IMG/VR virus record: IMGVR_UViG_3300035208_004206
Coordinates: 8,727-72,726 of that record
DNA from: a virus
Lineage: Duplodnaviria; Caudoviricetes
Length of the DNA: 64,000 nt
Direction: 5' to 3' (one strand)
The position numbers were made by a program, and so were the translations under genes. How positions within the stretch are numbered: the stretch's first letter is position 1; every line of letters starts with the position of its first letter. Shown piece after piece: positions 1 to 64,000 of this stretch. Under the pieces are notes generated by a model, which was not told where the DNA came from, did no database searches, and saw nothing but the letters and a program-made list of their open reading frames with translations.

Positions 1-1
1 G

Positions 2-1267
2 GACCTTGAGGAAGCTGGTGTCTTCACCAAGAACGAAGCTGTTGTGCCGTGTGGTGATGGTGCTGCGATAGTTGAATCAATATCAGAGTTCGCACGGAAC
101 AATGTCACGATGGCAACAGTGGAAACTCTTGTGGATTTCATCGAAAAAGAGGGCGCGCTTGAAGCTCTCGATGACAGCTTCAACGGATATGGCGATAAAG
201 ATGCACTCATCAGACAGATGAAATTGATGAAGCGCACCGATCCGAACGGATACGTCGATGCAGTGTTTCGAACCGACGTTGTTCGTGCGGCTTTCAAGCG
301 CGCAGAGGACAACGAAGCGGCCATCGAAAGCGAGACCGCGTGGGAGGAGAAGTCGGTCGGTGAGGAGATCACCGAAGCGACCATCCGTGATCGTGGCACA
401 CGTGACCGCATATATCTTGCGACCGGCACCAAGAATGACTTCCTCGCGGTCAAGCGGATGTGCGAGATGAAAGTGTCCAACCCCAAAAAGTATCGGAAGG
501 TGTTGGGTGAAGCGACCGATTCTCCGACGACTCTTAGTCCTGGCCAATACTGGATCGGTGACCTCTGCTACGTGATGCACGACGTGTGGAACGAGGTGGT
601 CGATAAAATGTACGAGGGTGACACCGATCATGAAGGAGAGGTCATCACACTCAATGATGGCAGGGAGTTCCTGTATTTTGGGACGGCACATGGAGATGGC
701 GAGTACTTCGATAACGAAGGTAATGCATATGGTGTCGATGCAGGGATCATAGGCATCATCGCGTTGGAAGATATAAAACAGGATGGAAAGAACGATCTGG
801 CCAATGGTAGGGTCGAGATGTTCAGTTCACCGTTCAGTTGTGCAAAGGACGGCGGGGTGTTGATATTCGGTGGCATTCAAATCGACACGGATCCTCAGGA
901 GGATTCCGATGAAGATTACGAAAACGAATACCCTGATGATGACATTGACGAGGCGAAAGTCGATTCTGAGTTGCCACAGGCGGCAGGTGAGAGTGAACCT
1001 GATGATATTGAGTACACATGGCGCGAGTGGAAGCGGGAACTTAGTGGGATGATGGTATTCTCTCAGTCTGACCTGGATGACATATTTGGTGAAGATGCAG
1101 AATCATACGACACCTCGGAGTGGGTCGAGCGCGGGTACATCGAGCGGGTGGAAGGGTTCGATGACATGACGCCGTCCGAGCTCAGGCAACTGTGTGTTGA
1201 CCCAGACTGCCTCGACATCATCGAATCCGACCCGGATGAGAGATACTTCAGGGTCATTCAACACTAA
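2..1267 (+). CDS. Acidic multi-module hypothetical protein, 5'-truncated by the window edge
   Basis: Frame is open from position 2 to TAA at 1267. Central module YWIGDLCYV...GDGEY...GVDAGIIG; D/E-rich linkers. Confidence 0.75.
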   Translation, partial: DLEEAGVFTKNEAVVPCGDGAAIVESISEFARNNVTMATVETLVDFIEKEGALEALDDSFNGYGDKDALIRQMKLMKRTDPNGYVDAVFRTDVVRAAFKRAEDNEAAIESETAWEEKSVGEEITEATIRDRGTRDRIYLATGTKNDFLAVKRMCEMKVSNPKKYRKVLGEATDSPTTLSPGQYWIGDLCYVMHDVWNEVVDKMYEGDTDHEGEVITLNDGREFLYFGTAHGDGEYFDNEGNAYGVDAGIIGIIALEDIKQDGKNDLANGRVEMFSSPFSCAKDGGVLIFGGIQIDTDPQEDSDEDYENEYPDDDIDEAKVDSELPQAAGESEPDDIEYTWREWKRELSGMMVFSQSDLDDIFGEDAESYDTSEWVERGYIERVEGFDDMTPSELRQLCVDPDCLDIIESDPDERYFRVIQH

Positions 1268-1370
1268 CCTGGGTTACTAGGTTCTTCGATGTGAGACTTT
1301 TAAGACAATCCTGATACCTTATGCTTGCAGAACTTCCTTGACAACCAGGAACAGATATAATACAAGATAC

Positions 1371-1397
1371 AGATATTCGCTGCCGCTCAATCGTATT
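1371..1397 (+). repeat. 27-bp intergenic direct repeat, copy 1 (AGATATTCGCTGCCGCTCAATCGTATT)
   Basis: Identical to 62113-62139; both copies are preceded by short AGATA/GATA repeats. Confidence 0.9.
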
Positions 1398-1413
1398 TTA
1401 TATCAAATATCAG

Positions 1414-1431
1414 AAGTCCGCGAGGATTTTT
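1414..1431 (+). terminator. Possible intrinsic terminator
   Basis: AAGTCC-GCGA-GGATTT hairpin with a GNRA loop, followed by Ts. Confidence 0.4.
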
Positions 1432-1446
1432 CACAACTATTTCCTA

Positions 1447-1473
1447 GCGCCCGAGGAAATCCAACCGTATAAT
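1447..1473 (+). promoter_or_regulatory. Putative middle-class promoter GCG-N18-TATAAT
   Basis: Same spacing as at 21980, 29592, 31795, 32785 and 37898. Confidence 0.6.
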
Positions 1474-1499
1474 ATCTTGTGTGTTAACTGGAGGTTGAT

Positions 1500-1844
1500 A
1501 TGAAAGTGTTCATCGTAACAGCTGCTTGGGGTGAGTATGAAGACCGGACAGAAGAAGTGATCGGGGTGTACTCAAACAAAAAGACAGCGAATCTTATTGT
1601 TGCAAACATGAAAGAAGAGTTTGCTCGCCGTGGAAAACTGCCTTGCCCCAAGGATTGCACTAAAGACGGTCCTTCGGTAGATTATCATGACCGGAGATAT
1701 GACGATCTCTTTAAGAAGTGGCAACATTGGATGAATGCACAATATTGGAAAGACGGTGGGATCTATTACGATGTCAAAGATTTTGAAGTAGATAAGCTTC
1801 GTGGGGTAATTACAAAAGCCTGCAACATGATAATGGATTGGTAA
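1500..1844 (+). CDS. Hypothetical protein
   Basis: 114 aa ORF with GGAGG RBS. Confidence 0.75.
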   Translation: MKVFIVTAAWGEYEDRTEEVIGVYSNKKTANLIVANMKEEFARRGKLPCPKDCTKDGPSVDYHDRRYDDLFKKWQHWMNAQYWKDGGIYYDVKDFEVDKLRGVITKACNMIMDW

Positions 1845-1845
1845 C

Positions 1846-3249
1846 ATGATAAGAAAGTCATCAAACCCCGCAAAGCATTCTGTTGTTCCGACTGAGACTC
1901 ACAAGTATGTGAGCAATGCCTACAAACTTTTTAGTCTATATATTTTGGCACATCGTGCGATCCCCAATCTTCTTGACGGTCTCAAGACCTCTCAGCGAAA
2001 AGCTTTGTGGGTGTCGAAGTCTCGTGCTCGAAACTTTGTGAAGACAGAAGCTCTCGCAGGTTATGTGTACGCAGAGGGCAACTATCATCATGGTCCTGCT
2101 TCTCTTTCTCAAGCAATGTCCATGATGGCCAGGGACTTCCAGGGTGCGAATAACATCCCGCTCATGGATGGAGATGGGGCTTTCGGTAGTTTCCTTGATC
2201 CGACGGGTTATGGTTCTCCGAGGTACACCGGAGTCAGAGTGTCAAAGTGGTTTGATCTTCTGTTCGATGCTCGTGACTTCGAGATCGCCCCGACAGCAGT
2301 TGACCCTGAGGATCCTGAGCCGGAACACTTTCTCCCCATCCTTCCTGTCGCACTTCTGAATGGTGTGAGCGGTGTTGCTGTTGCATACGCCACCGAGATT
2401 TGTGCATATGACCCGATGGATATTCTGAACCGCGTAGAAGATCTTCTTGCTGGAAAGAAACCTCGGAAGCGGTTGATTCCGTGGTACAAGGGTTACACCG
2501 GTGAAGTGACCCTTGGTGAAGAAGGCAAGTTCCAGATGACCGGTAAGATGGAAACCGTCGGTCGTAACAAAGTAAAAGTGACAGAGGTCCCAATTCAATA
2601 CTCTCAGGAGAAGTACATTGCTTTGCTTGGAAAGCTCCTGGACAAAGGAAAGATCGACTCGTGGGTCGACATGTCAAAGGAACACTGGGACATTACTATC
2701 AAGCTGAATGATGCTTCGCCCACTGGCGAGGAGCTTGAGAAAGCTCTTGGTCTGCGTGTCTCACTCCCCGAGAATATCAACTTCATTGAGAACGGCCAGA
2801 TCATCGGGTTTGATACCGCAGATGAATACATTGAGAAGTGGTTTGAGAAACGTCTCCCATTCTTTCAAGCACGCAAGGAAAATGAAATCAGAAAAGTCGA
2901 TGAACACCGTTTGAACGTGGCATCAAAGTTGGCACTGAATGCGGTGCTCACCGAACATGGCGGGAAACTGTCTGGTCTGTCTGGTGAAGAGTGTGGTCGT
3001 GCGACACTCAAGCTCACTAACATCACCGCACTGACGAAGGTGAAGGTACAGGATATTGCCTTAGCTGTCCCGGTGACATTCAAGACGGTTCAACTGTCTG
3101 CGATCGGTGACGACAAGGTGAAGGACCTTCAGGAGAAGGCTGTGCAATTAAATAAAGTGCGTGAAGAATTAGTTGCCAGATCTATTACTGAGGATTGGAA
3201 AAATGATATACAACGTTTTAGAACAGAATACAAGAAAAGGATGGCTTGA
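1846..3249 (+). CDS. gp52: DNA topoisomerase II, GyrA/ParC-like subunit (T4 gp52-like)
   Basis: RAIPNLLDGLKTSQRK, YHHG, GDGAFGS and catalytic SPRY motifs. Confidence 0.93.
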   Translation: MIRKSSNPAKHSVVPTETHKYVSNAYKLFSLYILAHRAIPNLLDGLKTSQRKALWVSKSRARNFVKTEALAGYVYAEGNYHHGPASLSQAMSMMARDFQGANNIPLMDGDGAFGSFLDPTGYGSPRYTGVRVSKWFDLLFDARDFEIAPTAVDPEDPEPEHFLPILPVALLNGVSGVAVAYATEICAYDPMDILNRVEDLLAGKKPRKRLIPWYKGYTGEVTLGEEGKFQMTGKMETVGRNKVKVTEVPIQYSQEKYIALLGKLLDKGKIDSWVDMSKEHWDITIKLNDASPTGEELEKALGLRVSLPENINFIENGQIIGFDTADEYIEKWFEKRLPFFQARKENEIRKVDEHRLNVASKLALNAVLTEHGGKLSGLSGEECGRATLKLTNITALTKVKVQDIALAVPVTFKTVQLSAIGDDKVKDLQEKAVQLNKVREELVARSITEDWKNDIQRFRTEYKKRMA

Positions 3250-3265
3250 TCGTCTCATAGATAAG

Positions 3266-3427
3266 ATGCACAGAAAGGGTTTTCATTTCTGGTCTTATCG
3301 CATGGGTCTGTATGAACTTTTCAGATACTGTGATCGGTGCAAGAGATACGAGAAAGCAGTCGGTGAAGTGTGGTTGCCATGTTCTTGGCAAGATAAACAT
3401 GAACTTGATATTTTAAGGGGGATGTGA
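3266..3427 (+). CDS. Small Cys/His-containing hypothetical protein
   Basis: GFHFW...CDRC; fills the gap between two genes; start uncertain. Confidence 0.45.
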   Translation: MHRKGFHFWSYRMGLYELFRYCDRCKRYEKAVGEVWLPCSWQDKHELDILRGM

Positions 3428-3982
3428 ATGATTGGAAAATCGGCGTTTTCCGAGTGCCTTGAGGTTGTGCTTCAGCATGAGGGGGGTTATGTGAATGACC
3501 CCTCTGATAATGGCGGGGAAACGATCTATGGCATATCTCGTCGTGCTCATCCCAACTGGGGTGGTTGGTCGTATGTTGACAAGGCGAAACCTTTGAAGTT
3601 CAACGCAAAGCTTCCTACCGTTCTTGCTCTTGTGTCAATCCTATATCGGAAAGAGTACTGGGAGCGGTGCAACTGTGATGAGATCGCGAAGTATAACCAA
3701 ACACTCGCTCTCCACGTCTTTGACTTTGCAGTGAATGCTGGGGGTGATCGCGGAGCAAAGACTCTGCAAGCATGTTTGGGTGTTAAGGAAGATGGAAAGA
3801 TCGGACCGATCACTCTTGCAAAGATGCGAGAGAGTGATCCTGCCGTGATCGTGCTTGGATACAAGACCCGCCGGGAAGAGTTCTACACCAGTCTTTCGAA
3901 GCAACCTAAGCAGAAGAAGTTCTTGAAAGCGTGGTTGGCTCGGGTCAATGGATGCAATGACGCCTTCTGTTCTGTCGCCTAA
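3428..3982 (+). CDS. Glycoside hydrolase family 108 endolysin with peptidoglycan-binding domain
   Basis: HEGGYVNDPSDNGGETIYGI catalytic motif; FDFAVNAG; DGKIGPIT; KFLKAWLARV. Confidence 0.9.
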   Translation: MIGKSAFSECLEVVLQHEGGYVNDPSDNGGETIYGISRRAHPNWGGWSYVDKAKPLKFNAKLPTVLALVSILYRKEYWERCNCDEIAKYNQTLALHVFDFAVNAGGDRGAKTLQACLGVKEDGKIGPITLAKMRESDPAVIVLGYKTRREEFYTSLSKQPKQKKFLKAWLARVNGCNDAFCSVA

Positions 3983-4015
3983 CTGGTTGAAATCCCAAAA
4001 GAATATTAACAAAGA

Positions 4016-4050
4016 AAAATGTACATTGCTTGTGATCTATTGTATAATAT
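4016..4050 (+). promoter_or_regulatory. Early-type promoter AAAATGTACA-N17-TATAAT
   Basis: -35 TGTACA 4020-4025, -10 TATAAT 4043-4048; matches 8033 and 22786. Confidence 0.8.
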
Positions 4051-4078
4051 ATAGAATGTTTGGAATGGAGAAGACCGC

Positions 4079-4765
4079 GTGAACTATTTTGTTTTGGAAG
4101 AAACCTTCCGAAAAAACGCTAAAAGTTTAGATCTTTTGCGTCTCCCCAAGATGATAGTCGAGACGGCTCAGATACTTTCTACTGCTATCCATATTCGTGG
4201 TCCTTGGTGTGGGCCATTCCACAATAGATTGTATTGCATGACCCACGAGAATCATCCCACTGTCAAATGGGCGGTCAGCCATTCTCTGAACTGTCGACAC
4301 CTTTGCTCATACCTTCAGGCACTCCTCGAAGAGTATACCAGACGGTTCGGCAAAGTTCACAGTGTCACAAAGATGATCCCCGCCTTTCATGTTGCATGGG
4401 GTGAATGTACGATCGATGAGAAACCAACCTTCAACACTCTTCCTCCTATGACCATGCCCGAACCTTTCAAAGTGTTCACGCTTGGGGCATACAACAATCT
4501 TGGTGTGGCAAACTTTCAACCCGTGCCCGATGTGATTGAATCATACCGACGGTTCTTTGCCAGCAAGCCGAGAGTCTCGTATGATATAAACGAGATCCCT
4601 CGATGGTTCTTGCAGAAGAGATTGACCTCGTTCAAGGTTCGCACCGCTCCGAAAGTATATGCGATTTGGCAACCTGTCGTGGAAGAGGGTGAAGTTGTTG
4701 CAGCAACGATTCGGTGGAAAGACGGAACGGTGATGAACCGCGTTAACTATTGGAAGGACAAATGA
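4079..4765 (+). CDS. Pyrimidine-dimer DNA glycosylase-like protein
   Basis: MNYFVL...KMIVETAQILST...THENHPTVKW...EEYTRRFGKVH pattern; GTG start. Confidence 0.7.
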   Translation: MNYFVLEETFRKNAKSLDLLRLPKMIVETAQILSTAIHIRGPWCGPFHNRLYCMTHENHPTVKWAVSHSLNCRHLCSYLQALLEEYTRRFGKVHSVTKMIPAFHVAWGECTIDEKPTFNTLPPMTMPEPFKVFTLGAYNNLGVANFQPVPDVIESYRRFFASKPRVSYDINEIPRWFLQKRLTSFKVRTAPKVYAIWQPVVEEGEVVAATIRWKDGTVMNRVNYWKDK

Positions 4766-5013
4766 CCGTCAACTGTAAGAAAGCGGCGAAGGAACTGGTC
4801 GACCATCTTTTCCGTAAGGAAGTGTGGATGACAAAGGATGAACATAAAGAACTTGTTTCTGAAATTGAGAAGACGGTGTTCGACACGATGAAGGTTTCTT
4901 CAAAGCAGGAACTGGCAATGCTCATTCAGAGAGAACTTGAATTGATAGAAGACAACACCAAAAGAACAATGGCACTTAATGCACTACGTACATCGTGGGG
5001 AATTTATGACTAA
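4762..5013 (+). CDS. Hypothetical protein
   Basis: ATGA overlap with the upstream gene; helical 83 aa ORF. Confidence 0.7.
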   Translation: MTVNCKKAAKELVDHLFRKEVWMTKDEHKELVSEIEKTVFDTMKVSSKQELAMLIQRELELIEDNTKRTMALNALRTSWGIYD

Positions 5014-6883
5014 AGATCGTGCTGCACAAATTGAAAAGCTGAACCCTCGGGAAGCTTGTCTGCTTCGGCCCAACATGTATATTGGGACAACCCAGACTGA
5101 ATTGATCAAAGGTTGGGTTATTCGAAAGGACGAGGAGCTTGGACAACACGTACTCGATGCAGTTGAACACCCCACGAACATTGGGTTTTTCAAGCTTTTC
5201 GATGAAATAATTTCCAACTCAATTGGTGAGTATATCAAGACCGAGGGGAAATTTTTCGACAAAATAGAGGTGTGGGTTGACGAGCGGAATTCTTTCCGCG
5301 TTCGGGATTATGGTCGAGGTGTTCCGGTTGCAGATGATGCAAAGACTGGGAAACCTCAGGTTGAACTCGCTTTCACTGAACTGCATGCGGGTTCGAACTT
5401 CAAAGAAAATGATGACAGCCCAGGGATGAATGGTGTCGGTGCAGCTCTCACCAATTACTTCTCGACTGAATTCATTGTTGAGACGAACGACGGCGACAAG
5501 ATGGCAACACTCACCTGCACCAACAACTGTTCTGAGGTGAAGCTGAAGAAGCATGCCCCTCGTGGCAGACGTGGAACAGATATTCGTTGGAAGGTCGACG
5601 AGGATCGTTTCGAAGGAATCGATCGCATCTCAAAGGGTGATGTGTGCAAGTTTGTGTACAAGCGTCTTGTTGAAGCCAAGACCTGTTTCCCGAAGCTTCG
5701 TCTCTTCTTCAATGATGAGGAAGTCAAGGGAACGATGTTTGACTTTCTTTCTCACCTTCCCGGTGACACGGCTAGAACGAAAGATGGTCGTGCTCACGTT
5801 GGAGTGTTCCTGAAACGTCGTGGCACCGAAGACGACATCAGCTTTGTCAACGGTCTCAACACATACAAAGGAGGGTCACACCTTCTGTGGGTGAAGAAGT
5901 TCATGGTGGAAGAGATCGGCAAGAAGATCAAACGCAAGTTCGGGTTTGAAGCCAACTCACGGAAGCTAAGAGACTCTCTCTTCTTCGTGGTCTCCATAAC
6001 TGGTCTCAGGGATGCGAAGTTCGATGGTCAGAACAAGACAGAGCTCAAAGTCCCAGAGGGCAAGGTGAAGGAGTTGATCCCCGAGGAGTTCCTTGACCGG
6101 CTTGCTTGGACCTTCGTTGGTGAGAACAAGGGTGCGGTCGAAGAGTGGATTAACACCCTCAACGATGAGGAAGAACAGGAACTGCTCAAGGCCGCAAGCA
6201 AGAAGGTGAAGAAGGACACCAAGAAGGTCGCGAAGTTTGTTGATGCGGTCGGTGCAGATAGATCTGACACGACACTGTTCCTCATGGAAGGTGACAGTGC
6301 TCGGTCGCAGTTCTGTGAGGTGAGAGATCAGTTGCGGCACGGTGTGTATCCTCTCCGTGGTCGGATACTCAATGTCTATGGGTGCAAGCTTGCGAAGGTC
6401 TTGGCCAACGACGTGGTGACGAACATCGCCACAGTCCTTGGGCTTGAGTTCGGAAAGGATCCTGGAAAGATGCGGTTTGAACGAGTGGCACTGTTGACAG
6501 ATGCAGACCCCGATGGTGATGCGATCACTGCGGGTCTCGTGACATTCTTCTACAGGTTCTGGCCTTCACTGTTCAACGATGGTCGGGTGGTGAAAGTCCT
6601 GGCTCCTCTGGCGATCGCCAAGAAGAGTGGTGATGTGAGACGGTACTACTCGATGGAAGAGTTCAATGCCGCCAAGAGTGATCTCGATGGTTGGACGGTA
6701 AAATACTATAAGGGTTTGGCAGGTCTTCCGAAAGAAGAGTATGCTGACTTGCTGAATGCTGGGGTGTGGCTTCAGCTCAAGACGGATGAAGCGGAAGAGA
6801 CCGCGAAGACCTTTGAGCTGTTGTTTGGAAAGAGTGCTGATGCACGGAAAGGATGGCTCGGGGATGGCGGCGAAGATGAATAG
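5006..6883 (+). CDS. gp39: DNA topoisomerase II, GyrB/ParE-like subunit (unsplit gp39+gp60 equivalent)
   Basis: LRPNMYIG, EIISNS, DYGRGVP, GMNGVGA, TOPRIM EGDSA, PLRGRILN and DADPDG motifs. Confidence 0.95.
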   Translation: MTKDRAAQIEKLNPREACLLRPNMYIGTTQTELIKGWVIRKDEELGQHVLDAVEHPTNIGFFKLFDEIISNSIGEYIKTEGKFFDKIEVWVDERNSFRVRDYGRGVPVADDAKTGKPQVELAFTELHAGSNFKENDDSPGMNGVGAALTNYFSTEFIVETNDGDKMATLTCTNNCSEVKLKKHAPRGRRGTDIRWKVDEDRFEGIDRISKGDVCKFVYKRLVEAKTCFPKLRLFFNDEEVKGTMFDFLSHLPGDTARTKDGRAHVGVFLKRRGTEDDISFVNGLNTYKGGSHLLWVKKFMVEEIGKKIKRKFGFEANSRKLRDSLFFVVSITGLRDAKFDGQNKTELKVPEGKVKELIPEEFLDRLAWTFVGENKGAVEEWINTLNDEEEQELLKAASKKVKKDTKKVAKFVDAVGADRSDTTLFLMEGDSARSQFCEVRDQLRHGVYPLRGRILNVYGCKLAKVLANDVVTNIATVLGLEFGKDPGKMRFERVALLTDADPDGDAITAGLVTFFYRFWPSLFNDGRVVKVLAPLAIAKKSGDVRRYYSMEEFNAAKSDLDGWTVKYYKGLAGLPKEEYADLLNAGVWLQLKTDEAEETAKTFELLFGKSADARKGWLGDGGEDE

Positions 6884-7106
6884 CAAGACGCTCTTCTATA
6901 AGTGGATCAAGCTCTCTGGGTTGATCGGTATTGAGTTGTCTTTGACACGAGATGACTTCAACTGTTACAGAGCTTTCCTTCCTTTGGTCGATATTCATTT
7001 TGGGTATCCTTCGAAGTGGCGGAAGTTCAGTGTGATGATCTTTGCGTTTCAGTATACGTTCACTTTCGAAGTGCTTGATGATCAATACGAGAAACTTGGT
7101 GAATGA
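6876..7106 (+). CDS. Small hypothetical protein
   Basis: Overlaps the upstream stop; 76 aa. Confidence 0.6.
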   Translation: MNSKTLFYKWIKLSGLIGIELSLTRDDFNCYRAFLPLVDIHFGYPSKWRKFSVMIFAFQYTFTFEVLDDQYEKLGE

Positions 7107-7264
7107 TCAAGTCAACCAAAAGATCTCGCAACAGGTATAAGAAACCCGAAAGCGTAAGTCATCAGATGTTGATGCGACGGTTGTTTCCTCTTCGCACAAA
7201 GAATATCTTTACTGGTGAACCGATGATAATTCATGTTTGTAATCCGAGGAACAGAAAACACTGA
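7103..7264 (+). CDS. Small basic hypothetical protein (53 aa, not in the ORF track)
   Basis: ATGA overlap; MIKSTKRSRNRYKKPES... Confidence 0.5.
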   Translation: MIKSTKRSRNRYKKPESVSHQMLMRRLFPLRTKNIFTGEPMIIHVCNPRNRKH

Positions 7265-7282
7265 AGAGTATGGAGATCAACT

Positions 7283-7999
7283 ATGATGATTCAATGTGAG
7301 AAGTGTGGAAGGATTTACTCCGGCTTTCAGTATGGTAAAGACTTTGGTCTTTGCTTCGAATGCGATCGTGATAAGATCAATGCTTGGTATTTGTCACAAG
7401 CGAATGTACAACCTAGGCTGATGTTCAGAGAACGGTATGAAAACAAAAAACGAATACAAGAACTGTTTGATAAGATCAATAAGGTTGCAGCAAAACAATC
7501 AACCAAAGATTGGTGGCTGATACACTGTCCGAACTGTGGTCAAGCACTTCGCAGTGATGTGGAGAACATTGCTGACTTGAAAGAGTTTGAGTGTGGTAAG
7601 TGTCATCATCACTTCAGGGTTGTCACAGAAAAGAAGATACCGACCAACGAAAAAGAACTCGCCGAGTATAATAGACGTTTGTACAACGATTTCTTTGGTA
7701 ACCCTAAGAGTAGAGCAGATGCTTTGAATACTCGGAAGGTAGTGATCTTCTCCACTCCGAAGGGGCGTGATCCTTTCTTCAAACTGTTTGAGATGGCTCA
7801 AGAGAAGGAAGAGGTGAAACGTATTCAGTCAGAGCTTTTTGGTCTCATTGATCAAATATACAAGATTGTTCAGGATATGACTATTGCATATGAAAAGAAG
7901 TATGGGATAGATGGACAGACCGGTTGTTCAGGTCTTTCGGGTCATGGTGACTCGAGGGGTGCAACAGGCGTCAAAGGTTCGGTCGGAATTAAATCCTAA
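7283..7999 (+). CDS. Hypothetical protein with two Zn-ribbon-like CxxC pairs
   Basis: CEKC/CFEC and CPNC/CGKC; Gly-periodic C-terminus. Confidence 0.7.
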   Translation: MMIQCEKCGRIYSGFQYGKDFGLCFECDRDKINAWYLSQANVQPRLMFRERYENKKRIQELFDKINKVAAKQSTKDWWLIHCPNCGQALRSDVENIADLKEFECGKCHHHFRVVTEKKIPTNEKELAEYNRRLYNDFFGNPKSRADALNTRKVVIFSTPKGRDPFFKLFEMAQEKEEVKRIQSELFGLIDQIYKIVQDMTIAYEKKYGIDGQTGCSGLSGHGDSRGATGVKGSVGIKS

Positions 8000-8032
8000 C
8001 CCCTCGTAATCACTCAAGAATATTTACTCCAT

Positions 8033-8067
8033 AAAATGTACATTCTTGCTGATCGGGTGTATAATAT
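8033..8067 (+). promoter_or_regulatory. Early-type promoter AAAATGTACA-N17-TATAAT
   Basis: -35 8037-8042, -10 8060-8065, directly upstream of rtcB. Confidence 0.8.
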
Positions 8068-8102
8068 CAGAGTGGTGCGAAGTGCACTTTGAGAGGTAGT
8101 TG

Positions 8103-9272
8103 ATGAAGTGGGTATCTGAAACGGCAGGTCTTCTGATAAAGTCTTGGTGTGCCGATGTAGAAGCTGGTGCACACGAGCAGGCTCTCAATCTTGCAATGCT
8201 TCCGTTTGCATACCGTCATATTGCACTGATGCCGGATTGTCATCAGGGTTATGGTATGCCGATCGGTGGAGTGCTTGCTACCGAAGGTGTCGTGATCCCG
8301 AATGCGGTTGGTGTCGACATTGGGTGTGGTATGTGTGCGGTCCGTTTCAACATCAAGGCAGAGGAAATTCAGAAGGATGATATGAAGAAGATCATGGGGA
8401 TCATTCGCAAGAACGTTCCTGTTGGGTTTGCAAAGCATCCCGACATGCGGAATAAAATGATGATGCCTCGTGATTCAGGAGAATCGTTGATCGTTGATAA
8501 AGAGTGGAACAACGCTGTTATGTCGATGGGTTCGCTTGGATCGGGTAATCATTTCATAGAGTTACAGCGGTCTGAAAAGGATGGTGCTCTCTGGGCGATG
8601 ATACACTCGGGTTCACGTAACCTTGGGAAGAAAGTCGCTGATCACTACAATGAGATCGCAAAGCGTCTCAATGATGTGTGGTATTCTTCTGTTCCTGCGA
8701 AACACGATCTTGCTTTCCTTCCTTATATGAGTGAGGAAGGTATTGCATATGTGCATGAAATGCAATACTGTGTGGAGTTCGCTCTTGCCAACCGGTTGGA
8801 GATGATGCATCAGATCATAGAAGCAGCTCATGAAGTTACTGGGTGTGAGGCTGTGGGTAATGTCATCAATATCGCTCACAACTATGCACGGCTTGAGCAT
8901 CACTTCGGTCGAGACGTTGTGGTGCATCGTAAAGGTGCAACGTCTGCTCGTGAGGGCGAGATCGGTTTGATCCCCGGTTCACAGGGTACTGCATCGTATG
9001 TAGTTCGTGGTCTTGGGAATATGGAAAGCTTCATGTCCTGTTCGCATGGTGCAGGTCGTCGGATCGGGCGGAAAGCTGCTCAGCGGGAACTGTCGCTTGA
9101 GGGCGAGATCAAACGGCTTGATGACCTCGGCGTGATCCACAACGTTCGGAACGTTGCTGACCTTGATGAAGCTGCTGGTGCGTACAAGGATATTGATATG
9201 GTGATGGAAGCTCAGAGTGATCTCGTTGAGATCGTTGAGAAGCTGATACCGGTTGCTGTTATTAAAGGATAG
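8103..9272 (+). CDS. rtcB: RtcB RNA ligase (2',3'-cyclic/3'-phosphate to 5'-OH)
   Basis: MPDCHQGYG, VGVDIGCG, GSLGSGNHFIE, HSGSR, AHNY, HRKGAT, SHGAGR and DEAAGAYK motifs. Confidence 0.96.
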   Translation: MKWVSETAGLLIKSWCADVEAGAHEQALNLAMLPFAYRHIALMPDCHQGYGMPIGGVLATEGVVIPNAVGVDIGCGMCAVRFNIKAEEIQKDDMKKIMGIIRKNVPVGFAKHPDMRNKMMMPRDSGESLIVDKEWNNAVMSMGSLGSGNHFIELQRSEKDGALWAMIHSGSRNLGKKVADHYNEIAKRLNDVWYSSVPAKHDLAFLPYMSEEGIAYVHEMQYCVEFALANRLEMMHQIIEAAHEVTGCEAVGNVINIAHNYARLEHHFGRDVVVHRKGATSAREGEIGLIPGSQGTASYVVRGLGNMESFMSCSHGAGRRIGRKAAQRELSLEGEIKRLDDLGVIHNVRNVADLDEAAGAYKDIDMVMEAQSDLVEIVEKLIPVAVIKG

Positions 9273-9282
9273 GAGAAAAAGG

Positions 9283-10431
9283 ATGAGTAACATCGAAAGA
9301 AAGCTGGCGACGATTCAGAGAATTGAAAGTGTTGGTCCAATAGCTGGGGCTGACGCGATCGAGCGGATCACCGTGAAGGGATGGGAGCTTGTTGCAAAGA
9401 AAGGGGAGTTCAAAGAAGGGGATCTCTGTGTGTTTTTCGAGATCGATAGTCTTCTGCCCGATGCACCGATCTTCGAGTTTATGAGATCGCGTAAGTTCCG
9501 CGTGAAGACGATCAAGCTCCGCGGCCAGGTGTCACAGGGTCTTGCGTTGCCGATCAAGGAGATCAATGACGCATTCCCGAAGACGAACGGTTTCATGTCT
9601 GGTCTTTATACTCCCGGCAGTGATCTCACTGCTGAGATCGGTGTGACTAAATGGGAACCTGGTGGTGGGGTTGACAATGATCCGAAGCAGAAAAAGCGGT
9701 CGTGGTTCCGTCTGTTCTTCGGTCGATTGCTCTATGGCAGAAACTATGTGTCTGGTGGGTCATACGATTTTCCCACGCACCTTGTGAGCAAGACGGATGA
9801 GGAGCGTGTTCAGAATGTTCCAGGTATTGCTACAAAGCATATGGGTGAACGGTGCTACGTCACCGAGAAGGTCGATGGCCAGAGTGCAACGTACCTTCTT
9901 ATCGAAAGCCGTTTTCTCTGGATGAAGAAGCTGAAGTATGCTGTGTGCTCTCGTAACCGCATGACGCTCAGCCCAGAGAAGGTGAGTAAGAATTTTCGTG
10001 GGCACATTGCAGCTGGGAAAGAATCCAAGATAGAAGATGTTCTTAGATTTCATTTTCAGTCAACAGGTGAGGTCGTCGCAATTCAGGGCGAGGTCATCGG
10101 ACCGGACGTGCAGAAGAACAAGTACGGCCGGGACGGGTACTCCCTGCGCGTCTTCAACGTGCACTCGGTCACGAAGGGGAAGCCGTACAACTTCGATGAG
10201 ATGGTGGTGTTCTGTAAGAAGTATGACCTATTAACTGTCCCGATAAATGATTCACCGATGACCCTCACCCTTTCTCCCGAAATGGATGTGAAGTTCTTTA
10301 TCGACATGTCGAAGGGCAAGTCGAAGCTTGCGGACATTCAGCGGGAGGGGATAGTCATCCGTTCCACTACTCGGCCGAACATCAGCTTCAAGGCGATTAA
10401 CCCCGACTTCTTGATTAAGTGGGATGAGTAA
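9283..10431 (+). CDS. ATP-dependent RNA ligase, DRB0094/Rnl2-like family
   Basis: N-terminal OB module (KLATIQRI...ADAIE...KKGEFKEGDLCVFFEIDSLLP), KTDEERVQN, motif I TEKVDG, QGE, REGIV, SFKAIN. Confidence 0.9.
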   Translation: MSNIERKLATIQRIESVGPIAGADAIERITVKGWELVAKKGEFKEGDLCVFFEIDSLLPDAPIFEFMRSRKFRVKTIKLRGQVSQGLALPIKEINDAFPKTNGFMSGLYTPGSDLTAEIGVTKWEPGGGVDNDPKQKKRSWFRLFFGRLLYGRNYVSGGSYDFPTHLVSKTDEERVQNVPGIATKHMGERCYVTEKVDGQSATYLLIESRFLWMKKLKYAVCSRNRMTLSPEKVSKNFRGHIAAGKESKIEDVLRFHFQSTGEVVAIQGEVIGPDVQKNKYGRDGYSLRVFNVHSVTKGKPYNFDEMVVFCKKYDLLTVPINDSPMTLTLSPEMDVKFFIDMSKGKSKLADIQREGIVIRSTTRPNISFKAINPDFLIKWDE

Positions 10432-10441
10432 GGAGGATACC

Positions 10442-10858
10442 ATGTTTTGGAATTTGACAGATGAAGAACAGATTGTACGGAAGATTTTGAAGCTTGAAGA
10501 TCCAAAGGACTTTTATAGAAAGAAACTCATGAAGAACTTGAAAAATCCTTCTATAGAAAATCAAGATCTTACCAGACAACTTGGTCAAACTACAACCATG
10601 TTAGTGTGTGCAGTTGCCGCAGCTATTCGGGGTGAAACGGTTTGTCTTGTTGGTGCGAATGAACATATGGATGAAGACCTCATGCATATGTTCAAAATGA
10701 TGATGAATTCGGTTGGTAATGATTGGCACAAAAAGATTGTACTAAACCGTCTGACCAATCGGCAGATGAGTAGTATTAAGAAGTTTGTTGATCACACTGT
10801 GATGCCACAGTTTGGTCACCGCAGAATATTACAATATGCAAAAGAGGGGTGGATGTGA
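10442..10858 (+). CDS. Hypothetical protein with degenerate P-loop-like segment
   Basis: AGGAGG RBS; RQLGQTT segment. Confidence 0.7.
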   Translation: MFWNLTDEEQIVRKILKLEDPKDFYRKKLMKNLKNPSIENQDLTRQLGQTTTMLVCAVAAAIRGETVCLVGANEHMDEDLMHMFKMMMNSVGNDWHKKIVLNRLTNRQMSSIKKFVDHTVMPQFGHRRILQYAKEGWM

Positions 10859-11052
10859 TGGAAAAACATAAATTAGAACAAGTTTTACTTTGGATTAAAG
10901 TTCTTTTACTTACTTTGATTCCATCATTATTTGTTGGGTTCTTTTTTGGAGTAGGTCTTTTTGTAGGAGTAGGCGCTTTTATGTCATTTGTGTCTGCTTG
11001 CTTATACATGGATAAAATTGATCCGCCGAATGAAGATTTCAATAGTCTTTAA
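10858..11052 (+). CDS. Small membrane protein
   Basis: Long hydrophobic stretch, probably two transmembrane helices; AT-rich. Confidence 0.6.
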   Translation: MEKHKLEQVLLWIKVLLLTLIPSLFVGFFFGVGLFVGVGAFMSFVSACLYMDKIDPPNEDFNSL

Positions 11053-11087
11053 TTATAAAAGTTTGAAAACCCTTAAGGAGATGAGTG

Positions 11088-11495
11088 ATGGAAAAGATTG
11101 AACGTCTTACAGATCTTCAGTGGGATACCTGCTGGATGGCGATACGATATGCAATGGGTCGGAGATCGATCGCATCGGCTTCTCTCCCCAACCAGATCGT
11201 GCAGGAATATTACAACAAGATCGGTGAGGGTCGAAAGTCTCTGATCGCTCGTGACCTTCAGCAGTTCCTTGATGATGGTGGTCAGTTCGGTGATCCGGGT
11301 ATTGATGATGTGATATGGTTCAAGTTTCTTGCTGCGATGAAGTTCCGAGATCATAAGGAGATCACCACCATCGATGGAAGCAAGGTTGTGGTGTTCAAAG
11401 CCAATGGTCGGGTGTACCCCCTCGAGCAGTATGTTAAAAACCCCTGGATCGAATGTTTCATACCCAAAGAGAACATCGCTTCTTGGGCTCAGTAA
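11088..11495 (+). CDS. Hypothetical protein
   Basis: AAGGAG RBS; WMAIRYAMGRRS motif. Confidence 0.75.
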   Translation: MEKIERLTDLQWDTCWMAIRYAMGRRSIASASLPNQIVQEYYNKIGEGRKSLIARDLQQFLDDGGQFGDPGIDDVIWFKFLAAMKFRDHKEITTIDGSKVVVFKANGRVYPLEQYVKNPWIECFIPKENIASWAQ

Positions 11496-11525
11496 ATACA
11501 AGCGAATCCTAAAAGGAGAAGATGA

Positions 11526-12023
11526 ATGGGTAGTCCCAACACAGAAACACCGGTCCAGCAGAAAACAATCGAGTCTTATGTGAAACATGCAAAGCGGGCA
11601 AACACTTATGAGCGGGCGACAAGAATGCTTTGCAACGATGAGATCGTTGTGTGGGAATGCCCCAAGTGTGATGCAAAGTTCTCCTTCACCGAGGGCGTTG
11701 AAGTTCCAAAAGGAACAAAGTGCCCCTTCTGTAAGGTTGACATCATCAAGTCAAAGAAGGGGATCGATCGTCGGAAAGATCTGGAGAAGGTTGTCAAAGA
11801 AGATAAAGACCTTGCAGAACCCGATCATGCTGTGATCCTTGTGGTCAAGGGTGGTCACATGCCCTCAGAACTCGCCCAGAAAATGCTTGCGACGTCTGAT
11901 CTTGTTGGTCAGACAGATGTGATCTGGGCAGACAAGGATGACCCTCTTCCGGTCCCCCGTCTTGAATTCACCGATGGAACGGTCCTCAGCGGCAACGCTC
12001 TCATGAAAAGACTCCGGTCGTAA
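11526..12023 (+). CDS. Hypothetical protein with Zn ribbon
   Basis: CPKC...CPFC; TAAATA element at 11493. Confidence 0.75.
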   Translation: MGSPNTETPVQQKTIESYVKHAKRANTYERATRMLCNDEIVVWECPKCDAKFSFTEGVEVPKGTKCPFCKVDIIKSKKGIDRRKDLEKVVKEDKDLAEPDHAVILVVKGGHMPSELAQKMLATSDLVGQTDVIWADKDDPLPVPRLEFTDGTVLSGNALMKRLRS

Positions 12024-12028
12024 TCCCC

Positions 12029-12034
12029 TAAATA
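12029..12034 (+). promoter_or_regulatory. T4-like late promoter element TAAATA
   Basis: Intergenic; heads the 12066-15295 gene run, which includes neck and wedge genes. Confidence 0.65.
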
Positions 12035-12065
12035 TCTTCGGACGTTTTCACACCGGAGGTTCAGA

Positions 12066-12935
12066 ATGGTCAGAAAGAACGGTCTCAAGAAAGGCGAGAT
12101 ATTCGAAGCACTCAACAGTGGTGTCACTGGCGTCTTGACCAGACCCATGGTCGAGGACTTTGAGCCGACGGCAGATTACTGGTCTCCTGAGATCGCAGAG
12201 CTTGATGATGCGACCCGACAAAGTGTTGGTATTGATGCTCCACATGCAGCTTTCATTCCCGCTGTTGACAAGGATGATATTGAAGCAATCATTGGAAAGT
12301 CCAGTCGTGCTGGTGCGGGAAACGTCAGATTCCTCCGTGTTGATGCGAACGTGTTTGCGGTGTGTGATAATCATGATGAGCTTGGTCTTGCACTTGAAGC
12401 AGCTCGTGCTGTTCTGCAAGGACCCGCTCTCCCTGTTGCTGAACCTGTGAAACCGTTGAAGGTCGAGGGAAGGATGGCAGATCTTGTGACAAAGCAAATC
12501 GAAAGAGAACATGGGTGGGATGTTGCATACCTCTCAGACGATCAGAAGGAACATATAGTCAGCATTCTTCTTGATACAGATTTCAGAACGACCGCACGTG
12601 ATATTGCAAAAGAACTGGAATTTCATGATGGGAAGATTCCAGCCGTACAAGCAGTTATTGATGCAGCATGGGTAGTTATCAAAGGTTCATTGCGGATGGA
12701 TAAACCTCAAGAGTCAATGCCTGCAGTGGAAGAGAAGAAAGAAGAAGTTCTCAAAGAGCAGATCAGCGTGTCGACAGAGTCTGATCTTCGCAAGCTGAAG
12801 TATTATGCTGGTATCCTTGGCAAGTTCTTCAAACAGCTTGAAGCCAGCAACACCGATGAAGACAAGCGGGCATTGAAGCGGTACAGTGGTTATGTGAACG
12901 ATGCACTTGGAAACCTCAAACGCATCAAGCTGTAA
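12066..12935 (+). CDS. Late hypothetical protein, possibly head-associated
   Basis: Follows TAAATA; IFE/A and LKE sites. Confidence 0.75.
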   Translation: MVRKNGLKKGEIFEALNSGVTGVLTRPMVEDFEPTADYWSPEIAELDDATRQSVGIDAPHAAFIPAVDKDDIEAIIGKSSRAGAGNVRFLRVDANVFAVCDNHDELGLALEAARAVLQGPALPVAEPVKPLKVEGRMADLVTKQIEREHGWDVAYLSDDQKEHIVSILLDTDFRTTARDIAKELEFHDGKIPAVQAVIDAAWVVIKGSLRMDKPQESMPAVEEKKEEVLKEQISVSTESDLRKLKYYAGILGKFFKQLEASNTDEDKRALKRYSGYVNDALGNLKRIKL

Positions 12936-12943
12936 GAGGGTTC

Positions 12944-13543
12944 ATGAAGTTTGATCGGACCATCTTTGAAAAATCTGAACGTGTGATATATGTCCCGTCT
13001 TCTGATATGCTCGCAGACCCTGACTTCGGTGATGTGCCAGTCAGTGTCAACCCAACACTTGGTGATATAATGAAGATGTCTGCCAATCATCATGATGTCA
13101 GAGCAGTGTATATAACAGATGGAACCCTTTATGCTTGGACCGGACCGATTGAACATCACGATCTACCAATACAAGCTGAAGCACATGTGGGTCTTGTAAG
13201 GAGATTTAATCTTTACTTTGCACAGTCTCCGACATTCAATGATTTGTTTGATGTTGATGACGCAGGAAGAGAAATTAAGAAAGCAACTCTTAGCGGTTTG
13301 GTGGTTGCAGAATCTTCATCGAATCATCACATAACAAATATATCTGATATGAAAACATTATACCAGAAGACAAAGACTCATCCTGTTTTCAAAGACGTGT
13401 CATGGTTCAAAGCATACTCAGATAACACCGGAAATAATCAAGGGTATGTTATCAGAACAGAAGACGGTGCAATCGCAAACACCCCAAACAGATGGCATGA
13501 GGAAGAGACAGACGAATTCTTGAAATTCACGGGGAACAGATAA
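12944..13543 (+). CDS. MxFxR-leader paralog family, dispersed member
   Basis: MKFDRTIFE leader; NPT...RAVYITDGTLYAW...EH core. Confidence 0.75.
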   Translation: MKFDRTIFEKSERVIYVPSSDMLADPDFGDVPVSVNPTLGDIMKMSANHHDVRAVYITDGTLYAWTGPIEHHDLPIQAEAHVGLVRRFNLYFAQSPTFNDLFDVDDAGREIKKATLSGLVVAESSSNHHITNISDMKTLYQKTKTHPVFKDVSWFKAYSDNTGNNQGYVIRTEDGAIANTPNRWHEEETDEFLKFTGNR

Positions 13544-14907
13544 TGGTTTTCAATTTCTATAGAAGTACACGAACACAAGCTTTGTATCGGAAGATCCATC
13601 GCAAAGCGACGAAAACCTTTGGTGTTCCCTGCAAGTATCTTCCACTGACAGTCTCAGGTCTTGTTGACCATCTCCTCGGTGAAGATCCAGCTGGAGCATT
13701 CAACGACGCGATCGATGTAAAGCTCATGCTCGAGAATGTTGAATTCTACGAGGGGCAAAACCAACAGTTCGATCGGTACGGTCTCAACCTTCAGGATGAA
13801 ATGCACTTCTCTTGTGAGATTGATTACTTCACCGAACAGACCAGCCTTGTGAGACCACAAGAGGGTGACGTGATCGCTTTCATGTTGGGTGATGCAAACA
13901 TCAAGTGGAACCCAAACTTCAAAGGGTATGAACTGTATAAGGTCACCGGGGTTCAACCAAAACAGAAGTTCTTCCAGTTCGGCACCCTCTATGTGTATGA
14001 TCTCTTCTGTGAGAAGTTCACATACTCTGGTGAAGATTTTGCAACCGGCGATGACATCATTGACAGTGCTGCTGGTGCGATGGCCGAAGCAGCAGAGAAC
14101 GCTGGAGACAATGCTGCGATCGAAGCTGCAGACATCAATGGTCCTGAATACTTTGACAACGTTGATGGTGAGTTCAAGTATAATCCTGGTGTGACAAAGT
14201 ACGATCCTCAAGATCCTTTGAACCCCGGCACAAATGACATCACCTCTATGTGGTCACTTGATGAGATGCTTCACCACTTCAGGTTTGAAGGGACCACATA
14301 TTCCAGTGGTGACGGTGTTGTTGATTCTGCTGATTCAGAAGATGGCGTCGCTGTTGGGTCCTTCACCGCTGAAGCAAGTGGTTGGGGAAACGTCGGTCGT
14401 TGTGCGGTCTTGACTGGAACACAATATGTTGAGACGGGAATATATCCATCGGTCAGTACGCCGACAATGGCATTCTGGGTGAAGTTCACAACGCTCGCAA
14501 CAGATGCGGTCATTGGCGTTGATGGTTCGGATGCTGGCTTCTATCTTGGTCTTGATGAGGATGGAAACATTGCAGCAGGCTTTGGGGATGGTTCGTGTGG
14601 AAACGGTGAACACAATGTTTTTGCCGGCTGTATTCCCGGAGCATGGTATCGTTTTGTGTTGACATATTCAGTAGAGGAAGAGATCGCTCGTGTATACATC
14701 AATGGGCGATTCATGACACAGTTCACCGCGACCTTTGCATCAGCTTCGTCCATTGCACTTTCGATTGGTGCGTATGATGATGGGACTGGACCAGACAACC
14801 CGATCGCAGCAAGGATCGCAAGCTTCTCTATTGGGGAACGGCACTGGACAGCCGATGATGTCGCGTTTGATTGGAATGCTTCACGTGGTAGAGCAGTAGG
14901 GGTATAA
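13543..14907 (+). CDS. gp14: Neck protein (T4 gp14-like) fused to a C-terminal LamG/concanavalin-like domain
   Basis: FGVPCKYLP, LGEDP, FYEG...FDRYGLNLQDE, PQEGDVI, EKFTYSGE; C-terminal TMAFWVKF...WYRFVLTY...RVYING...LSIGA. Confidence 0.8.
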   Translation: MVFNFYRSTRTQALYRKIHRKATKTFGVPCKYLPLTVSGLVDHLLGEDPAGAFNDAIDVKLMLENVEFYEGQNQQFDRYGLNLQDEMHFSCEIDYFTEQTSLVRPQEGDVIAFMLGDANIKWNPNFKGYELYKVTGVQPKQKFFQFGTLYVYDLFCEKFTYSGEDFATGDDIIDSAAGAMAEAAENAGDNAAIEAADINGPEYFDNVDGEFKYNPGVTKYDPQDPLNPGTNDITSMWSLDEMLHHFRFEGTTYSSGDGVVDSADSEDGVAVGSFTAEASGWGNVGRCAVLTGTQYVETGIYPSVSTPTMAFWVKFTTLATDAVIGVDGSDAGFYLGLDEDGNIAAGFGDGSCGNGEHNVFAGCIPGAWYRFVLTYSVEEEIARVYINGRFMTQFTATFASASSIALSIGAYDDGTGPDNPIAARIASFSIGERHWTADDVAFDWNASRGRAVGV

Positions 14908-14908
14908 T

Positions 14909-15295
14909 ATGCCGTTTGTTGAAAGAACATCAGATCTCTTTTGGGATATTGACATGCAGCTTCGAGTGGTCGCGGGTGATGTTCAGATCATCACTGGGGC
15001 TTCTGCGGTTGCTCAGTCGCTGAAGAACATGCTCGTGCTGAAGAAGTTGTGGGTCCCTAATCAACCAGGAGTGTATGATATTCTGTTTGAAGAGATGAAT
15101 AACCCCCTACAGAACTTCATCAACCTTGAAGAGCTGGGGGAATTCCTGTTGCGTGGTGAACCTCGCTGTGCAACGGTCAGAGTGACAGTTGACAGAGATC
15201 GTTCAAACAGCAAGCTCACGCTCAATGTGTATTTCTCTTTGAAGACCTTTCCGGGGAATGAGTATGCCTTTCCGGTTTTCCTGCGCAGACGTTGA
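14909..15295 (+). CDS. gp25: Baseplate wedge protein (gp25-like)
   Basis: AVAQSLKNML...GVYDILFEEM...EPR...VRVTV; 128 aa. Confidence 0.7.
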   Translation: MPFVERTSDLFWDIDMQLRVVAGDVQIITGASAVAQSLKNMLVLKKLWVPNQPGVYDILFEEMNNPLQNFINLEELGEFLLRGEPRCATVRVTVDRDRSNSKLTLNVYFSLKTFPGNEYAFPVFLRRR

Positions 15296-15350
15296 TCTTC
15301 TCCCGTACAATATTTCGTATATCTACAAACTGTCCTAAGGAGGGACAAGA

Positions 15351-15833
15351 ATGAACAAGGTGAATCTTGGCAAACTTTTCCTCGGGCATTCGCTTGTTGG
15401 TCAGCCGATCATTGGCGAGCTCGATGAGAAGAAAGAATTCCTGCACAATGCTCTCGTCGTGATGCCGTCCCGTCCCCGCACGAAAGAAGAGGCTCTGGCT
15501 CATCAGCAACTCGCTGCTCAGGGTAAGACTCCTCTCGAACTCGCTCCGGTCTTTGCCAGTATGACCCTTGAAAAGTCTGCTGCTCTTTCCGGTGTGCCTG
15601 AAGCGCTTCGGTACGTTGAGGTGAAGTATCCGGTCGATAAACTGGTCACGCTCATTCCGATCGATGACATCGCGCTCGGCCGTGAGCTGAAGAACATGTA
15701 TTTCGAAGCTTTCAACACTCTTCCCGAACCGCCGATCGATGTGACCGACATTGAAGCTGCCGATCGTGCGATGACGGAAAAGCGCAACGTTGAGAAGGCT
15801 GTCAAGGAAGGTTCGAAGCTGGTGGGGATATAA
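15351..15833 (+). CDS. Hypothetical protein
   Basis: AGGAGG RBS; strong core-genome codon usage. Confidence 0.8.
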   Translation: MNKVNLGKLFLGHSLVGQPIIGELDEKKEFLHNALVVMPSRPRTKEEALAHQQLAAQGKTPLELAPVFASMTLEKSAALSGVPEALRYVEVKYPVDKLVTLIPIDDIALGRELKNMYFEAFNTLPEPPIDVTDIEAADRAMTEKRNVEKAVKEGSKLVGI

Positions 15834-15835
15834 CG

Positions 15836-16996
15836 ATGGCGAAATCCAATGCAAAAGCGATGAAGGCAAAGCCGTCTTTCATCTCTAAGGCGGTGGAAGC
15901 ACTCAAGAACCCGTATGCTTCTGTTGCTTCAAACGGCGTCATCTATGACCCCAAGAAGTGGTTCGATCTTGGGTGTTACGTTCTCAATGCTCAGATTAGC
16001 GGGTCGATCTACAGAGGTATCCCTGACAACATGTCGATCATGCTTGCGGGTGAGACCGGTGTTGGTAAGACATTCCTGACCCTTGGTGCTCTTGCCTCTA
16101 TTCAGAAACAAGAAAAGGATGCTGAGGCAATCATCTTTGAGAGTGAAGGTGCGATCAAAACCGCGACCCTCATTTCTCATGGTTGTGATCTTCCTCGTAC
16201 TGCAATGGTACCGGTGCTGACCATCGAGGACTTCACCAATCAGGTCGTCACAACTATGCAGACGTACGAAGCGACACCTGAAAAGGATCGTCCTCAGCTT
16301 GTGTTCGCTCTCGACTCGCTTGGTCTTCTTCCCCCTGCGAAAGAAGCCAAGGATGTCAACGAGGGCAAGAACGCATCTGACATGGGTCTTGCGGCCAAAG
16401 CGATCAAACGTGCATTCAGAAACATTCGTCTCCGTGTTGGTGGTCTCGGGCGTATTCCGTTCATCATCACTCTCCACATCTATGCGAAGCAAGGGACATA
16501 CGTTCCCATGAACGACATTGCAGGTGGACAGGGTCCGAAGTACGCTGGTGATACCATCCTGCTCATCACAAAGTCCCAGGTCAAAGAGGGTGAAGACGGA
16601 TACGACAAAGGTGGCACACGTGTCAAGTGTGTTGCGTGGAAGAGTCGCGACACCCGTCAACGTACCGCGATCGAGTTCGTCATCGACTTCGCAAAAGGCG
16701 TGACGAAGTACAGCGGTCTCTTTGAATTCTGTGAGAAACACAAGCTCATCGAAAAGGTCGGGAACCGTTATCGCTTTGGTGAAGGTGAGCCGAAGTTCCG
16801 CAAAGAGATCTATTCGAATCCCGAAGGTTTCTTCACGAAGGAAGTCCTTGATCAGATCGATGTTTTCTGCGGGAAATACTTCAACTACGGAGAATCGCTC
16901 ATCGATATTCCGCTTGAAGATCTTGGCATTGATGAGAACACCGCGGCAGCTCTTGCTGAAGCTGAAGCCGCACTCAGTGCTGATGGTGACGAGTAA
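15836..16996 (+). CDS. uvsX: RecA-like recombinase UvsX
   Basis: LNAQISGS, AGETGVGKT, FESEG, DSLG, SDMG, AGGQGPKYA motifs. Confidence 0.92.
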   Translation: MAKSNAKAMKAKPSFISKAVEALKNPYASVASNGVIYDPKKWFDLGCYVLNAQISGSIYRGIPDNMSIMLAGETGVGKTFLTLGALASIQKQEKDAEAIIFESEGAIKTATLISHGCDLPRTAMVPVLTIEDFTNQVVTTMQTYEATPEKDRPQLVFALDSLGLLPPAKEAKDVNEGKNASDMGLAAKAIKRAFRNIRLRVGGLGRIPFIITLHIYAKQGTYVPMNDIAGGQGPKYAGDTILLITKSQVKEGEDGYDKGGTRVKCVAWKSRDTRQRTAIEFVIDFAKGVTKYSGLFEFCEKHKLIEKVGNRYRFGEGEPKFRKEIYSNPEGFFTKEVLDQIDVFCGKYFNYGESLIDIPLEDLGIDENTAAALAEAEAALSADGDE

Positions 16997-17054
16997 TCTT
17001 CACTTGCGTTTTTCCTCTGTAAAAATAGAGTAGACCTACCCACAACTTATCAAA

Positions 17055-17088
17055 AAGGGTTGTCTGAAGTGTACTTTGGATGACCCTT
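17055..17088 (+). terminator. 15-bp RNA hairpin after uvsX (terminator or processing signal)
   Basis: AAGGGTTGTCTGAAG pairs with CTTTGGATGACCCTT, including four G-U pairs; TGTA loop. Confidence 0.5.
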
Positions 17089-17212
17089 CTTCTGTAAATA
17101 TTTGGCATGAGGTGTTTGATGAAGATGACCAATAACAATTCTCGCTTGTCACCCCCGTAGTTCGTAGAATACTTGGTGAAGAACCGGTTTACGAAACCCA
17201 GACGGAGGAGTC

Positions 17213-18631
17213 ATGCCGAGGAAATTTGAACATTTTGATTTTGAAGAGCTTGTGCTTTTCTTCTTATTAAATTCTCCGGAGTTCAGAACAGTTGCTACAC
17301 CAAAGTTGGATCCTCGTATGTTCTCACTTGAGGGTCTTGATGTTCTCTTTGCTAAGGTAGCAGAACGTCACTCAGCAGGAGATGCAGACATCTCGATGAG
17401 TTCTGTTTGGATGGATGCAAAGCCTGTCCTCGCCAAAGATAAAGATGTCGCCAAAGCCATTGCTTTGACATTCGATCGCATGGTCGAAGCTGCAGACGAT
17501 CTGACCAAAGAACTGTCCCAGGATTACATGGTCAAGGAAACAGAGAAGTGGGCGAGACGTCGTGCTCTCGAGGGTGCGGTGTTCGAAGCTTCGAAGATCA
17601 TTGAGTCGGATGGTGACAAGAGTTTGCTTCCAGATCTTTTCAATCGTGCTCTTTCCATAACAATGAATGACAAGCTCGGTCTTGGATACGCTACAAGTGG
17701 CGACGATCGGTTTGAAGCATACAAACATCGCGAGGATAAAATCCCCTCGGCCATTGAGAAGATCAACTTCCTCACAGACGGTGGTTTCAGTCGCAAGTCT
17801 CTGAACGTGTGGATGGCCGGGACCGGTATTGGTAAGACGGCGATCATGTGTTCTCGTGCGGCAGACTATCTTCGCTCGGGTTACAACGTTCTCTACATCA
17901 CACTCGAGATCAGTGAAATCCAGATCGCACAGAGAATTGATGCGAACATCCTTGATGTCCCGATTCGTGAATTGCGGTCAACCCCTACTGATAGCCTTGT
18001 CTCTCGTTGGAAATCCTTCCTGAACAATCCTAAGCGTCCAGGGGAGCTGAAGATCAAGGAGTTCGCTTCGGGGTACACAACAACCGCCCACATCAAAGCT
18101 TTGATGAAGGAATATAAACAGAAACACGGGTTCATTCCTGATGTGGTCTTTATAGATTACCTCAACCTCCTGATGCCTACAAGACGTTCGGGAAAGGATG
18201 CGGCGGGTTGGCAGACAGTTCAGTATGCTGCCGAAGAGGTTCGGGGTATTGGTACAGAATGGAATATCGTTATCGAGACAGCAACACAGACAACACGTGA
18301 AGGACAGGACAGTACAGACCTTGCTCTTCGGGACACATCGGAATCAATGGGTCTTCCGAAGACTTCTGATTTCTATTGTGCGGCTTATCAGACACCAGAG
18401 CAGAGAGAAGAAGGTCTGCTTATATTCAAGGTACTGAAGAACAGATACTCTGAGTTTGTGAATTACAAGTTTGCGCTTGCAATGGATTATCCGAAGATGA
18501 GACTGTCTCAGCTTTCCAATGAAGATGAGAACAACACAAGATCGCTGGTGCAGAGACCTCAACCCGGAGAACAAAGTTCCCCCGAGTCACCGATCAGAGA
18601 ACGGAAACCATACAGACGACCAATGAGATAA
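17213..18631 (+). CDS. gp41: Replicative DNA helicase (gp41/DnaB-like)
   Basis: AGTGIGKT, YITLE, FIDYLNL, TATQTTR, ESMGLP and VLKNRY motifs. Confidence 0.93.
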   Translation: MPRKFEHFDFEELVLFFLLNSPEFRTVATPKLDPRMFSLEGLDVLFAKVAERHSAGDADISMSSVWMDAKPVLAKDKDVAKAIALTFDRMVEAADDLTKELSQDYMVKETEKWARRRALEGAVFEASKIIESDGDKSLLPDLFNRALSITMNDKLGLGYATSGDDRFEAYKHREDKIPSAIEKINFLTDGGFSRKSLNVWMAGTGIGKTAIMCSRAADYLRSGYNVLYITLEISEIQIAQRIDANILDVPIRELRSTPTDSLVSRWKSFLNNPKRPGELKIKEFASGYTTTAHIKALMKEYKQKHGFIPDVVFIDYLNLLMPTRRSGKDAAGWQTVQYAAEEVRGIGTEWNIVIETATQTTREGQDSTDLALRDTSESMGLPKTSDFYCAAYQTPEQREEGLLIFKVLKNRYSEFVNYKFALAMDYPKMRLSQLSNEDENNTRSLVQRPQPGEQSSPESPIRERKPYRRPMR

Positions 18632-18652
18632 ACCCAAAACAGGAGGTTCCGC

Positions 18653-19186
18653 ATGAACACTGGCGTTGCTGCTATCACTACAGAATTGAATGACATCAAC
18701 CATGTCGCGGTCAACCTCTGGTATCGTGGGTGTACTGTTGGGTGTGCTGGTTGTTGTAACCCTGAGCTTCAGGAGTTTGGGGAAGGGTTGAGCAACGAAG
18801 AGTTGGTGTCGGAACTTGAAACACGGAAACGGTGTGCAGATTGGTTGGTTCACATTGGTGGCAATCCGGTAGAACAACCTTGGGAACTCTTGCGTATTGC
18901 AAAGATCGCACATGAAATGGGATACAAGCAGTATGTGTTCACGGGGTTTGATGAGGAACGTCTGACAGAGATCTTTGCAGACAAGATGGAAGAAGCTGCA
19001 AAGTACCTGAGTTTTGTGAAGGTCGGCAAGTATGATGAACGGAGACCTCGGTCGATCTGCCCGTCCTTTCACTTTGCTTCTGTCAATCAGCGTGTTGTGA
19101 AACCAACGCTCGAAGGGTTTCTCCCCGTTTATTTCTTTGATGAAACCACAGTTACCCCGGTCGGTTCTATTTGCCCCGAACTCTAA
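18653..19186 (+). CDS. nrdG: Anaerobic ribonucleotide reductase activating protein (radical SAM)
   Basis: GCTVGCAGCCN, GGNP, FTG, KVGKY; adjacent to nrdD. Confidence 0.88.
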   Translation: MNTGVAAITTELNDINHVAVNLWYRGCTVGCAGCCNPELQEFGEGLSNEELVSELETRKRCADWLVHIGGNPVEQPWELLRIAKIAHEMGYKQYVFTGFDEERLTEIFADKMEEAAKYLSFVKVGKYDERRPRSICPSFHFASVNQRVVKPTLEGFLPVYFFDETTVTPVGSICPEL

Positions 19187-19205
19187 CTCTCAGGAGGATT
19201 CGCTT

Positions 19206-21359
19206 ATGGCCAAGAAGGTTATCAAACGCAATGGTAAAACAGTTGGATTCGATATAGAGAAGCTTTACTCAGCAGCACAGAGAGCTTGGGAAGAAGTTCA
19301 TCCAAAAGAACCTGATCTCCCTGCTGTTGTTCGTGAAAGAATCGCAACCTCGGAAAAATGGTTTCAAGAACTTGATCATGACCCGACCGTTGAAGAGATG
19401 CAGGATCAAGTCGTCGACACTTTTCATCGTTGTGGCTTTCATGATGCTGGAACAGCATTCACTCGGTATCGGGAACGTAGAGCGATAGCAAGAGACAACG
19501 AAGTTGATGCAAATGATCTGATCAATTCCTATCTCATTCGCAAGGATGATCTTGCTGTCAAAGAGAATGCCAACATGCAGTTCTCTCTTCAGGGGTTGAA
19601 CAACTTCATATCAGAATCAATCATCCAGAAACGTTGGCTCTCGTATTATTCTGATGAGGTGAGGAAGGCACACAACACCGGCAGGATCCACATTCATGAT
19701 CTCGGTTCTTTTGGACCGTACTGTATGGGATGGTCTTTGCACGATCTTCTTATTGAAGGTTTCAAAGGTGTGCCCGAGAAGATACAGTCTGCCCCGGCCA
19801 AACACTTCGGTGTTGCTCTCGGTCAAGCGGTCAACTTCCTTTATACAATGCAAGGGGAATCGGCTGGAGCTCAAGCTTTCTCAAACTTCAATACTCTCCT
19901 TGCCCCGTTCGTTGCCAACGATAAGCTGACATACAAGCAGGTGAAACAGAAGGTCCAAGAGTTTGTGTACAACATGAACGTTGCAACACGCTCTGGTTTC
20001 CAAAGTTGTTTTTCAAATTTAACCTTTGATCTTGATGTTTCAAAAACTCGGTTTGCAGACCAGTTCGCGATCATTGGTGGTGTCCCAACAGACAAGACTT
20101 ACAAGGAATTCCAGAAAGAAGCTGAAATCATCATTGATGCTTTCTTGGAAGTATATGATGAAGGAGACGCTTCCGGGGCAATGTTCTCCTTCCCCATCCC
20201 CACCTTCAATGTTGGGAAAGACTTCCCTTGGAAATCAGCTTTTGGTAAACGACTTCTTGCTCTCACTGCCAAGTATGGAACTCCGTACTTTGCCAATTAT
20301 ATCAATACAGAACAAACTGCTGACTCCATTACGTCGATGTGTTGCCGGCTTCGTCTTGATCACAAAGTCATCGAGAAAGTTGCAGCAGGAATGGGTGGTC
20401 TGTCTGCTGAAGACTATGCGACCAAACATAATCGTGGTGGAGGGTTCTTTGGTGCTGGCCCGTTGACCGGGTCGACTGGTGTTGTGACAATCAACATGGC
20501 AGCTCAAGCAGTTGATGCTCGGACAAACAGACCCTTCTGCGATATTGATGGGTACATATCTCACGTTCTGAAAACAATGGATATGTGCACGAAGACGCTT
20601 CTCAAGAAACGTCGTGTGCTTGAAGAGATGTGTGATGATGGTTTGTATCCATACATGCGGTTCTATCTCCGAGACGTCAAGGCTCGCACAGGAAGATGGT
20701 TTGCCCAACACTTCAATACTATCTGTCCTAATGCAATTCATGAGGCACTGATCGTCCTAGGGATCCAGGGAGGCATCACATCACCCGAAGGATTGGAAGC
20801 GGCAGACAGAATCCTTGGTGCAATGGCAAAGAAGATCGTTGAGCTGCAGGAAAAGCATAAAACTCTGTTCAACCTCGAGCAAGCCCCAGCTGAATCTGCC
20901 GGTGTGAAAATGTGTCAGAAGAGCGGGATAGATCCTCTGGGTAATGCGTATTACACGAATTCGTCATGGATTCCGGCAGACTTTGCTTGTGACTTTGAAT
21001 TTCAACTTCGTCATCAGGCAAGATTGAATCGTCACTACAGCGGTGGATCTGTTGTACATTTTTACACAGACGCAAATCTTGGTCCCATTGCAGACGATCT
21101 TTCGAAGCTGATTGAATATGCTTTCAAGGAAACAACTCTCCCCTATATGACGATCAGCCCAGTCTTTTCAACGTGCAAGAAGTGCGGGTATCTTCCGGGA
21201 AAAATTGACACGTGTCCAAAGTGTGGGGGAACTGACGTTATCTCTTACCTAAGAATTATTGGATATTTGCAAGCTCTTAAAAATTTCAATGCTGGTCGGA
21301 AGAAAGAAGCTAACAAACGCAAGTATGTTCAGATGTCTAGCGAAGGAGCGTCTAAATAA
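19206..21359 (+). CDS. nrdD: Class III anaerobic ribonucleoside-triphosphate reductase with ATP cone
   Basis: VIKRNG ATP cone, IHIHDL, SMCCRL, YTNS, SGGS, CKKC/CPKC, glycyl-radical RIIGY. Confidence 0.95.
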   Translation: MAKKVIKRNGKTVGFDIEKLYSAAQRAWEEVHPKEPDLPAVVRERIATSEKWFQELDHDPTVEEMQDQVVDTFHRCGFHDAGTAFTRYRERRAIARDNEVDANDLINSYLIRKDDLAVKENANMQFSLQGLNNFISESIIQKRWLSYYSDEVRKAHNTGRIHIHDLGSFGPYCMGWSLHDLLIEGFKGVPEKIQSAPAKHFGVALGQAVNFLYTMQGESAGAQAFSNFNTLLAPFVANDKLTYKQVKQKVQEFVYNMNVATRSGFQSCFSNLTFDLDVSKTRFADQFAIIGGVPTDKTYKEFQKEAEIIIDAFLEVYDEGDASGAMFSFPIPTFNVGKDFPWKSAFGKRLLALTAKYGTPYFANYINTEQTADSITSMCCRLRLDHKVIEKVAAGMGGLSAEDYATKHNRGGGFFGAGPLTGSTGVVTINMAAQAVDARTNRPFCDIDGYISHVLKTMDMCTKTLLKKRRVLEEMCDDGLYPYMRFYLRDVKARTGRWFAQHFNTICPNAIHEALIVLGIQGGITSPEGLEAADRILGAMAKKIVELQEKHKTLFNLEQAPAESAGVKMCQKSGIDPLGNAYYTNSSWIPADFACDFEFQLRHQARLNRHYSGGSVVHFYTDANLGPIADDLSKLIEYAFKETTLPYMTISPVFSTCKKCGYLPGKIDTCPKCGGTDVISYLRIIGYLQALKNFNAGRKKEANKRKYVQMSSEGASK

Positions 21360-21451
21360 GTTGGGTGAGTTATGCTTTGACCGGAAAAAGATCCTCAAAG
21401 ATGTAACTCAGAAAGAAGAGTTCGAAGACCCTACCTTCGAGGAGGAGATCG

Positions 21452-21883
21452 ATGCCCGAGAACTTGAAGAATGTAGATGTTCAGGAAGAACAAGAATCCC
21501 TATCCGAGTGGGTCGAAGATCGAGAAGGAAAGGAATGGATTTATCTTTTCAAGTGGTTTGGTGAAACAAAACTCGAAGATTTGGATAATGCATGGCTTTG
21601 TTTTGGGGCCTGTACAGATGCAATTGAAGAAGACAAGAAGCCAGTCCTTGACTTCACGGGGATAGAAGAGATTTCATACTACTGGATGTTGATCGCTGTT
21701 GCACAGTGGGCAGCAAAGTACGGTGAACGTACCAATGAGATCATCGGGGTGTTCGGTCTCAACGCGGAAAGCATCAAGAAGCTTTCAGAGCTGACCCGTG
21801 AGGTTATCGAAGACCCAGACAAGGTCCTCGCCAACATCAGATCTTCTCAGGTTTCTACCGAGCTACCTACCCCTGACGCTTAA
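21452..21883 (+). CDS. Hypothetical protein, weakly STAS-like
   Basis: GAGGAG RBS; VLDFTGIEEIS segment. Confidence 0.65.
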   Translation: MPENLKNVDVQEEQESLSEWVEDREGKEWIYLFKWFGETKLEDLDNAWLCFGACTDAIEEDKKPVLDFTGIEEISYYWMLIAVAQWAAKYGERTNEIIGVFGLNAESIKKLSELTREVIEDPDKVLANIRSSQVSTELPTPDA

Positions 21884-21979
21884 AGGTAGCAGAAAATCTA
21901 ACACCTTTAACCTACTTTTGTCATTTTAACTGATGAAGTTAAAGTAGGAAATTTATTGTAAAGCTCGGTTCTTTATTGT

Positions 21980-22006
21980 GCGAAAACCTCCTTACCATTG
22001 TAAAAT
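21980..22006 (+). promoter_or_regulatory. Putative middle-class promoter GCG-N18-TAAAAT
   Basis: Upstream of the operon containing dCMP deaminase. Confidence 0.6.
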
Positions 22007-22029
22007 ATTAAAGATGATTGGAGGTTAAG

Positions 22030-22308
22030 ATGACTTCGATTAAAGTCCGTTATGAAATGTTTCTCACGGAAGAGGGTGCGGTCAATTCCAAGTATTCACC
22101 CGATTATTCTGATATGGTGTTGGTTCTTCCGAACCAGTCATATGAGAATGTTGCTGTCATGATAATGGAAGAAAAGTTTTCTGATGTGCGAAGAAACTGG
22201 GGCGGTGAAGTGATGCGGTTCGTTGTTCTCTATGATGAACTCAAGCATCGGATCGGTGTGTATAAAGTTGTGTTCAACTGTGAAAGCGGGAAGGCAAGAA
22301 ATGAATAG
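22030..22308 (+). CDS. Hypothetical protein
   Basis: GGAGG RBS; 92 aa. Confidence 0.7.
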   Translation: MTSIKVRYEMFLTEEGAVNSKYSPDYSDMVLVLPNQSYENVAVMIMEEKFSDVRRNWGGEVMRFVVLYDELKHRIGVYKVVFNCESGKARNE

Positions 22309-22753
22309 ACCAACTCATGATCAGATCATGATGCAGGTGTGTGAAGCCGTTGCAGAACGATCAACTTGCCGCAACCGAAGTGTTGGTGCTGTGATCTGTG
22401 TTGATGACCGGATTGTGTCGACCGGATACAATGGAGCACCTAAAGGTTTTGAACACTGTATTGATATTGGTATCTGTCTTCGTAAAGATTGTGGGCATGG
22501 TGAAGGTCTTGATCTTTGTCCTGCTTCACACGCCGAACAGAATGCTATTGCAAGTGCAGCAAGGAATGGGATTGCAGTTAAAGGGGGAACTCTTTACTGT
22601 ACAACAAGACCGTGTTCTTGGTGTGCAAAGCTCATCGTATGTGCTGGCATCTCAAAAGTAATTTACCGTGATTGGTATGAATGCCCGCTCACCACCACGA
22701 TTTTCACAAGCGCGGGAGTGCTTTGTTCATCCCTTGACGATCTTATTTCCTAA
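22301..22753 (+). CDS. dCMP deaminase
   Basis: RSTC...VGAVI...GYNG, HAEQNAI, PCSWC motifs. Confidence 0.92.
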   Translation: MNRPTHDQIMMQVCEAVAERSTCRNRSVGAVICVDDRIVSTGYNGAPKGFEHCIDIGICLRKDCGHGEGLDLCPASHAEQNAIASAARNGIAVKGGTLYCTTRPCSWCAKLIVCAGISKVIYRDWYECPLTTTIFTSAGVLCSSLDDLIS

Positions 22754-22785
22754 CCCCCTGATTTCATTATCATATACTTACCCCA

Positions 22786-22820
22786 AAAATGTACTTCTAT
22801 TGGGATATGGTGTATAATAT
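22786..22820 (+). promoter_or_regulatory. Early-type promoter AAAATGTACT-N17-TATAAT
   Basis: -35 22790-22795, -10 22813-22818. Confidence 0.8.
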
Positions 22821-22841
22821 CTAGAGTGTGTGAAGGAGGAT

Positions 22842-23090
22842 ATGATGAAGGATACGATTACAAAGATGTGTATTTCGGTCCACGCCGAACAGTCTGACGT
22901 TTGTTCAGTGTACTGTGAATGTCCAACCTGTGGCAAGAGGATCGCACTTGATAAGTGTTCTGGAATTATTCAGAGTATAGAAAAGTGGAAACCTCAGGCG
23001 GGGATATTCAGAAACTTTTTATCGCTCAAGGAGTTCGCTATCAGTGGAATGTGTCAAGAGTGTCAGGACAGTGTTTTTGGGAGAGACTAA
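22842..23090 (+). CDS. Small Zn-binding hypothetical protein
   Basis: CPTC and EFAISGMCQECQD. Confidence 0.75.
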   Translation: MMKDTITKMCISVHAEQSDVCSVYCECPTCGKRIALDKCSGIIQSIEKWKPQAGIFRNFLSLKEFAISGMCQECQDSVFGRD

Positions 23091-23299
23091 TGGCCGCTTT
23101 GAAGAAAAATAAACGTTGGCCGCAGAGAGCGTGGATAAATCAGCCCTCCACTCTTCAACCTTTACACGCAAGACACGGTGAAAAGGTTTTGGTGGTTTGG
23201 GAGTATGATGACACTTTCAATGCTTTCTTGTTACAAGGTCCAACAATATCTGAACAAATGCTTGGAATATGGCTTACAGCAGGATGGAGAGACAAATGA
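23090..23299 (+). CDS. Small hypothetical protein
   Basis: WINQPSTLQPLH motif; start overlaps the upstream stop. Confidence 0.7.
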   Translation: MAALKKNKRWPQRAWINQPSTLQPLHARHGEKVLVVWEYDDTFNAFLLQGPTISEQMLGIWLTAGWRDK

Positions 23300-23613
23300 A
23301 GAACATGATACTTGACAGACCGAAACCTCAGGTTGAAAAGAGAATGCGACCAGCTGTCGCCAATGTTGTCTTTCGGTTTGCCTCGTTGACCCGAGCGGTT
23401 GAGGAAGCTATTCACAGTGGTGATGTAGGTTCTATCACCGCTCAGCTCGACTCGGCGAAGCGTGGGAGTGCGTGGGAGCGTCTTCAGAATGATGCTGACA
23501 AGATCGAAGGTCAGGGGGAAAGAGGACCGTCTGTTGTTGTCAAAGAAAAACGTGAGAAGGTGATTGCTCAGCTTGAGCAGGTGTTGGAAAATATAAAGAA
23601 TGGAGTGAAGTGA
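23296..23613 (+). CDS. Hypothetical protein
   Basis: ATGA-coupled helical ORF. Confidence 0.7.
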   Translation: MKNMILDRPKPQVEKRMRPAVANVVFRFASLTRAVEEAIHSGDVGSITAQLDSAKRGSAWERLQNDADKIEGQGERGPSVVVKEKREKVIAQLEQVLENIKNGVK

Positions 23614-23999
23614 TGAAAGCAGGTTGGTACATTGTCAAGAGTGTTGATGAGATCCTTGCGATGCCTCGGCATGATGAAACAAAAGGGTTGTCGAAGAAAA
23701 CCCTGCTCAAGATGATGACACAAGATAATGTGTATGATTCTGTGGTGGGAGCAAAGAATGGAGACTTTGTTGTTGGTATGCTTGCCACTTGTGGAAAACT
23801 GGTAGAGCTTGTTAAAGAAGGGTTTGATCGAAAATCGAAAGATTGTTGGTGGTATGATGAAGCTTGGGTTATCCCGACCACCAAAAAAGCTGCGACGGAA
23901 ATGCTGTTGCTTCGTGAGTTGTCGGATCTTATGATTAGACGGAATGAGATCGAAGAAGAACTTCGGAAGCTCAATACTAAGAAGGGAGGAAAGAAATGA
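23613..23999 (+). CDS. Hypothetical protein
   Basis: Coupled ORF with C-terminal coiled coil. Confidence 0.7.
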   Translation: MKAGWYIVKSVDEILAMPRHDETKGLSKKTLLKMMTQDNVYDSVVGAKNGDFVVGMLATCGKLVELVKEGFDRKSKDCWWYDEAWVIPTTKKAATEMLLLRELSDLMIRRNEIEEELRKLNTKKGGKK

Positions 24000-25309
24000 A
24001 CCTGTATGAACTTATTTCCTTTTGTCGCAATGAAAGCGGGAAGCTTGAGAAACGTCGAGTGCTGACTGAATACCTCAAAGGTCGCAACGGTACTGAGATC
24101 GGTCTTCTCAAACAGATACTTGATCCTCAGTGTGTTTCTGGTGTTGGTGCACAGACCTTCAAAGAAGCTCTCAAACAGTCCATCACAAACAAATTCCTCG
24201 GGTTTCAGGCCGAGAGCGTTGATGCTTGTATTCACGATCTTAAGGGAAGAACTGGTGGCGATCTCGCACGGAAACTGACCGAGTGGCTGAATGCTTTCAG
24301 TGAGGAAAATCGTGAGGTGTGTGCGATCGTGCTTCTCCAGGAACCGATAGGGTTCAGTGCTGACACGCTTGACGAATGTGCTGAAGCAGCGGGTCTCAAG
24401 AAGATCATCGACAAACAGTTTCAGGTTCAGCTTGCCAATTCCTGGTCATCCAAGAAAGAGTATAAGGGGGTCGATCACTGGATTGGTTCTCGCAAGCTTG
24501 ATGGTGTTCGGTGTTACTGGCGCAATGGAAAGCTCCTCAGCCGTCAGAACAAGCCGTTCGTCGGGTTTGATGATGTGTGTGAACGGTTGACTGACATTGC
24601 TGAACAGTTCTGTCTGGACGTGATTGATGGTGAGCTTTACAAAACTGGCATGAAGTTCGGTGAAGTCTCCTCGATTGTCAGCGACAAGAACCCGAATGAC
24701 CCGCGCAAGAAAACCCTCAACTTCAACATCTTTGCTATTCTTGGTGGCGGGTTCAAAGACACCAATGGAATGGACGGGACAATGAGCGCAATATCTGGTG
24801 ATCTTGTTGTCGGCGGTGCACGCAGAGTTGAGATCGTCGAGACCTTCAACATACCGAACGATGCGAAGAGCATTCGCGAGTTCAGTGCGAAGTGTGTTGA
24901 GGAAGGATACGAAGGAGCAATGCTTCGTCACCCTGTCACCCACTACGCTTACAAGCGGACCAATGATCTCCTGAAGGTCAAGCTCTTCATCGAAGACGAC
25001 TTCGTCATCACGGGATCATACGAGGGGAAGAATAAGAACACCGGCAAGCTTGGTGGTGTCTCTGTCAAGAATGCTAAGACAACCATTCAGACCACGACAG
25101 AAGAAACCGGGGAGTTTGCTCTCGGTGAGATCACTTGCGATGTCGGTGGTGGTTTCAGTGACAAGCTTCGCGAAGAGCTGTGGAAAGATCGGAACGCTCT
25201 GGTCGGTAAGACGATCAGTGTGAAATACTTCGAGGTGTCGCAGGACAAGAAGAAATCCGGTTTCAGTCTGCGCTTCCCCGAGTTCCTTGGCTTTAAGAAT
25301 GATCGGTAA
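23996..25309 (+). CDS. ATP-dependent DNA ligase
   Basis: KLDGVR motif I, IDGEL, FNIF, EGAMLR, LLKVK, SLRFPEF. Confidence 0.95.
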   Translation: MNLYELISFCRNESGKLEKRRVLTEYLKGRNGTEIGLLKQILDPQCVSGVGAQTFKEALKQSITNKFLGFQAESVDACIHDLKGRTGGDLARKLTEWLNAFSEENREVCAIVLLQEPIGFSADTLDECAEAAGLKKIIDKQFQVQLANSWSSKKEYKGVDHWIGSRKLDGVRCYWRNGKLLSRQNKPFVGFDDVCERLTDIAEQFCLDVIDGELYKTGMKFGEVSSIVSDKNPNDPRKKTLNFNIFAILGGGFKDTNGMDGTMSAISGDLVVGGARRVEIVETFNIPNDAKSIREFSAKCVEEGYEGAMLRHPVTHYAYKRTNDLLKVKLFIEDDFVITGSYEGKNKNTGKLGGVSVKNAKTTIQTTTEETGEFALGEITCDVGGGFSDKLREELWKDRNALVGKTISVKYFEVSQDKKKSGFSLRFPEFLGFKNDR

Positions 25310-25320
25310 GGAGGAGTGTC

Positions 25321-25539
25321 ATGAAAGATAGAGAACAGTTGATCAAAAAAAAGATGTTGTATTTCAGAATTCATCCTGAGGTAAACAGGTTCGGTCATTT
25401 TCTTGGAGAGAAAGTCGGACAGCTACTCATCAAGAAAATTATACAACAAGTAATGTCGTGTAGCTTGTTTACCTCCACACCAAGACTGAAAGTGACGGTG
25501 CGTTTCGTGGATAACGATACTTCAATAACAGTTGAATAA
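25321..25539 (+). CDS. Small hypothetical protein
   Basis: AAGGAGGAG RBS. Confidence 0.6.
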   Translation: MKDREQLIKKKMLYFRIHPEVNRFGHFLGEKVGQLLIKKIIQQVMSCSLFTSTPRLKVTVRFVDNDTSITVE

Positions 25540-25550
25540 GGAGGAGTGTC

Positions 25551-26384
25551 ATGAAAATTCATATACTTGGTGCTGGTAACTTTTCGAGTGTGAAACATCA
25601 CAACACGTCGTTTATCATCCAGCCGGATTTCGGTGGGAAGGAAAACAGTTTGATGTTTGATGTCGGGCGAGATGTTAAATTCTCACTGGCTCAGAGTCAG
25701 TTCGGATGGAAACCTTCCGACATATTCAATGCCTTCATTTCCCATCAGCACGGAGATCACCTTGCGGGTATTGATTACCTGCTGACGATGAACTACTTCA
25801 ATCCTACTGCTCCTCGGGTCAAGCTGTACTTCCACAAGTCCATGCTTGCTGCGATCACAAAGGTCATCGAGGTTTTCATGGAGACCTTCGAAGATGCTCG
25901 TCTACCAAAGGATGCGAGCGGCAGACCTCGTCGTGTTCTCTTGACTGACGTGTGTGAACCTGTGATCCTTGAGGACAATGAGGTCTTCTGGATTGGTGAG
26001 CTTGAATATTCCTTGGTGCAGTCGATGCACGTCGTGACTGGCGGAATGTTCATGCCTTGCTTTGGTCTCAAGGTTCGCCAGCCGAAGAAAGATGACAAGG
26101 AAGAAAAGATCGTCTTCTTCACGGGAGACACTCAGTTCTGTCCGTCACAGCTCCTCGGTGCCGTCATGTCGAGCACGATGACCGTGACCGATTGTGAAAC
26201 CTGTCCTGCTGCTTATAAGTCTGGTGTCCATGCTCACGTCGATGACTGGGAATCTTGGGCTGAAGCAGCGAGACAAAAGCTCATCATGACTCACTACGGT
26301 GACAATGTTGATGATGCTTTCATCAAAAAGTATGAAGGGATCTTCAAAGGGTTTGCCAAGAAAGGCGACGTCATTGAGGTGTGA
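25551..26384 (+). CDS. Metallo-beta-lactamase-fold hydrolase, Apyc1-like cyclic-nucleotide phosphodiesterase
   Basis: LGAG...N, FDVG, SHQHGDH, MHV, FTGDT, DCE...GVHA and THYGDN motifs. Confidence 0.8.
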   Translation: MKIHILGAGNFSSVKHHNTSFIIQPDFGGKENSLMFDVGRDVKFSLAQSQFGWKPSDIFNAFISHQHGDHLAGIDYLLTMNYFNPTAPRVKLYFHKSMLAAITKVIEVFMETFEDARLPKDASGRPRRVLLTDVCEPVILEDNEVFWIGELEYSLVQSMHVVTGGMFMPCFGLKVRQPKKDDKEEKIVFFTGDTQFCPSQLLGAVMSSTMTVTDCETCPAAYKSGVHAHVDDWESWAEAARQKLIMTHYGDNVDDAFIKKYEGIFKGFAKKGDVIEV

Positions 26385-26435
26385 ACAATATCTCTCAACA
26401 GTAGAATATACAGAACTTAATGTTGGAGGGTTCCA

Positions 26436-27299
26436 ATGACCATTTGTCACAAGCCGAATGATTTGTTTAAGTCCAAGCCCACAAAGAAGAAATTCCCATG
26501 TGATCACAAGAGTTGTGGCACCAATAAGTGTGATAAGAACTGTCAGCTTCTTCCCGAAAAAGATGAAAAGTATGTTATAAGAAATCTTGTGCGCCGTCAG
26601 AAATTTACTTTTGATGTATACCCCATGAAACCCGGGGAAACCCCGAATGGTTATATCTGGTCTCAGTCAGAACACAAGAAATTGATGCACGCTCTTCGAG
26701 AGCGAGTAGAAAAGGGGTTGTTCATTAAACCCGGAGTAGAATTTACAGACGGGGATTGTTCATCTTATGATGATACCGGAAACGATGCAATAGGTGTATG
26801 TGATTTTATCGAACCTACAATAGGTGGCGGTGTAAGAATTACTGCTACATTGTTCTTTGAATACCTAGATCGCTTTGGTGTCAAAGAAGATGACATTCTT
26901 AATGATCGTTATGTTCTTGGTACTGTTGTTCACGGGGAACTAAAAGAAAACTTTGTTAAACTTGACAAAGTGCAATGTCTTACATTCGGTCTTCGGTGTG
27001 GGTATGATTGCTCTATATTCAATTGTGATTACCGTGATGCTTTGGTCGGTATTGGAAAAGCCCTTGGACAGTTACAACCCACAGTCAACGAACTTCAAGA
27101 CGAGTTGTCTGACTGCCAAAAGATTTGGACAGAGCTTGACCAGAAAGAACTTCAAACAGATATTGATAAAGAAATTCAAGATGGTGAAGATCGGCTGAAA
27201 AAGATAGATACCGTTATAAAAGCCGGTAAAAAATTCTACAAGACAATCGACCGAAGTTGTTCACCGAAGGGGGTTGGGAGTAAGCAATGTCAAAGCTGA
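26436..27299 (+). CDS. Hypothetical protein with Cys-rich N-terminus and C-terminal coiled coil
   Basis: GGAGG RBS; 287 aa. Confidence 0.75.
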   Translation: MTICHKPNDLFKSKPTKKKFPCDHKSCGTNKCDKNCQLLPEKDEKYVIRNLVRRQKFTFDVYPMKPGETPNGYIWSQSEHKKLMHALRERVEKGLFIKPGVEFTDGDCSSYDDTGNDAIGVCDFIEPTIGGGVRITATLFFEYLDRFGVKEDDILNDRYVLGTVVHGELKENFVKLDKVQCLTFGLRCGYDCSIFNCDYRDALVGIGKALGQLQPTVNELQDELSDCQKIWTELDQKELQTDIDKEIQDGEDRLKKIDTVIKAGKKFYKTIDRSCSPKGVGSKQCQS

Positions 27300-28081
27300 C
27301 CGTCTTCTATCCCTGGATTGAAAAGGCAGCAAAGTGGCAAGAGCTTCGGTACTCTCTGCGATCGATCGAAAAGAACTTCAAGCAAGAGGTTGAGGTTGTC
27401 ATATGTTCTCCTGAGCCTGCAACGTTTCTCAAACCTGAAACATATCGACACCTTCCTCAGCAGAGAGTTCAACCGAACACGCCAGCTTCTCCTTCGATGT
27501 TTGACGTCGGCAGGAAGTTGCTCAGGGCGTCAATAGATCCTTTGATTTCCGATCCGTTCCTCATGGTTCATGATGACTTCTTCTTTCTCAAGAAGACAAA
27601 GATGCGGGACCTTGAGTCATACCTCACATTGGTCATGGACAGCGTGAATGCTCCGGCGGTGAACAGGGACAACCCTTTCATCGAATCTTTGTGGAGAGCG
27701 TCTCAGATCTTGTCAAACTCAAAGATGCCAACATGGAATCCTTGCCTTCACCTTCCTCGTCTAATGAACAAGAAAGCTTCTGAGATGGCAGCAAAGGTGT
27801 GTTGTGAGACTGGTGCCAACTGGGAGATGTTGTATTTCAACTATACACTTGGAAAAGGGAAGAGGGTTTCATTTTATTCAAAGACCTCAAACCTTAAGGC
27901 TGGTTTCTACGGTGCAGATAATTTATTTGGGTATCATGTAGAAGAGGGGGATACCCTCGCGTCTGTTTCACGGATAATTGAACCTCGACAGTTCCTCAGT
28001 TTTAATGATAAGGGCTTTGATCCAATTATCGCAGAGTATCTCGAAAACAAATTTCCTGAGAAATCTCGGTGGGAATCTTGA
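27287..28081 (+). CDS. Stealth-like sugar-phosphotransferase / GT-A fold protein
   Basis: ELRYSLRSIEKN and FLMVHDDFFF motifs. Confidence 0.7.
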   Translation: MSKLTVFYPWIEKAAKWQELRYSLRSIEKNFKQEVEVVICSPEPATFLKPETYRHLPQQRVQPNTPASPSMFDVGRKLLRASIDPLISDPFLMVHDDFFFLKKTKMRDLESYLTLVMDSVNAPAVNRDNPFIESLWRASQILSNSKMPTWNPCLHLPRLMNKKASEMAAKVCCETGANWEMLYFNYTLGKGKRVSFYSKTSNLKAGFYGADNLFGYHVEEGDTLASVSRIIEPRQFLSFNDKGFDPIIAEYLENKFPEKSRWES

Positions 28082-28105
28082 GAAAGGAGCGGAGGTTCTT
28101 CGACT

Positions 28106-28312
28106 TTACTTGGCAAGACATTCTGCATAGTTCACCCACTCTTTATGAATTGAATAATTTTTCCGAGCGACCTGTTCAAGGCGAGAAGCGTCGCCGAGAT
28201 CTTCGAGAGCAAGCTTGTGGAAAGAAGCAGAAGGACGAATACACTCTGACTTCTGTATGGATGCACATGAAGTCAAAAGGATCAAAAGGAAAAACACCAA
28301 AAACTTCTTCAT
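28106..28312 (-). CDS. Small lipoprotein (o-spanin-like or accessory)
   Basis: MKKFLVFFLLILLTS-C lipobox; GGAGG RBS; own TATAAATA on the minus strand. Confidence 0.75.
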   Translation of the reverse strand: MKKFLVFFLLILLTSCASIQKSECIRPSASFHKLALEDLGDASRLEQVARKNYSIHKEWVNYAECLAK

Positions 28313-28339
28313 CAATTCAACCTCCAAAACGTTCTCATG

Positions 28340-28384
28340 TATTTATAAAATCACATACTCATATGGAACACTCCGCTATAAATA
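28340..28384. promoter_or_regulatory. Back-to-back perfect T4 late promoters (TATAAATA on both strands)
   Basis: Minus strand 28340-28347; plus strand 28377-28384. Confidence 0.8.
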
Positions 28385-28406
28385 TTGTTTTAATGGAGGA
28401 TCTCGA

Positions 28407-29342
28407 ATGTCCGATATCAAAAATCTAAAACAGGCAATACAGGAAACACTGAAAGAAGAAAGTTCAAAGCCTTCAAATAATGGTTTTGTTGATTTCAAAA
28501 CTGTTGTTGAGAAGACGGCAGCAAAGATTTCAAACAAGGGTGCAAACCTTTCTAAGTTGATGCAGGTCTCTAAGAAGTATGTTCTACCAAAGACAAGCAG
28601 TAAACTTGTTGTTGAAGCAAAAGATCGTGAGATGTTTGAAGCTCTCTACCCTGAGACTGGTGGTGATGCTGGGGTTGGCAAAGGAGAGATCGCTCTCTGG
28701 TGGTTGTTTGGTGGAATGGTTGGGTGGGCAAAGAAGGGTGCTGCTGGGGCAGTCGACCTGGAGATCCGTGGTGTTCCTGTTGAAGTGAAGTCGATCCCCG
28801 GACACAACCAGCTAATCCCGATCGGTAAGATCACCGAGGATAAAGAGAACGAACGTCTTCTGTCAATACTCTTTGGTGTTGATAACCTTGCTTGGGCGTT
28901 CCGTGCAGACAGAAAAAAGATGTCGATGAAAACAGACAAGGGTTTCTCTGCTGAAGATATTCGTGACGCTGCTGAGGTCATGTATGATTTCAATGTAGTC
29001 CTTGCATCAGAGGGTGCAAAGCTTGCCAAGAAGTATCAGATCTTTGCTGATATAGCAAACAGCGTTAAACAGTTCTTCACCATACTTGGAACCACGTCAG
29101 ACAAGATCGAAGACATCACGGTGAGCATTCTGAAGTCTATCATCACAAAGAAGCTTGAAAAGAAACCTGGAGACGGTGGATATATTATCAACCTCAAGGC
29201 TGGTCAACCTCTTGACATTGCGGTGTTTAAGATCGACTTTGATCGCATCCCCGACAACTTTACGGCATTCAACAAACGAATCAACGTTCACTCGATGACT
29301 TTATACATTCACCTTGGCGCCCTCTTTGGCGGGGAGAAATAG
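28407..29342 (+). CDS. Late protein with PD-(D/E)XK nuclease-like motif
   Basis: GKGEIAL...GAVDL-x6-VEVKS. Confidence 0.65.
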   Translation: MSDIKNLKQAIQETLKEESSKPSNNGFVDFKTVVEKTAAKISNKGANLSKLMQVSKKYVLPKTSSKLVVEAKDREMFEALYPETGGDAGVGKGEIALWWLFGGMVGWAKKGAAGAVDLEIRGVPVEVKSIPGHNQLIPIGKITEDKENERLLSILFGVDNLAWAFRADRKKMSMKTDKGFSAEDIRDAAEVMYDFNVVLASEGAKLAKKYQIFADIANSVKQFFTILGTTSDKIEDITVSILKSIITKKLEKKPGDGGYIINLKAGQPLDIAVFKIDFDRIPDNFTAFNKRINVHSMTLYIHLGALFGGEK

Positions 29343-29343
29343 G

Positions 29344-29592
29344 ATGGATCAATACAGAGAAGTTATCGATCAGATGTTCGGAGGCATTCATGGCGCAGTT
29401 GAGCGTCTTGAAATCATCGATACAGAGCTCAACAGATTCTTTGAATGGCGGAAGATCGTGAGTCTTTACTTCCACGACTTCAGAGCTGGAAATTTCAAAG
29501 AGCTGATTGAAAACAATCCAGAAACTTTCTTCCTTCTTGCAAGACAGGCAGAACGTATTAAATCAACTCCGACAAAGTTCAAAAGATCCTAG
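29344..29592 (+). CDS. Small hypothetical protein
   Basis: 82 aa ORF directly after the upstream stop. Confidence 0.65.
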   Translation: MDQYREVIDQMFGGIHGAVERLEIIDTELNRFFEWRKIVSLYFHDFRAGNFKELIENNPETFFLLARQAERIKSTPTKFKRS

Positions 29593-29618
29593 CGAACCCT
29601 CTCTCAAGTCAGTAGAAT
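29592..29618 (+). promoter_or_regulatory. Putative middle-class promoter TCCTAGCG-N18-TAGAAT
   Basis: TCCTAGCG is identical to 1442-1449; lies upstream of groES. Confidence 0.6.
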
Positions 29619-29656
29619 ATTCTGTGTATGTAATTCACCACAAGTGGAGACGCCTC

Positions 29657-30163
29657 ATGAACCTTGGTCTAAACGATTTCGCAACAACCCCCGAAGACAT
29701 GCTTGCAGAGATGGGGAAAGATCCCACGGGGAAACCCAAAGACATGGATGAAGAACTTGGTGTTGATTTTTCTTTAGTTAAACCATTATATGACTATGTT
29801 CTTATTACATATGAGAAACCCGCTGAAGAGAAAGCCGATGCTGCGATCGCCGAGAAGAGAACGGCTGGTGGTATCATCATCCCCGATCGCGATCTTCAGG
29901 GCAAGCAGGTTCGCAAAGCGGTTGAGAAAAAGTATCTCATTGCTGAGGTCGTTGCGACCGGTGTTGGCAACTATGATATGAATGGAAAGGAACAGCCTTG
30001 GCCGTTCAAGATCGGTGACCGGGTCATGGTGCCTCGTCACGGTGGTCTCAACATGCTTTCACGGAAAGACCTCAAGCTGTATCGTGTGATCCGCGCCAAA
30101 GAGATCATCATGGTCCTTGGCGAACAGGATAAGACGTCTGGTGAAATAACAACGGAAGAGTAA
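29657..30163 (+). CDS. groES: GroES-like co-chaperonin
   Basis: VKPLYDYVLI, RTAGGIIIP, AEVVATGVG, FKIGDRVMV, EIIMVL. Confidence 0.88.
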   Translation: MNLGLNDFATTPEDMLAEMGKDPTGKPKDMDEELGVDFSLVKPLYDYVLITYEKPAEEKADAAIAEKRTAGGIIIPDRDLQGKQVRKAVEKKYLIAEVVATGVGNYDMNGKEQPWPFKIGDRVMVPRHGGLNMLSRKDLKLYRVIRAKEIIMVLGEQDKTSGEITTEE

Positions 30164-30579
30164 TGGAGGAAGAGATGAGTGAAAGCATGAAGTTGAAGTT
30201 TGAACAGGATGATTCTTTCAAAGCAGAACAAAAAATCGATGGGTCCGTGAAGCGTTGGCTAGATTTCAAAAATGGCACGTTGACCTTCTCGGTCGAGGGC
30301 TTTGTCACCACGATCAAGAATATTATCGAGCTTGATGCAACGGTTGCTCAGCTTGATGAGTTTGTCAGTCGTGTGTCGGTCAAGGCCAAGAGCGTCAGTC
30401 ACGGTAAGATGGCTGCTCCGATAAAGATCCACGGTATCCTTGACGAGTCTCTGTTCCTCACGTATGACGAAGAGAAGCAGCAGGAGAAGATCGCTTCCAA
30501 GAAAGAAGCTTTCAAACTGAAGCGTGCTGATTCGTCTCGCAAGTGTCGTGGTGCTGGCAAGGCGCTCGGGGAGGAGTAA
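30163..30579 (+). CDS. Hypothetical protein
   Basis: Coupled ORF with core codon usage. Confidence 0.75.
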   Translation: MEEEMSESMKLKFEQDDSFKAEQKIDGSVKRWLDFKNGTLTFSVEGFVTTIKNIIELDATVAQLDEFVSRVSVKAKSVSHGKMAAPIKIHGILDESLFLTYDEEKQQEKIASKKEAFKLKRADSSRKCRGAGKALGEE

Positions 30580-31023
30580 TTGAAAAAGGACATTAAGACC
30601 ATTGGCGACTTTGTCGTCGAACAGCGTGATCTGGATTTTGTGGTCTCCTCTGCGAGACATAAGATCAAACGGATGGTGATACCAAGGGATGCTCGTATAA
30701 GTGCGGCATATGACGCCGAGGACATCAAGGTGATGACCAAAGCGATCTCCGATGCTGCACGGATACAACAGGGCGGGAAACCGAACCGTGCAGAACGTCG
30801 GAAGAATCTGAAGGGTCTTCGATCGCAGGTGAAGAAGATGACTGGACACTCTGCTCCGCTCTCAGTGATCGGGAAGGGGATCAGAGAAACAGCGAAGACA
30901 ATACTTGGCAAAAACAAGAAAGATCCGGCGGCACCGCAAGAAGGTGTTGCGACCACAAGTGTGAAAGAAGCAACAGAGCAACCTGAAAAGAAGGAGGAGT
31001 CAGTTGGAAAAGATTCTCAGTAA
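30580..31023 (+). CDS. Basic hypothetical protein
   Basis: TTG start after GGAGGAG. Confidence 0.7.
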   Translation: MKKDIKTIGDFVVEQRDLDFVVSSARHKIKRMVIPRDARISAAYDAEDIKVMTKAISDAARIQQGGKPNRAERRKNLKGLRSQVKKMTGHSAPLSVIGKGIRETAKTILGKNKKDPAAPQEGVATTSVKEATEQPEKKEESVGKDSQ

Positions 31024-31771
31024 AGAAGGAAAGGCGATACTCACGGCCGAGGGGATTCAGAACCTTCGTCATGTTGCAGGTCTTGCGAAGGAATGTATCC
31101 TTGAGCGGAATTTCCGGTATCAGACCGAGAGCCGGTCGATCATCGCAGGGTTCGAGTTCAAAGATCTCCCTGATGATTTCTTCTTGCCTGTCTATGACAC
31201 CGCTCTGATGGTCAAGCTCATCAAGGGTCTGACAACGAAGGATGCTCCGATCGAGGTGAGCTATACCGTGAAAGAGAAACAGTTCGGTCTGTCCGTCCGT
31301 CAGCTCTACACTGTCGTGCTCAAGAACCCGAAGACGGGAAAGGAATACATCATCAGCGCGTCTGGTATCAACTGGGAAGATGCGAAGTGTTCCATCGCCA
31401 AGACATACATTGAGAACAAGGGTGCATCGTTCAAACCCAAGGGTGACTTCTTTTCTTTCCAGATCACGGCCGAACAGCTTGGTGAACTGATGGGGAATGC
31501 TGGGAACATCGGCGCCACCCTGATCAAGGTCATCAACAAGGGCGGGAAGATCATCGCTGAAGCGGTGAACGACAAGCTCCTTGACGGACCTCGATATGTG
31601 GAAGATGTTTGCAAGTCGGAAGGTGGTGAGCTTGAATCCTTCGCCGCCGACTTCGAGAACCTTGAGAAGCTCCCGCACGATGTTGATTATACGGTTTGTA
31701 TGAGCGAGGGGGGAGCATGTTTCAGTTCTGCCGATAAAAAGAAATTCGTCATCTTCGGCATCAGAAAGTAA
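31004..31771 (+). CDS. gp45: DNA polymerase sliding clamp (gp45-like)
   Basis: N-terminus parallels T4 gp45 as recalled (LxxxxxxxLxxxAxx...PVYDxxxxxxLI); about 255 aa; close to the polymerase gene. Confidence 0.65.
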   Translation: MEKILSKEGKAILTAEGIQNLRHVAGLAKECILERNFRYQTESRSIIAGFEFKDLPDDFFLPVYDTALMVKLIKGLTTKDAPIEVSYTVKEKQFGLSVRQLYTVVLKNPKTGKEYIISASGINWEDAKCSIAKTYIENKGASFKPKGDFFSFQITAEQLGELMGNAGNIGATLIKVINKGGKIIAEAVNDKLLDGPRYVEDVCKSEGGELESFAADFENLEKLPHDVDYTVCMSEGGACFSSADKKKFVIFGIRK

Positions 31772-31794
31772 GCAATCACAAACAGTTGAACTTC

Positions 31795-31821
31795 GCGGGT
31801 TTGGCAACCGACTCGTAAAAT
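31795..31821 (+). promoter_or_regulatory. Putative middle-class promoter GCG-N18-TAAAAT
   Basis: Directly upstream of the four-way-junction element. Confidence 0.55.
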
Positions 31822-31911
31822 AATATGTTGTGGGCTCATATGTGAGAGGTTGCGAACGGCCCGGAGGGGTATCTGCTGTGTGACGACATGAACACAGCCC
31901 CACAACATATT
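31822..31911 (+). ncRNA. Candidate structured RNA: perfect four-way junction in the tmk leader
   Basis: P1 31822-34/31899-911 (13 bp), P2 31835-38/31843-46, P3 31847-50/31871-74 with inner GCCC/GGGT, P4 31875-81/31892-98; no unpaired junction bases. Confidence 0.6.
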
Positions 31912-31933
31912 GTGTATTTTATGGAGGGTGTAG

Positions 31934-32647
31934 ATGGTTAGATTTATTACGATTGATGGGTGTGACAATTCTCTCAAGACTTCTGTCATCAACAGAATAA
32001 TCGGTTGGGCGAAGTCTCTTGATCGTCACAATATCAAAGTTCTCAAGTTCCCGTCTGCTGAGATCTTCAAGACAGATATTGCAAAGCGATTGTTTGGTGA
32101 CGGCGATGAGACGGCTCGTGGTGAGTTCATCGATCTCATCATCGGTGAAACAGAGCGTGAACTTGGTGCGGTTATCAAACAGCGTCAAGAAGATCCTAAT
32201 TCTATTGATGAGCACGTTCTAATAGATCGTCTGTTCATATCAACCCTTGTTTATCATGGAAGCGGTTACAGTGGCAACTATGAACTTGAACAGGTCATCA
32301 CGCAAAAGTATGATGCGATGTTTGAACGTCTTGGTATCCACCCGGGCGATGTTTGGCACTATGTGTCTGTGTATCCTCTGAAAACTTGTGACAAGGGCGA
32401 GACCGAACCGCTCAAGTTGAAGCTTGATGCGAAGGCTGACTTGTATGTCAAGAAGACCGAGGAAGTTTTGTATGGTATTATTTCTGGAAAGATCAGAAGT
32501 CCATATCTTACAAATATTCAGGAGTTTGTTGAAGGTCGTGAGGAGTACACAAGAAAAACACAGTTGACAGATGAAGAGCTTGATGTAATTGGAACCGCTC
32601 GAGCAAACGAAATCATATACGTTCACTTCTTCGGTCCTGACCTATGA
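31934..32647 (+). CDS. tmk: Thymidylate/dNMP kinase with atypical P-loop
   Basis: FITIDGCDNSLKTS, KFPS, LIDRLFISTLVY. Confidence 0.78.
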   Translation: MVRFITIDGCDNSLKTSVINRIIGWAKSLDRHNIKVLKFPSAEIFKTDIAKRLFGDGDETARGEFIDLIIGETERELGAVIKQRQEDPNSIDEHVLIDRLFISTLVYHGSGYSGNYELEQVITQKYDAMFERLGIHPGDVWHYVSVYPLKTCDKGETEPLKLKLDAKADLYVKKTEEVLYGIISGKIRSPYLTNIQEFVEGREEYTRKTQLTDEELDVIGTARANEIIYVHFFGPDL

Positions 32648-32808
32648 TGAAATGGATATATCAACTTTGTTGTGGGTGGTGGTCAGGACATCATTGGATC
32701 CGTGTCTCTGAAGATTTCTTCAAACAGGAAACGGTTCTTCAGTGTACACTGTGTGACAAGATAGAAAAAGTCCCAGGTATAATTGCGGGCGATCCAAACG
32801 CCGAGTAG
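32644..32808 (+). CDS. Small Cys/His hypothetical protein (54 aa, not in the ORF track)
   Basis: ATGA overlap; LCCGWWSGHHW...CTLC. Confidence 0.55.
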   Translation: MMKWIYQLCCGWWSGHHWIRVSEDFFKQETVLQCTLCDKIEKVPGIIAGDPNAE

Positions 32809-32811
32809 AAT
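32785..32811 (+). promoter_or_regulatory. Putative middle-class promoter GCG-N18-TAGAAT
   Basis: About 25 nt upstream of the polymerase start. Confidence 0.6.
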
Positions 32812-32835
32812 AAATGTTACAAGCTTGAGGTGTTC

Positions 32836-35655
32836 ATGTACGAGGTAAGCTCCCTCCCGAAAGATTTTTCCTATACAAACGCGTTTGTTTCTCGTGGTAC
32901 TCTCCATGTCGTTGGATATATTTCTTCTGGTGAAAAGATTTTCTGGAAGACCAAATCTTTTCCCGAGCTGAAGGTTTTCATCCCGACCAAAGGTGAGAAC
33001 AGGGTTGCGACAAGCTACAAGAAAGGAATACCGCTCCAAGAGAAAAGTTTTTCCTCGATCGGTGAGTATCAGGGTTTTATGAAGGATAACCGGGACATAT
33101 CGGGATTGCGAGTCTTTGGTGATGCTCCGGCTGAATATCTTTGGCTTTCTGCCAACGTTCCCAATGATGCTAAGCCACCGTTCCAGTTCCTCAACATCGG
33201 GTTCATTGATATTGAGACCTCGATCGGTAAGTCGTCACCCGAACCTGAGAAGGCTGAGCAACCAGTTAACGCGATAACAACTTATTACACAAGGTCCAAG
33301 AAGTATTACATCCAGTCGTTGCGCGATCTTTCTGAAACAGAACGGATGAGTCTCCTCAAGAAAGTCCGGGCAAAGCTTGAACCTGGTGAAACGGTTGAAG
33401 TGTTTGAATATGCCGGCAGCGAAGCTGCAATGTTCGAAGACCTCTTCAGAATATGTCATGAGGTCGAGGGTGCTGATATTCTTTCGGGTTGGTACTCGGA
33501 TGGGTTTGACTTTCCGTATCTCTACTTCCGCATTCTTCGGGTGATGGGAGAAGAGTGGGTCGGAATGTTCAGCCCGTTCGGTTCTGGTCATGCTCGTGAT
33601 TACATGAAAGAAGATCGCAACGGAAAGCTTCGCCCGAAGATCTCGGTCAACGGTATCGAGCTGATCGACTATATGGATGCGTTCAAGAAGTATGCGAATG
33701 AGGTACTTGAGTCTTATGCTCTTGATGCCGTCGCGATGCACATCATCAAGGAAGGCAAAGAGAAATCGGGTAAAACGCTCCGCGAGCTTGAAGAAGGTTC
33801 ATGGGATGATTACCTCTACTACAACTTCACCGATGTTCGGATCATGAAGAAGATAGATGAGAGCAGGAAGGGTCATCTTATCAATCTTATGGTGATGATC
33901 GCCTACAGTGCTCGCATGAACTTCTCTGATCCCTTCAGTCCCACAAAGCAGTGGGAGTGTTTGCTCCGCAATGAACTGAGCCCAAAGAACGTTGTCCTGG
34001 ATCCCAGGGTTCGTTCCCAGCGAGCGAAGTTCCCCGGTGCATACGTTCACACACCAGAACCAGGGGTGCACGGCTGGACGATGACATTCGACTACAACTC
34101 CGAGTATCCCAAAGTCATCATGGGTTGGTGCATTGACCCGAGCAACCTGCTCGAAGATGATGAAGTGCTCGCGGCTTTCAAAGATGACGAAATCGCGTTG
34201 TCGTGTGTTGAGAACATTATCCGCCGTCGTGACGAGATGCCGACAGAATGGCCGGATGAAGATGCTGAAGCTTTCGGCAGAGCATGGGATGAAGGTCTGC
34301 TCGATGTGTTTGCAGAACCCAACGGGTTCTTCGATCTGAAGTTCTTGAAGGGTACCAACATTTGTGTGACACCTTCTGGTGACTTCTTCATCAAAGATCC
34401 TGAAGCACCGATACCCAAACTGATGCGGGTCAACTATGATGGTCGTCGTCTTGATAAGAAAGAGAGTCTCAAGTTTTCCGCGGCAGCTGAAAAAGAAAAA
34501 GATGCCGCGAAACGTGAGGAGCTCAAGTTCAAAGCCAAGGTCATGGACCTTCAACAAAATGCCAAGAAGGTCGTCCTCAATGCAGGATACGGTGCCTTTG
34601 GTTCTCCCAACTTCCGGTTCTTTGATGTTCGTATTGCACGGTCAGTCACGATGTGTGGTCGGTTCGCGATCAGAACGGTCGGCAAGCATCTTGACATTCG
34701 GCTCAACGATTGGCTTGAGCAGAAAGCGAAAGAGCTTGAGGTGGGGTTTAAGTATCGTAAACGGATGATCTATTCAGACACAGACTCCACCATGCTTGAT
34801 GTTGATTCGGTCGCAATGATCCTTGCTGCCGAAGCAGGTATTGACTTCAGAGCACCGGAGAATGCCGATGCTGTGTGTGACTTGCTCGACAAGTTTGCAG
34901 CCGAGGTCGTTCAGCCTTGGGTCGATGAGCATGCTGCTTGGGTTGCAGATCTTTTCAACGCCTTCAAGTGTCTTGAGATGAAGCGTGAGAAGATCGCCGA
35001 CTCTGCTCTGTGGACCTTGGCAAAGAAACATTATGCCATGCACGTCATCGATTCTGAAGGTGTGAGATACACCAAAGAGTCTGAGCGTCGGAAGCTAAAA
35101 GGCGGGAACTTTGTCGGCACGAAGTCTCCGCTGTTCTGTAGAGAGGAGATCAAGGAGTTCACCTTCGCCATGCTTCAGTTGTGGAGAGAAGCCGGTGGAC
35201 GGTTCAACCCTGGTGTGGTCGATCAGCTCAGGGCCAAGGTTGAAGAAGTTTATCAACGCTTCATATTGAAAGAACCCCATGAGGTCGCGTCAGTCACATC
35301 GGTCAACACGATCGGAAAGACGACAGCAGATCAGAAGGGGGCAACGTGGTCGGCCAAAGCCGCGATCGCACACAACAATTACATCGAAGAAGCAGGGTTG
35401 ATACAAGAAGGTTGGGCGCCGATACACGATGGAGACAAGGTGAAGATCGTTCCTCTTCGTGGTGGTAACGGTCTGAAGGTGTCGCAGTTCGCTTTCATCA
35501 GTCAGCTTCCGGCAGGTATTCCGAGAGAGTGGATCGACTATGATCTATTGTTCCAAAAGAACTGGCTCACGGCGATGGATGAGATGGTCAAACAAGTTGC
35601 TGGTGTTTCAATCGATAGGAATGGAACAGTCAGCGTTGATGAGTGTTTTGGATAG
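32836..35655 (+). CDS. gp43: Family B DNA polymerase (gp43-like)
   Basis: ExoI DIET, ExoII GWYSDGFDFPY, ExoIII YNFTD; motif A DYNSEYP, motif B KVVLNAGYG, motif C YSDTDS. Confidence 0.96.
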   Translation: MYEVSSLPKDFSYTNAFVSRGTLHVVGYISSGEKIFWKTKSFPELKVFIPTKGENRVATSYKKGIPLQEKSFSSIGEYQGFMKDNRDISGLRVFGDAPAEYLWLSANVPNDAKPPFQFLNIGFIDIETSIGKSSPEPEKAEQPVNAITTYYTRSKKYYIQSLRDLSETERMSLLKKVRAKLEPGETVEVFEYAGSEAAMFEDLFRICHEVEGADILSGWYSDGFDFPYLYFRILRVMGEEWVGMFSPFGSGHARDYMKEDRNGKLRPKISVNGIELIDYMDAFKKYANEVLESYALDAVAMHIIKEGKEKSGKTLRELEEGSWDDYLYYNFTDVRIMKKIDESRKGHLINLMVMIAYSARMNFSDPFSPTKQWECLLRNELSPKNVVLDPRVRSQRAKFPGAYVHTPEPGVHGWTMTFDYNSEYPKVIMGWCIDPSNLLEDDEVLAAFKDDEIALSCVENIIRRRDEMPTEWPDEDAEAFGRAWDEGLLDVFAEPNGFFDLKFLKGTNICVTPSGDFFIKDPEAPIPKLMRVNYDGRRLDKKESLKFSAAAEKEKDAAKREELKFKAKVMDLQQNAKKVVLNAGYGAFGSPNFRFFDVRIARSVTMCGRFAIRTVGKHLDIRLNDWLEQKAKELEVGFKYRKRMIYSDTDSTMLDVDSVAMILAAEAGIDFRAPENADAVCDLLDKFAAEVVQPWVDEHAAWVADLFNAFKCLEMKREKIADSALWTLAKKHYAMHVIDSEGVRYTKESERRKLKGGNFVGTKSPLFCREEIKEFTFAMLQLWREAGGRFNPGVVDQLRAKVEEVYQRFILKEPHEVASVTSVNTIGKTTADQKGATWSAKAAIAHNNYIEEAGLIQEGWAPIHDGDKVKIVPLRGGNGLKVSQFAFISQLPAGIPREWIDYDLLFQKNWLTAMDEMVKQVAGVSIDRNGTVSVDECFG

Positions 35656-35664
35656 GAGGATGAG

Positions 35665-35976
35665 ATGAAGGTCAAACGTTTGCTTGAAAAGATGGATGAC
35701 AACAAGCTGCAGAAAGGGGTTGTCAAACAAGAGGGAATCAGTCAAGAGGTTGAGTATCTGCACACGTCGCTCAACACACTCAACAATCTAATCAGTCAGT
35801 TGAGAACAAGACTTACTCCCATCCTCGATAACCGACAGGGAGATGGAAACCCCGATGTAGATAAAGCAAGAGATGAGCGAGTAAGTCCTCTTGGTGAAGA
35901 TATTGCAAAAGCAAATGATATGGCAAACAAAGCAATTGACCAGCTTGAAGAAATTTTCAGTGTAATAAAACTTTAA
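35665..35976 (+). CDS. Coiled-coil hypothetical protein
   Basis: AGGAGG RBS; starts MKVKRLLE. Confidence 0.75.
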   Translation: MKVKRLLEKMDDNKLQKGVVKQEGISQEVEYLHTSLNTLNNLISQLRTRLTPILDNRQGDGNPDVDKARDERVSPLGEDIAKANDMANKAIDQLEEIFSVIKL

Positions 35977-35992
35977 GAGGTCGGAGGAAAGT

Positions 35993-36448
35993 ATGAGAAT
36001 CACTTTTAAGTATGTTCCTGTTCACGCTGGTCCAAGTAGAGTAGAAGGATTCACCTGGACAGAAGAGGGAATTGTTTCACTACACGATCAAATCATAAAG
36101 ATGATACACCAGGGAAATCTTATTGTCACCCCAGACAATGATGATAGAGATCCAATAAAATATACAGAACTTGGAAGGGTTATGAAAATAAACCTTCTTG
36201 ATAAAACATTAACAATTGAACCTAACAAAGATTTTCCAACCGACGCAACACCAGAGACATATATTCTTGGTGCTAGGGTATACCTTGATGAACCGCGTGA
36301 CAGCGGGCCGATTGGAGCAGATGTTCACCTGCTCAATTTTATTATAAGACCTATAGAATCACAAGATCATTTTTATTTGGGATTGGGTATGCAAAAAATG
36401 TTACCACCCGAAGGAACAATATTTAATTTGAAAGGGGAGAAGCAATGA
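35993..36448 (+). CDS. Hypothetical protein related to 26436-27299
   Basis: GGAGG RBS; shared G-aromatic-x-W and Y(I/V)LG segments. Confidence 0.7.
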   Translation: MRITFKYVPVHAGPSRVEGFTWTEEGIVSLHDQIIKMIHQGNLIVTPDNDDRDPIKYTELGRVMKINLLDKTLTIEPNKDFPTDATPETYILGARVYLDEPRDSGPIGADVHLLNFIIRPIESQDHFYLGLGMQKMLPPEGTIFNLKGEKQ

Positions 36449-37026
36449 AAAAGATTTTGATTGCATTGATGTTCCTGCTCTTCGTCTTTTCACCGATCAG
36501 TCTTCCTGCTGAAGGGTGTTCGAAGCACTGTTGCAAGTATGAAGAGCTTGCAAAGGAACGGATCTATGGGATCCAATATGGTGAGGCTGCAAGCTTGATG
36601 ACTCGAGCAAAAGATGCTGGTGATGAGGCGGCGAAGGATGGATCTCGGTGTGCGTATGCTCTCTATCTCATTGCTGGAAATGCTATTGCTGCCGTCGCAG
36701 AAGGAAGTTCAATCATGCTCGAGATGGCATCGCAACGGTATGGTGATGCATATTGGGAAGTACTGCGACACAAGAATCATGTATCACAAGCGAAGATCGA
36801 TAAAATCGGTGAGCTCAAGTGGAATTATGCGAAGAAGTTTGCAGACCAGCTTTATACAGATGGGGATGATCTCAAGCGAGCGGGTGAGGTTTATTGCTGG
36901 CTCAGATGTCAACAAGGTTTTGTTTCGGCCGAGTGGTATGAGAAGGTGTCTGCTCAGATAGATCAGAGGATCAAAGAGACCGAATCTTTTAGTGGGAAGT
37001 GTACCCTTCCTGGTGGTCGGATATGA
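36445..37026 (+). CDS. Exported hypothetical protein
   Basis: Signal peptide MKKILIALMFLLFVFSPISLPA; helical; several Cys. Confidence 0.7.
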   Translation: MKKILIALMFLLFVFSPISLPAEGCSKHCCKYEELAKERIYGIQYGEAASLMTRAKDAGDEAAKDGSRCAYALYLIAGNAIAAVAEGSSIMLEMASQRYGDAYWEVLRHKNHVSQAKIDKIGELKWNYAKKFADQLYTDGDDLKRAGEVYCWLRCQQGFVSAEWYEKVSAQIDQRIKETESFSGKCTLPGGRI

Positions 37027-37220
37027 TCAATAAAGAAGTTAAGGATATGTCTACCGCAGAACTTCTTGTTTATCGAACACATGGGAAACAAGAAGCTTTT
37101 GTAATTGATGTTCATCAAGATCGGTTTCCTCCCGAACAAGAAGCATGGTTGACACACGGTAAGAAGTGGATCAAAGAAATCGAAGCTGAGCTTGATAAAC
37201 GAGGAGTCTCTTACAAGTAG
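37023..37220 (+). CDS. Small hypothetical protein
   Basis: ATGA-coupled; 65 aa. Confidence 0.6.
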   Translation: MINKEVKDMSTAELLVYRTHGKQEAFVIDVHQDRFPPEQEAWLTHGKKWIKEIEAELDKRGVSYK

Positions 37221-37264
37221 ATCTTAAATACTTCTTTCTTTGACAATCTACGAGGTGATTAGCC

Positions 37265-37921
37265 ATGAGAGCATCAACCCTCATGACCCTTCTCTTCGCG
37301 GTGACAACCATTGTTGTTTTTGCGAAAATTGATTTGAAGAGCGACACTGAACCTCCGGGTATTCGAGTAGGACAAGAAGTGTGTGAAGCGTTCCCCTGGG
37401 ATCCTAGGTTCCTCCCTGTCAGTCAAAATGTTGTAAGGGTACACCAACCACCTATCAAACTGCACGAGGACGTCCAGGTTCCCCGAGCAGATGTTCCCAG
37501 CGGTAGAGGAATGCCGTTCTATGGTGAAGCAAGAGACACAGCCGATACCATCAGAACATATTTCCTTCAAACCGAGTATGCCCCGGTCGCGGACTACATT
37601 GTTGCAATATCAATACAGGAAACTGGGTGGTGGAGATCAAAGTTCCATCAAGAGAGGCAGAACTACTTCAGCACGAAGATGAAACCCGACGGGGTGAACT
37701 GTATAAATGGAGAACGAAACTGTTTGACGACACATGCAAATGTTTTTGAATCGTGCGCATATGTTCTTAAGGGCGTGTTCAGAAAACGCCACTATGCAAA
37801 AGACCCCGAAGGATTTCTCAATGACCTTGGAAGAAAAGGATATGCAAGAGATGTGACCCACGCTGATAATGTTCGAGACATTGCAAAGCGAGTTACCGCG
37901 ACCTTCAGAAAAAGACCGTAA
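37265..37921 (+). CDS. GH73/glucosaminidase-like cell-wall hydrolase with N-terminal membrane segment
   Basis: AISIQETGW, NYF, KGYARD; TAAATA at 37225. Confidence 0.75.
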   Translation: MRASTLMTLLFAVTTIVVFAKIDLKSDTEPPGIRVGQEVCEAFPWDPRFLPVSQNVVRVHQPPIKLHEDVQVPRADVPSGRGMPFYGEARDTADTIRTYFLQTEYAPVADYIVAISIQETGWWRSKFHQERQNYFSTKMKPDGVNCINGERNCLTTHANVFESCAYVLKGVFRKRHYAKDPEGFLNDLGRKGYARDVTHADNVRDIAKRVTATFRKRP

Positions 37922-37924
37922 AAT
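37898..37924 (+). promoter_or_regulatory. Putative middle-class promoter GCG-N18-TAAAAT
   Basis: The predicted +1 (~37931) coincides with the first base of the structured element. Confidence 0.6.
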
Positions 37925-37930
37925 ATTTTG

Positions 37931-38167
37931 AGTGTTTGGTGGGGTGTCGTTTAACGACGCCGTGATCATACACTTTTGCAGCAAGCGGTCAGCCTGATCA
38001 GCTGACGCACGTTTGTTGCATGTTTGGGTGGTGGCGGGAGCATGCACACCGCAGTCGATGGTGCAGACTGAGGATGGCGTTAAAGCCTGTGAGGACCCTC
38101 AGACATCCTGCGCGAACATCGATGCTGTTTACCGACGGCAGTCAGACATTGAGCTGACCACCACCCA
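37931..38167 (+). ncRNA. Candidate ~240-nt multi-domain non-coding RNA
   Basis: Hairpin 37931-37974; hairpin 37977-38020; domain closed by TGGGTGGTGG 38025-34 / CCACCACCCA 38158-67 with at least 4 internal stems; several G-U pairs. Confidence 0.65.
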
Positions 38168-38225
38168 TTCATTTTATCCACAAAATCTAACAGTAAATAC
38201 TCACAACGAGTTGTGAGGTGTTCTC

Positions 38226-38815
38226 ATGCGGTTTGACCGGATGTTTTTCGAAGCAAGGATCGACCCAGAAGAAAAGAAAAGATTGCTGGATGAGATTGTG
38301 TTCCTTGATAAAACACAGACCCTTCTGTTTTCGAAAATATCTGCAACAAAGCAAAACGTGAATTCAAAGGTTTGATCTATCCAGACGGCAAGGTTGCAGT
38401 GTGGAATAAATCTGGGTGGTCAGGCGAGTTACATTGGGAGCATGTTGCTGTTTCTGAACGTATTCATGCTGCAGGGGTCGAGAAAGTAAAACCGCTTGCT
38501 GCGATCTATATCAATGTATCAGATTATGAAGATCCTTTTGTGACATTTTCATCTTCAAACAATTCTTATTTTTATCCGAAGTATCTTAGACACCATGGCG
38601 ATAACAATGTATCAAGAAAACAAAGTGATATTATGTTCAACGCTCTCCCAACTGTTGATAGGATCATATATGACAATAGAGAAGTTTCACGTAATGAGTG
38701 GGAAGATGAAAATGTAAGTAGCAATCAATTAGATATACCATTTGAAAATAACAAGACAAAGATATACAGTCGAACACCGTCTGGACCACAAACAGCAAAT
38801 ATGGAGCAAGGGTGA
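38226..38815 (+). pseudogene. MxFxR-leader family member interrupted by a -1 frameshift (or an assembly error)
   Basis: Leader MRFDRMFFE is in one frame; the family core KGLIYPDGKVAVW...EH is in the -1 frame; frames join at the A4 run 38310-38313. Confidence 0.7.
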
Positions 38816-39327
38816 AGTTCTCTCGACAACTAACAGAAGCAGTCTTAGTCGGGAAAGCTGGCTGGGGTAGAAACAAAGATATTCCGATCTATCAGATGGA
38901 TCTTGCAGAAGTAAAAGAACGGTCGGAACGTATTCCAACTGGTGATTATATCAAGGGTATTGCTTTACACAACGGAGAATTTCTTGTGTTTGGTGAGATG
39001 AACCTTGAGCATGAAACAGTGGCTGGCACAATAGAATATGATGGGAAGTTTGCTTTCTATCTGTTTAGAAGGATTGCGTGCGGAGCAGAATGGATCATAT
39101 CAGTTGACACCCCATCAAATAGATTAGCAGAATGGAATGTTGTTGACCCCTTGCCAGATGACCACTGGTCTTTTGGTTTTGAGCGAATGATAATAAAGAC
39201 TTTCCCTTTTGCAGAGTGGATTGAATTCAATAGTATGCTTGTAAGGGTGAATCCGAAACGCCGTCTTGAACATGGTGATTTTACAGCATCAACAAAGGAT
39301 TATGAAAAACTCATGGGGCAAGGATGA
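38812..39327 (+). CDS. MxFxR-leader paralog family member
   Basis: MKFSRQLTE; KGIALHNGEFLVF...EH; FAFY; FPFAEW. Confidence 0.8.
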   Translation: MKFSRQLTEAVLVGKAGWGRNKDIPIYQMDLAEVKERSERIPTGDYIKGIALHNGEFLVFGEMNLEHETVAGTIEYDGKFAFYLFRRIACGAEWIISVDTPSNRLAEWNVVDPLPDDHWSFGFERMIIKTFPFAEWIEFNSMLVRVNPKRRLEHGDFTASTKDYEKLMGQG

Positions 39328-39375
39328 TATTCGAAAGTTCAGAACAGATCAAATAATCTAACCTTCTGTTTCCTC

Positions 39376-39381
39376 TAAATA
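39376..39381 (+). promoter_or_regulatory. Late promoter element TAAATA
   Basis: Heads the tightly coupled 39409-48241 gene run. Confidence 0.65.
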
Positions 39382-39408
39382 TCTGCAGTAGTATTCTAGG
39401 AGAATATC

Positions 39409-41532
39409 GTGGCAGACCCAACCCAATCGAAACAACTTGCTGAGTTCATAAAACAACACTATGCGAAATCCTATAATCGCAAGGCATTAGAAAAGGTTCT
39501 CGACAAGTCACTCGAGAAGAAGCAGACACAGTTTGAGAAAGCTTTTGCTGCTGAGCTTGAGAAAGCATCGAAGCGATCCGACTCCTTCAATTCCTTTGCT
39601 CAGGCAATGGAACAGTCTAATCGAAAGGTCATTGAGCAGATCAGACTGACCAGAGGGTCTCTTGCAGCAAGAGCAGAGAAAGAGCGTCAACGTGGTCTCA
39701 TCATGTTCAAGAAAGATCTGGTCGACCTGCAGTCAAAGACCAAAGGGATGGATCCTACAAAGGCAGCAAAGGAAGTACGGGATTACATTGCCAAGCAGAC
39801 TGCAGCAACAGAAGCATTCGAAGAGCATCTTGCTGAGAAGCGGCGGGATATAGAGAAAGTCGGTGAGTATCTGGCAAAACCTGCGACCGCGCTGAAGGAT
39901 GCTGCCGCAGCAATGATCCGTCGTGGAGAAGAGAAAGGTTCCGTGATCATGCGGAGACTGGGTGGAGCACTCAGCTTTGCAATGGACCCAACAAAGTTCG
40001 CCAAGGAGTGGGCAGGAAAGAAAGGGAAGCAGTTCGCCTTTGCCGCTCTCATGAAGACCTCGAGCAAGTTCAGAGCAAGGATCGCAAAGAAAGAACTTGA
40101 ACGGAAACTGCGTGACCCTGCCTTCATGCTCAAGGTGACGTCACAAGTTATACGCGAGGTTCGTGACAACAAGGAAAAGCAAACAGACGCGATGGCATCG
40201 TTGACCAAAGCAACCCTTGCTGCATTTGATGGGTTGAAGAATGCACAGAAAGCATCGTCTGATATGCAAGAAGTTGATGCTACAATGAGAGAGGAACACT
40301 CTGAGACCTTGAAAGCTCTGCTTGAGATGTTGTCTGAAGAAAACAAAGACGAGAAAAAGAAAGACGCTGAACTTGAAAAGGAAGAGAGTGGTTTTGTCGC
40401 GTCGATGGAAAACACGATCAATGACAAGATGAGCTTCTTCACCAACCACCTCCTTGCCAGTCTTGCAGAAAAGCTTGGGATCAACGCACTTAAAGGAATA
40501 GTTCGCGGATTGCCAAAGCTCATTTCAGGGGCAGTGACGACAGCATTGATGAACCCTGCTGTTCTTGTTGCTCTTGCTGCTGCAACACTTGTCTATCTTA
40601 GAAACGCAGGGGAAGAAGAAAGGAAGAAGAAAATAGAAGAAGATCGTGTTGCTGCCGAAGATAGGGCTAAAGCACAAGCAGATGAAATAGTTGGAAAGGG
40701 TTCTGCAGATGAGGCAGTACAAATTCTAAAAGATGAAGCAGATAAGAAAACGGCTGAAACAAAAAGTTCAACAGATGCTACAAGAAAAGAATTTGAAAAC
40801 ACTGTTAAAGATGATGGTGTAGCAAAATCTTTTATGACCGGTCTTGGAAAATTTGTTGTCGGTATAATTGAAGAATCTCAATTAAATGCTGCCGGTGAAG
40901 ATATGAGAACGCTGGTTGAAAATACTGCCGCGTTGAAAGCCGCATTGCTTGATACTGTTAATTACCTCAATAAAAATAAAGAAGAACAAAATAATATTAA
41001 AAAATTTGGAATGCAGGGGTTTGGTGCAAAATCTTATCGTGCGCCAAGAGATGAAGATATTAAAAAATTCCATGGCGATCTTTCACACGAAGATATTAAA
41101 AATATAAAAGATGAATATATAGACATAGTAAAAATTCTTTCTCATAATGCTGAGATTCTTAATCTATTGGAAACTGCAACAAAAGATAAAAAAAATATTG
41201 ACATAAACAAAGTAATGAAAGAAATAGCAGAAGCAAACATCAAACACATAAAAGAAACAACAAAACCTTTTACAACAGGTGAAATATCTAATATTTTGGT
41301 TGATCAGATTAAAGAACAACTTTTACCACAGGTTGAACCAACGAAAGAATATACTGTCCCAACGGTTTCCGCCCCCGCCTTATCATACGTTTCCCCCGGT
41401 GTTAAAGAGATACTTATTAAAAAAGAAACTGAAGCTCTTAATGTAGATAAACTTAGCAACAAACTAAACATACTAAACAAAACCATGAAAGCTCTTCCGA
41501 AAAAAACTCAGCAAATCGGAGTACAAAAATAA
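39409..41532 (+). CDS. Long helical tail protein, tape-measure/baseplate-hub (gp29)-like
   Basis: 707 aa, Ala/Lys/Glu-rich helical; central hydrophobic segment; late promoter. Confidence 0.6.
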   Translation: MADPTQSKQLAEFIKQHYAKSYNRKALEKVLDKSLEKKQTQFEKAFAAELEKASKRSDSFNSFAQAMEQSNRKVIEQIRLTRGSLAARAEKERQRGLIMFKKDLVDLQSKTKGMDPTKAAKEVRDYIAKQTAATEAFEEHLAEKRRDIEKVGEYLAKPATALKDAAAAMIRRGEEKGSVIMRRLGGALSFAMDPTKFAKEWAGKKGKQFAFAALMKTSSKFRARIAKKELERKLRDPAFMLKVTSQVIREVRDNKEKQTDAMASLTKATLAAFDGLKNAQKASSDMQEVDATMREEHSETLKALLEMLSEENKDEKKKDAELEKEESGFVASMENTINDKMSFFTNHLLASLAEKLGINALKGIVRGLPKLISGAVTTALMNPAVLVALAAATLVYLRNAGEEERKKKIEEDRVAAEDRAKAQADEIVGKGSADEAVQILKDEADKKTAETKSSTDATRKEFENTVKDDGVAKSFMTGLGKFVVGIIEESQLNAAGEDMRTLVENTAALKAALLDTVNYLNKNKEEQNNIKKFGMQGFGAKSYRAPRDEDIKKFHGDLSHEDIKNIKDEYIDIVKILSHNAEILNLLETATKDKKNIDINKVMKEIAEANIKHIKETTKPFTTGEISNILVDQIKEQLLPQVEPTKEYTVPTVSAPALSYVSPGVKEILIKKETEALNVDKLSNKLNILNKTMKALPKKTQQIGVQK

Positions 41533-43536
41533 ATGACTCCTCAAATAGATTACGATAAGCTGAAGAGGGAACTGCTTCAAGCGGTCTCTGATTCAGTTGC
41601 TGCTTTTGCCCAGGCAGTATCGAAGACCGGTGGGAAGGATGATGCTTTTGAAAAGCTTGCGTTGTTCCTTGGAGAGAAAGCACAAGCTGGTCTGCTAGAA
41701 GCCTTTGCAGGTAAGAACAGTATTGACGAGTTAGTCAAAGCTCAGCGATCGATCGGTGCAAGGATTCTCACAACAGTCAAAGAAAACTCTGGTGAGATCG
41801 AGAAGGTCTTTGGCCCAGAGATGGCGAAGACTGCAACGAAGGTTGCTGAACAGTGGGCGATAGAACGGAAGGCAACATCTAAAGCATCTGTTGCCGGTTT
41901 GGGGAAAGTCACCTCAGCTGTTGCCAAACAGGTTGAAGCTGGCAGACGTATGGTTGACGGTGCAAACGCCAGAGCAACCGAACGAAGTGAAGAGGTCGCT
42001 GAGAGTATGATGGCTCTCATGGGATCTGGTCGAGACCGTGCTGCCAAGGAAAATTCCTCTGCTGTCAAAGCCCTGACAGATATTTCAGAACGGTTCGACA
42101 AAGAACGAGCAGATCAAACAGTGAAGTCTGTTGAGCTGGTGAAGAAATCGATCGAAGCGGTTGGAGAGGGTGGGAAGGTCGGGGAAGAGATGGCAGCAAC
42201 AGCAAGAAGTGAATCGCTTGCTGCTGCAGAAGATCTCATGCCAGAGACCGTTGATCCTTCATTGTTGCCAAAAGAAATAGAACATCTTGTTAATGATAAA
42301 CCATCCAAAGCAACTAAGGTCACCATCACTTCAATAACGGCCAATGATCCCGCTGAACAATATGCCGCCGATCAATGGTTGGCAGAACAGAATCAAGAGA
42401 GTCAAGAACAGCATGGTCTGTCAGAAGATATTATTGATGAGTTAGATGAACGAGGTAGTGTCAGGAAGAAAAAGAGAACTGCTGCAACCCGAAAGAGTAA
42501 GGGTTGGTTATCGAAGGTCCTCATTGGTCTTGGTACTGGAATTGCGGGTGGTGGGCTGTTTGCTCTCAGTAAATTCATGGAAGAAGAACCAGAAGGATTC
42601 ACAGAAGACCAGGTTGCTCGACTGATAGAAGCTGGTTATACAAAAGAACAACTTACTCAAGTCAGTAAAACTGGTCTTGCACAGATGCCAGTCAATGCTC
42701 CGAGAGGTGATAAAGGTCTTTCCTCCGAAGAAATGAATAAACGCAGGCTGATGGATCTTCGAGAAGCTGCCAAGAAGTACGGGGTTATCATTAAAACGAA
42801 AATAGAAAATATGCCAGTTTATATAAACCGTGAACTGGCAGAATCACCAGAGGGTGAAAAGTATATCAGATCTCTTGAGGGAGAAATAATAACTGAAACT
42901 ATTTTTAGACATAATGAGGATTCTATACACTGGCACGGTCTTAAAGCCGATATACGAATATGGAAAAAGTCTGCGGAAGAGATCGTTGAGAAAATGAGAA
43001 AATTAAAAGAGGCTGATATTGGAGCAATATATGAATACAATAAAAACAATTTTAATGCAGGTAAAGCTATTTCAGATAGAGGGTTTGTTACTGGGTTGAG
43101 TGATCAAGAGTCAAAAGATCTTACTGTTTATAACCACGTGACCGCCCTTAGAAAAGCTGGTTTTACTGAAGGAGGGAAAGGGAATATTCAAGCGACCGGC
43201 GAGGTAGCACACATCGATATAGACGCAACCAAAACTTTTACATTTAAGGTAAAAGAGTGGGGGCGAAAACTCATAGCTAAACTGCGGAATAAAACCAAGG
43301 ACGTTTCAGCTTCACCAACCGTAGAGTCTTCTCCAATGCGGAAAAAATCAGAAGGAATGGATGCTCAACTACCACAAGGAAAGGAACAGAAAACACAACC
43401 ATCTGTTCCAGGAAAACAAGCCAACGCGACAATAAATACAAGCACGAGCAGTGTTGTTAGCCCGCACCAAAAGGTGTTTGATGATGCAGCAGATACACTG
43501 GATGAAGTAAACAAATATTTGCAGAGGTTAACATGA
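41533..43536 (+). CDS. Second tape-measure/hub-like protein with possible peptidase M15-like domain
   Basis: Helical N-half; hydrophobic GLGTGIAGGGLFAL; SIHWHGLKAD and AHIDID motifs. Confidence 0.55.
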   Translation: MTPQIDYDKLKRELLQAVSDSVAAFAQAVSKTGGKDDAFEKLALFLGEKAQAGLLEAFAGKNSIDELVKAQRSIGARILTTVKENSGEIEKVFGPEMAKTATKVAEQWAIERKATSKASVAGLGKVTSAVAKQVEAGRRMVDGANARATERSEEVAESMMALMGSGRDRAAKENSSAVKALTDISERFDKERADQTVKSVELVKKSIEAVGEGGKVGEEMAATARSESLAAAEDLMPETVDPSLLPKEIEHLVNDKPSKATKVTITSITANDPAEQYAADQWLAEQNQESQEQHGLSEDIIDELDERGSVRKKKRTAATRKSKGWLSKVLIGLGTGIAGGGLFALSKFMEEEPEGFTEDQVARLIEAGYTKEQLTQVSKTGLAQMPVNAPRGDKGLSSEEMNKRRLMDLREAAKKYGVIIKTKIENMPVYINRELAESPEGEKYIRSLEGEIITETIFRHNEDSIHWHGLKADIRIWKKSAEEIVEKMRKLKEADIGAIYEYNKNNFNAGKAISDRGFVTGLSDQESKDLTVYNHVTALRKAGFTEGGKGNIQATGEVAHIDIDATKTFTFKVKEWGRKLIAKLRNKTKDVSASPTVESSPMRKKSEGMDAQLPQGKEQKTQPSVPGKQANATINTSTSSVVSPHQKVFDDAADTLDEVNKYLQRLT

Positions 43537-43877
43537 TCTCACAAATGATCGAACAACACCTGACGTTTCAAGCGATCTTGATGGCGATCATCGTTAATCT
43601 TGCCGTTGAGTTCATCAAAGACTGCGTTGACCACTACGCCAAGGGAAAGAAGATACCTCTGAGGAAGCAGGGTCTCTTTGCCTCAACGTTTGTGATGGGG
43701 GCAGGGTTAGCATGGGTCGGGTGTTATGTGAAGCTCCTGGATTGTTCTAGTGACCCGATCTTTGTGGTCGGTGCATGGTATGGTGTTCTTGCTGTTCTGA
43801 TGTATGCGATCGGTCTGAAAGAGATCTTGACCGCGGTGAAGGGGATCATCAAGAAATGGCTTGGAGGAGAGAAATGA
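43533..43877 (+). CDS. Holin-like membrane protein
   Basis: 114 aa; three hydrophobic helices; basic C-terminus. Confidence 0.5.
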   Translation: MISQMIEQHLTFQAILMAIIVNLAVEFIKDCVDHYAKGKKIPLRKQGLFASTFVMGAGLAWVGCYVKLLDCSSDPIFVVGAWYGVLAVLMYAIGLKEILTAVKGIIKKWLGGEK

Positions 43878-44401
43878 AATTCACTAGGAATCTTTCAGAA
43901 AAGATAGGGGGAATCGTGTTGAACGATTTTGAAAAAGAGTTTGACATTTATCTTAACCCAACAGAAAAAGAGTTTGTAAAATTGTTTAATATAGTATCAC
44001 AAGTAAAAGGAACCCTTACAACGAAAGGAGATCTTATTGTATGGATACATAAAGAATATCCTAAGGGGCTTGAACATGGTAATGTTAGACGTGACCCATT
44101 GTTTGCAAAGTATATGAAAGATGCTCTTTACAATTTCTATCTGTTTCGCGACGGGGCAAGACCATATAAAGGTGGGTATGGTAGAATTGTAGAGTGGAGC
44201 CTGTCTGATGAACAGTGGAAAGGGTTGTCTAAGTTTTACAAACCCGAAGTGTTGAAAGGCTTGAAAGCTCGTATCCCTGATCTTAAGTGGGCAGTGTTTG
44301 GTGACTATATTGTTAATGTAGAAACAGATAAAAAGTACGCGAACTATAACATATACAATGCAGCAAGAATGATTTCACATCTGGCACGGAAAAAGAAATG
44401 A
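43874..44401 (+). CDS. MxFxR-leader family, tandem member 1
   Basis: MKFTRNLSE; NPTEKE; KGTLTTKGDLIVW...EH; YNFY; IPDLKW. Confidence 0.85.
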   Translation: MKFTRNLSEKIGGIVLNDFEKEFDIYLNPTEKEFVKLFNIVSQVKGTLTTKGDLIVWIHKEYPKGLEHGNVRRDPLFAKYMKDALYNFYLFRDGARPYKGGYGRIVEWSLSDEQWKGLSKFYKPEVLKGLKARIPDLKWAVFGDYIVNVETDKKYANYNIYNAARMISHLARKKK

Positions 44402-44892
44402 CAACTTTTCTCCGAGAAAACATATCCCCAATCATAGAAGTCACCAATAAACTTGAAGCTGCAAACATCTTTGCTCAAGATAAGGTTGGAGCAAAAGGTC
44501 TTGTCTATCCAGATGGTAAAGTATTCTTGTGGCCAATGTACCCAGTGGGTGGAACAATAGAACATGAGGATGCTGCATATCAAATACAATATTCGAAAAT
44601 GCACAAGAACAAACCCATCTTTTCTTTCTACTGGTGGAAGAGATACGCAGGGATAACAGAAAATGTTATCACAGAATCGGTTTCAAACACGACAGGATTT
44701 TACCCAAAGTTCTTGGCAAAGCATGATGATGGAAAGTACACAACAAGGAAAGCGACACCACTGTTAGAGTGGATCCCATGTGATTGGATTTGTTTTGTTG
44801 ATGCTTTCATAGATTGCAAAACAAAAAAGGTTACAATGACCAACACCCCGATGGGTGATCTTCGTTGGATAACTAAAAAAATACAGGGGTAG
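44398..44892 (+). CDS. MxFxR-leader family, tandem member 2
   Basis: MTTFLRE; KGLVYPDGKVFLW...EH; FSFY; IPCDW...DAFID. Confidence 0.85.
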   Translation: MTTFLRENISPIIEVTNKLEAANIFAQDKVGAKGLVYPDGKVFLWPMYPVGGTIEHEDAAYQIQYSKMHKNKPIFSFYWWKRYAGITENVITESVSNTTGFYPKFLAKHDDGKYTTRKATPLLEWIPCDWICFVDAFIDCKTKKVTMTNTPMGDLRWITKKIQG

Positions 44893-44896
44893 AAAC

Positions 44897-45445
44897 ATGA
44901 CAACGTTCAATCGGTTGATTCAAGAGAAGTTGCTCACAGACTACAAAGGAGAGGAGTTCTATATTGGGTCCTCTGGTGGTGGTCTTGAGAAACTAATGAA
45001 TGCTTCACCTTCTGGTGTGCTCAAGGGTTCGGTCCTTGTGACAGGCGATCTGATCGTCTGGATTGAGATGGGGCACTCTGAAGCGTACAAGCTTGTGCCA
45101 GAGATGAAACCTTTTGCAACCAAAGCACTCTACAACTTCTACTTGAATAAAGACTTTGACCCGATGAGCACAGGTAAAACGATCGCTACCAATGTTGTGG
45201 AGTCGAGTGCTTCTAACGACAAGAGCTTCTCATCCGAACAGAAGAAACTGTTTCCGAAAGCCAGTGGCAAGTACAGCGCAAGCGTGGTCGATACCATTCA
45301 GCTCAAGATCCCATTTGCAGAATGGATCCTGTTCGATGACGCGATCGTTGATGCGCAGTCTGGCGAGATCGTCAAGAAGTTCAGCAATGTGAAGGGTGGG
45401 ATGTGGTTGAAGGCGGTGTCAAACTTCTTCAGAGAAAAGAAATGA
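44897..45445 (+). CDS. MxFxR-leader family, tandem member 3
   Basis: MTTFNRLIQE; KGSVLVTGDLIVW...GH; YNFY; IPFAEW...DAIVD. Confidence 0.85.
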   Translation: MTTFNRLIQEKLLTDYKGEEFYIGSSGGGLEKLMNASPSGVLKGSVLVTGDLIVWIEMGHSEAYKLVPEMKPFATKALYNFYLNKDFDPMSTGKTIATNVVESSASNDKSFSSEQKKLFPKASGKYSASVVDTIQLKIPFAEWILFDDAIVDAQSGEIVKKFSNVKGGMWLKAVSNFFREKK

Positions 45446-45993
45446 TCTTCACCCGCAATATCCACGAATCAAAAATTTTATATGGCAATACTGATTTCCC
45501 AGTTTATAAAAACCCAACCAAAGAAGAGATGCAAGCAGTTTTCAATGCTACAGCCGGTGAAGCAAAAGGACTCATGCTTCGTAATGGTGGTGATGTCTAT
45601 GTGTGGCCAAGCTTATATAACACTTCAGAACATTCTGAAGTGTTTAACGAGTTGAATATTAAAGAACAAGACGTCTGGATAACATTCTATATGTGGATGA
45701 ATCCTTCTGCTTTCTTTAGACTGTATCGTGGCGATAGTATTGATGTGTCCGCTGACTTTGATGTTTTTATTAAAACCAGCGTGTCATCAAATGTAAGATT
45801 TGGTTTGTTCTCTCGCGTTGTTGACAAGTGGTCTACACAGCTTGGTGCAAAGCTGAGGAATATTCCAGGGGCACATTGGATTACTCTTCCCGCTAGGTTG
45901 TATGATCTTGATACGCTTCAGCAAGTGAAAGTCGGTAACACATACGAGGCAATGAAGACGGTACTGTTGGGAGAGTACAAAGATGATATTTGA
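45442..45993 (+). CDS. MxFxR-leader family, tandem member 4
   Basis: MIFTRNIHE; NPTKEE; KGLMLRNGGDVYVW...EH; ITFY; IPGAHW. Confidence 0.85.
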   Translation: MIFTRNIHESKILYGNTDFPVYKNPTKEEMQAVFNATAGEAKGLMLRNGGDVYVWPSLYNTSEHSEVFNELNIKEQDVWITFYMWMNPSAFFRLYRGDSIDVSADFDVFIKTSVSSNVRFGLFSRVVDKWSTQLGAKLRNIPGAHWITLPARLYDLDTLQQVKVGNTYEAMKTVLLGEYKDDI

Positions 45994-46549
45994 GAGAACC
46001 CTCAGCGAGTCCACTGTTGTTGGGAAGATGCCGAACGGCGGGGATATATGGAAAGTTAATACTGACGAAGCTAAAGCACTACTTGTTACAGAAACCAGAA
46101 TCAAGGGGATGGTACTCAGACCCGGTGAAGGGTGGGGAATGTCTGGTCTGCCTAGGATATATGTATGGGGTGTTGGGGAACATACCGCCGGTATGGCTGA
46201 ACTTATTAAAAAGAAAGCCGCAGGATTTAATATCGAAGATGTTTCCTTCACCTTTTATGCGTATGATAAAAAGGCTGGAGGTAAAAACATTATAGATCTT
46301 GCCACCCCATCAAACAATCTCAACTGGTGGTTGGGTAAAGACTTTGAAGGAATGCACGATCTGGCGACTGAATGGTATCGTGCAGAGGTTGTAGAAGAAG
46401 TGAAGAACGTTTTCCCTTGGGCAGAGTGGTTGTTCTTCAGCAATGCGATCGTCGATCTTACAAACGGGAACGTTGCGAAAGAACAGAATGCTTCGTCTGA
46501 GTGGATCGCAAAAGGTTTAATCAAAGAACTGAAAGGGTTGAGAAAATGA
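45983..46549 (+). CDS. MxFxR-leader family, tandem member 5
   Basis: MIFERTLSE; KGMVL...IYVW...EH; FTFY; IDLATPSN; FPWAEW...NAIVD. Confidence 0.85.
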   Translation: MIFERTLSESTVVGKMPNGGDIWKVNTDEAKALLVTETRIKGMVLRPGEGWGMSGLPRIYVWGVGEHTAGMAELIKKKAAGFNIEDVSFTFYAYDKKAGGKNIIDLATPSNNLNWWLGKDFEGMHDLATEWYRAEVVEEVKNVFPWAEWLFFSNAIVDLTNGNVAKEQNASSEWIAKGLIKELKGLRK

Positions 46550-47100
46550 TATTCAACAGAGTTCTTAAAGAATCAATCGATGTTGCATATGATAATGCGA
46601 AAGGTTTGGCTGTTAAAAAGATGACAGCAAGAGAAATACAAAAGCGGGTGAAGACTCTTAATCCTATGAAAGGTCTTGCTCTGACAAACGGAAATCTTTT
46701 CGTTTGGGTTAATGGAAGAGGAGAACATCTAGAACATCGTGATGCCTTTCATCTTTTGCAAAATGCAAAAATTCCAGGGGTCAAACCAGAGAATCTTGCT
46801 TTTACCTTCTACGCAGACAAAGAAGATAGTTATGGAGAAACGTATATTGATCTTGCCACCCCATCGAATGAAGCATGGTGGTGGAAAGGACACGGTGAAG
46901 GTTTTTCAAACTTGCTAAACAATGTTAAGTATACACCAGAAACAGCAGAGATGTTGAAGAAAAGATTCCCGCTGGTAAAGTGGTTTGTCTTTGATAATGC
47001 CATTGTTGATGCAACAAACGGAAGATACCTTAATGATAATTGGGCAAGTTCGCTTGTTACCATGAAGCGGTTGATGGGTGAGCTGAGGGGGCTGAGATGA
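46546..47100 (+). CDS. MxFxR-leader family, tandem member 6
   Basis: MIFNRVLKE; KGLALTNGNLFVW...EH; FTFY; IDLATPSN; FPLVKW...NAIVD. Confidence 0.85.
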   Translation: MIFNRVLKESIDVAYDNAKGLAVKKMTAREIQKRVKTLNPMKGLALTNGNLFVWVNGRGEHLEHRDAFHLLQNAKIPGVKPENLAFTFYADKEDSYGETYIDLATPSNEAWWWKGHGEGFSNLLNNVKYTPETAEMLKKRFPLVKWFVFDNAIVDATNGRYLNDNWASSLVTMKRLMGELRGLR

Positions 47101-47663
47101 TATTTGAACGTCGTCTACCTGAAATACACTCTGATCCAGATGAAGATAATAGGGTAGAAGAAATAATAACATTTATCAATCCGTCTGTCAATGAAGTAAA
47201 AGAAACTCTTGATGAAGGTGAAGGCGAAGGTAAAGGCATGATGATGAAAAATGGGGATGTAATTATTTGGCCAAACGCAATAGGAATTAATGCCGAACAC
47301 CTTGGGGCCGTGAGTGAATTGGGGTATGACGACGACGATGTTCAGTTCACTTTTTACTTCTTTGATAACGGTGAAACATACAAACATACAAACTGGGAAC
47401 ACTTTGATCCTTCGCTGAATCGTCATCTCCCAAATACCGGGATGATCATCAAGTCTAGTATATCCTCTGCTCCAGGGTGGGGAACTTTTATGAAAGCGTC
47501 TGATAAGTGGAACCCGGTCAGAATGAAAAAACTTATCGATCTCTTGCCAATGACACAATGGATTATATTACCAAAATGGGTGATCAATGCAAACACCATG
47601 GAAAAAGTGATGAGAACAGAAACATTAGGACCGTTGGGTATTATCTTAGGAGCAACGGAATGA
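47097..47663 (+). CDS. MxFxR-leader family, tandem member 7
   Basis: MIFERRLPE; NPSVNE; KGMMMKNGDVIIW...EH; FTFY; LPMTQW. Confidence 0.85.
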   Translation: MIFERRLPEIHSDPDEDNRVEEIITFINPSVNEVKETLDEGEGEGKGMMMKNGDVIIWPNAIGINAEHLGAVSELGYDDDDVQFTFYFFDNGETYKHTNWEHFDPSLNRHLPNTGMIIKSSISSAPGWGTFMKASDKWNPVRMKKLIDLLPMTQWIILPKWVINANTMEKVMRTETLGPLGIILGATE

Positions 47664-48241
47664 TATTCGAAAGAAGGCTTTCAGAAGAACTGTTTTTTAC
47701 TACACCGGAAACAGATAACGATATGGAAAAGAACGTCTATAAAAATCCAACAGCTTCTGAATTTGAACAACTGTTTCGAGAGGCAGAAGGTTTTAATGAC
47801 CAAACAACCAGAATCAAGTTGGCGCTTTCAACAGACGGAAATCTCTATGCTTGGTCAGAAGGTGAACACACAGATATGATAAACGATGCTGATATTTTAT
47901 ATAGCAAAATCAAAATGACTATGTACCTGTATCAAAACGTTTCTGATCCAATTCACAAATGGGATGATGACGGAGAGTATAGAGATCTTCCGGTTATCGA
48001 AGGACTGGTTCTCAACACTAGTGTTTCTTCAACCCCATCATGGGGTGCTTTTCCCAACGCAACAAATAGAATAACACCAACCCTTGCAAAGATATTAAAG
48101 AAGCGTATTCCAGCTCTGAAGTGGATCCTTGGGAATGAAGTTCTTTTTGACACAGAGGGTAATAGACTACCACCAAAGAAATCAGATTGGTCGGCTATTC
48201 TGAAGATCATGGCACACGAAGGTCTTCAGAAAAAGCAATAA
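47660..48241 (+). CDS. MxFxR-leader family, tandem member 8
   Basis: MIFERRLSE; NPTASE; KLALSTDGNLYAW...EH; IPALKW. Confidence 0.85.
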   Translation: MIFERRLSEELFFTTPETDNDMEKNVYKNPTASEFEQLFREAEGFNDQTTRIKLALSTDGNLYAWSEGEHTDMINDADILYSKIKMTMYLYQNVSDPIHKWDDDGEYRDLPVIEGLVLNTSVSSTPSWGAFPNATNRITPTLAKILKKRIPALKWILGNEVLFDTEGNRLPPKKSDWSAILKIMAHEGLQKKQ

Positions 48242-48290
48242 TTCTCCTCCTGTAAATAACAATAGAACAACGTTTATTAGAGGTTGAACA

Positions 48291-48749
48291 ATGTCAGATC
48301 CAGTGCTTCCTAAAATCGAATTGCCAGTTATTCCTTCAATACCCGTAAAGACACTCGAAGACCAAGTGAAGGTGCTTGCAGAGACTCTTGCCCTTCAAGC
48401 TGAAGAAGCGAGAAAGAAAGGCAGACCACGTCTCATCAGAGCGTGGGAATGGTTCATGGATAACAATGCTTGGATCGCGTGGGTCCTTGCGCTTCTCATC
48501 ACCCTGGTCGCATGTGGTGCTGTTTATAAGTGGCGAGATGCAGAAGCAAGGGTGACTGCAGCAACGACAGCAGGGACGAACTCTGCTCTCGAGAGAGCGA
48601 TCGGTGCGAATGCTGAGAAGGCGAAGGTCGTTGCGAAAGAAGGAAAGACCACCGCGAAGGGAAACCTTGTGTATTCAAACTTTGAAGATGCTGATGCGGC
48701 ATTCAAAGAAGCAATGTCTGCCGCGAAAGACCAAAAGAAGAGCCAGTAA
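48291..48749 (+). CDS. Single-pass membrane protein, i-spanin-like
   Basis: One transmembrane helix (WIAWVLALLITLVACGAVY), Ala-rich helical C-terminus; TAAATA at 48253. Confidence 0.6.
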   Translation: MSDPVLPKIELPVIPSIPVKTLEDQVKVLAETLALQAEEARKKGRPRLIRAWEWFMDNNAWIAWVLALLITLVACGAVYKWRDAEARVTAATTAGTNSALERAIGANAEKAKVVAKEGKTTAKGNLVYSNFEDADAAFKEAMSAAKDQKKSQ

Positions 48750-48752
48750 ATA
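48747..48752 (+). promoter_or_regulatory. Late promoter element TAAATA heading the glycosylation island
   Basis: About 40 nt upstream of the start at 48789. Confidence 0.55.
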
Positions 48753-48788
48753 GTTAAGAATACTTGGATTGTGTAAGGAGAGAATTCG

Positions 48789-49490
48789 ATGAAAGCCTTG
48801 CTTGTTGGGTATGGTGAAATCGGTAAATCTGTGCAAACAGTGTTCGGTTCCTTTCATGATCTTCGAAATGTTATTGATCCCAAGTATAACACCCAAGTAG
48901 AAAACGTTGAGTACGATATTCTTCTGGTTGCTTTTGGATATAGTGAAAACTTCGAAGAGGTTGTTCGACAATACCAGATAACCTTTAATATCAAACACAC
49001 TATTATTTTCAGTACAGTTCCAATCGGAACATGTCGCAGACTTAATGCTTGTCACTGCCCAGTTGAGGGTAAACACCCAGACTTGGCAGAGAGTATTAAA
49101 ATCACTTCGAAGTGGTTGGGCGGTTCAGATGAAAAGTGTTTTGAATTTGTTTCTTCTGCTGGGTTTGATGTTAAAATAACCGAACCAGAACACACAGAGT
49201 TCTTGAAGTTGCGCAGTACAACTGTGTATGGTGTGAACATTGAATTCGCGCGGTACTCGAAGGAGTGTTGCGACAAGCTCGGGATGGACTATGATCTGGT
49301 AAAAGAATGGGATACGTGGGTCAACAAACTCTATAGTGATATGAATATGGGATGGGCAACTCGTTATATTCTGGATGCTCCCATGGGACCGAAGGGTGGA
49401 CATTGTGTCACACCAAATGCCAAAATACTTGACAAGATTTTTCCAAATGATCTTGTTAAAATTGTTGCAGAGGAAAAGAAACTTACATGA
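48789..49490 (+). CDS. Short UDP-glucose/GDP-mannose dehydrogenase-like protein
   Basis: VGYGEIG Rossmann motif, STVPIGT, EFLKL...N, GGHC catalytic motif; no C-terminal domain. Confidence 0.72.
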   Translation: MKALLVGYGEIGKSVQTVFGSFHDLRNVIDPKYNTQVENVEYDILLVAFGYSENFEEVVRQYQITFNIKHTIIFSTVPIGTCRRLNACHCPVEGKHPDLAESIKITSKWLGGSDEKCFEFVSSAGFDVKITEPEHTEFLKLRSTTVYGVNIEFARYSKECCDKLGMDYDLVKEWDTWVNKLYSDMNMGWATRYILDAPMGPKGGHCVTPNAKILDKIFPNDLVKIVAEEKKLT

Positions 49491-50092
49491 AAAAAAGAGA
49501 AAAAGTAGTTCGTCAAATTGTAAGGGTGAACGGGCGATCTCTCATTCGTAGAATAGTGACACAGGTTGGTCGATCACAGGTTGAACGTCTATTAAAAGAC
49601 AAGAAGGGGGAAAAAAAACAAAAAGATATTATACCTGATCCTATTCATCACGATACTTTTGTCTACATAGAAATACTAAATGGTGAACTCTCAAAAATTG
49701 TTTCTCCTGAAGAGTATTCAACACTTCCTGAACTGTTTGAACATTATTCTCAGAGGGAAGAGGGGGAAGGAATACTAATCTTCCGTAATTGGAATGAAAA
49801 AGCATATTCTGAAAAGATCCAGAAGTTCATTGACTATCTTCTAAGATTCAAGGAATTCTGTCAAGAGTATTCTGTTGATTATTGTAAAGGGGTAATTCTT
49901 TCGGGCGAAACTCAAACCATCATAGGGTATCAGGAATTCAATGTACTTCAGCAATTGAAAAGATTTGATGTTTTATATATTGATAAAGAAAACTGTTCAT
50001 TCTATCTTTCTAATAACATCAAAGACTTCGGTGATTTCACAAGGATGATATCAGAACACGGTAATTTGTTTGTGGTTAATAATGAACAATAA
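49487..50092 (+). CDS. Hypothetical protein with Arg-rich N-terminal leader
   Basis: ATGA-coupled within the island. Confidence 0.7.
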   Translation: MKKREKVVRQIVRVNGRSLIRRIVTQVGRSQVERLLKDKKGEKKQKDIIPDPIHHDTFVYIEILNGELSKIVSPEEYSTLPELFEHYSQREEGEGILIFRNWNEKAYSEKIQKFIDYLLRFKEFCQEYSVDYCKGVILSGETQTIIGYQEFNVLQQLKRFDVLYIDKENCSFYLSNNIKDFGDFTRMISEHGNLFVVNNEQ

Positions 50093-50789
50093 CCCTTTTA
50101 GATTCTTTGATGCGATCTATGTAATCAACATGGATTTCTGTTTAGACAGATGGATGAAATTTCTTCAGCTTGCAAAAAAATACGACATACCAAATCCAAT
50201 AAGGTTCCCCGCTTTTCGCCACGAGGTTGGGAGCTTTGGTTGTGCACACTCACATCGTCTAATCTTGAAAGAGGCTAGGCGAAGAAAGCTTTCGAACGTC
50301 TTGATATTTGAAGATGACGTAGATTTCATATACTCTCCAGATTTTACTTTGACATGTTTATCTGGTGCGATCAAACGGTTGGGACGGGCCGAGTGGGATC
50401 TGTTCTACTTGGGGATTAACCCGAAGAACTCCAGACAGAAATTTTTTCCCGACCTGTTCGAAAAAACGCCTGGAACCCTCTTTGTACCAAGGGATGAGTT
50501 CTACGGAAGGTTTGCTTACGCGGTCAATAGTCAGTCGTTTAACGTATACGATAACATCACTAACGAAATAGAAAGGTTTTCACCCGCCGATCGTGGTGAT
50601 ATAGTTTTGATGAACTCTAAAAAGATGAAGCACATGATATGGCCGTGTTTGACAGTTGTAAGTGATGCGGCAAGCTTTACCGGGTTTCAAAATGAAAAGT
50701 TAAAAAGTGGACTCAATAAAAAAAGCAGGGAAAAGATTTTGTTAAAGTATAGGAGTAATGGCTTGCAATATACAGAAAGACTAAAATGA
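50082..50789 (+). CDS. Glycosyltransferase family 25-like
   Basis: IYVINM...DRW, GCAHSH, LIFEDD, AYAVN. Confidence 0.82.
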   Translation: MNNNPFRFFDAIYVINMDFCLDRWMKFLQLAKKYDIPNPIRFPAFRHEVGSFGCAHSHRLILKEARRRKLSNVLIFEDDVDFIYSPDFTLTCLSGAIKRLGRAEWDLFYLGINPKNSRQKFFPDLFEKTPGTLFVPRDEFYGRFAYAVNSQSFNVYDNITNEIERFSPADRGDIVLMNSKKMKHMIWPCLTVVSDAASFTGFQNEKLKSGLNKKSREKILLKYRSNGLQYTERLK

Positions 50790-52396
50790 AAATCAATGCA
50801 ATTATTACAATCTATCGGCGACCAGAAACAGCAAAGTTACAAATCGAACATCTTCTCAATCAGTCAGAAGGAAAGTTACAATATAAAGATATATACGTAT
50901 GGCACAACAAAAGTGATGTTGTGTTTGATTTGAATAGTATAAGATCTCTAGGTGTAAACATTATTGAAAGTAGTTGGAATACTAAATTTTGGGGAAGGTT
51001 TACTATCCCACTATTATTAGATTCTGATTATGTAATGATTTTGGATGATGATATTTTACCTCAAAAAAAATGGATAGAGAATTGTTTACATACAATTGAA
51101 AGTAAAAACACCAACGGTATCCTGGGTGGGTCTGGTATTTTGTTGCCGGAAACCGGTTATAAAAACCACAAAAAAATAGGGTGGAATGGTGTTCACTTAT
51201 CTTCCCCCACTGAAGTAGATCTGGTTGGTCACAGTTGGTTTTTTAGGAAAGAGTGGGCAAAGTATATTTGGAGTGAAAATCCGTACACGTGGAATAATGG
51301 TGAAGATATAATGTTTTCTTACCTAGCACAAAAATATGGAAAGATCAAAACCTTTGTGCCACCACACTCAGAGAAGTCAAAAGATCTTTGGTGTACGAAT
51401 CAAGAGTATAGTATGAAAGTTGGAAATGATTCTCGTGCATCATATAAGAAAAAGACGCACATGGGTGAACGCGACCAGTGCGTAGAACACTGCAAAGGCA
51501 AAGGTTGGCAAATATTGCGCGAAAAGAAGGATGTGCCTTTACCCGAACATAATAAATTTTTCTCTTTTGGTGTCAACGATATAGACTTGAAACGATATGT
51601 TGAAATAGAAAAGATTAAGAAAGAACAAGGAGAATATACTGTCACGGCGAATATGGCGACGTTCAAAAAACGAAAGGAGTTTTTACCGTACGTTGTGCGG
51701 GAGGTTTTGCCGTGTGTGGACAGATTACGAATATATCTGAATGACTATGACGAGATACCTGACTTTCTTGTTCACCCCAAGATCGATGTTGTTTTTGGTA
51801 AAGGAGACATACGAGCAAAAGGAAAGTATTATTTTCTTCCTACTTCCTTCGAAAAACAATACTACTTTTCAATCGACGACGACTTTATATATCATCCGAG
51901 TTATTTTTTGAAATCTATTCAATACCTAAAGAAAAATCAAACCCACGTTATTTCAAACCATGGGGTTTTAATCTATTACAATAACAACGATCAAACATAT
52001 AAGCAAACATATAAAAAATACAATAGTGGTGCTCTAGATTGCTTGAATGATCACGAGACAAACATTTTGGGTACAGGTATGTTGTGTTTCGACGCGGCGT
52101 TTACTAAGATACCATATACGAAACAGGTATTTCCTTTCAATGGAATGATCGATTTGTGTATGAGCAAGTATCTTCTTTCTCATAAGAAAAAGATGGTTGT
52201 TCGCGCACACAGAGCCGACGAAATATTTTCTCTACACGAGGAGAGCAGATTCAAAACTGCAGACTTGAATTATAAACTAAGTAATGATAAGCAGTTTGAA
52301 AACCTTCGTATTAAATTTCTTATAGAAAATCAACAGCTTTTCAACGGTAAATATAAAGAACTAACCGAGGGAACAAATGAAAATTCCGAAGTTTAA
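50786..52396 (+). CDS. Two-domain GT-A fold glycosyltransferase
   Basis: Domain 1 TIYRR...ILDDDILP...GEDI; domain 2 ATFKKR...FSIDDDFIY. Confidence 0.8.
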   Translation: MKINAIITIYRRPETAKLQIEHLLNQSEGKLQYKDIYVWHNKSDVVFDLNSIRSLGVNIIESSWNTKFWGRFTIPLLLDSDYVMILDDDILPQKKWIENCLHTIESKNTNGILGGSGILLPETGYKNHKKIGWNGVHLSSPTEVDLVGHSWFFRKEWAKYIWSENPYTWNNGEDIMFSYLAQKYGKIKTFVPPHSEKSKDLWCTNQEYSMKVGNDSRASYKKKTHMGERDQCVEHCKGKGWQILREKKDVPLPEHNKFFSFGVNDIDLKRYVEIEKIKKEQGEYTVTANMATFKKRKEFLPYVVREVLPCVDRLRIYLNDYDEIPDFLVHPKIDVVFGKGDIRAKGKYYFLPTSFEKQYYFSIDDDFIYHPSYFLKSIQYLKKNQTHVISNHGVLIYYNNNDQTYKQTYKKYNSGALDCLNDHETNILGTGMLCFDAAFTKIPYTKQVFPFNGMIDLCMSKYLLSHKKKMVVRAHRADEIFSLHEESRFKTADLNYKLSNDKQFENLRIKFLIENQQLFNGKYKELTEGTNENSEV

Positions 52397-52919
52397 TTAT
52401 TCAGTTCGCGAGAAAACAGTCGCAGACATCATGATGTCACTTCCACCATTCAAAACATTCTTGAATGTTGGTTTTCACAACTGGGAAGACCCCCGTCGGC
52501 ATTGGTGGATAAAGATATGTGAAGAGAATCAGATTAACTGGAAGATTGTTGAGATTTTTATCAAGAATGTCGAGGACGCAATTTCGGCGGGGTGCCCTGT
52601 TGAAAAAATACAAATAGGAAACATCGAAGACGTTGAAAACCTTCCGCAAGCTGATTGTCTTCTATACTGGCATGGGCCAGAACACAACAAGAAGGAAGAA
52701 TTTTTGAAAATTTTGCCTCATCTTGAAAAAAAATATCAGACGTTGATTTTTGGTATGCCACTCGGTCACGAACCGCAGGGTATTGCATACGGTAATATTT
52801 TCGAAGTTCATGTTTCTCATTGGCAACCAGAAGAATGGTTGAATCTCGGGTACGCTGTTAGTGAAATTCATGATCATCAAAAATATCCGCACATTACCGT
52901 TCACAAGATACAAAAATGA
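52377..52919 (+). CDS. Class I SAM-dependent methyltransferase-like protein
   Basis: FLNVG, IVEI, GNIED, D..L.WHGPEH, PLG..PQG. Confidence 0.6.
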   Translation: MKIPKFNYSVREKTVADIMMSLPPFKTFLNVGFHNWEDPRRHWWIKICEENQINWKIVEIFIKNVEDAISAGCPVEKIQIGNIEDVENLPQADCLLYWHGPEHNKKEEFLKILPHLEKKYQTLIFGMPLGHEPQGIAYGNIFEVHVSHWQPEEWLNLGYAVSEIHDHQKYPHITVHKIQK

Positions 52920-53641
52920 AAAATTTCAAATCTGACTTTACATTTTTCCTCAACAAGATCGAAAGACAAGAAAACTTTTCCCTTAGTAGGTGGGGAGATG
53001 GCGAAATGTGTATCCTACAAAATACAAGCATCGATCTCCTGTCAAAAGGTAATGGTGAATTTGATAACAAACCGGACGATGATGCATACGATAAATCGAG
53101 ACAATTAATGAATGAAGCCTTCACTTTTCAAGATTCTACATACTACATCGGAATCGGTTGTCGGTGTTGTATTGGAGAGCAGAAATTTGAAAAGATGAAA
53201 ACACTTTCTCAACAGTCAATCGAAAATCTGACGTGGGCTAACATTTTTGTAAATTCAAATTACAGACTGTTTTGTGAACAGTTTATACCCGCCCTTCAGA
53301 AACGTAACAATGTTCTCATCTCTCACCGTGATGCGGTGATCGATCAGAATTTCCCTCTTCGGGTGAAATCACATTTCAAAGTTTCACCCAATGCGTGGGT
53401 TAATTCTATAGATACAATCGATCAGATAAAAAGATATATTGCAGATAACAATCTGAAGAACGTCGTATTTCTTTTCGCCGCCGGTCCTTTTGCGAACTTG
53501 GCGGTGTACGAATTACATAAGTTCAATAGAGACAATACATATCTTGATGTGGGTTCTGTTTTTGATAAAATGTTAAATCTCAAAGTCACTCGTCGATACT
53601 TGCTCAATGGACCAACACTAAACAAAACTTGTATATGGTAG
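52916..53641 (+). CDS. GT-D fold (DUF1792-like) glycosyltransferase
   Basis: SLSRWGDGEM, FAAGPFA, YLDVGSVFD. Confidence 0.72.
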   Translation: MKNFKSDFTFFLNKIERQENFSLSRWGDGEMCILQNTSIDLLSKGNGEFDNKPDDDAYDKSRQLMNEAFTFQDSTYYIGIGCRCCIGEQKFEKMKTLSQQSIENLTWANIFVNSNYRLFCEQFIPALQKRNNVLISHRDAVIDQNFPLRVKSHFKVSPNAWVNSIDTIDQIKRYIADNNLKNVVFLFAAGPFANLAVYELHKFNRDNTYLDVGSVFDKMLNLKVTRRYLLNGPTLNKTCIW

Positions 53642-53648
53642 GTGCAAC

Positions 53649-54245
53649 ATGAAAAGTTTTAACGCGAATGAATACTGGGAAAAGAGGTACGTTGCGGGTG
53701 GAAATTCTGGGAAAGGTTCGTACAATGAACCTCATCTCTTTAAGACGGCAGTCGTTAATGAATTTATCGAAGACAACGATATAAAAACCATTTTAGATAT
53801 GGGGTGTGGGGATGGGCATTTCGCATCTTCCATAAAAGTTAAAAGATATATCGCTTATGATGTATCTCCATCAATAATCGACATTAACAAAATCAAATAT
53901 AAAGACAAAAAAAATATATCTTTCACAAACGATCTTTTACAGGTAAACGAAATAATCGACTGTACGATTTCAATAGATGTCATATACCATGTTACCAACA
54001 CCGCGGAATACAAAAAATATCTTGCGAACCTATTCAACATGTCAAACAAATACTGTATAATCTACAGTTCGAATGTTAATCAAGACGAAGAATTTATACA
54101 AAAATACCATCCAACCTCGCACGTCTTTCATCGTCAATTTACAAAAGACATCGATTTTTCAAAGTGGAAATATTTTGATTACTTGAAAGAGAAGAATAAA
54201 ACAACCGATCTTTTGGGTTCCTTTTTCTTCTTTAAGCGGATTTGA
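53649..54245 (+). CDS. Class I SAM-dependent methyltransferase
   Basis: YWEKRY..GGNSG.GS, ILDMGCGDG, DVIYH. Confidence 0.85.
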   Translation: MKSFNANEYWEKRYVAGGNSGKGSYNEPHLFKTAVVNEFIEDNDIKTILDMGCGDGHFASSIKVKRYIAYDVSPSIIDINKIKYKDKKNISFTNDLLQVNEIIDCTISIDVIYHVTNTAEYKKYLANLFNMSNKYCIIYSSNVNQDEEFIQKYHPTSHVFHRQFTKDIDFSKWKYFDYLKEKNKTTDLLGSFFFFKRI

Positions 54246-54248
54246 AGA

Positions 54249-54929
54249 ATGCCGACACAAAAAATAAAACTTGCTTCTTTTAACAAAGAGATATACATTG
54301 ATATTCGTTATCCAGAAAATGATGTTCTGTCTCGCGGTCTCCTGAAGAATAATTGTTTTTACGAAGAAGTGATGTTAAATTATATTTTGAAAAATATACA
54401 AACCTCTGATAAAAAATATATAGTAGATGTTGGTGCAAATATCGGTAACCATACTTTATTTTTTAGTCTTTTGTGTAACAATATCGGTATAATTGCCATC
54501 GAACCATATGAAAAAGTTTTTACTATATTGAAAGAAAATATAAGATTGAATAACCTAAAAAACGTTATGACGTATCCGGTTGCATGTGGAGCCGATCATT
54601 CGTACTGCGATTTGGTCATACCTGAAAATGAAAATCTGAGTGGTTCGACTAGTATCATACCCGGTTCCAGTATACCCGTTGTACCCCTGGATGATCTCGT
54701 TAGAGATCAACCGGTATCGTTAATTAAAATTGACGTTGAAGGATCCGAAATAAATGTATTAAAAGGTTCGACGAAAATCTTGTCTCGTATCCAAGATCCA
54801 CCAGAACTTATTGTTGAAGCGAGATTTTCAGATGATAAAATACAAATAGACAAATATCTCGAAAAGTTTCATTATAAAAATATACAGAGAATCATGACAT
54901 CAACACCAACTTACCATTACAAAAAATGA
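54249..54929 (+). CDS. FkbM-family methyltransferase
   Basis: VDVGANIGNHT, IEP, LIKIDVEGSE. Confidence 0.9.
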   Translation: MPTQKIKLASFNKEIYIDIRYPENDVLSRGLLKNNCFYEEVMLNYILKNIQTSDKKYIVDVGANIGNHTLFFSLLCNNIGIIAIEPYEKVFTILKENIRLNNLKNVMTYPVACGADHSYCDLVIPENENLSGSTSIIPGSSIPVVPLDDLVRDQPVSLIKIDVEGSEINVLKGSTKILSRIQDPPELIVEARFSDDKIQIDKYLEKFHYKNIQRIMTSTPTYHYKK

Positions 54930-55735
54930 GAGGGTGTGTTGAGATAAAAGGTGGGATGGGTAATCAACTCTTTCAATATGCTTTTGGTCGATCACTTGAA
55001 GAAAACAACCCAGGTTTTTCTGTGAGTTTTGATTTGTCATGGTTTGAAAAACAATCAAAAAGAAAATTTGAACTTGGTGCTTTTAATATTCACATGAAAA
55101 AACATATTGGTAATTGTGTGTTTCAACAGAAAAAAGAAAACGGTTATCACTATCAACCCAATCTTTTATCACCAACAGTGGATCAAAAGTTCATAGGTTA
55201 TTTTCAAAGTGAAAAATACTTTTTATCAATTGCAAATAAAATCCGAAATGAAATATCGTTAGTCGGTGAACAACCAGATCCACGACCAGCTGCTGGTGCT
55301 ATTTCTATTCATGTACGACGTGGTGATTATGTTGAACCGAAAATAAAAAAGAACCACGGTATTAAAGATATAGATTATTATAAAAGAGCACTTGAAATGA
55401 TCTTATCTAAAGATCGTTCTATTAATAAAGTTCTAATTTTTCATGATACTATTCAACCTGGGGATATGATTCTTTCTGATATTAAAGCTTTAACTAAAAG
55501 TAAAAAGATGATTGTACAATTTGCAAATAAACAGCAGAGTGATGCACAAGAACTTATACTGATGTCAAAATGTCACCATCACATTCTTGCAAACAGTTCT
55601 TTCAGTTGGTGGGGAGCTTGGTTAAATCCCAACATGAAAAAGATCGTTGTTGCTCCTAAAATATGGTTTGCGGTGGATGCAGTAAGAGAACACAACACAA
55701 AAAATCAACTTCCTGATGGGTGGCTTCGAGTATGA
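54926..55735 (+). CDS. Alpha-1,2-fucosyltransferase-like (GT11)
   Basis: GGMGNQLFQYA, GYFQSEKYF, IHVRRGDY, NSSFSWWGAWL. Confidence 0.9.
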   Translation: MRGCVEIKGGMGNQLFQYAFGRSLEENNPGFSVSFDLSWFEKQSKRKFELGAFNIHMKKHIGNCVFQQKKENGYHYQPNLLSPTVDQKFIGYFQSEKYFLSIANKIRNEISLVGEQPDPRPAAGAISIHVRRGDYVEPKIKKNHGIKDIDYYKRALEMILSKDRSINKVLIFHDTIQPGDMILSDIKALTKSKKMIVQFANKQQSDAQELILMSKCHHHILANSSFSWWGAWLNPNMKKIVVAPKIWFAVDAVREHNTKNQLPDGWLRV

Positions 55736-56613
55736 GACCAAACTCACGCATGGTTAGAAGAGTACGTGTAGCTGGAAGAACAATTTCACAAAGGGTTGTT
55801 GTTAAACCACAACACTCCCCAAAAATCAAAGAGACCATCGAAACACCAGAACAAGATTTTTCTTCACCAAAAATAACATCTGGGATTCTTTCTATTATGA
55901 TGCCTGCAAAGAATGCTGGCAAGACAATTGTTGTGGCTGTAAAATCTGTCCTTGAACAAGTTATTCAAGATGGATGGCAAATCGAACTGTTAGTTGGTGT
56001 TGATGATTGTCAAGACACTCTTGATGCTTTAACACCGCTTCTATCTGATCCTCGTCTCAAAGTTTTCAAATCTATTGTAAATGTTGGCCCATATATTATG
56101 CGCAATTCTCTTTTTCCTTTAACGAAAGGAACATATGTTGGATCTTTCGATGCAGACGATGTGATGCTTCCAGAAAACCTTTTCAAGATTATTTCATATA
56201 TCAACTGTGATCCGCAAATGGATTGTATTACAAGTGTTCTTCAATATGCAGACAATAAAATGAAACCTCAATATAAAAGAAAAATGGATGGAAACAATAG
56301 TGGAGCGATCTATCGTCGTGATGTTATTGAAACACTTGGAGGATGGTTACCTTGGAAATGTGCAGCAGATCTAGAGTTCAAAATTAGAGTGAAAGCAAAA
56401 GGGTATAAGACTAAAAATCTTTTACATACCGGTTGTTTATATCGTAGACACGAAGGTCAACTTACTAAACGAGCAGATATTGGGTTAGGATCTTTACAAA
56501 GAAATCAATATCATGCTGAAATTAAAAAGCGTCAATCGGATTGGAATCAGAAAAAACCTGTTGGATATGTAGAACCTGTAAAAACACTTCTAATAAATAT
56601 CTCTGAGACTTAG
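55732..56613 (+). CDS. Glycosyltransferase family 2 with Arg-rich N-terminal leader
   Basis: SIMMPAKN, GVDD, GPY..RN, DADD, AADLEF, YRRH. Confidence 0.88.
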   Translation: MRPNSRMVRRVRVAGRTISQRVVVKPQHSPKIKETIETPEQDFSSPKITSGILSIMMPAKNAGKTIVVAVKSVLEQVIQDGWQIELLVGVDDCQDTLDALTPLLSDPRLKVFKSIVNVGPYIMRNSLFPLTKGTYVGSFDADDVMLPENLFKIISYINCDPQMDCITSVLQYADNKMKPQYKRKMDGNNSGAIYRRDVIETLGGWLPWKCAADLEFKIRVKAKGYKTKNLLHTGCLYRRHEGQLTKRADIGLGSLQRNQYHAEIKKRQSDWNQKKPVGYVEPVKTLLINISET

Positions 56614-56625
56614 GAGTTTGATAAC

Positions 56626-57066
56626 ATGAAGAAATTATTTCTGATCTGTCTGCTTTCGTTGATGTTGAGCGGGTGTCTCTTTCACTTTGTTCCGACCTAC
56701 AAGGCCGAGTCCAAGATGAAAGTTGACATTGCTGCGATCGATGACTTCAACTTCAACCTTGACTATCCTGGTGACATCACGGGAAAGCGGTTCGTTCTCT
56801 CTGGTGAGGAGGGTCGATGGATTGACATCCTCGAGTACAACCGTGTGATCGGCTTTGTGAAACAACGCAATCAATTGAGGGACACCGGTGAACTGTTGAT
56901 CAAAGAACACACGGCAAAAGTGGAAGCATTCAATCTGTTTGTGAAGGATTACAACGGTCTGGTCGATGAAACAAACACAAAGGAAACACAGCTGACGGTT
57001 TGGACATATCTTGGAACAGGTGGATGGGCAGTTACCCTGATCCTATTACTCATTATTTTGCTCTGA
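56626..57066 (+). CDS. Lipoprotein with C-terminal transmembrane helix (unimolecular-spanin architecture)
   Basis: MKKLFLICLLSLMLSG-C lipobox; terminal WAVTLILLLIILL. Confidence 0.65.
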   Translation: MKKLFLICLLSLMLSGCLFHFVPTYKAESKMKVDIAAIDDFNFNLDYPGDITGKRFVLSGEEGRWIDILEYNRVIGFVKQRNQLRDTGELLIKEHTAKVEAFNLFVKDYNGLVDETNTKETQLTVWTYLGTGGWAVTLILLLIILL

Positions 57067-57076
57067 CCCAGAAGCA

Positions 57077-57082
57077 TAAATA
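57077..57082 (+). promoter_or_regulatory. Late promoter element TAAATA
   Basis: GCATAAATA upstream of the sheath gene; the same GCATAAATA precedes the tube gene at 63406. Confidence 0.75.
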
Positions 57083-57123
57083 CTTCATGTGGCTATCGTT
57101 AACCCAGTAAGGAGGAATAGATC

Positions 57124-59817
57124 ATGGCGGCAGTAAACAGAATCGCCCCGGGTGTGCAGATCAATGAGATCGACAACACTGTCAGCGGGTTCGAGACCGG
57201 CCTTGGTGGCGGTGCAATTCCGGTTCGTCTTGAGAAAGGACCGATCGGAAAACCCATATACGTCAACTCGCGTGAAACGCTGGAGAAGTTCGGTGGTTGG
57301 CCGATCGTCGGTTACAACCTTGAAGATTGGAACTACGTCGACAACGTGTTCTTCTATTCGCCGAACGTCATCCTTTGCCGCGTTGAGAAGACTGAGGATG
57401 CGGTCGATGTTGAGAATAACCTGATCGACGTCAAAGCGAACAACTCACAGGTCGGTGTCTGGCAGAGCGGTCACTATGCTGCTCAGGACACTCTCAGCGA
57501 TCTTCGCAAGATCATGGCGATGCTCGATGACACGACATTCGACACCCTGCTCGATTACCTCGACTATCCGGGAACGGATGCAGAGACCACCCCGGTCCTT
57601 GAGCAGATCGATACCGCGTGTCTCATTAAGAACCCCGATGATGTGGATGACACAAACTTCTATGCCGACCAGGATGAAGCCCGCGCAGAGCACAAGCTTG
57701 TTCTGAAAGACAGTGGTGCATTCGTTGCGTCCAGTGTTGCGGCAGGTGACGTTTTGTTCCTTGGTACCTTCGACTCGGCCGATGCGGTCACCGAAATCCA
57801 AGCGACCGGTAAGGTCATGGATATTGACAAGTATGCGGTCCTCTCGCTGACCGGCGTTGATCTGTACAAGATGACCCGTATCCTTAAACGCGATGTGTAT
57901 GGTCGTCAGGCAACGATTCCCTACGCCGACTCTGCGGATTCGGAGTATGTGGAAGCGGGAACAACGACAGACATGATCCTTAAGGTCGACTCTCCGATCT
58001 ATAAGGTTGTGAATGCGATCACTGGAGCGGGTGACAGTGGTGATCCTTATGTGGTCACAACGTCTTTCGAACTGCTTGGTACCGTGAAAGAAGCGGTTGC
58101 CTTCGATACTGATGATGCAACGGCACACGACGTTAAGGTCGTCCTTGCTGGTGATGACAGCTCTGTCACGATCGCAACAGATTTCTTGACGACTGTTTCG
58201 ACAACTGAACGTCTGACTCTGTGGTTTGAAACCGCAGATGGCACAACGGTCACGCCTTATGATGGTGGCACTTCGGATATGGCGACAAACCCGATCTTCG
58301 CGCTTGCAGAAGCTTTTGATCGGATGAACGACGTGTCCTTCTTCTATCATCGTGAAGAGGATGAGACCGCCAACACCTTCGCCAACTGGTCTTCGGCTGA
58401 TGGCATGTACTCGATCAGCTACAGTATCGCAGGGTTCGAACTGACAGTGATCCCGAGGGGTGCTGAGGAAACTCAGTCGACGAAGATCACCGATGAGTAC
58501 GAAGCCTTCCGCTTTGTTGCGGCAACACCCGGTCCGTGGGGTGATCGTGAGGTTCTCACCGTGTCGATCTGTGACATGGCTCACTTCGATGATGACATGT
58601 CCTCGAGCTTCGATTACAAACCCACTGTTGATGCGAACTCGACCAGCGGTTACGAAGAGGATCAGGTCGCGGTAGTGATCAAGCGCAATGGTGCAGTGGT
58701 CTACAAAGAGATCGGTTCGATGGATCCCGCTGCCAAGGACAATGCCGGCGCAACTCGCTACATCGTTGAGATGATCAACCGTAAGAACTACGTCTATATG
58801 GGATTCAACCCCAACATCTTCCCCGAGCCGGGAGTGTACACCGTCGCGTTTGAAACCGCGATCGATGCTCCTCTTGACGGTGGTTGCAACGCAACTCGTC
58901 TTGCGACCGACGGGACGACATCTTACACCCCGTTCGTGACCGATGATGTGGATGATGCTCTCGAGATGCTGAAGGACAAGGATACGGTCGATGTGAACTA
59001 TCTTGCGGATGGTGCCTGGGCAGGCGATCAGAATGTGTTCGAACTGTTGAAGACATATGCTTCCGTCCATCGCCCTCACAAGTTCACCTGCTTGACCGGT
59101 CCCGATCCGGATGACGTGCGTGGTCGTATGTACAGCTCGGATGTCGTTGCCGTCCTTCTGGACACATACTCGTTCGTCCCGAGTGGCAACGAGTCGTCTC
59201 AGTATGTCGACTTCTATGCGAACGCAAAGAAAGTCATCGACCCGATCAACAACGTTCCTGTGTGGATCTCCTGCTCGTCTGATGCTCTCGGCTTGCATCT
59301 GGCCACTGATCGGAACCTCGATGTGTGGTGGGCGGTTGCTGGGACCCGCCGTGGTGTCCTGAAGAACGTCGTGCAGATGGCATGGAATCCTACCGATGAT
59401 GATCGTGAGACCATGACAAAGAACCGTCTCATCCCGGTGATCTACAAGCGTGGGATCGGTCACATGATCTTCGACACGATCAACACCTACAACATCAAGT
59501 CGGATCTGGCCGACAACTACAACCGGAAAGCTCTGAACTACTTCGAGACCAACACTGAGAGTCTCGTTCAGAATTTCCAGTTCGAGTTCAATGATGCCCA
59601 GACCCAGTACGATCTCAAGCAAGCTCTCGAACCGTTCTATCGCAGAGCTCTGACTCGGCGTGGTCTTCGTAAGGCAGCTGAGATCATATGCGACAACACG
59701 AACAACACCGCTGATGTGGTCGCGGCAAACAAGCTCGCGGTCACGATCAAGCTCCAGCTTCAGAAAATTGCGAAAATTTTGGAGTTGAATTTTTATCTTG
59801 AGAAGACTTCTGCATAA
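57124..59817 (+). CDS. gp18: Tail sheath protein (gp18-like, 897 aa)
   Basis: APGVQINEID, KGPIGKP, AATPGPWG, WWAVAGTRRG, NRKALNY, FEFND, RGL. Confidence 0.92.
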   Translation: MAAVNRIAPGVQINEIDNTVSGFETGLGGGAIPVRLEKGPIGKPIYVNSRETLEKFGGWPIVGYNLEDWNYVDNVFFYSPNVILCRVEKTEDAVDVENNLIDVKANNSQVGVWQSGHYAAQDTLSDLRKIMAMLDDTTFDTLLDYLDYPGTDAETTPVLEQIDTACLIKNPDDVDDTNFYADQDEARAEHKLVLKDSGAFVASSVAAGDVLFLGTFDSADAVTEIQATGKVMDIDKYAVLSLTGVDLYKMTRILKRDVYGRQATIPYADSADSEYVEAGTTTDMILKVDSPIYKVVNAITGAGDSGDPYVVTTSFELLGTVKEAVAFDTDDATAHDVKVVLAGDDSSVTIATDFLTTVSTTERLTLWFETADGTTVTPYDGGTSDMATNPIFALAEAFDRMNDVSFFYHREEDETANTFANWSSADGMYSISYSIAGFELTVIPRGAEETQSTKITDEYEAFRFVAATPGPWGDREVLTVSICDMAHFDDDMSSSFDYKPTVDANSTSGYEEDQVAVVIKRNGAVVYKEIGSMDPAAKDNAGATRYIVEMINRKNYVYMGFNPNIFPEPGVYTVAFETAIDAPLDGGCNATRLATDGTTSYTPFVTDDVDDALEMLKDKDTVDVNYLADGAWAGDQNVFELLKTYASVHRPHKFTCLTGPDPDDVRGRMYSSDVVAVLLDTYSFVPSGNESSQYVDFYANAKKVIDPINNVPVWISCSSDALGLHLATDRNLDVWWAVAGTRRGVLKNVVQMAWNPTDDDRETMTKNRLIPVIYKRGIGHMIFDTINTYNIKSDLADNYNRKALNYFETNTESLVQNFQFEFNDAQTQYDLKQALEPFYRRALTRRGLRKAAEIICDNTNNTADVVAANKLAVTIKLQLQKIAKILELNFYLEKTSA

Positions 59818-59822
59818 GGCAA

Positions 59823-61154
59823 CTATCTGACTTTTCCTCTGTGTCTAATCCACTCACCTCTTAAAATTTCAGGGGAATCTGAAAAAGTATATATTATAGT
59901 TCCATCTTGTTTTCTATAATACGTTTTCACAACAATAAGCAGTTTAAGTTCACCAGTTTTTATTCTATCATCGGTAACCTTCACTTTTATTTTTTGACCA
60001 TCGGGGGTTATAACTTTTACCATTGATTTTTTTGCTTCACTTTGTTTTTTCTTTTGTTCTTCTGATTTTGGTTTTCCTTTCATATGAGAAAAACTTTCCC
60101 ACTCATTAGTTTTTAATCGAGAATCATTGTCTGCAAGTCTTCTAACCTCACCTGTTATTTTTGATCTATATACTTTTCTTCCTTTCAAAAACGGAATTAA
60201 CTCACCAGAAATAACACGAAGGTCATCCCAGGTTGTTTGAATTTTTTTCCCCGTTTTTTTATCAACACAAACAACTTTTCCAATACTGTAATGAGTATAT
60301 TTTAATTCCCCCGTTTCTAAACGAGGATCAGTATTTTTTATATAAAGAATTTTTCCGTTTTTATCGATAGCATGACAATGTGTTTTTCTCTCATTTCTAA
60401 TCTTTTCTTTTTGAACATTAGATTGTTTTAATCCTTTTGTAGGATATACAAGTTCACCTTTTTCAATTCTAGGGTCATCAATCTTTACACGAAAATGTTT
60501 TCCAGTTGAAACCTCTTTGACTGTGACAGTTCCTTTCATACAAGATACAAGTTCACCAGTCTCTAATCTTTTATCATCAACAGAGATTCTAAAAATTTCA
60601 CCATCTTTATTAACTGCACAAGTTTTACCAACATTCATTCTTAGAGGTTGGAGTTCTCCAGTTTCCCAGCGAGGATCGTCTTTGTCAACTTTCATATTTT
60701 TATTTGTTTTGATATTCTTGGCCATACGTTTTCCAACCCATGTACTTTCTATTTCTCCGGTTTGAAAACGAGGATCGTCTGGTTTCACCCAACAAATTTT
60801 TCCAGAAGATTTTACTCTCACAAATTTCATTCCTTTTGTTTTTGCAAAGGTCCCACCAAACCCACCAAGACAGATGTTGTACGTATCTTTTCTTGCAATA
60901 AAATCTTCATTCACAATAAGCGCCTCAATATCAAGAGCGTCTTTTGGATTATCAAATTCACCAAGAATGATTCGTTTGAAAGAATCTCTTCCATGTTTTT
61001 TGATCGCCGCACGAATTAAATCACCAGACCCCAGGTAACCATCATTCATATTATTTGTGTTGTGTACACCTATGTAGAAATGTTCATTGACCAAATTAGT
61101 TGTTTGATAAATAAAATGGTGTTTTGCATCATACATCAATTTTCTGTTTGTCAT
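59823..61154 (-). mobile_element. Free-standing Seg-like GIY-YIG homing endonuclease with ~9 DPRxxTGEL repeats and NUMOD3-like motifs
   Basis: FIYQTTNLVN..FYIGVH...GYLGSG; AT-rich; own TAAATA at 61179-61184 on the minus strand. Confidence 0.88.
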
Positions 61155-61315
61155 CTTATTCTCCCTTGTTGTTTATTGTATTTAGCTTTATACTCGAAAA
61201 GTATTGCTCCATTTCTCCCCAGTGTTCTCCGGAGACATTAGCAAGAAATAGAATGCGGTGAAAATTTTCAGTTTTCTGACCCTGTAAATATCTATGAACA
61301 TTGAGGGTGAAGAGA

Positions 61316-62065
61316 ATGAAACAGTCTTTTCGAGAGCTTTATGATCTTGAACTTATAAAACTTCCTCACAAAGAGTTTGTTCGTAGGATGAAAGCCTACG
61401 ATGAGGCGATCGAAAAGATAGAAGTTCTCAAGGATCGTTTATCAAATATAGATCTCTTTCATCGGAAGGTCAAGGAAGAAGAGCAGAAGTATTTCGTGCA
61501 TGACCAGTCGACCCAGAGAACATGTGAACGTCTTTCTCAAGAGTGTGAGAAGAACAACAAGATCGCTGGGGCAAGGAGACACTTCATCAATACAGATGCT
61601 CGAACTCAAAGACGTCGGACGAAAAACAAACACGCATATGATGTGTACACCTTCTACACGGTTTCTCTTGATCGTGTTGGTCTGATGGACACAATTGAGA
61701 AAAGTGAACTGTATCAAAGACAGTTTGACCCGGTCAGAGAGTTACAAGTCCTCGAGCAGATCGACAAGTACATGAACTTCTTCTTGACGGATGAAGGGCA
61801 AAGGACTGGAACCTTTGATCGAGCCAACGGTGTGTGGTATCACGACATGCTCATCGAAGATCTTCACTGTTGTATCAGAGGTCTGTGCGAGAAAGTGGTC
61901 AGAGGTTCTGGACCACTGCGGCAACTGCTCAAACATTCTGCGCCGCGAGATGTTGAATTGTGGGGACCTGAGGATGGTGAGATCGATAAGAAAGATCTGA
62001 AGGGACTGTTGAAAGGATATGTCTCTCTGAACCTTGGTGTGAACACGAGACTTAAGATACGTTGA
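61316..62065 (+). CDS. Late hypothetical protein between the two endonucleases
   Basis: TAAATA at 61285; core-like codon usage. Confidence 0.75.
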   Translation: MKQSFRELYDLELIKLPHKEFVRRMKAYDEAIEKIEVLKDRLSNIDLFHRKVKEEEQKYFVHDQSTQRTCERLSQECEKNNKIAGARRHFINTDARTQRRRTKNKHAYDVYTFYTVSLDRVGLMDTIEKSELYQRQFDPVRELQVLEQIDKYMNFFLTDEGQRTGTFDRANGVWYHDMLIEDLHCCIRGLCEKVVRGSGPLRQLLKHSAPRDVELWGPEDGEIDKKDLKGLLKGYVSLNLGVNTRLKIR

Positions 62066-62112
62066 CTCACTGGTCTGGCATAACTTCGAAGACTTGATAC
62101 AAGATAAAGATA

Positions 62113-62139
62113 AGATATTCGCTGCCGCTCAATCGTATT
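62113..62139 (+). repeat. 27-bp intergenic direct repeat, copy 2
   Basis: Identical to 1371-1397. Confidence 0.9.
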
Positions 62140-62234
62140 ACACCTTATATTGTTAAAGCCCGCGGAAAGAAGTTGATAGTGGGTTGAAATTACTTGGAGA
62201 TATTTTACCCCGCTTGGAATGTTTAATGATTTCA

Positions 62235-62300
62235 AAAGAGCACTAAATATGAATGACGGTAAGTGGATCTGTGTGTAGCAGACCCACGGTCGAAGGAGAA
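62235..62300 (+). ncRNA. Three-way-junction RNA in the leader of the second endonuclease
   Basis: GACGG/CCGTC closing stem; GTGGATCTG/CAGACCCAC; GGTCGAAGGA/TTCTTCGATT; begins just after TAAATA at 62224. Confidence 0.45.
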
Positions 62301-62353
62301 GGTTCTTCGATTGTCCCGTCGGAATATTTAACGGGTTGAAGAGAGGGAATCAC

Positions 62354-63385
62354 ATGGAAAGGAAAGTTCACCACATTTTGTACAAGATCACAAACACACA
62401 AGACGGGAAGTTTTATGTCGGCGCCCATTCGACAGAAGATCTTGACGATCGGTATTTTGGAAGCGGTACAAGGATTATCAGAGCTGTTAAGAAGTATGGA
62501 AGAGATGCTTTTATAAAAGAGATTGTCTGTGAATTTGAAAACGAATTTCAAATGTATCATGCTGAACGGTTGTTGGTTGATGAAGATTTTATCAAAAGAG
62601 ATGATACATATAACATAGTTGTTGGTGGAAAAGGATATGCTTATAATCATGAAGTAAGTATTGAAACAAAAGCAAAAATAGCAAAGAGTTCATCTAAATC
62701 TATGCAAAGTCTTGAAAGACGAAATCAAATAGCAGAAAAATTAAGAGGAAGAATATGGTCTGATGAACATGTAAAGAATCATTCTGAAATAATGTCTTCC
62801 CCAGAAATGAGAAAATACCTAAGAGAAAAAGCACTAGGGAGAATTACAACAGAAGAAACAAAACAAAAACTTAAAGAGCTTATGACAAATATGATCTGGA
62901 TAAAGAAAGATGGTGTATGCCAAAGGGTTAAAGAAGATGAGTTACCACCCTTTCTTGCAGAGGGGTGGGTTCGTGGAAGAATTATTAAGAAGAGAAAACC
63001 CTGTACTCAAGAAACAAAAGACAAGATGTCAAAGTCTGGTAAAGAAAAGGTTTTTACTGATGTCCACAAAGAACATATGAGGGGCAAAGTTCATATACGA
63101 AAAGAGGGTGTTCATATTAAAGTTCCAAAAGAAGATCTTGAAAAGTGGTTGGGAGAAGGGTGGGAACGTGGAATGATAAAGAAAAAGACCGAAAGACATA
63201 ACACCCCTGAGCACACTGCAAAGTTATGGGAAGGATATTATAAACATGTAGAAAATATTCGGGGACAAGATGGTTCTTGTAAAGGTTTGATATGGATTGA
63301 AAAGGAAGGAAAGAGAAAGAGAATCAAAATAGAAGATCTTAAGATGTGGGAAAAAGATGGTTGGAAAAGATGGGGAAGATTATAA
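62354..63385 (+). mobile_element. Free-standing Seg-like GIY-YIG homing endonuclease with NUMOD-type repeats
   Basis: ILYKITNT..GKFYVGAH...YFGSG; SIETKAKIA and TEETKQKL; three WxxKxG...GWxRG-like modules. Confidence 0.88.
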
Positions 63386-63449
63386 AATCAAGAGAGCGTA
63401 GAGCATAAATATCTTTGTATGTTGAGTTAATTTTTAAGGAGGTATTCCC

Positions 63450-63995
63450 ATGGTGTTTTCAGTTGCAGCCGTGAAAAATAGTTTCGCGCATCCGGCCCTC
63501 GCGTATAATTTCATCATAGAAGGAATTCCAAACGTTCCTTCTTTGAATGTGAAGGGTGCTCAGATTCCTGGAAAGCGGGTTGAGAACATTGTCATCAAGT
63601 TCCGTGGTCGTGATGTTCACTTCAATGGTAACATTGGTCGGTTCGACGATTTCAACATCACGGTCTTTGAGGACATCAGCTACACCGCTCGTACAATGCT
63701 TGAGCTGTGGCAGCAAATCATGGCCGACAACTCGACTGGCTTTGGTTTTGCGACTCCGGTCATCACAAAGAATCTGACGGTCTTCCTGCTTGCTCCTGGT
63801 ACGGAACACGTCATTGCTGCATATGAACTGCACAATGCCTTCCCTCATACGATCGCCTCTGTCGACCTGGATTACGATTCGGTCGAACAGCCGCTTGCTT
63901 ATCAGGTCAGCTTCGCGTATGACTTCTGGACCCGCAAGGACGTTCAGGGCTTCTCGTCGATCGACGACGTGAAAGCTGCGCTTGGTCTCGCGTAA
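63450..63995 (+). CDS. gp19: Tail tube protein (gp19-like)
   Basis: KGAQIPG, FRGRDV.FNG, ITVFED, WQQ, AFP..I..VDLDY, F.YD.W; TAAATA at 63406. Confidence 0.88.
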   Translation: MVFSVAAVKNSFAHPALAYNFIIEGIPNVPSLNVKGAQIPGKRVENIVIKFRGRDVHFNGNIGRFDDFNITVFEDISYTARTMLELWQQIMADNSTGFGFATPVITKNLTVFLLAPGTEHVIAAYELHNAFPHTIASVDLDYDSVEQPLAYQVSFAYDFWTRKDVQGFSSIDDVKAALGLA

Positions 63996-64000
63996 GCGTA

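Follow-up and report, generated by a model that had tools for sequence, protein, structure and literature searches.

What does the gap of about 300 bases (37922-38225) between two late genes of this phage, a GH73-like gene and an internal-protein-like gene, encode? A structured RNA element sits in it, and this element could be a separate RNA, an untranslated part of one of the neighboring mRNAs, a small protein gene, or a signal that works at the DNA level. An earlier note on the same DNA had proposed a non-coding RNA of about 240 nt with several domains and its own promoter. Here, we analyze the fold of the gap, its conservation, its probable boundaries, and its relation to known RNAs.

The window, that is, the whole analyzed stretch of 64,000 nucleotides, belongs to a 72.7-kb IMG/VR virus record with an estimated completeness of 32%, and nearly all genes of the record lie on the plus strand. 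Compared with any cultured T4-type phage, such as Melnitz and S-SCSM1, the identity of the family-B DNA polymerase (PolB) is only about 27%, and the nearest uncultured protein outside its own lineage shows 38% identity. Thus, the source is a deep-branching T4-like phage. The possibility that the flanking genes continue further under an alternative genetic code was considered and rejected: TGA is the stop codon in 30 of 69 long ORFs, and the code is standard. The N-terminus of the GH73-like hydrolase (37265-37330) is hydrophobic (MRASTLMTLLFAVTTIVVFAK...), which suggests a signal-anchor; this would fit a membrane-tethered or SAR-type endolysin.

Fold of the gap and its conservation in a close relative

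When region 37931-38167 is folded as a plus-strand RNA, the minimum free energy (MFE) structure coincides with the centroid and has an energy of -106.4 kcal/mol (z-score -4.81), nine G-U pairs being included; none of 200 dinucleotide shuffles folds as well. The minus strand yields a weaker structure (-91.2 kcal/mol, z-score -3.79). For the entire gap 37922-38225 the z-score is -6.6, while the 25 other gaps of the record range from -1.9 to +1.9 (26 gaps folded, dinucleotide shuffles). Hence, such structure is not general to the spacers of this genome, and the folding energy, for which the earlier note had suggested a comparison with dinucleotide shuffles, turned out to be far better than theirs both for the folded region and for the gap.

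MFE folding recovered all three domains, hairpins A and B and domain C, in the places where they had been proposed (Table 1). The predicted transcript would begin with hairpin A at its 5' terminus. The interior of hairpin B contains a 3-nt asymmetric loop, the inner stem GUCAGC/GCUGAC, and the loop CUGAUCA with the palindrome UGAUCA. Domain C is closed by the helix TGGGTGGTGG/CCACCACCCA (38025-34/38158-67), which has 10 bp if the pair 38034/38158 is counted (core 38025-33/38159-67), and each of its junctions has zero or one linker base. The sequence TGGGTGGTGG recurs at 37624 and, outside the window, at about window coordinate -2809.

Table 1. Coordinates of the gap RNA, its parts, and the neighboring features (positions in the window unless stated otherwise).
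Feature	Position	Strand	Basis and details
GH73-like peptidoglycan hydrolase, upstream gene	37265-37921	+	Pfam Glucosaminidase, E 8e-10
Promoter-like motif GCG-N18-(G)TAAAAT	37898-37924	+	GCG 37898-37900, -10 TAAAAT 37919-37924
Plus-strand GCG-N18-GTAAAATAW sites (four)	21980-22006, 31795-31821, 37898-37924, ~790 nt into record	+	motif enrichment
Hairpin A	37931-37974	+	MFE folds; ~17 bp with small mismatches, then UUUU
Hairpin B	37977-38020	+	MFE and consensus fold; 10-bp outer stem with two G-U pairs
Domain C, five-way junction, 143 nt	38025-38167	+	MFE structure = centroid
Arm C1	38034-38052	+	4 bp, 11-nt loop
Long arm C2	38054-38123	+	70 nt, four stacked helices, apical loop GUUAAA, single-stranded GAGGAC
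Arm C3	38124-38139	+	small hairpin
Arm C4	38141-38158	+	small hairpin, 8-nt loop ACAUUGAG
AU-rich tail UUCAUUUUAUCC	38168-38179	+	sequence; identical in L002
Late-type promoter core TAAATAC	38194-38200	+	TAAATAY enrichment
5' UTR hairpin CTCACAAC/GTTGTGAG	38200-38217	+	inverted repeat; overlaps Shine-Dalgarno GAGGTG
Internal-protein-like paralogue, downstream gene	38226-38815	+	ATG at 38226

Searches with the GH73-like protein (HMMER and word-based) identified one close relative with 85-86% amino acid identity, encoded on the 3.4-kb Logan contig L002. This contig is the only relative found, so all comparative support rests on two sequences. The C-terminus of PolB in L002 has 94.5% amino acid identity to that in the window, and the block comprising the GH73-like gene, the gap, the internal-protein-like paralogue, and a 171-aa gene is syntenic. 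Folded independently, the L002 RNA adopts the same three-domain architecture (-106.5 kcal/mol, z-score -4.55).

The two RNAs differ by 17 substitutions and two single-base indels. Their identity is 92.8% overall, with 84% in hairpin A, 100% (44/44) in hairpin B, and 93.7% in domain C; at third codon positions of the flanking genes it is 59-74%. Eight of the differences fall into hairpin A. Here, two pairs are replaced on both sides by compensatory changes (G-C to A-U and U-G to A-U), and one G-U pair becomes G-C in L002. At the top, a C-G pair is gained through an insertion combined with a substitution, and a single pair is lost (U-A to C.A). In domain C, all four substitutions at paired positions keep the pairing (G-U to A-U, U-A to U-G, U-G to C-G, and G-C to G-U), and the remaining five substitutions and the 1-nt deletion are all located in loops. 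In the consensus structure of the window and L002, 168 of 168 cells are paired; seven pairs vary, all of them being standard pairs, with two double-sided and five one-sided consistent changes.

Preservation of pairs was assessed on the fold of the window sequence alone, which avoids circularity, by comparing the L002 substitutions with 2000 random placements of substitutions of the same types. On the plus strand, the sense of all transcripts in this region, the substitutions disrupt one pair, where 6.35-6.4 would be expected (P 0.0005-0.001); on the minus strand, they disrupt four pairs, where 5.16 would be expected (P 0.32). The reciprocal test, with the L002 fold and the window changes, gave two broken pairs against 5.1 on the plus strand (P 0.036) and five against 7.0 on the minus strand (P 0.18). 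Since the pairs are preserved on the plus strand but not on the minus strand, selection acts on pairing in the plus-strand RNA rather than on a double-stranded cruciform. The built-in pair-shuffle control on the alignment, where 129 of 500 shuffles scored as high, is uninformative because two sequences do not allow it to discriminate. The comparative support for the plus-strand structure is thus real but modest, being drawn from two sequences. Within these limits, the RNA-level selection that the earlier note had read from the G-U pairs is supported, and the covariation it had asked for in relatives is observed as structure-preserving and compensatory changes on the plus strand only. We consider it very probable that a structured RNA in this gap is under selection.

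Details of the proposed pairing did not all survive the comparison. The local helices CAGTC/GACTG and AGGATG/CATCCT, which had been assigned to domain C, are used neither in the MFE structure nor in the consensus fold and are weakened by the changes in L002. The pairing 38054-60/38117-23 does form and is kept in L002 (G-U to A-U, U-A to U-G); however, it is not an alternative pairing, as had been thought, but the base of arm C2.

The domains appear to be constrained in different ways. Judged by the distribution of changes, hairpin A behaves like a helix where pairing alone matters, and hairpin B and domain C behave as if selection also acted on their sequence, including that of the loops. Conservation by itself does not prove constraint here. 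A patch of the GH73-like gene (37385-37560) has only three differences from L002 in 176 nt, all synonymous, while elsewhere the gene is about 80-85% identical. This patch is unstructured (z-score -1.6) and is probably a patch of recent recombination; that it is conserved as strongly points to mosaic recombination at this locus. Three small genes (151, 193, and 73 aa; window 35993-37220) are absent from L002 (1083-1144), where a 100-aa gene after polB adjoins the GH73-like gene directly, a mosaic indel between near relatives. The frame of the downstream internal-protein-like gene is split in the window by a missing A in the A-run 38309-38313 (GATAAAAC). The frame is intact in L002, in a landfill contig (an extra A after 38309), and in the 191-aa protein P0095 from a 58-kb contig; thus, the frameshift in the window is an assembly error or a strain variant rather than a feature of the lineage.

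Could the gap instead encode a small protein, or could the structure have arisen by chance in a non-functional spacer? Two ORFs of 67 aa (38013-38216) and 45 aa (38020-38157) are indeed open in the window. They have no Pfam or PHROG match and no Shine-Dalgarno sequence, and two L002 indels, at positions 38105 and 38180, affect their frames; the 1-nt deletion at 38105 alone puts both ORFs into other frames with unrelated C-termini. As both overlapping ORFs are frameshifted, the region is not coding, and the 67-aa ORF, whose conservation as a protein the earlier note had named as the outcome that would speak against an RNA, is not conserved. Chance structure is excluded by the z-scores of -4.8 to -6.6 and by the pair-preservation test. 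Either of these explanations is hardly credible.

Predicted ends of the transcript and a second structured element

The promoter-like motif GCG-N18-(G)TAAAAT precedes the structure, and its -10 element overlaps the TAA stop codon (37919-37921) of the GH73-like gene. The position of this element places the predicted transcription start at about 37931 (37930-37932), the first paired base. The motif GCG-N18-TAAAAT has four matches in the window against 0.42 expected, three of which are on the plus strand (at 21980, 31795, and 37898); outside the window, at about nucleotide 790 of the record, there is a fourth plus-strand site. The related pattern GTAAAATAW has five matches in the window against 0.9 expected, with plus-strand sites at 22000, 31815, and 37918. 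In all four plus-strand sites, three in the window and one outside, GCG is exactly 18 nt upstream of TAAAAT. Two of these sites are located 15-25 nt upstream of a Shine-Dalgarno sequence with an ATG, and the other two directly precede multi-way junction structures. The motif is kept in L002, and the last 50 or so nucleotides of the GH73 coding sequence contain long identical runs.

Two other promoter classes were observed in this phage. Sigma-70-like early promoters of the form AATGTACwT...TGTATAATAT are found upstream of 4079, 8100, and 22955 and, outside the window, at about -4150; the late core TAAATAY, located mostly upstream of genes, occurs 19 times where 9.25 occurrences would be expected. 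Because GCG-N18-TAAAAT differs from both, it may represent a middle promoter class. As a motif class it is verified, given its enrichment, its recurrence at plausible promoter positions, and its retention in L002. It is somewhat more probable, on these sequence grounds, that the RNA has its own promoter than that it does not.

The downstream boundary is marked by elements that lie outside the RNA (38194-38225). After the closing helix comes AUUCAUUUUAUCC; a further 17 nt downstream, the late promoter core is reached, and behind it are the small 5' UTR hairpin and the downstream gene. Three copies of the motif AWAATCTAAC are present in the window (21893-21902, 38182-38191, and 39353-39362; 0.31 expected), always on the plus strand and always in intergenic regions; two of the three copies are situated shortly upstream of a late TAAATA core.

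As to the 3' end, the 10-bp GC-rich closing helix is followed by AUUCAUUUUAU, its strands are separated by 123 nt, and a simple terminator scan makes no call. The AU-rich tail may be the U-tract of a terminator or a processing site. Processing in the tail is an equally good route to the 3' end, as a helix with strands 123 nt apart is atypical for an intrinsic terminator. The sequence ATTTTA (38171-38176) in the tail is an inverted copy of the -10 element, reading TAAAAT on the minus strand. In the MFE structure of 37915-38225, GUAAAAU is paired with AUUUUAU; in the centroid it is not.

A second structured element was observed at 31815-31925. It is a four-way junction with a 13-bp closing stem (z-score -2.9). 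As in the gap RNA, a GCG-N18 motif (GCG-N18-GTAAAATA) is located upstream and AUUUUAU directly adjoins the 3' side of the closing helix; pairing between GUAAAAU and AUUUUAU is possible in both elements. The sister element has no Rfam match, a search up to E 10 returning only noise, and runs straight into the GGAGGG-ATG of a kinase gene with no other promoter between. It may share the design of the gap RNA.

These observations suggest the following scenario. The polymerase would use the predicted GCG-N18-GTAAAATAT promoter, which lies within the final codons of the GH73-like gene, and would initiate at the first paired base. Either termination or RNase E-type cleavage within the AU-rich tail would then set the 3' end just past the GC-rich closing helix. 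This would yield a stable transcript, about 240-250 nt long and independent of the neighboring mRNAs, with a capping helix at each terminus. It would comprise the 5' hairpin A, the invariant hairpin B, and the five-way junction C, with the secondary structure under selection on the plus strand. It might serve a protein or an RNP as a ligand, as a scaffold, or as a decoy, rather than work as an antisense regulator.

The latter expectation follows from the architecture: nearly all bases are paired, and hairpin B and domain C are kept both in sequence and in pairing, which argues for action through shape rather than by antisense. The number of 10-mers complementary to the phage sequence is about twice the shuffled count, and the best complementarity is 14 nt long (38154-38167 vs. 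32673-32686). The latter site, in the gap upstream of polB, reads UGGGUGGUGGUCAG and is a perfect complement of the RNA segment, with about 0.06 such matches expected by chance. It was not counted as an antisense target; the RNA side sits in the paired closing helix.

Distribution and relation to known RNAs

Pieces identical to the gap sequence are present in independent samples, namely, in a landfill contig (38046-38196) and in wastewater contigs; therefore, the sequence is not an assembly artefact. Among the runs listed as containing the sequence, none is on record as RNA. A contig from a run labelled RNA-Seq cDNA (possibly DNA) covers only 38087-38183, is bounded by Nextera adapters on both sides, and carries no information on strand or ends; it is probably one amplified fragment and was left out of the evidence.

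Beyond L002, the GH73 relatives among 1.84 billion proteins searched with HMMER show at most 53% identity. In four contigs with such distant relatives (46-53% amino acid identity), the next gene adjoins the GH73 gene, so that there is no gap and the RNA is absent. A covariance model of hairpin B and domain C, run against 957 kb including 80 distant T4-like loci, matched only the window and L002. No further relatives were found by peptide-pattern scans of IMG/VR with GH73 and PolB, by exact-pattern scans of IMG/VR and GTDB genomes, or by blastn against INPHARED. A gapped pattern had at least 120 matches in the JGI metagenomes; blastn of the region matched none of the loci among the matches listed, and the five of matching span that were inspected are all unrelated sequence. 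As far as searched, the RNA is lineage-specific, and the lineage is a rare one.

None of the 4227 Rfam 15 models, which include tRNA, tmRNA, RNase P, SRP, 6S, pRNA, GOLLD, ROOL, HEARO, riboswitches, small ribozymes, and group I and II introns, matched the window at the gathering score. With the threshold relaxed to E 10, only noise was obtained for 37700-38400 and for L002 1750-2150 (RydC 15 bits, sR7 10-11.5, MIR6024 16). ARAGORN found nothing in the default, relaxed (-ps, -ps80), and intron (-i) modes, and one spurious match in the metazoan mitochondrial mode; a tmRNA was found neither by ARAGORN -m nor by Rfam, and the window contains no tRNA genes. Thus, the earlier failure to assign the RNA by eye to tRNA, tmRNA, RNase P, SRP, 6S, or a small ribozyme is borne out by Rfam, and for tRNA and tmRNA also by ARAGORN; by these models the gap RNA matches no known RNA family.

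Two local resemblances were considered and rejected. With its five helices, domain C has the topology of a class II tRNA. However, the 8-nt loop of C4 (ACAUUGAG) does not follow the 7-nt T-loop consensus (UUCRANY), the closing stem passes into C1 without a linker, and an NCCA tail is absent; as the arm in the T-arm position is not a canonical T-arm, membership among tRNA-like RNAs fails. The sequence CUGAUCA in the loop of hairpin B is hammerhead-like, with one mismatch to CUGAUGA; its context is wrong, and Rfam is negative.

The closest known kind is represented by the T4 RNAs rnaC (species 1, 139 nt) and rnaD (species 2, 119 nt), two small, stable, structured non-coding RNAs for which no role has been established to date (PMC9697503). 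They are encoded between the lysozyme gene e and the internal protein gene ipI, an arrangement loosely like the order of the GH73-like gene, the RNA, and the internal-protein-like gene observed here, although the gene order relative to transcription is reversed. When folded for comparison, rnaC forms a multi-arm structure with one long arm, as does domain C. In contrast to the gap RNA, rnaC has a canonical T-arm (CCGGGUUCGAAUCCCGG) and belongs to a tRNA cluster, and neither T4 RNA has sequence similarity to the gap RNA. Hence, these are RNAs of the same kind but not relatives.

Other systems share single features with the gap RNA. Type I 3' UTR-derived bacterial sRNAs, such as MicL and DapZ, are transcribed from a promoter inside the upstream coding sequence and are Hfq-dependent antisense regulators with single-stranded seeds and a simple terminator hairpin. 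The predicted promoter of the gap RNA is likewise located in the last codons of the upstream gene, and the RNA begins right after the stop codon; unlike these sRNAs, it is paired almost throughout and ends in a branched domain. The put RNAs of HK022, about 70 nt long, provide processive antitermination in lambdoid phages. Both there and here, two stem-loops 1-2 nt apart are located directly downstream of a promoter (a predicted one in our case) and upstream of a terminator-like structure; however, each hairpin of the gap RNA is 44 nt long, a 143-nt junction comes after the two, and the likeness is anatomical only. Phage-encoded RNAs with multi-helix junctions that act by shape are phi29 pRNA, GOLLD, and ROOL, all of which multimerize via loop-loop contacts. 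By analogy, the palindrome UGAUCA in the invariant loop of hairpin B could in principle form a kissing contact. The gap RNA differs from them in size, architecture, and phage type and has no Rfam match to them; T4-like phages package DNA without RNA.

Competing explanations and significance

A discrete, stable, stand-alone RNA acting through its folded shape is the reading we adopt, tentatively and at slightly less than even confidence; that it would work by binding a protein or as a decoy is doubtful. The proposal of a non-coding RNA with its own promoter is supported in part. Its fold relative to shuffles, the preservation of pairs in L002, the lack of conservation of the ORFs, and the recurrence of the motif class all stand, and support for the claim as a whole is partial.

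A structured 5' leader of the internal-protein-like gene, cis-regulatory or stabilizing, is a rather unlikely explanation, under which transcripts from GCG-N18-TAAAAT would read through and the late promoter at 38194 would give a later leaderless transcript. Its main argument is the sister element, which has the same motif and AUUUUAU tail and abuts the Shine-Dalgarno sequence of the kinase gene, thus favoring a leader role. All genes are co-oriented, the scan called no canonical terminator after domain C, and the 58 nt between the RNA and the ATG (38168-38225) are identical in L002 except for one inserted base. However, in the gap a late promoter with its own 5' UTR hairpin separates the structure from the gene, and hence the gene does not need a leader. 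Nor did Rfam yield a riboswitch, T-box, or leader family, even up to E 10, and there is no convincing terminator/antiterminator switch, as the only alternative pairing (37929-42 with 38158-71) still forms a stem before the U-tract. If the structure belonged to the other neighbor, it would be a 3' UTR element of the late GH73-like mRNA, with hairpin A and UUUU as a terminator and further hairpins that block 3' exonucleases or insulate late units, and no separate functional RNA would exist. We find this improbable. Hairpin A does begin 10 nt past the stop codon and is followed by UUUU, and at 84% identity it changes by compensation, as generic terminator stems do; but its base is AU/GU-rich, the U-tract is just 4 nt long, and the terminator scan makes no call on it. 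A generic barrier also leaves unexplained the invariant 44-nt hairpin B and the junction that is 94% identical including its loops, as well as the presence of 237 nt of structure here against none at the other gene ends of the phage; moreover, a recurrent promoter motif lies just upstream.

The gap could, finally, function as DNA, either as a replication origin like T4 oriF/oriG, at which a non-coding primer RNA is made from a middle promoter, or as a folded single-stranded plus strand. A promoter of a non-late class that lies among late genes and yields a non-coding transcript does resemble T4 ori(34)/oriF, and folding with DNA parameters gives a z-score of -4.14 for the plus strand against -2.52 for the minus strand. 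Still, this is very improbable: the region has 50-52% GC, above its surroundings, with no AT-rich unwinding element, and the self-folded transcript would be a poor R-loop former. The pairs are preserved strand-specifically with many G-U/G-T intermediates, which excludes a double-stranded cruciform.

Returning to a stand-alone RNA, one may picture the gap RNA as the first representative of a new class of structural RNAs in phages, although we hold this broader proposal to be unlikely at present. Such RNAs would be multi-domain, nearly fully paired, and transcribed from a dedicated promoter that is neither early nor late. They would either scaffold an RNP or act as a decoy for a host factor that binds or senses RNA, such as a nuclease or sensor involved in defence. 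At least two cassettes of the type "promoter - perfect multi-way junction - AUUUUAU" would then exist in this deep-branching T4-like lineage.

The value of the gap RNA is limited for now by the phylogenetic sample of two genomes. At the same time, it is compact and clearly bounded, its fold has strand-specific support, and the same genome provides a sister element as well as a candidate class of promoters, so that cloning and probing are possible without culturing the phage. Lytic phages are known to carry a few stable structured RNAs, such as T4 rnaC and rnaD, with roles that are unexplained after fifty years; new architectures provide independent routes to this question.
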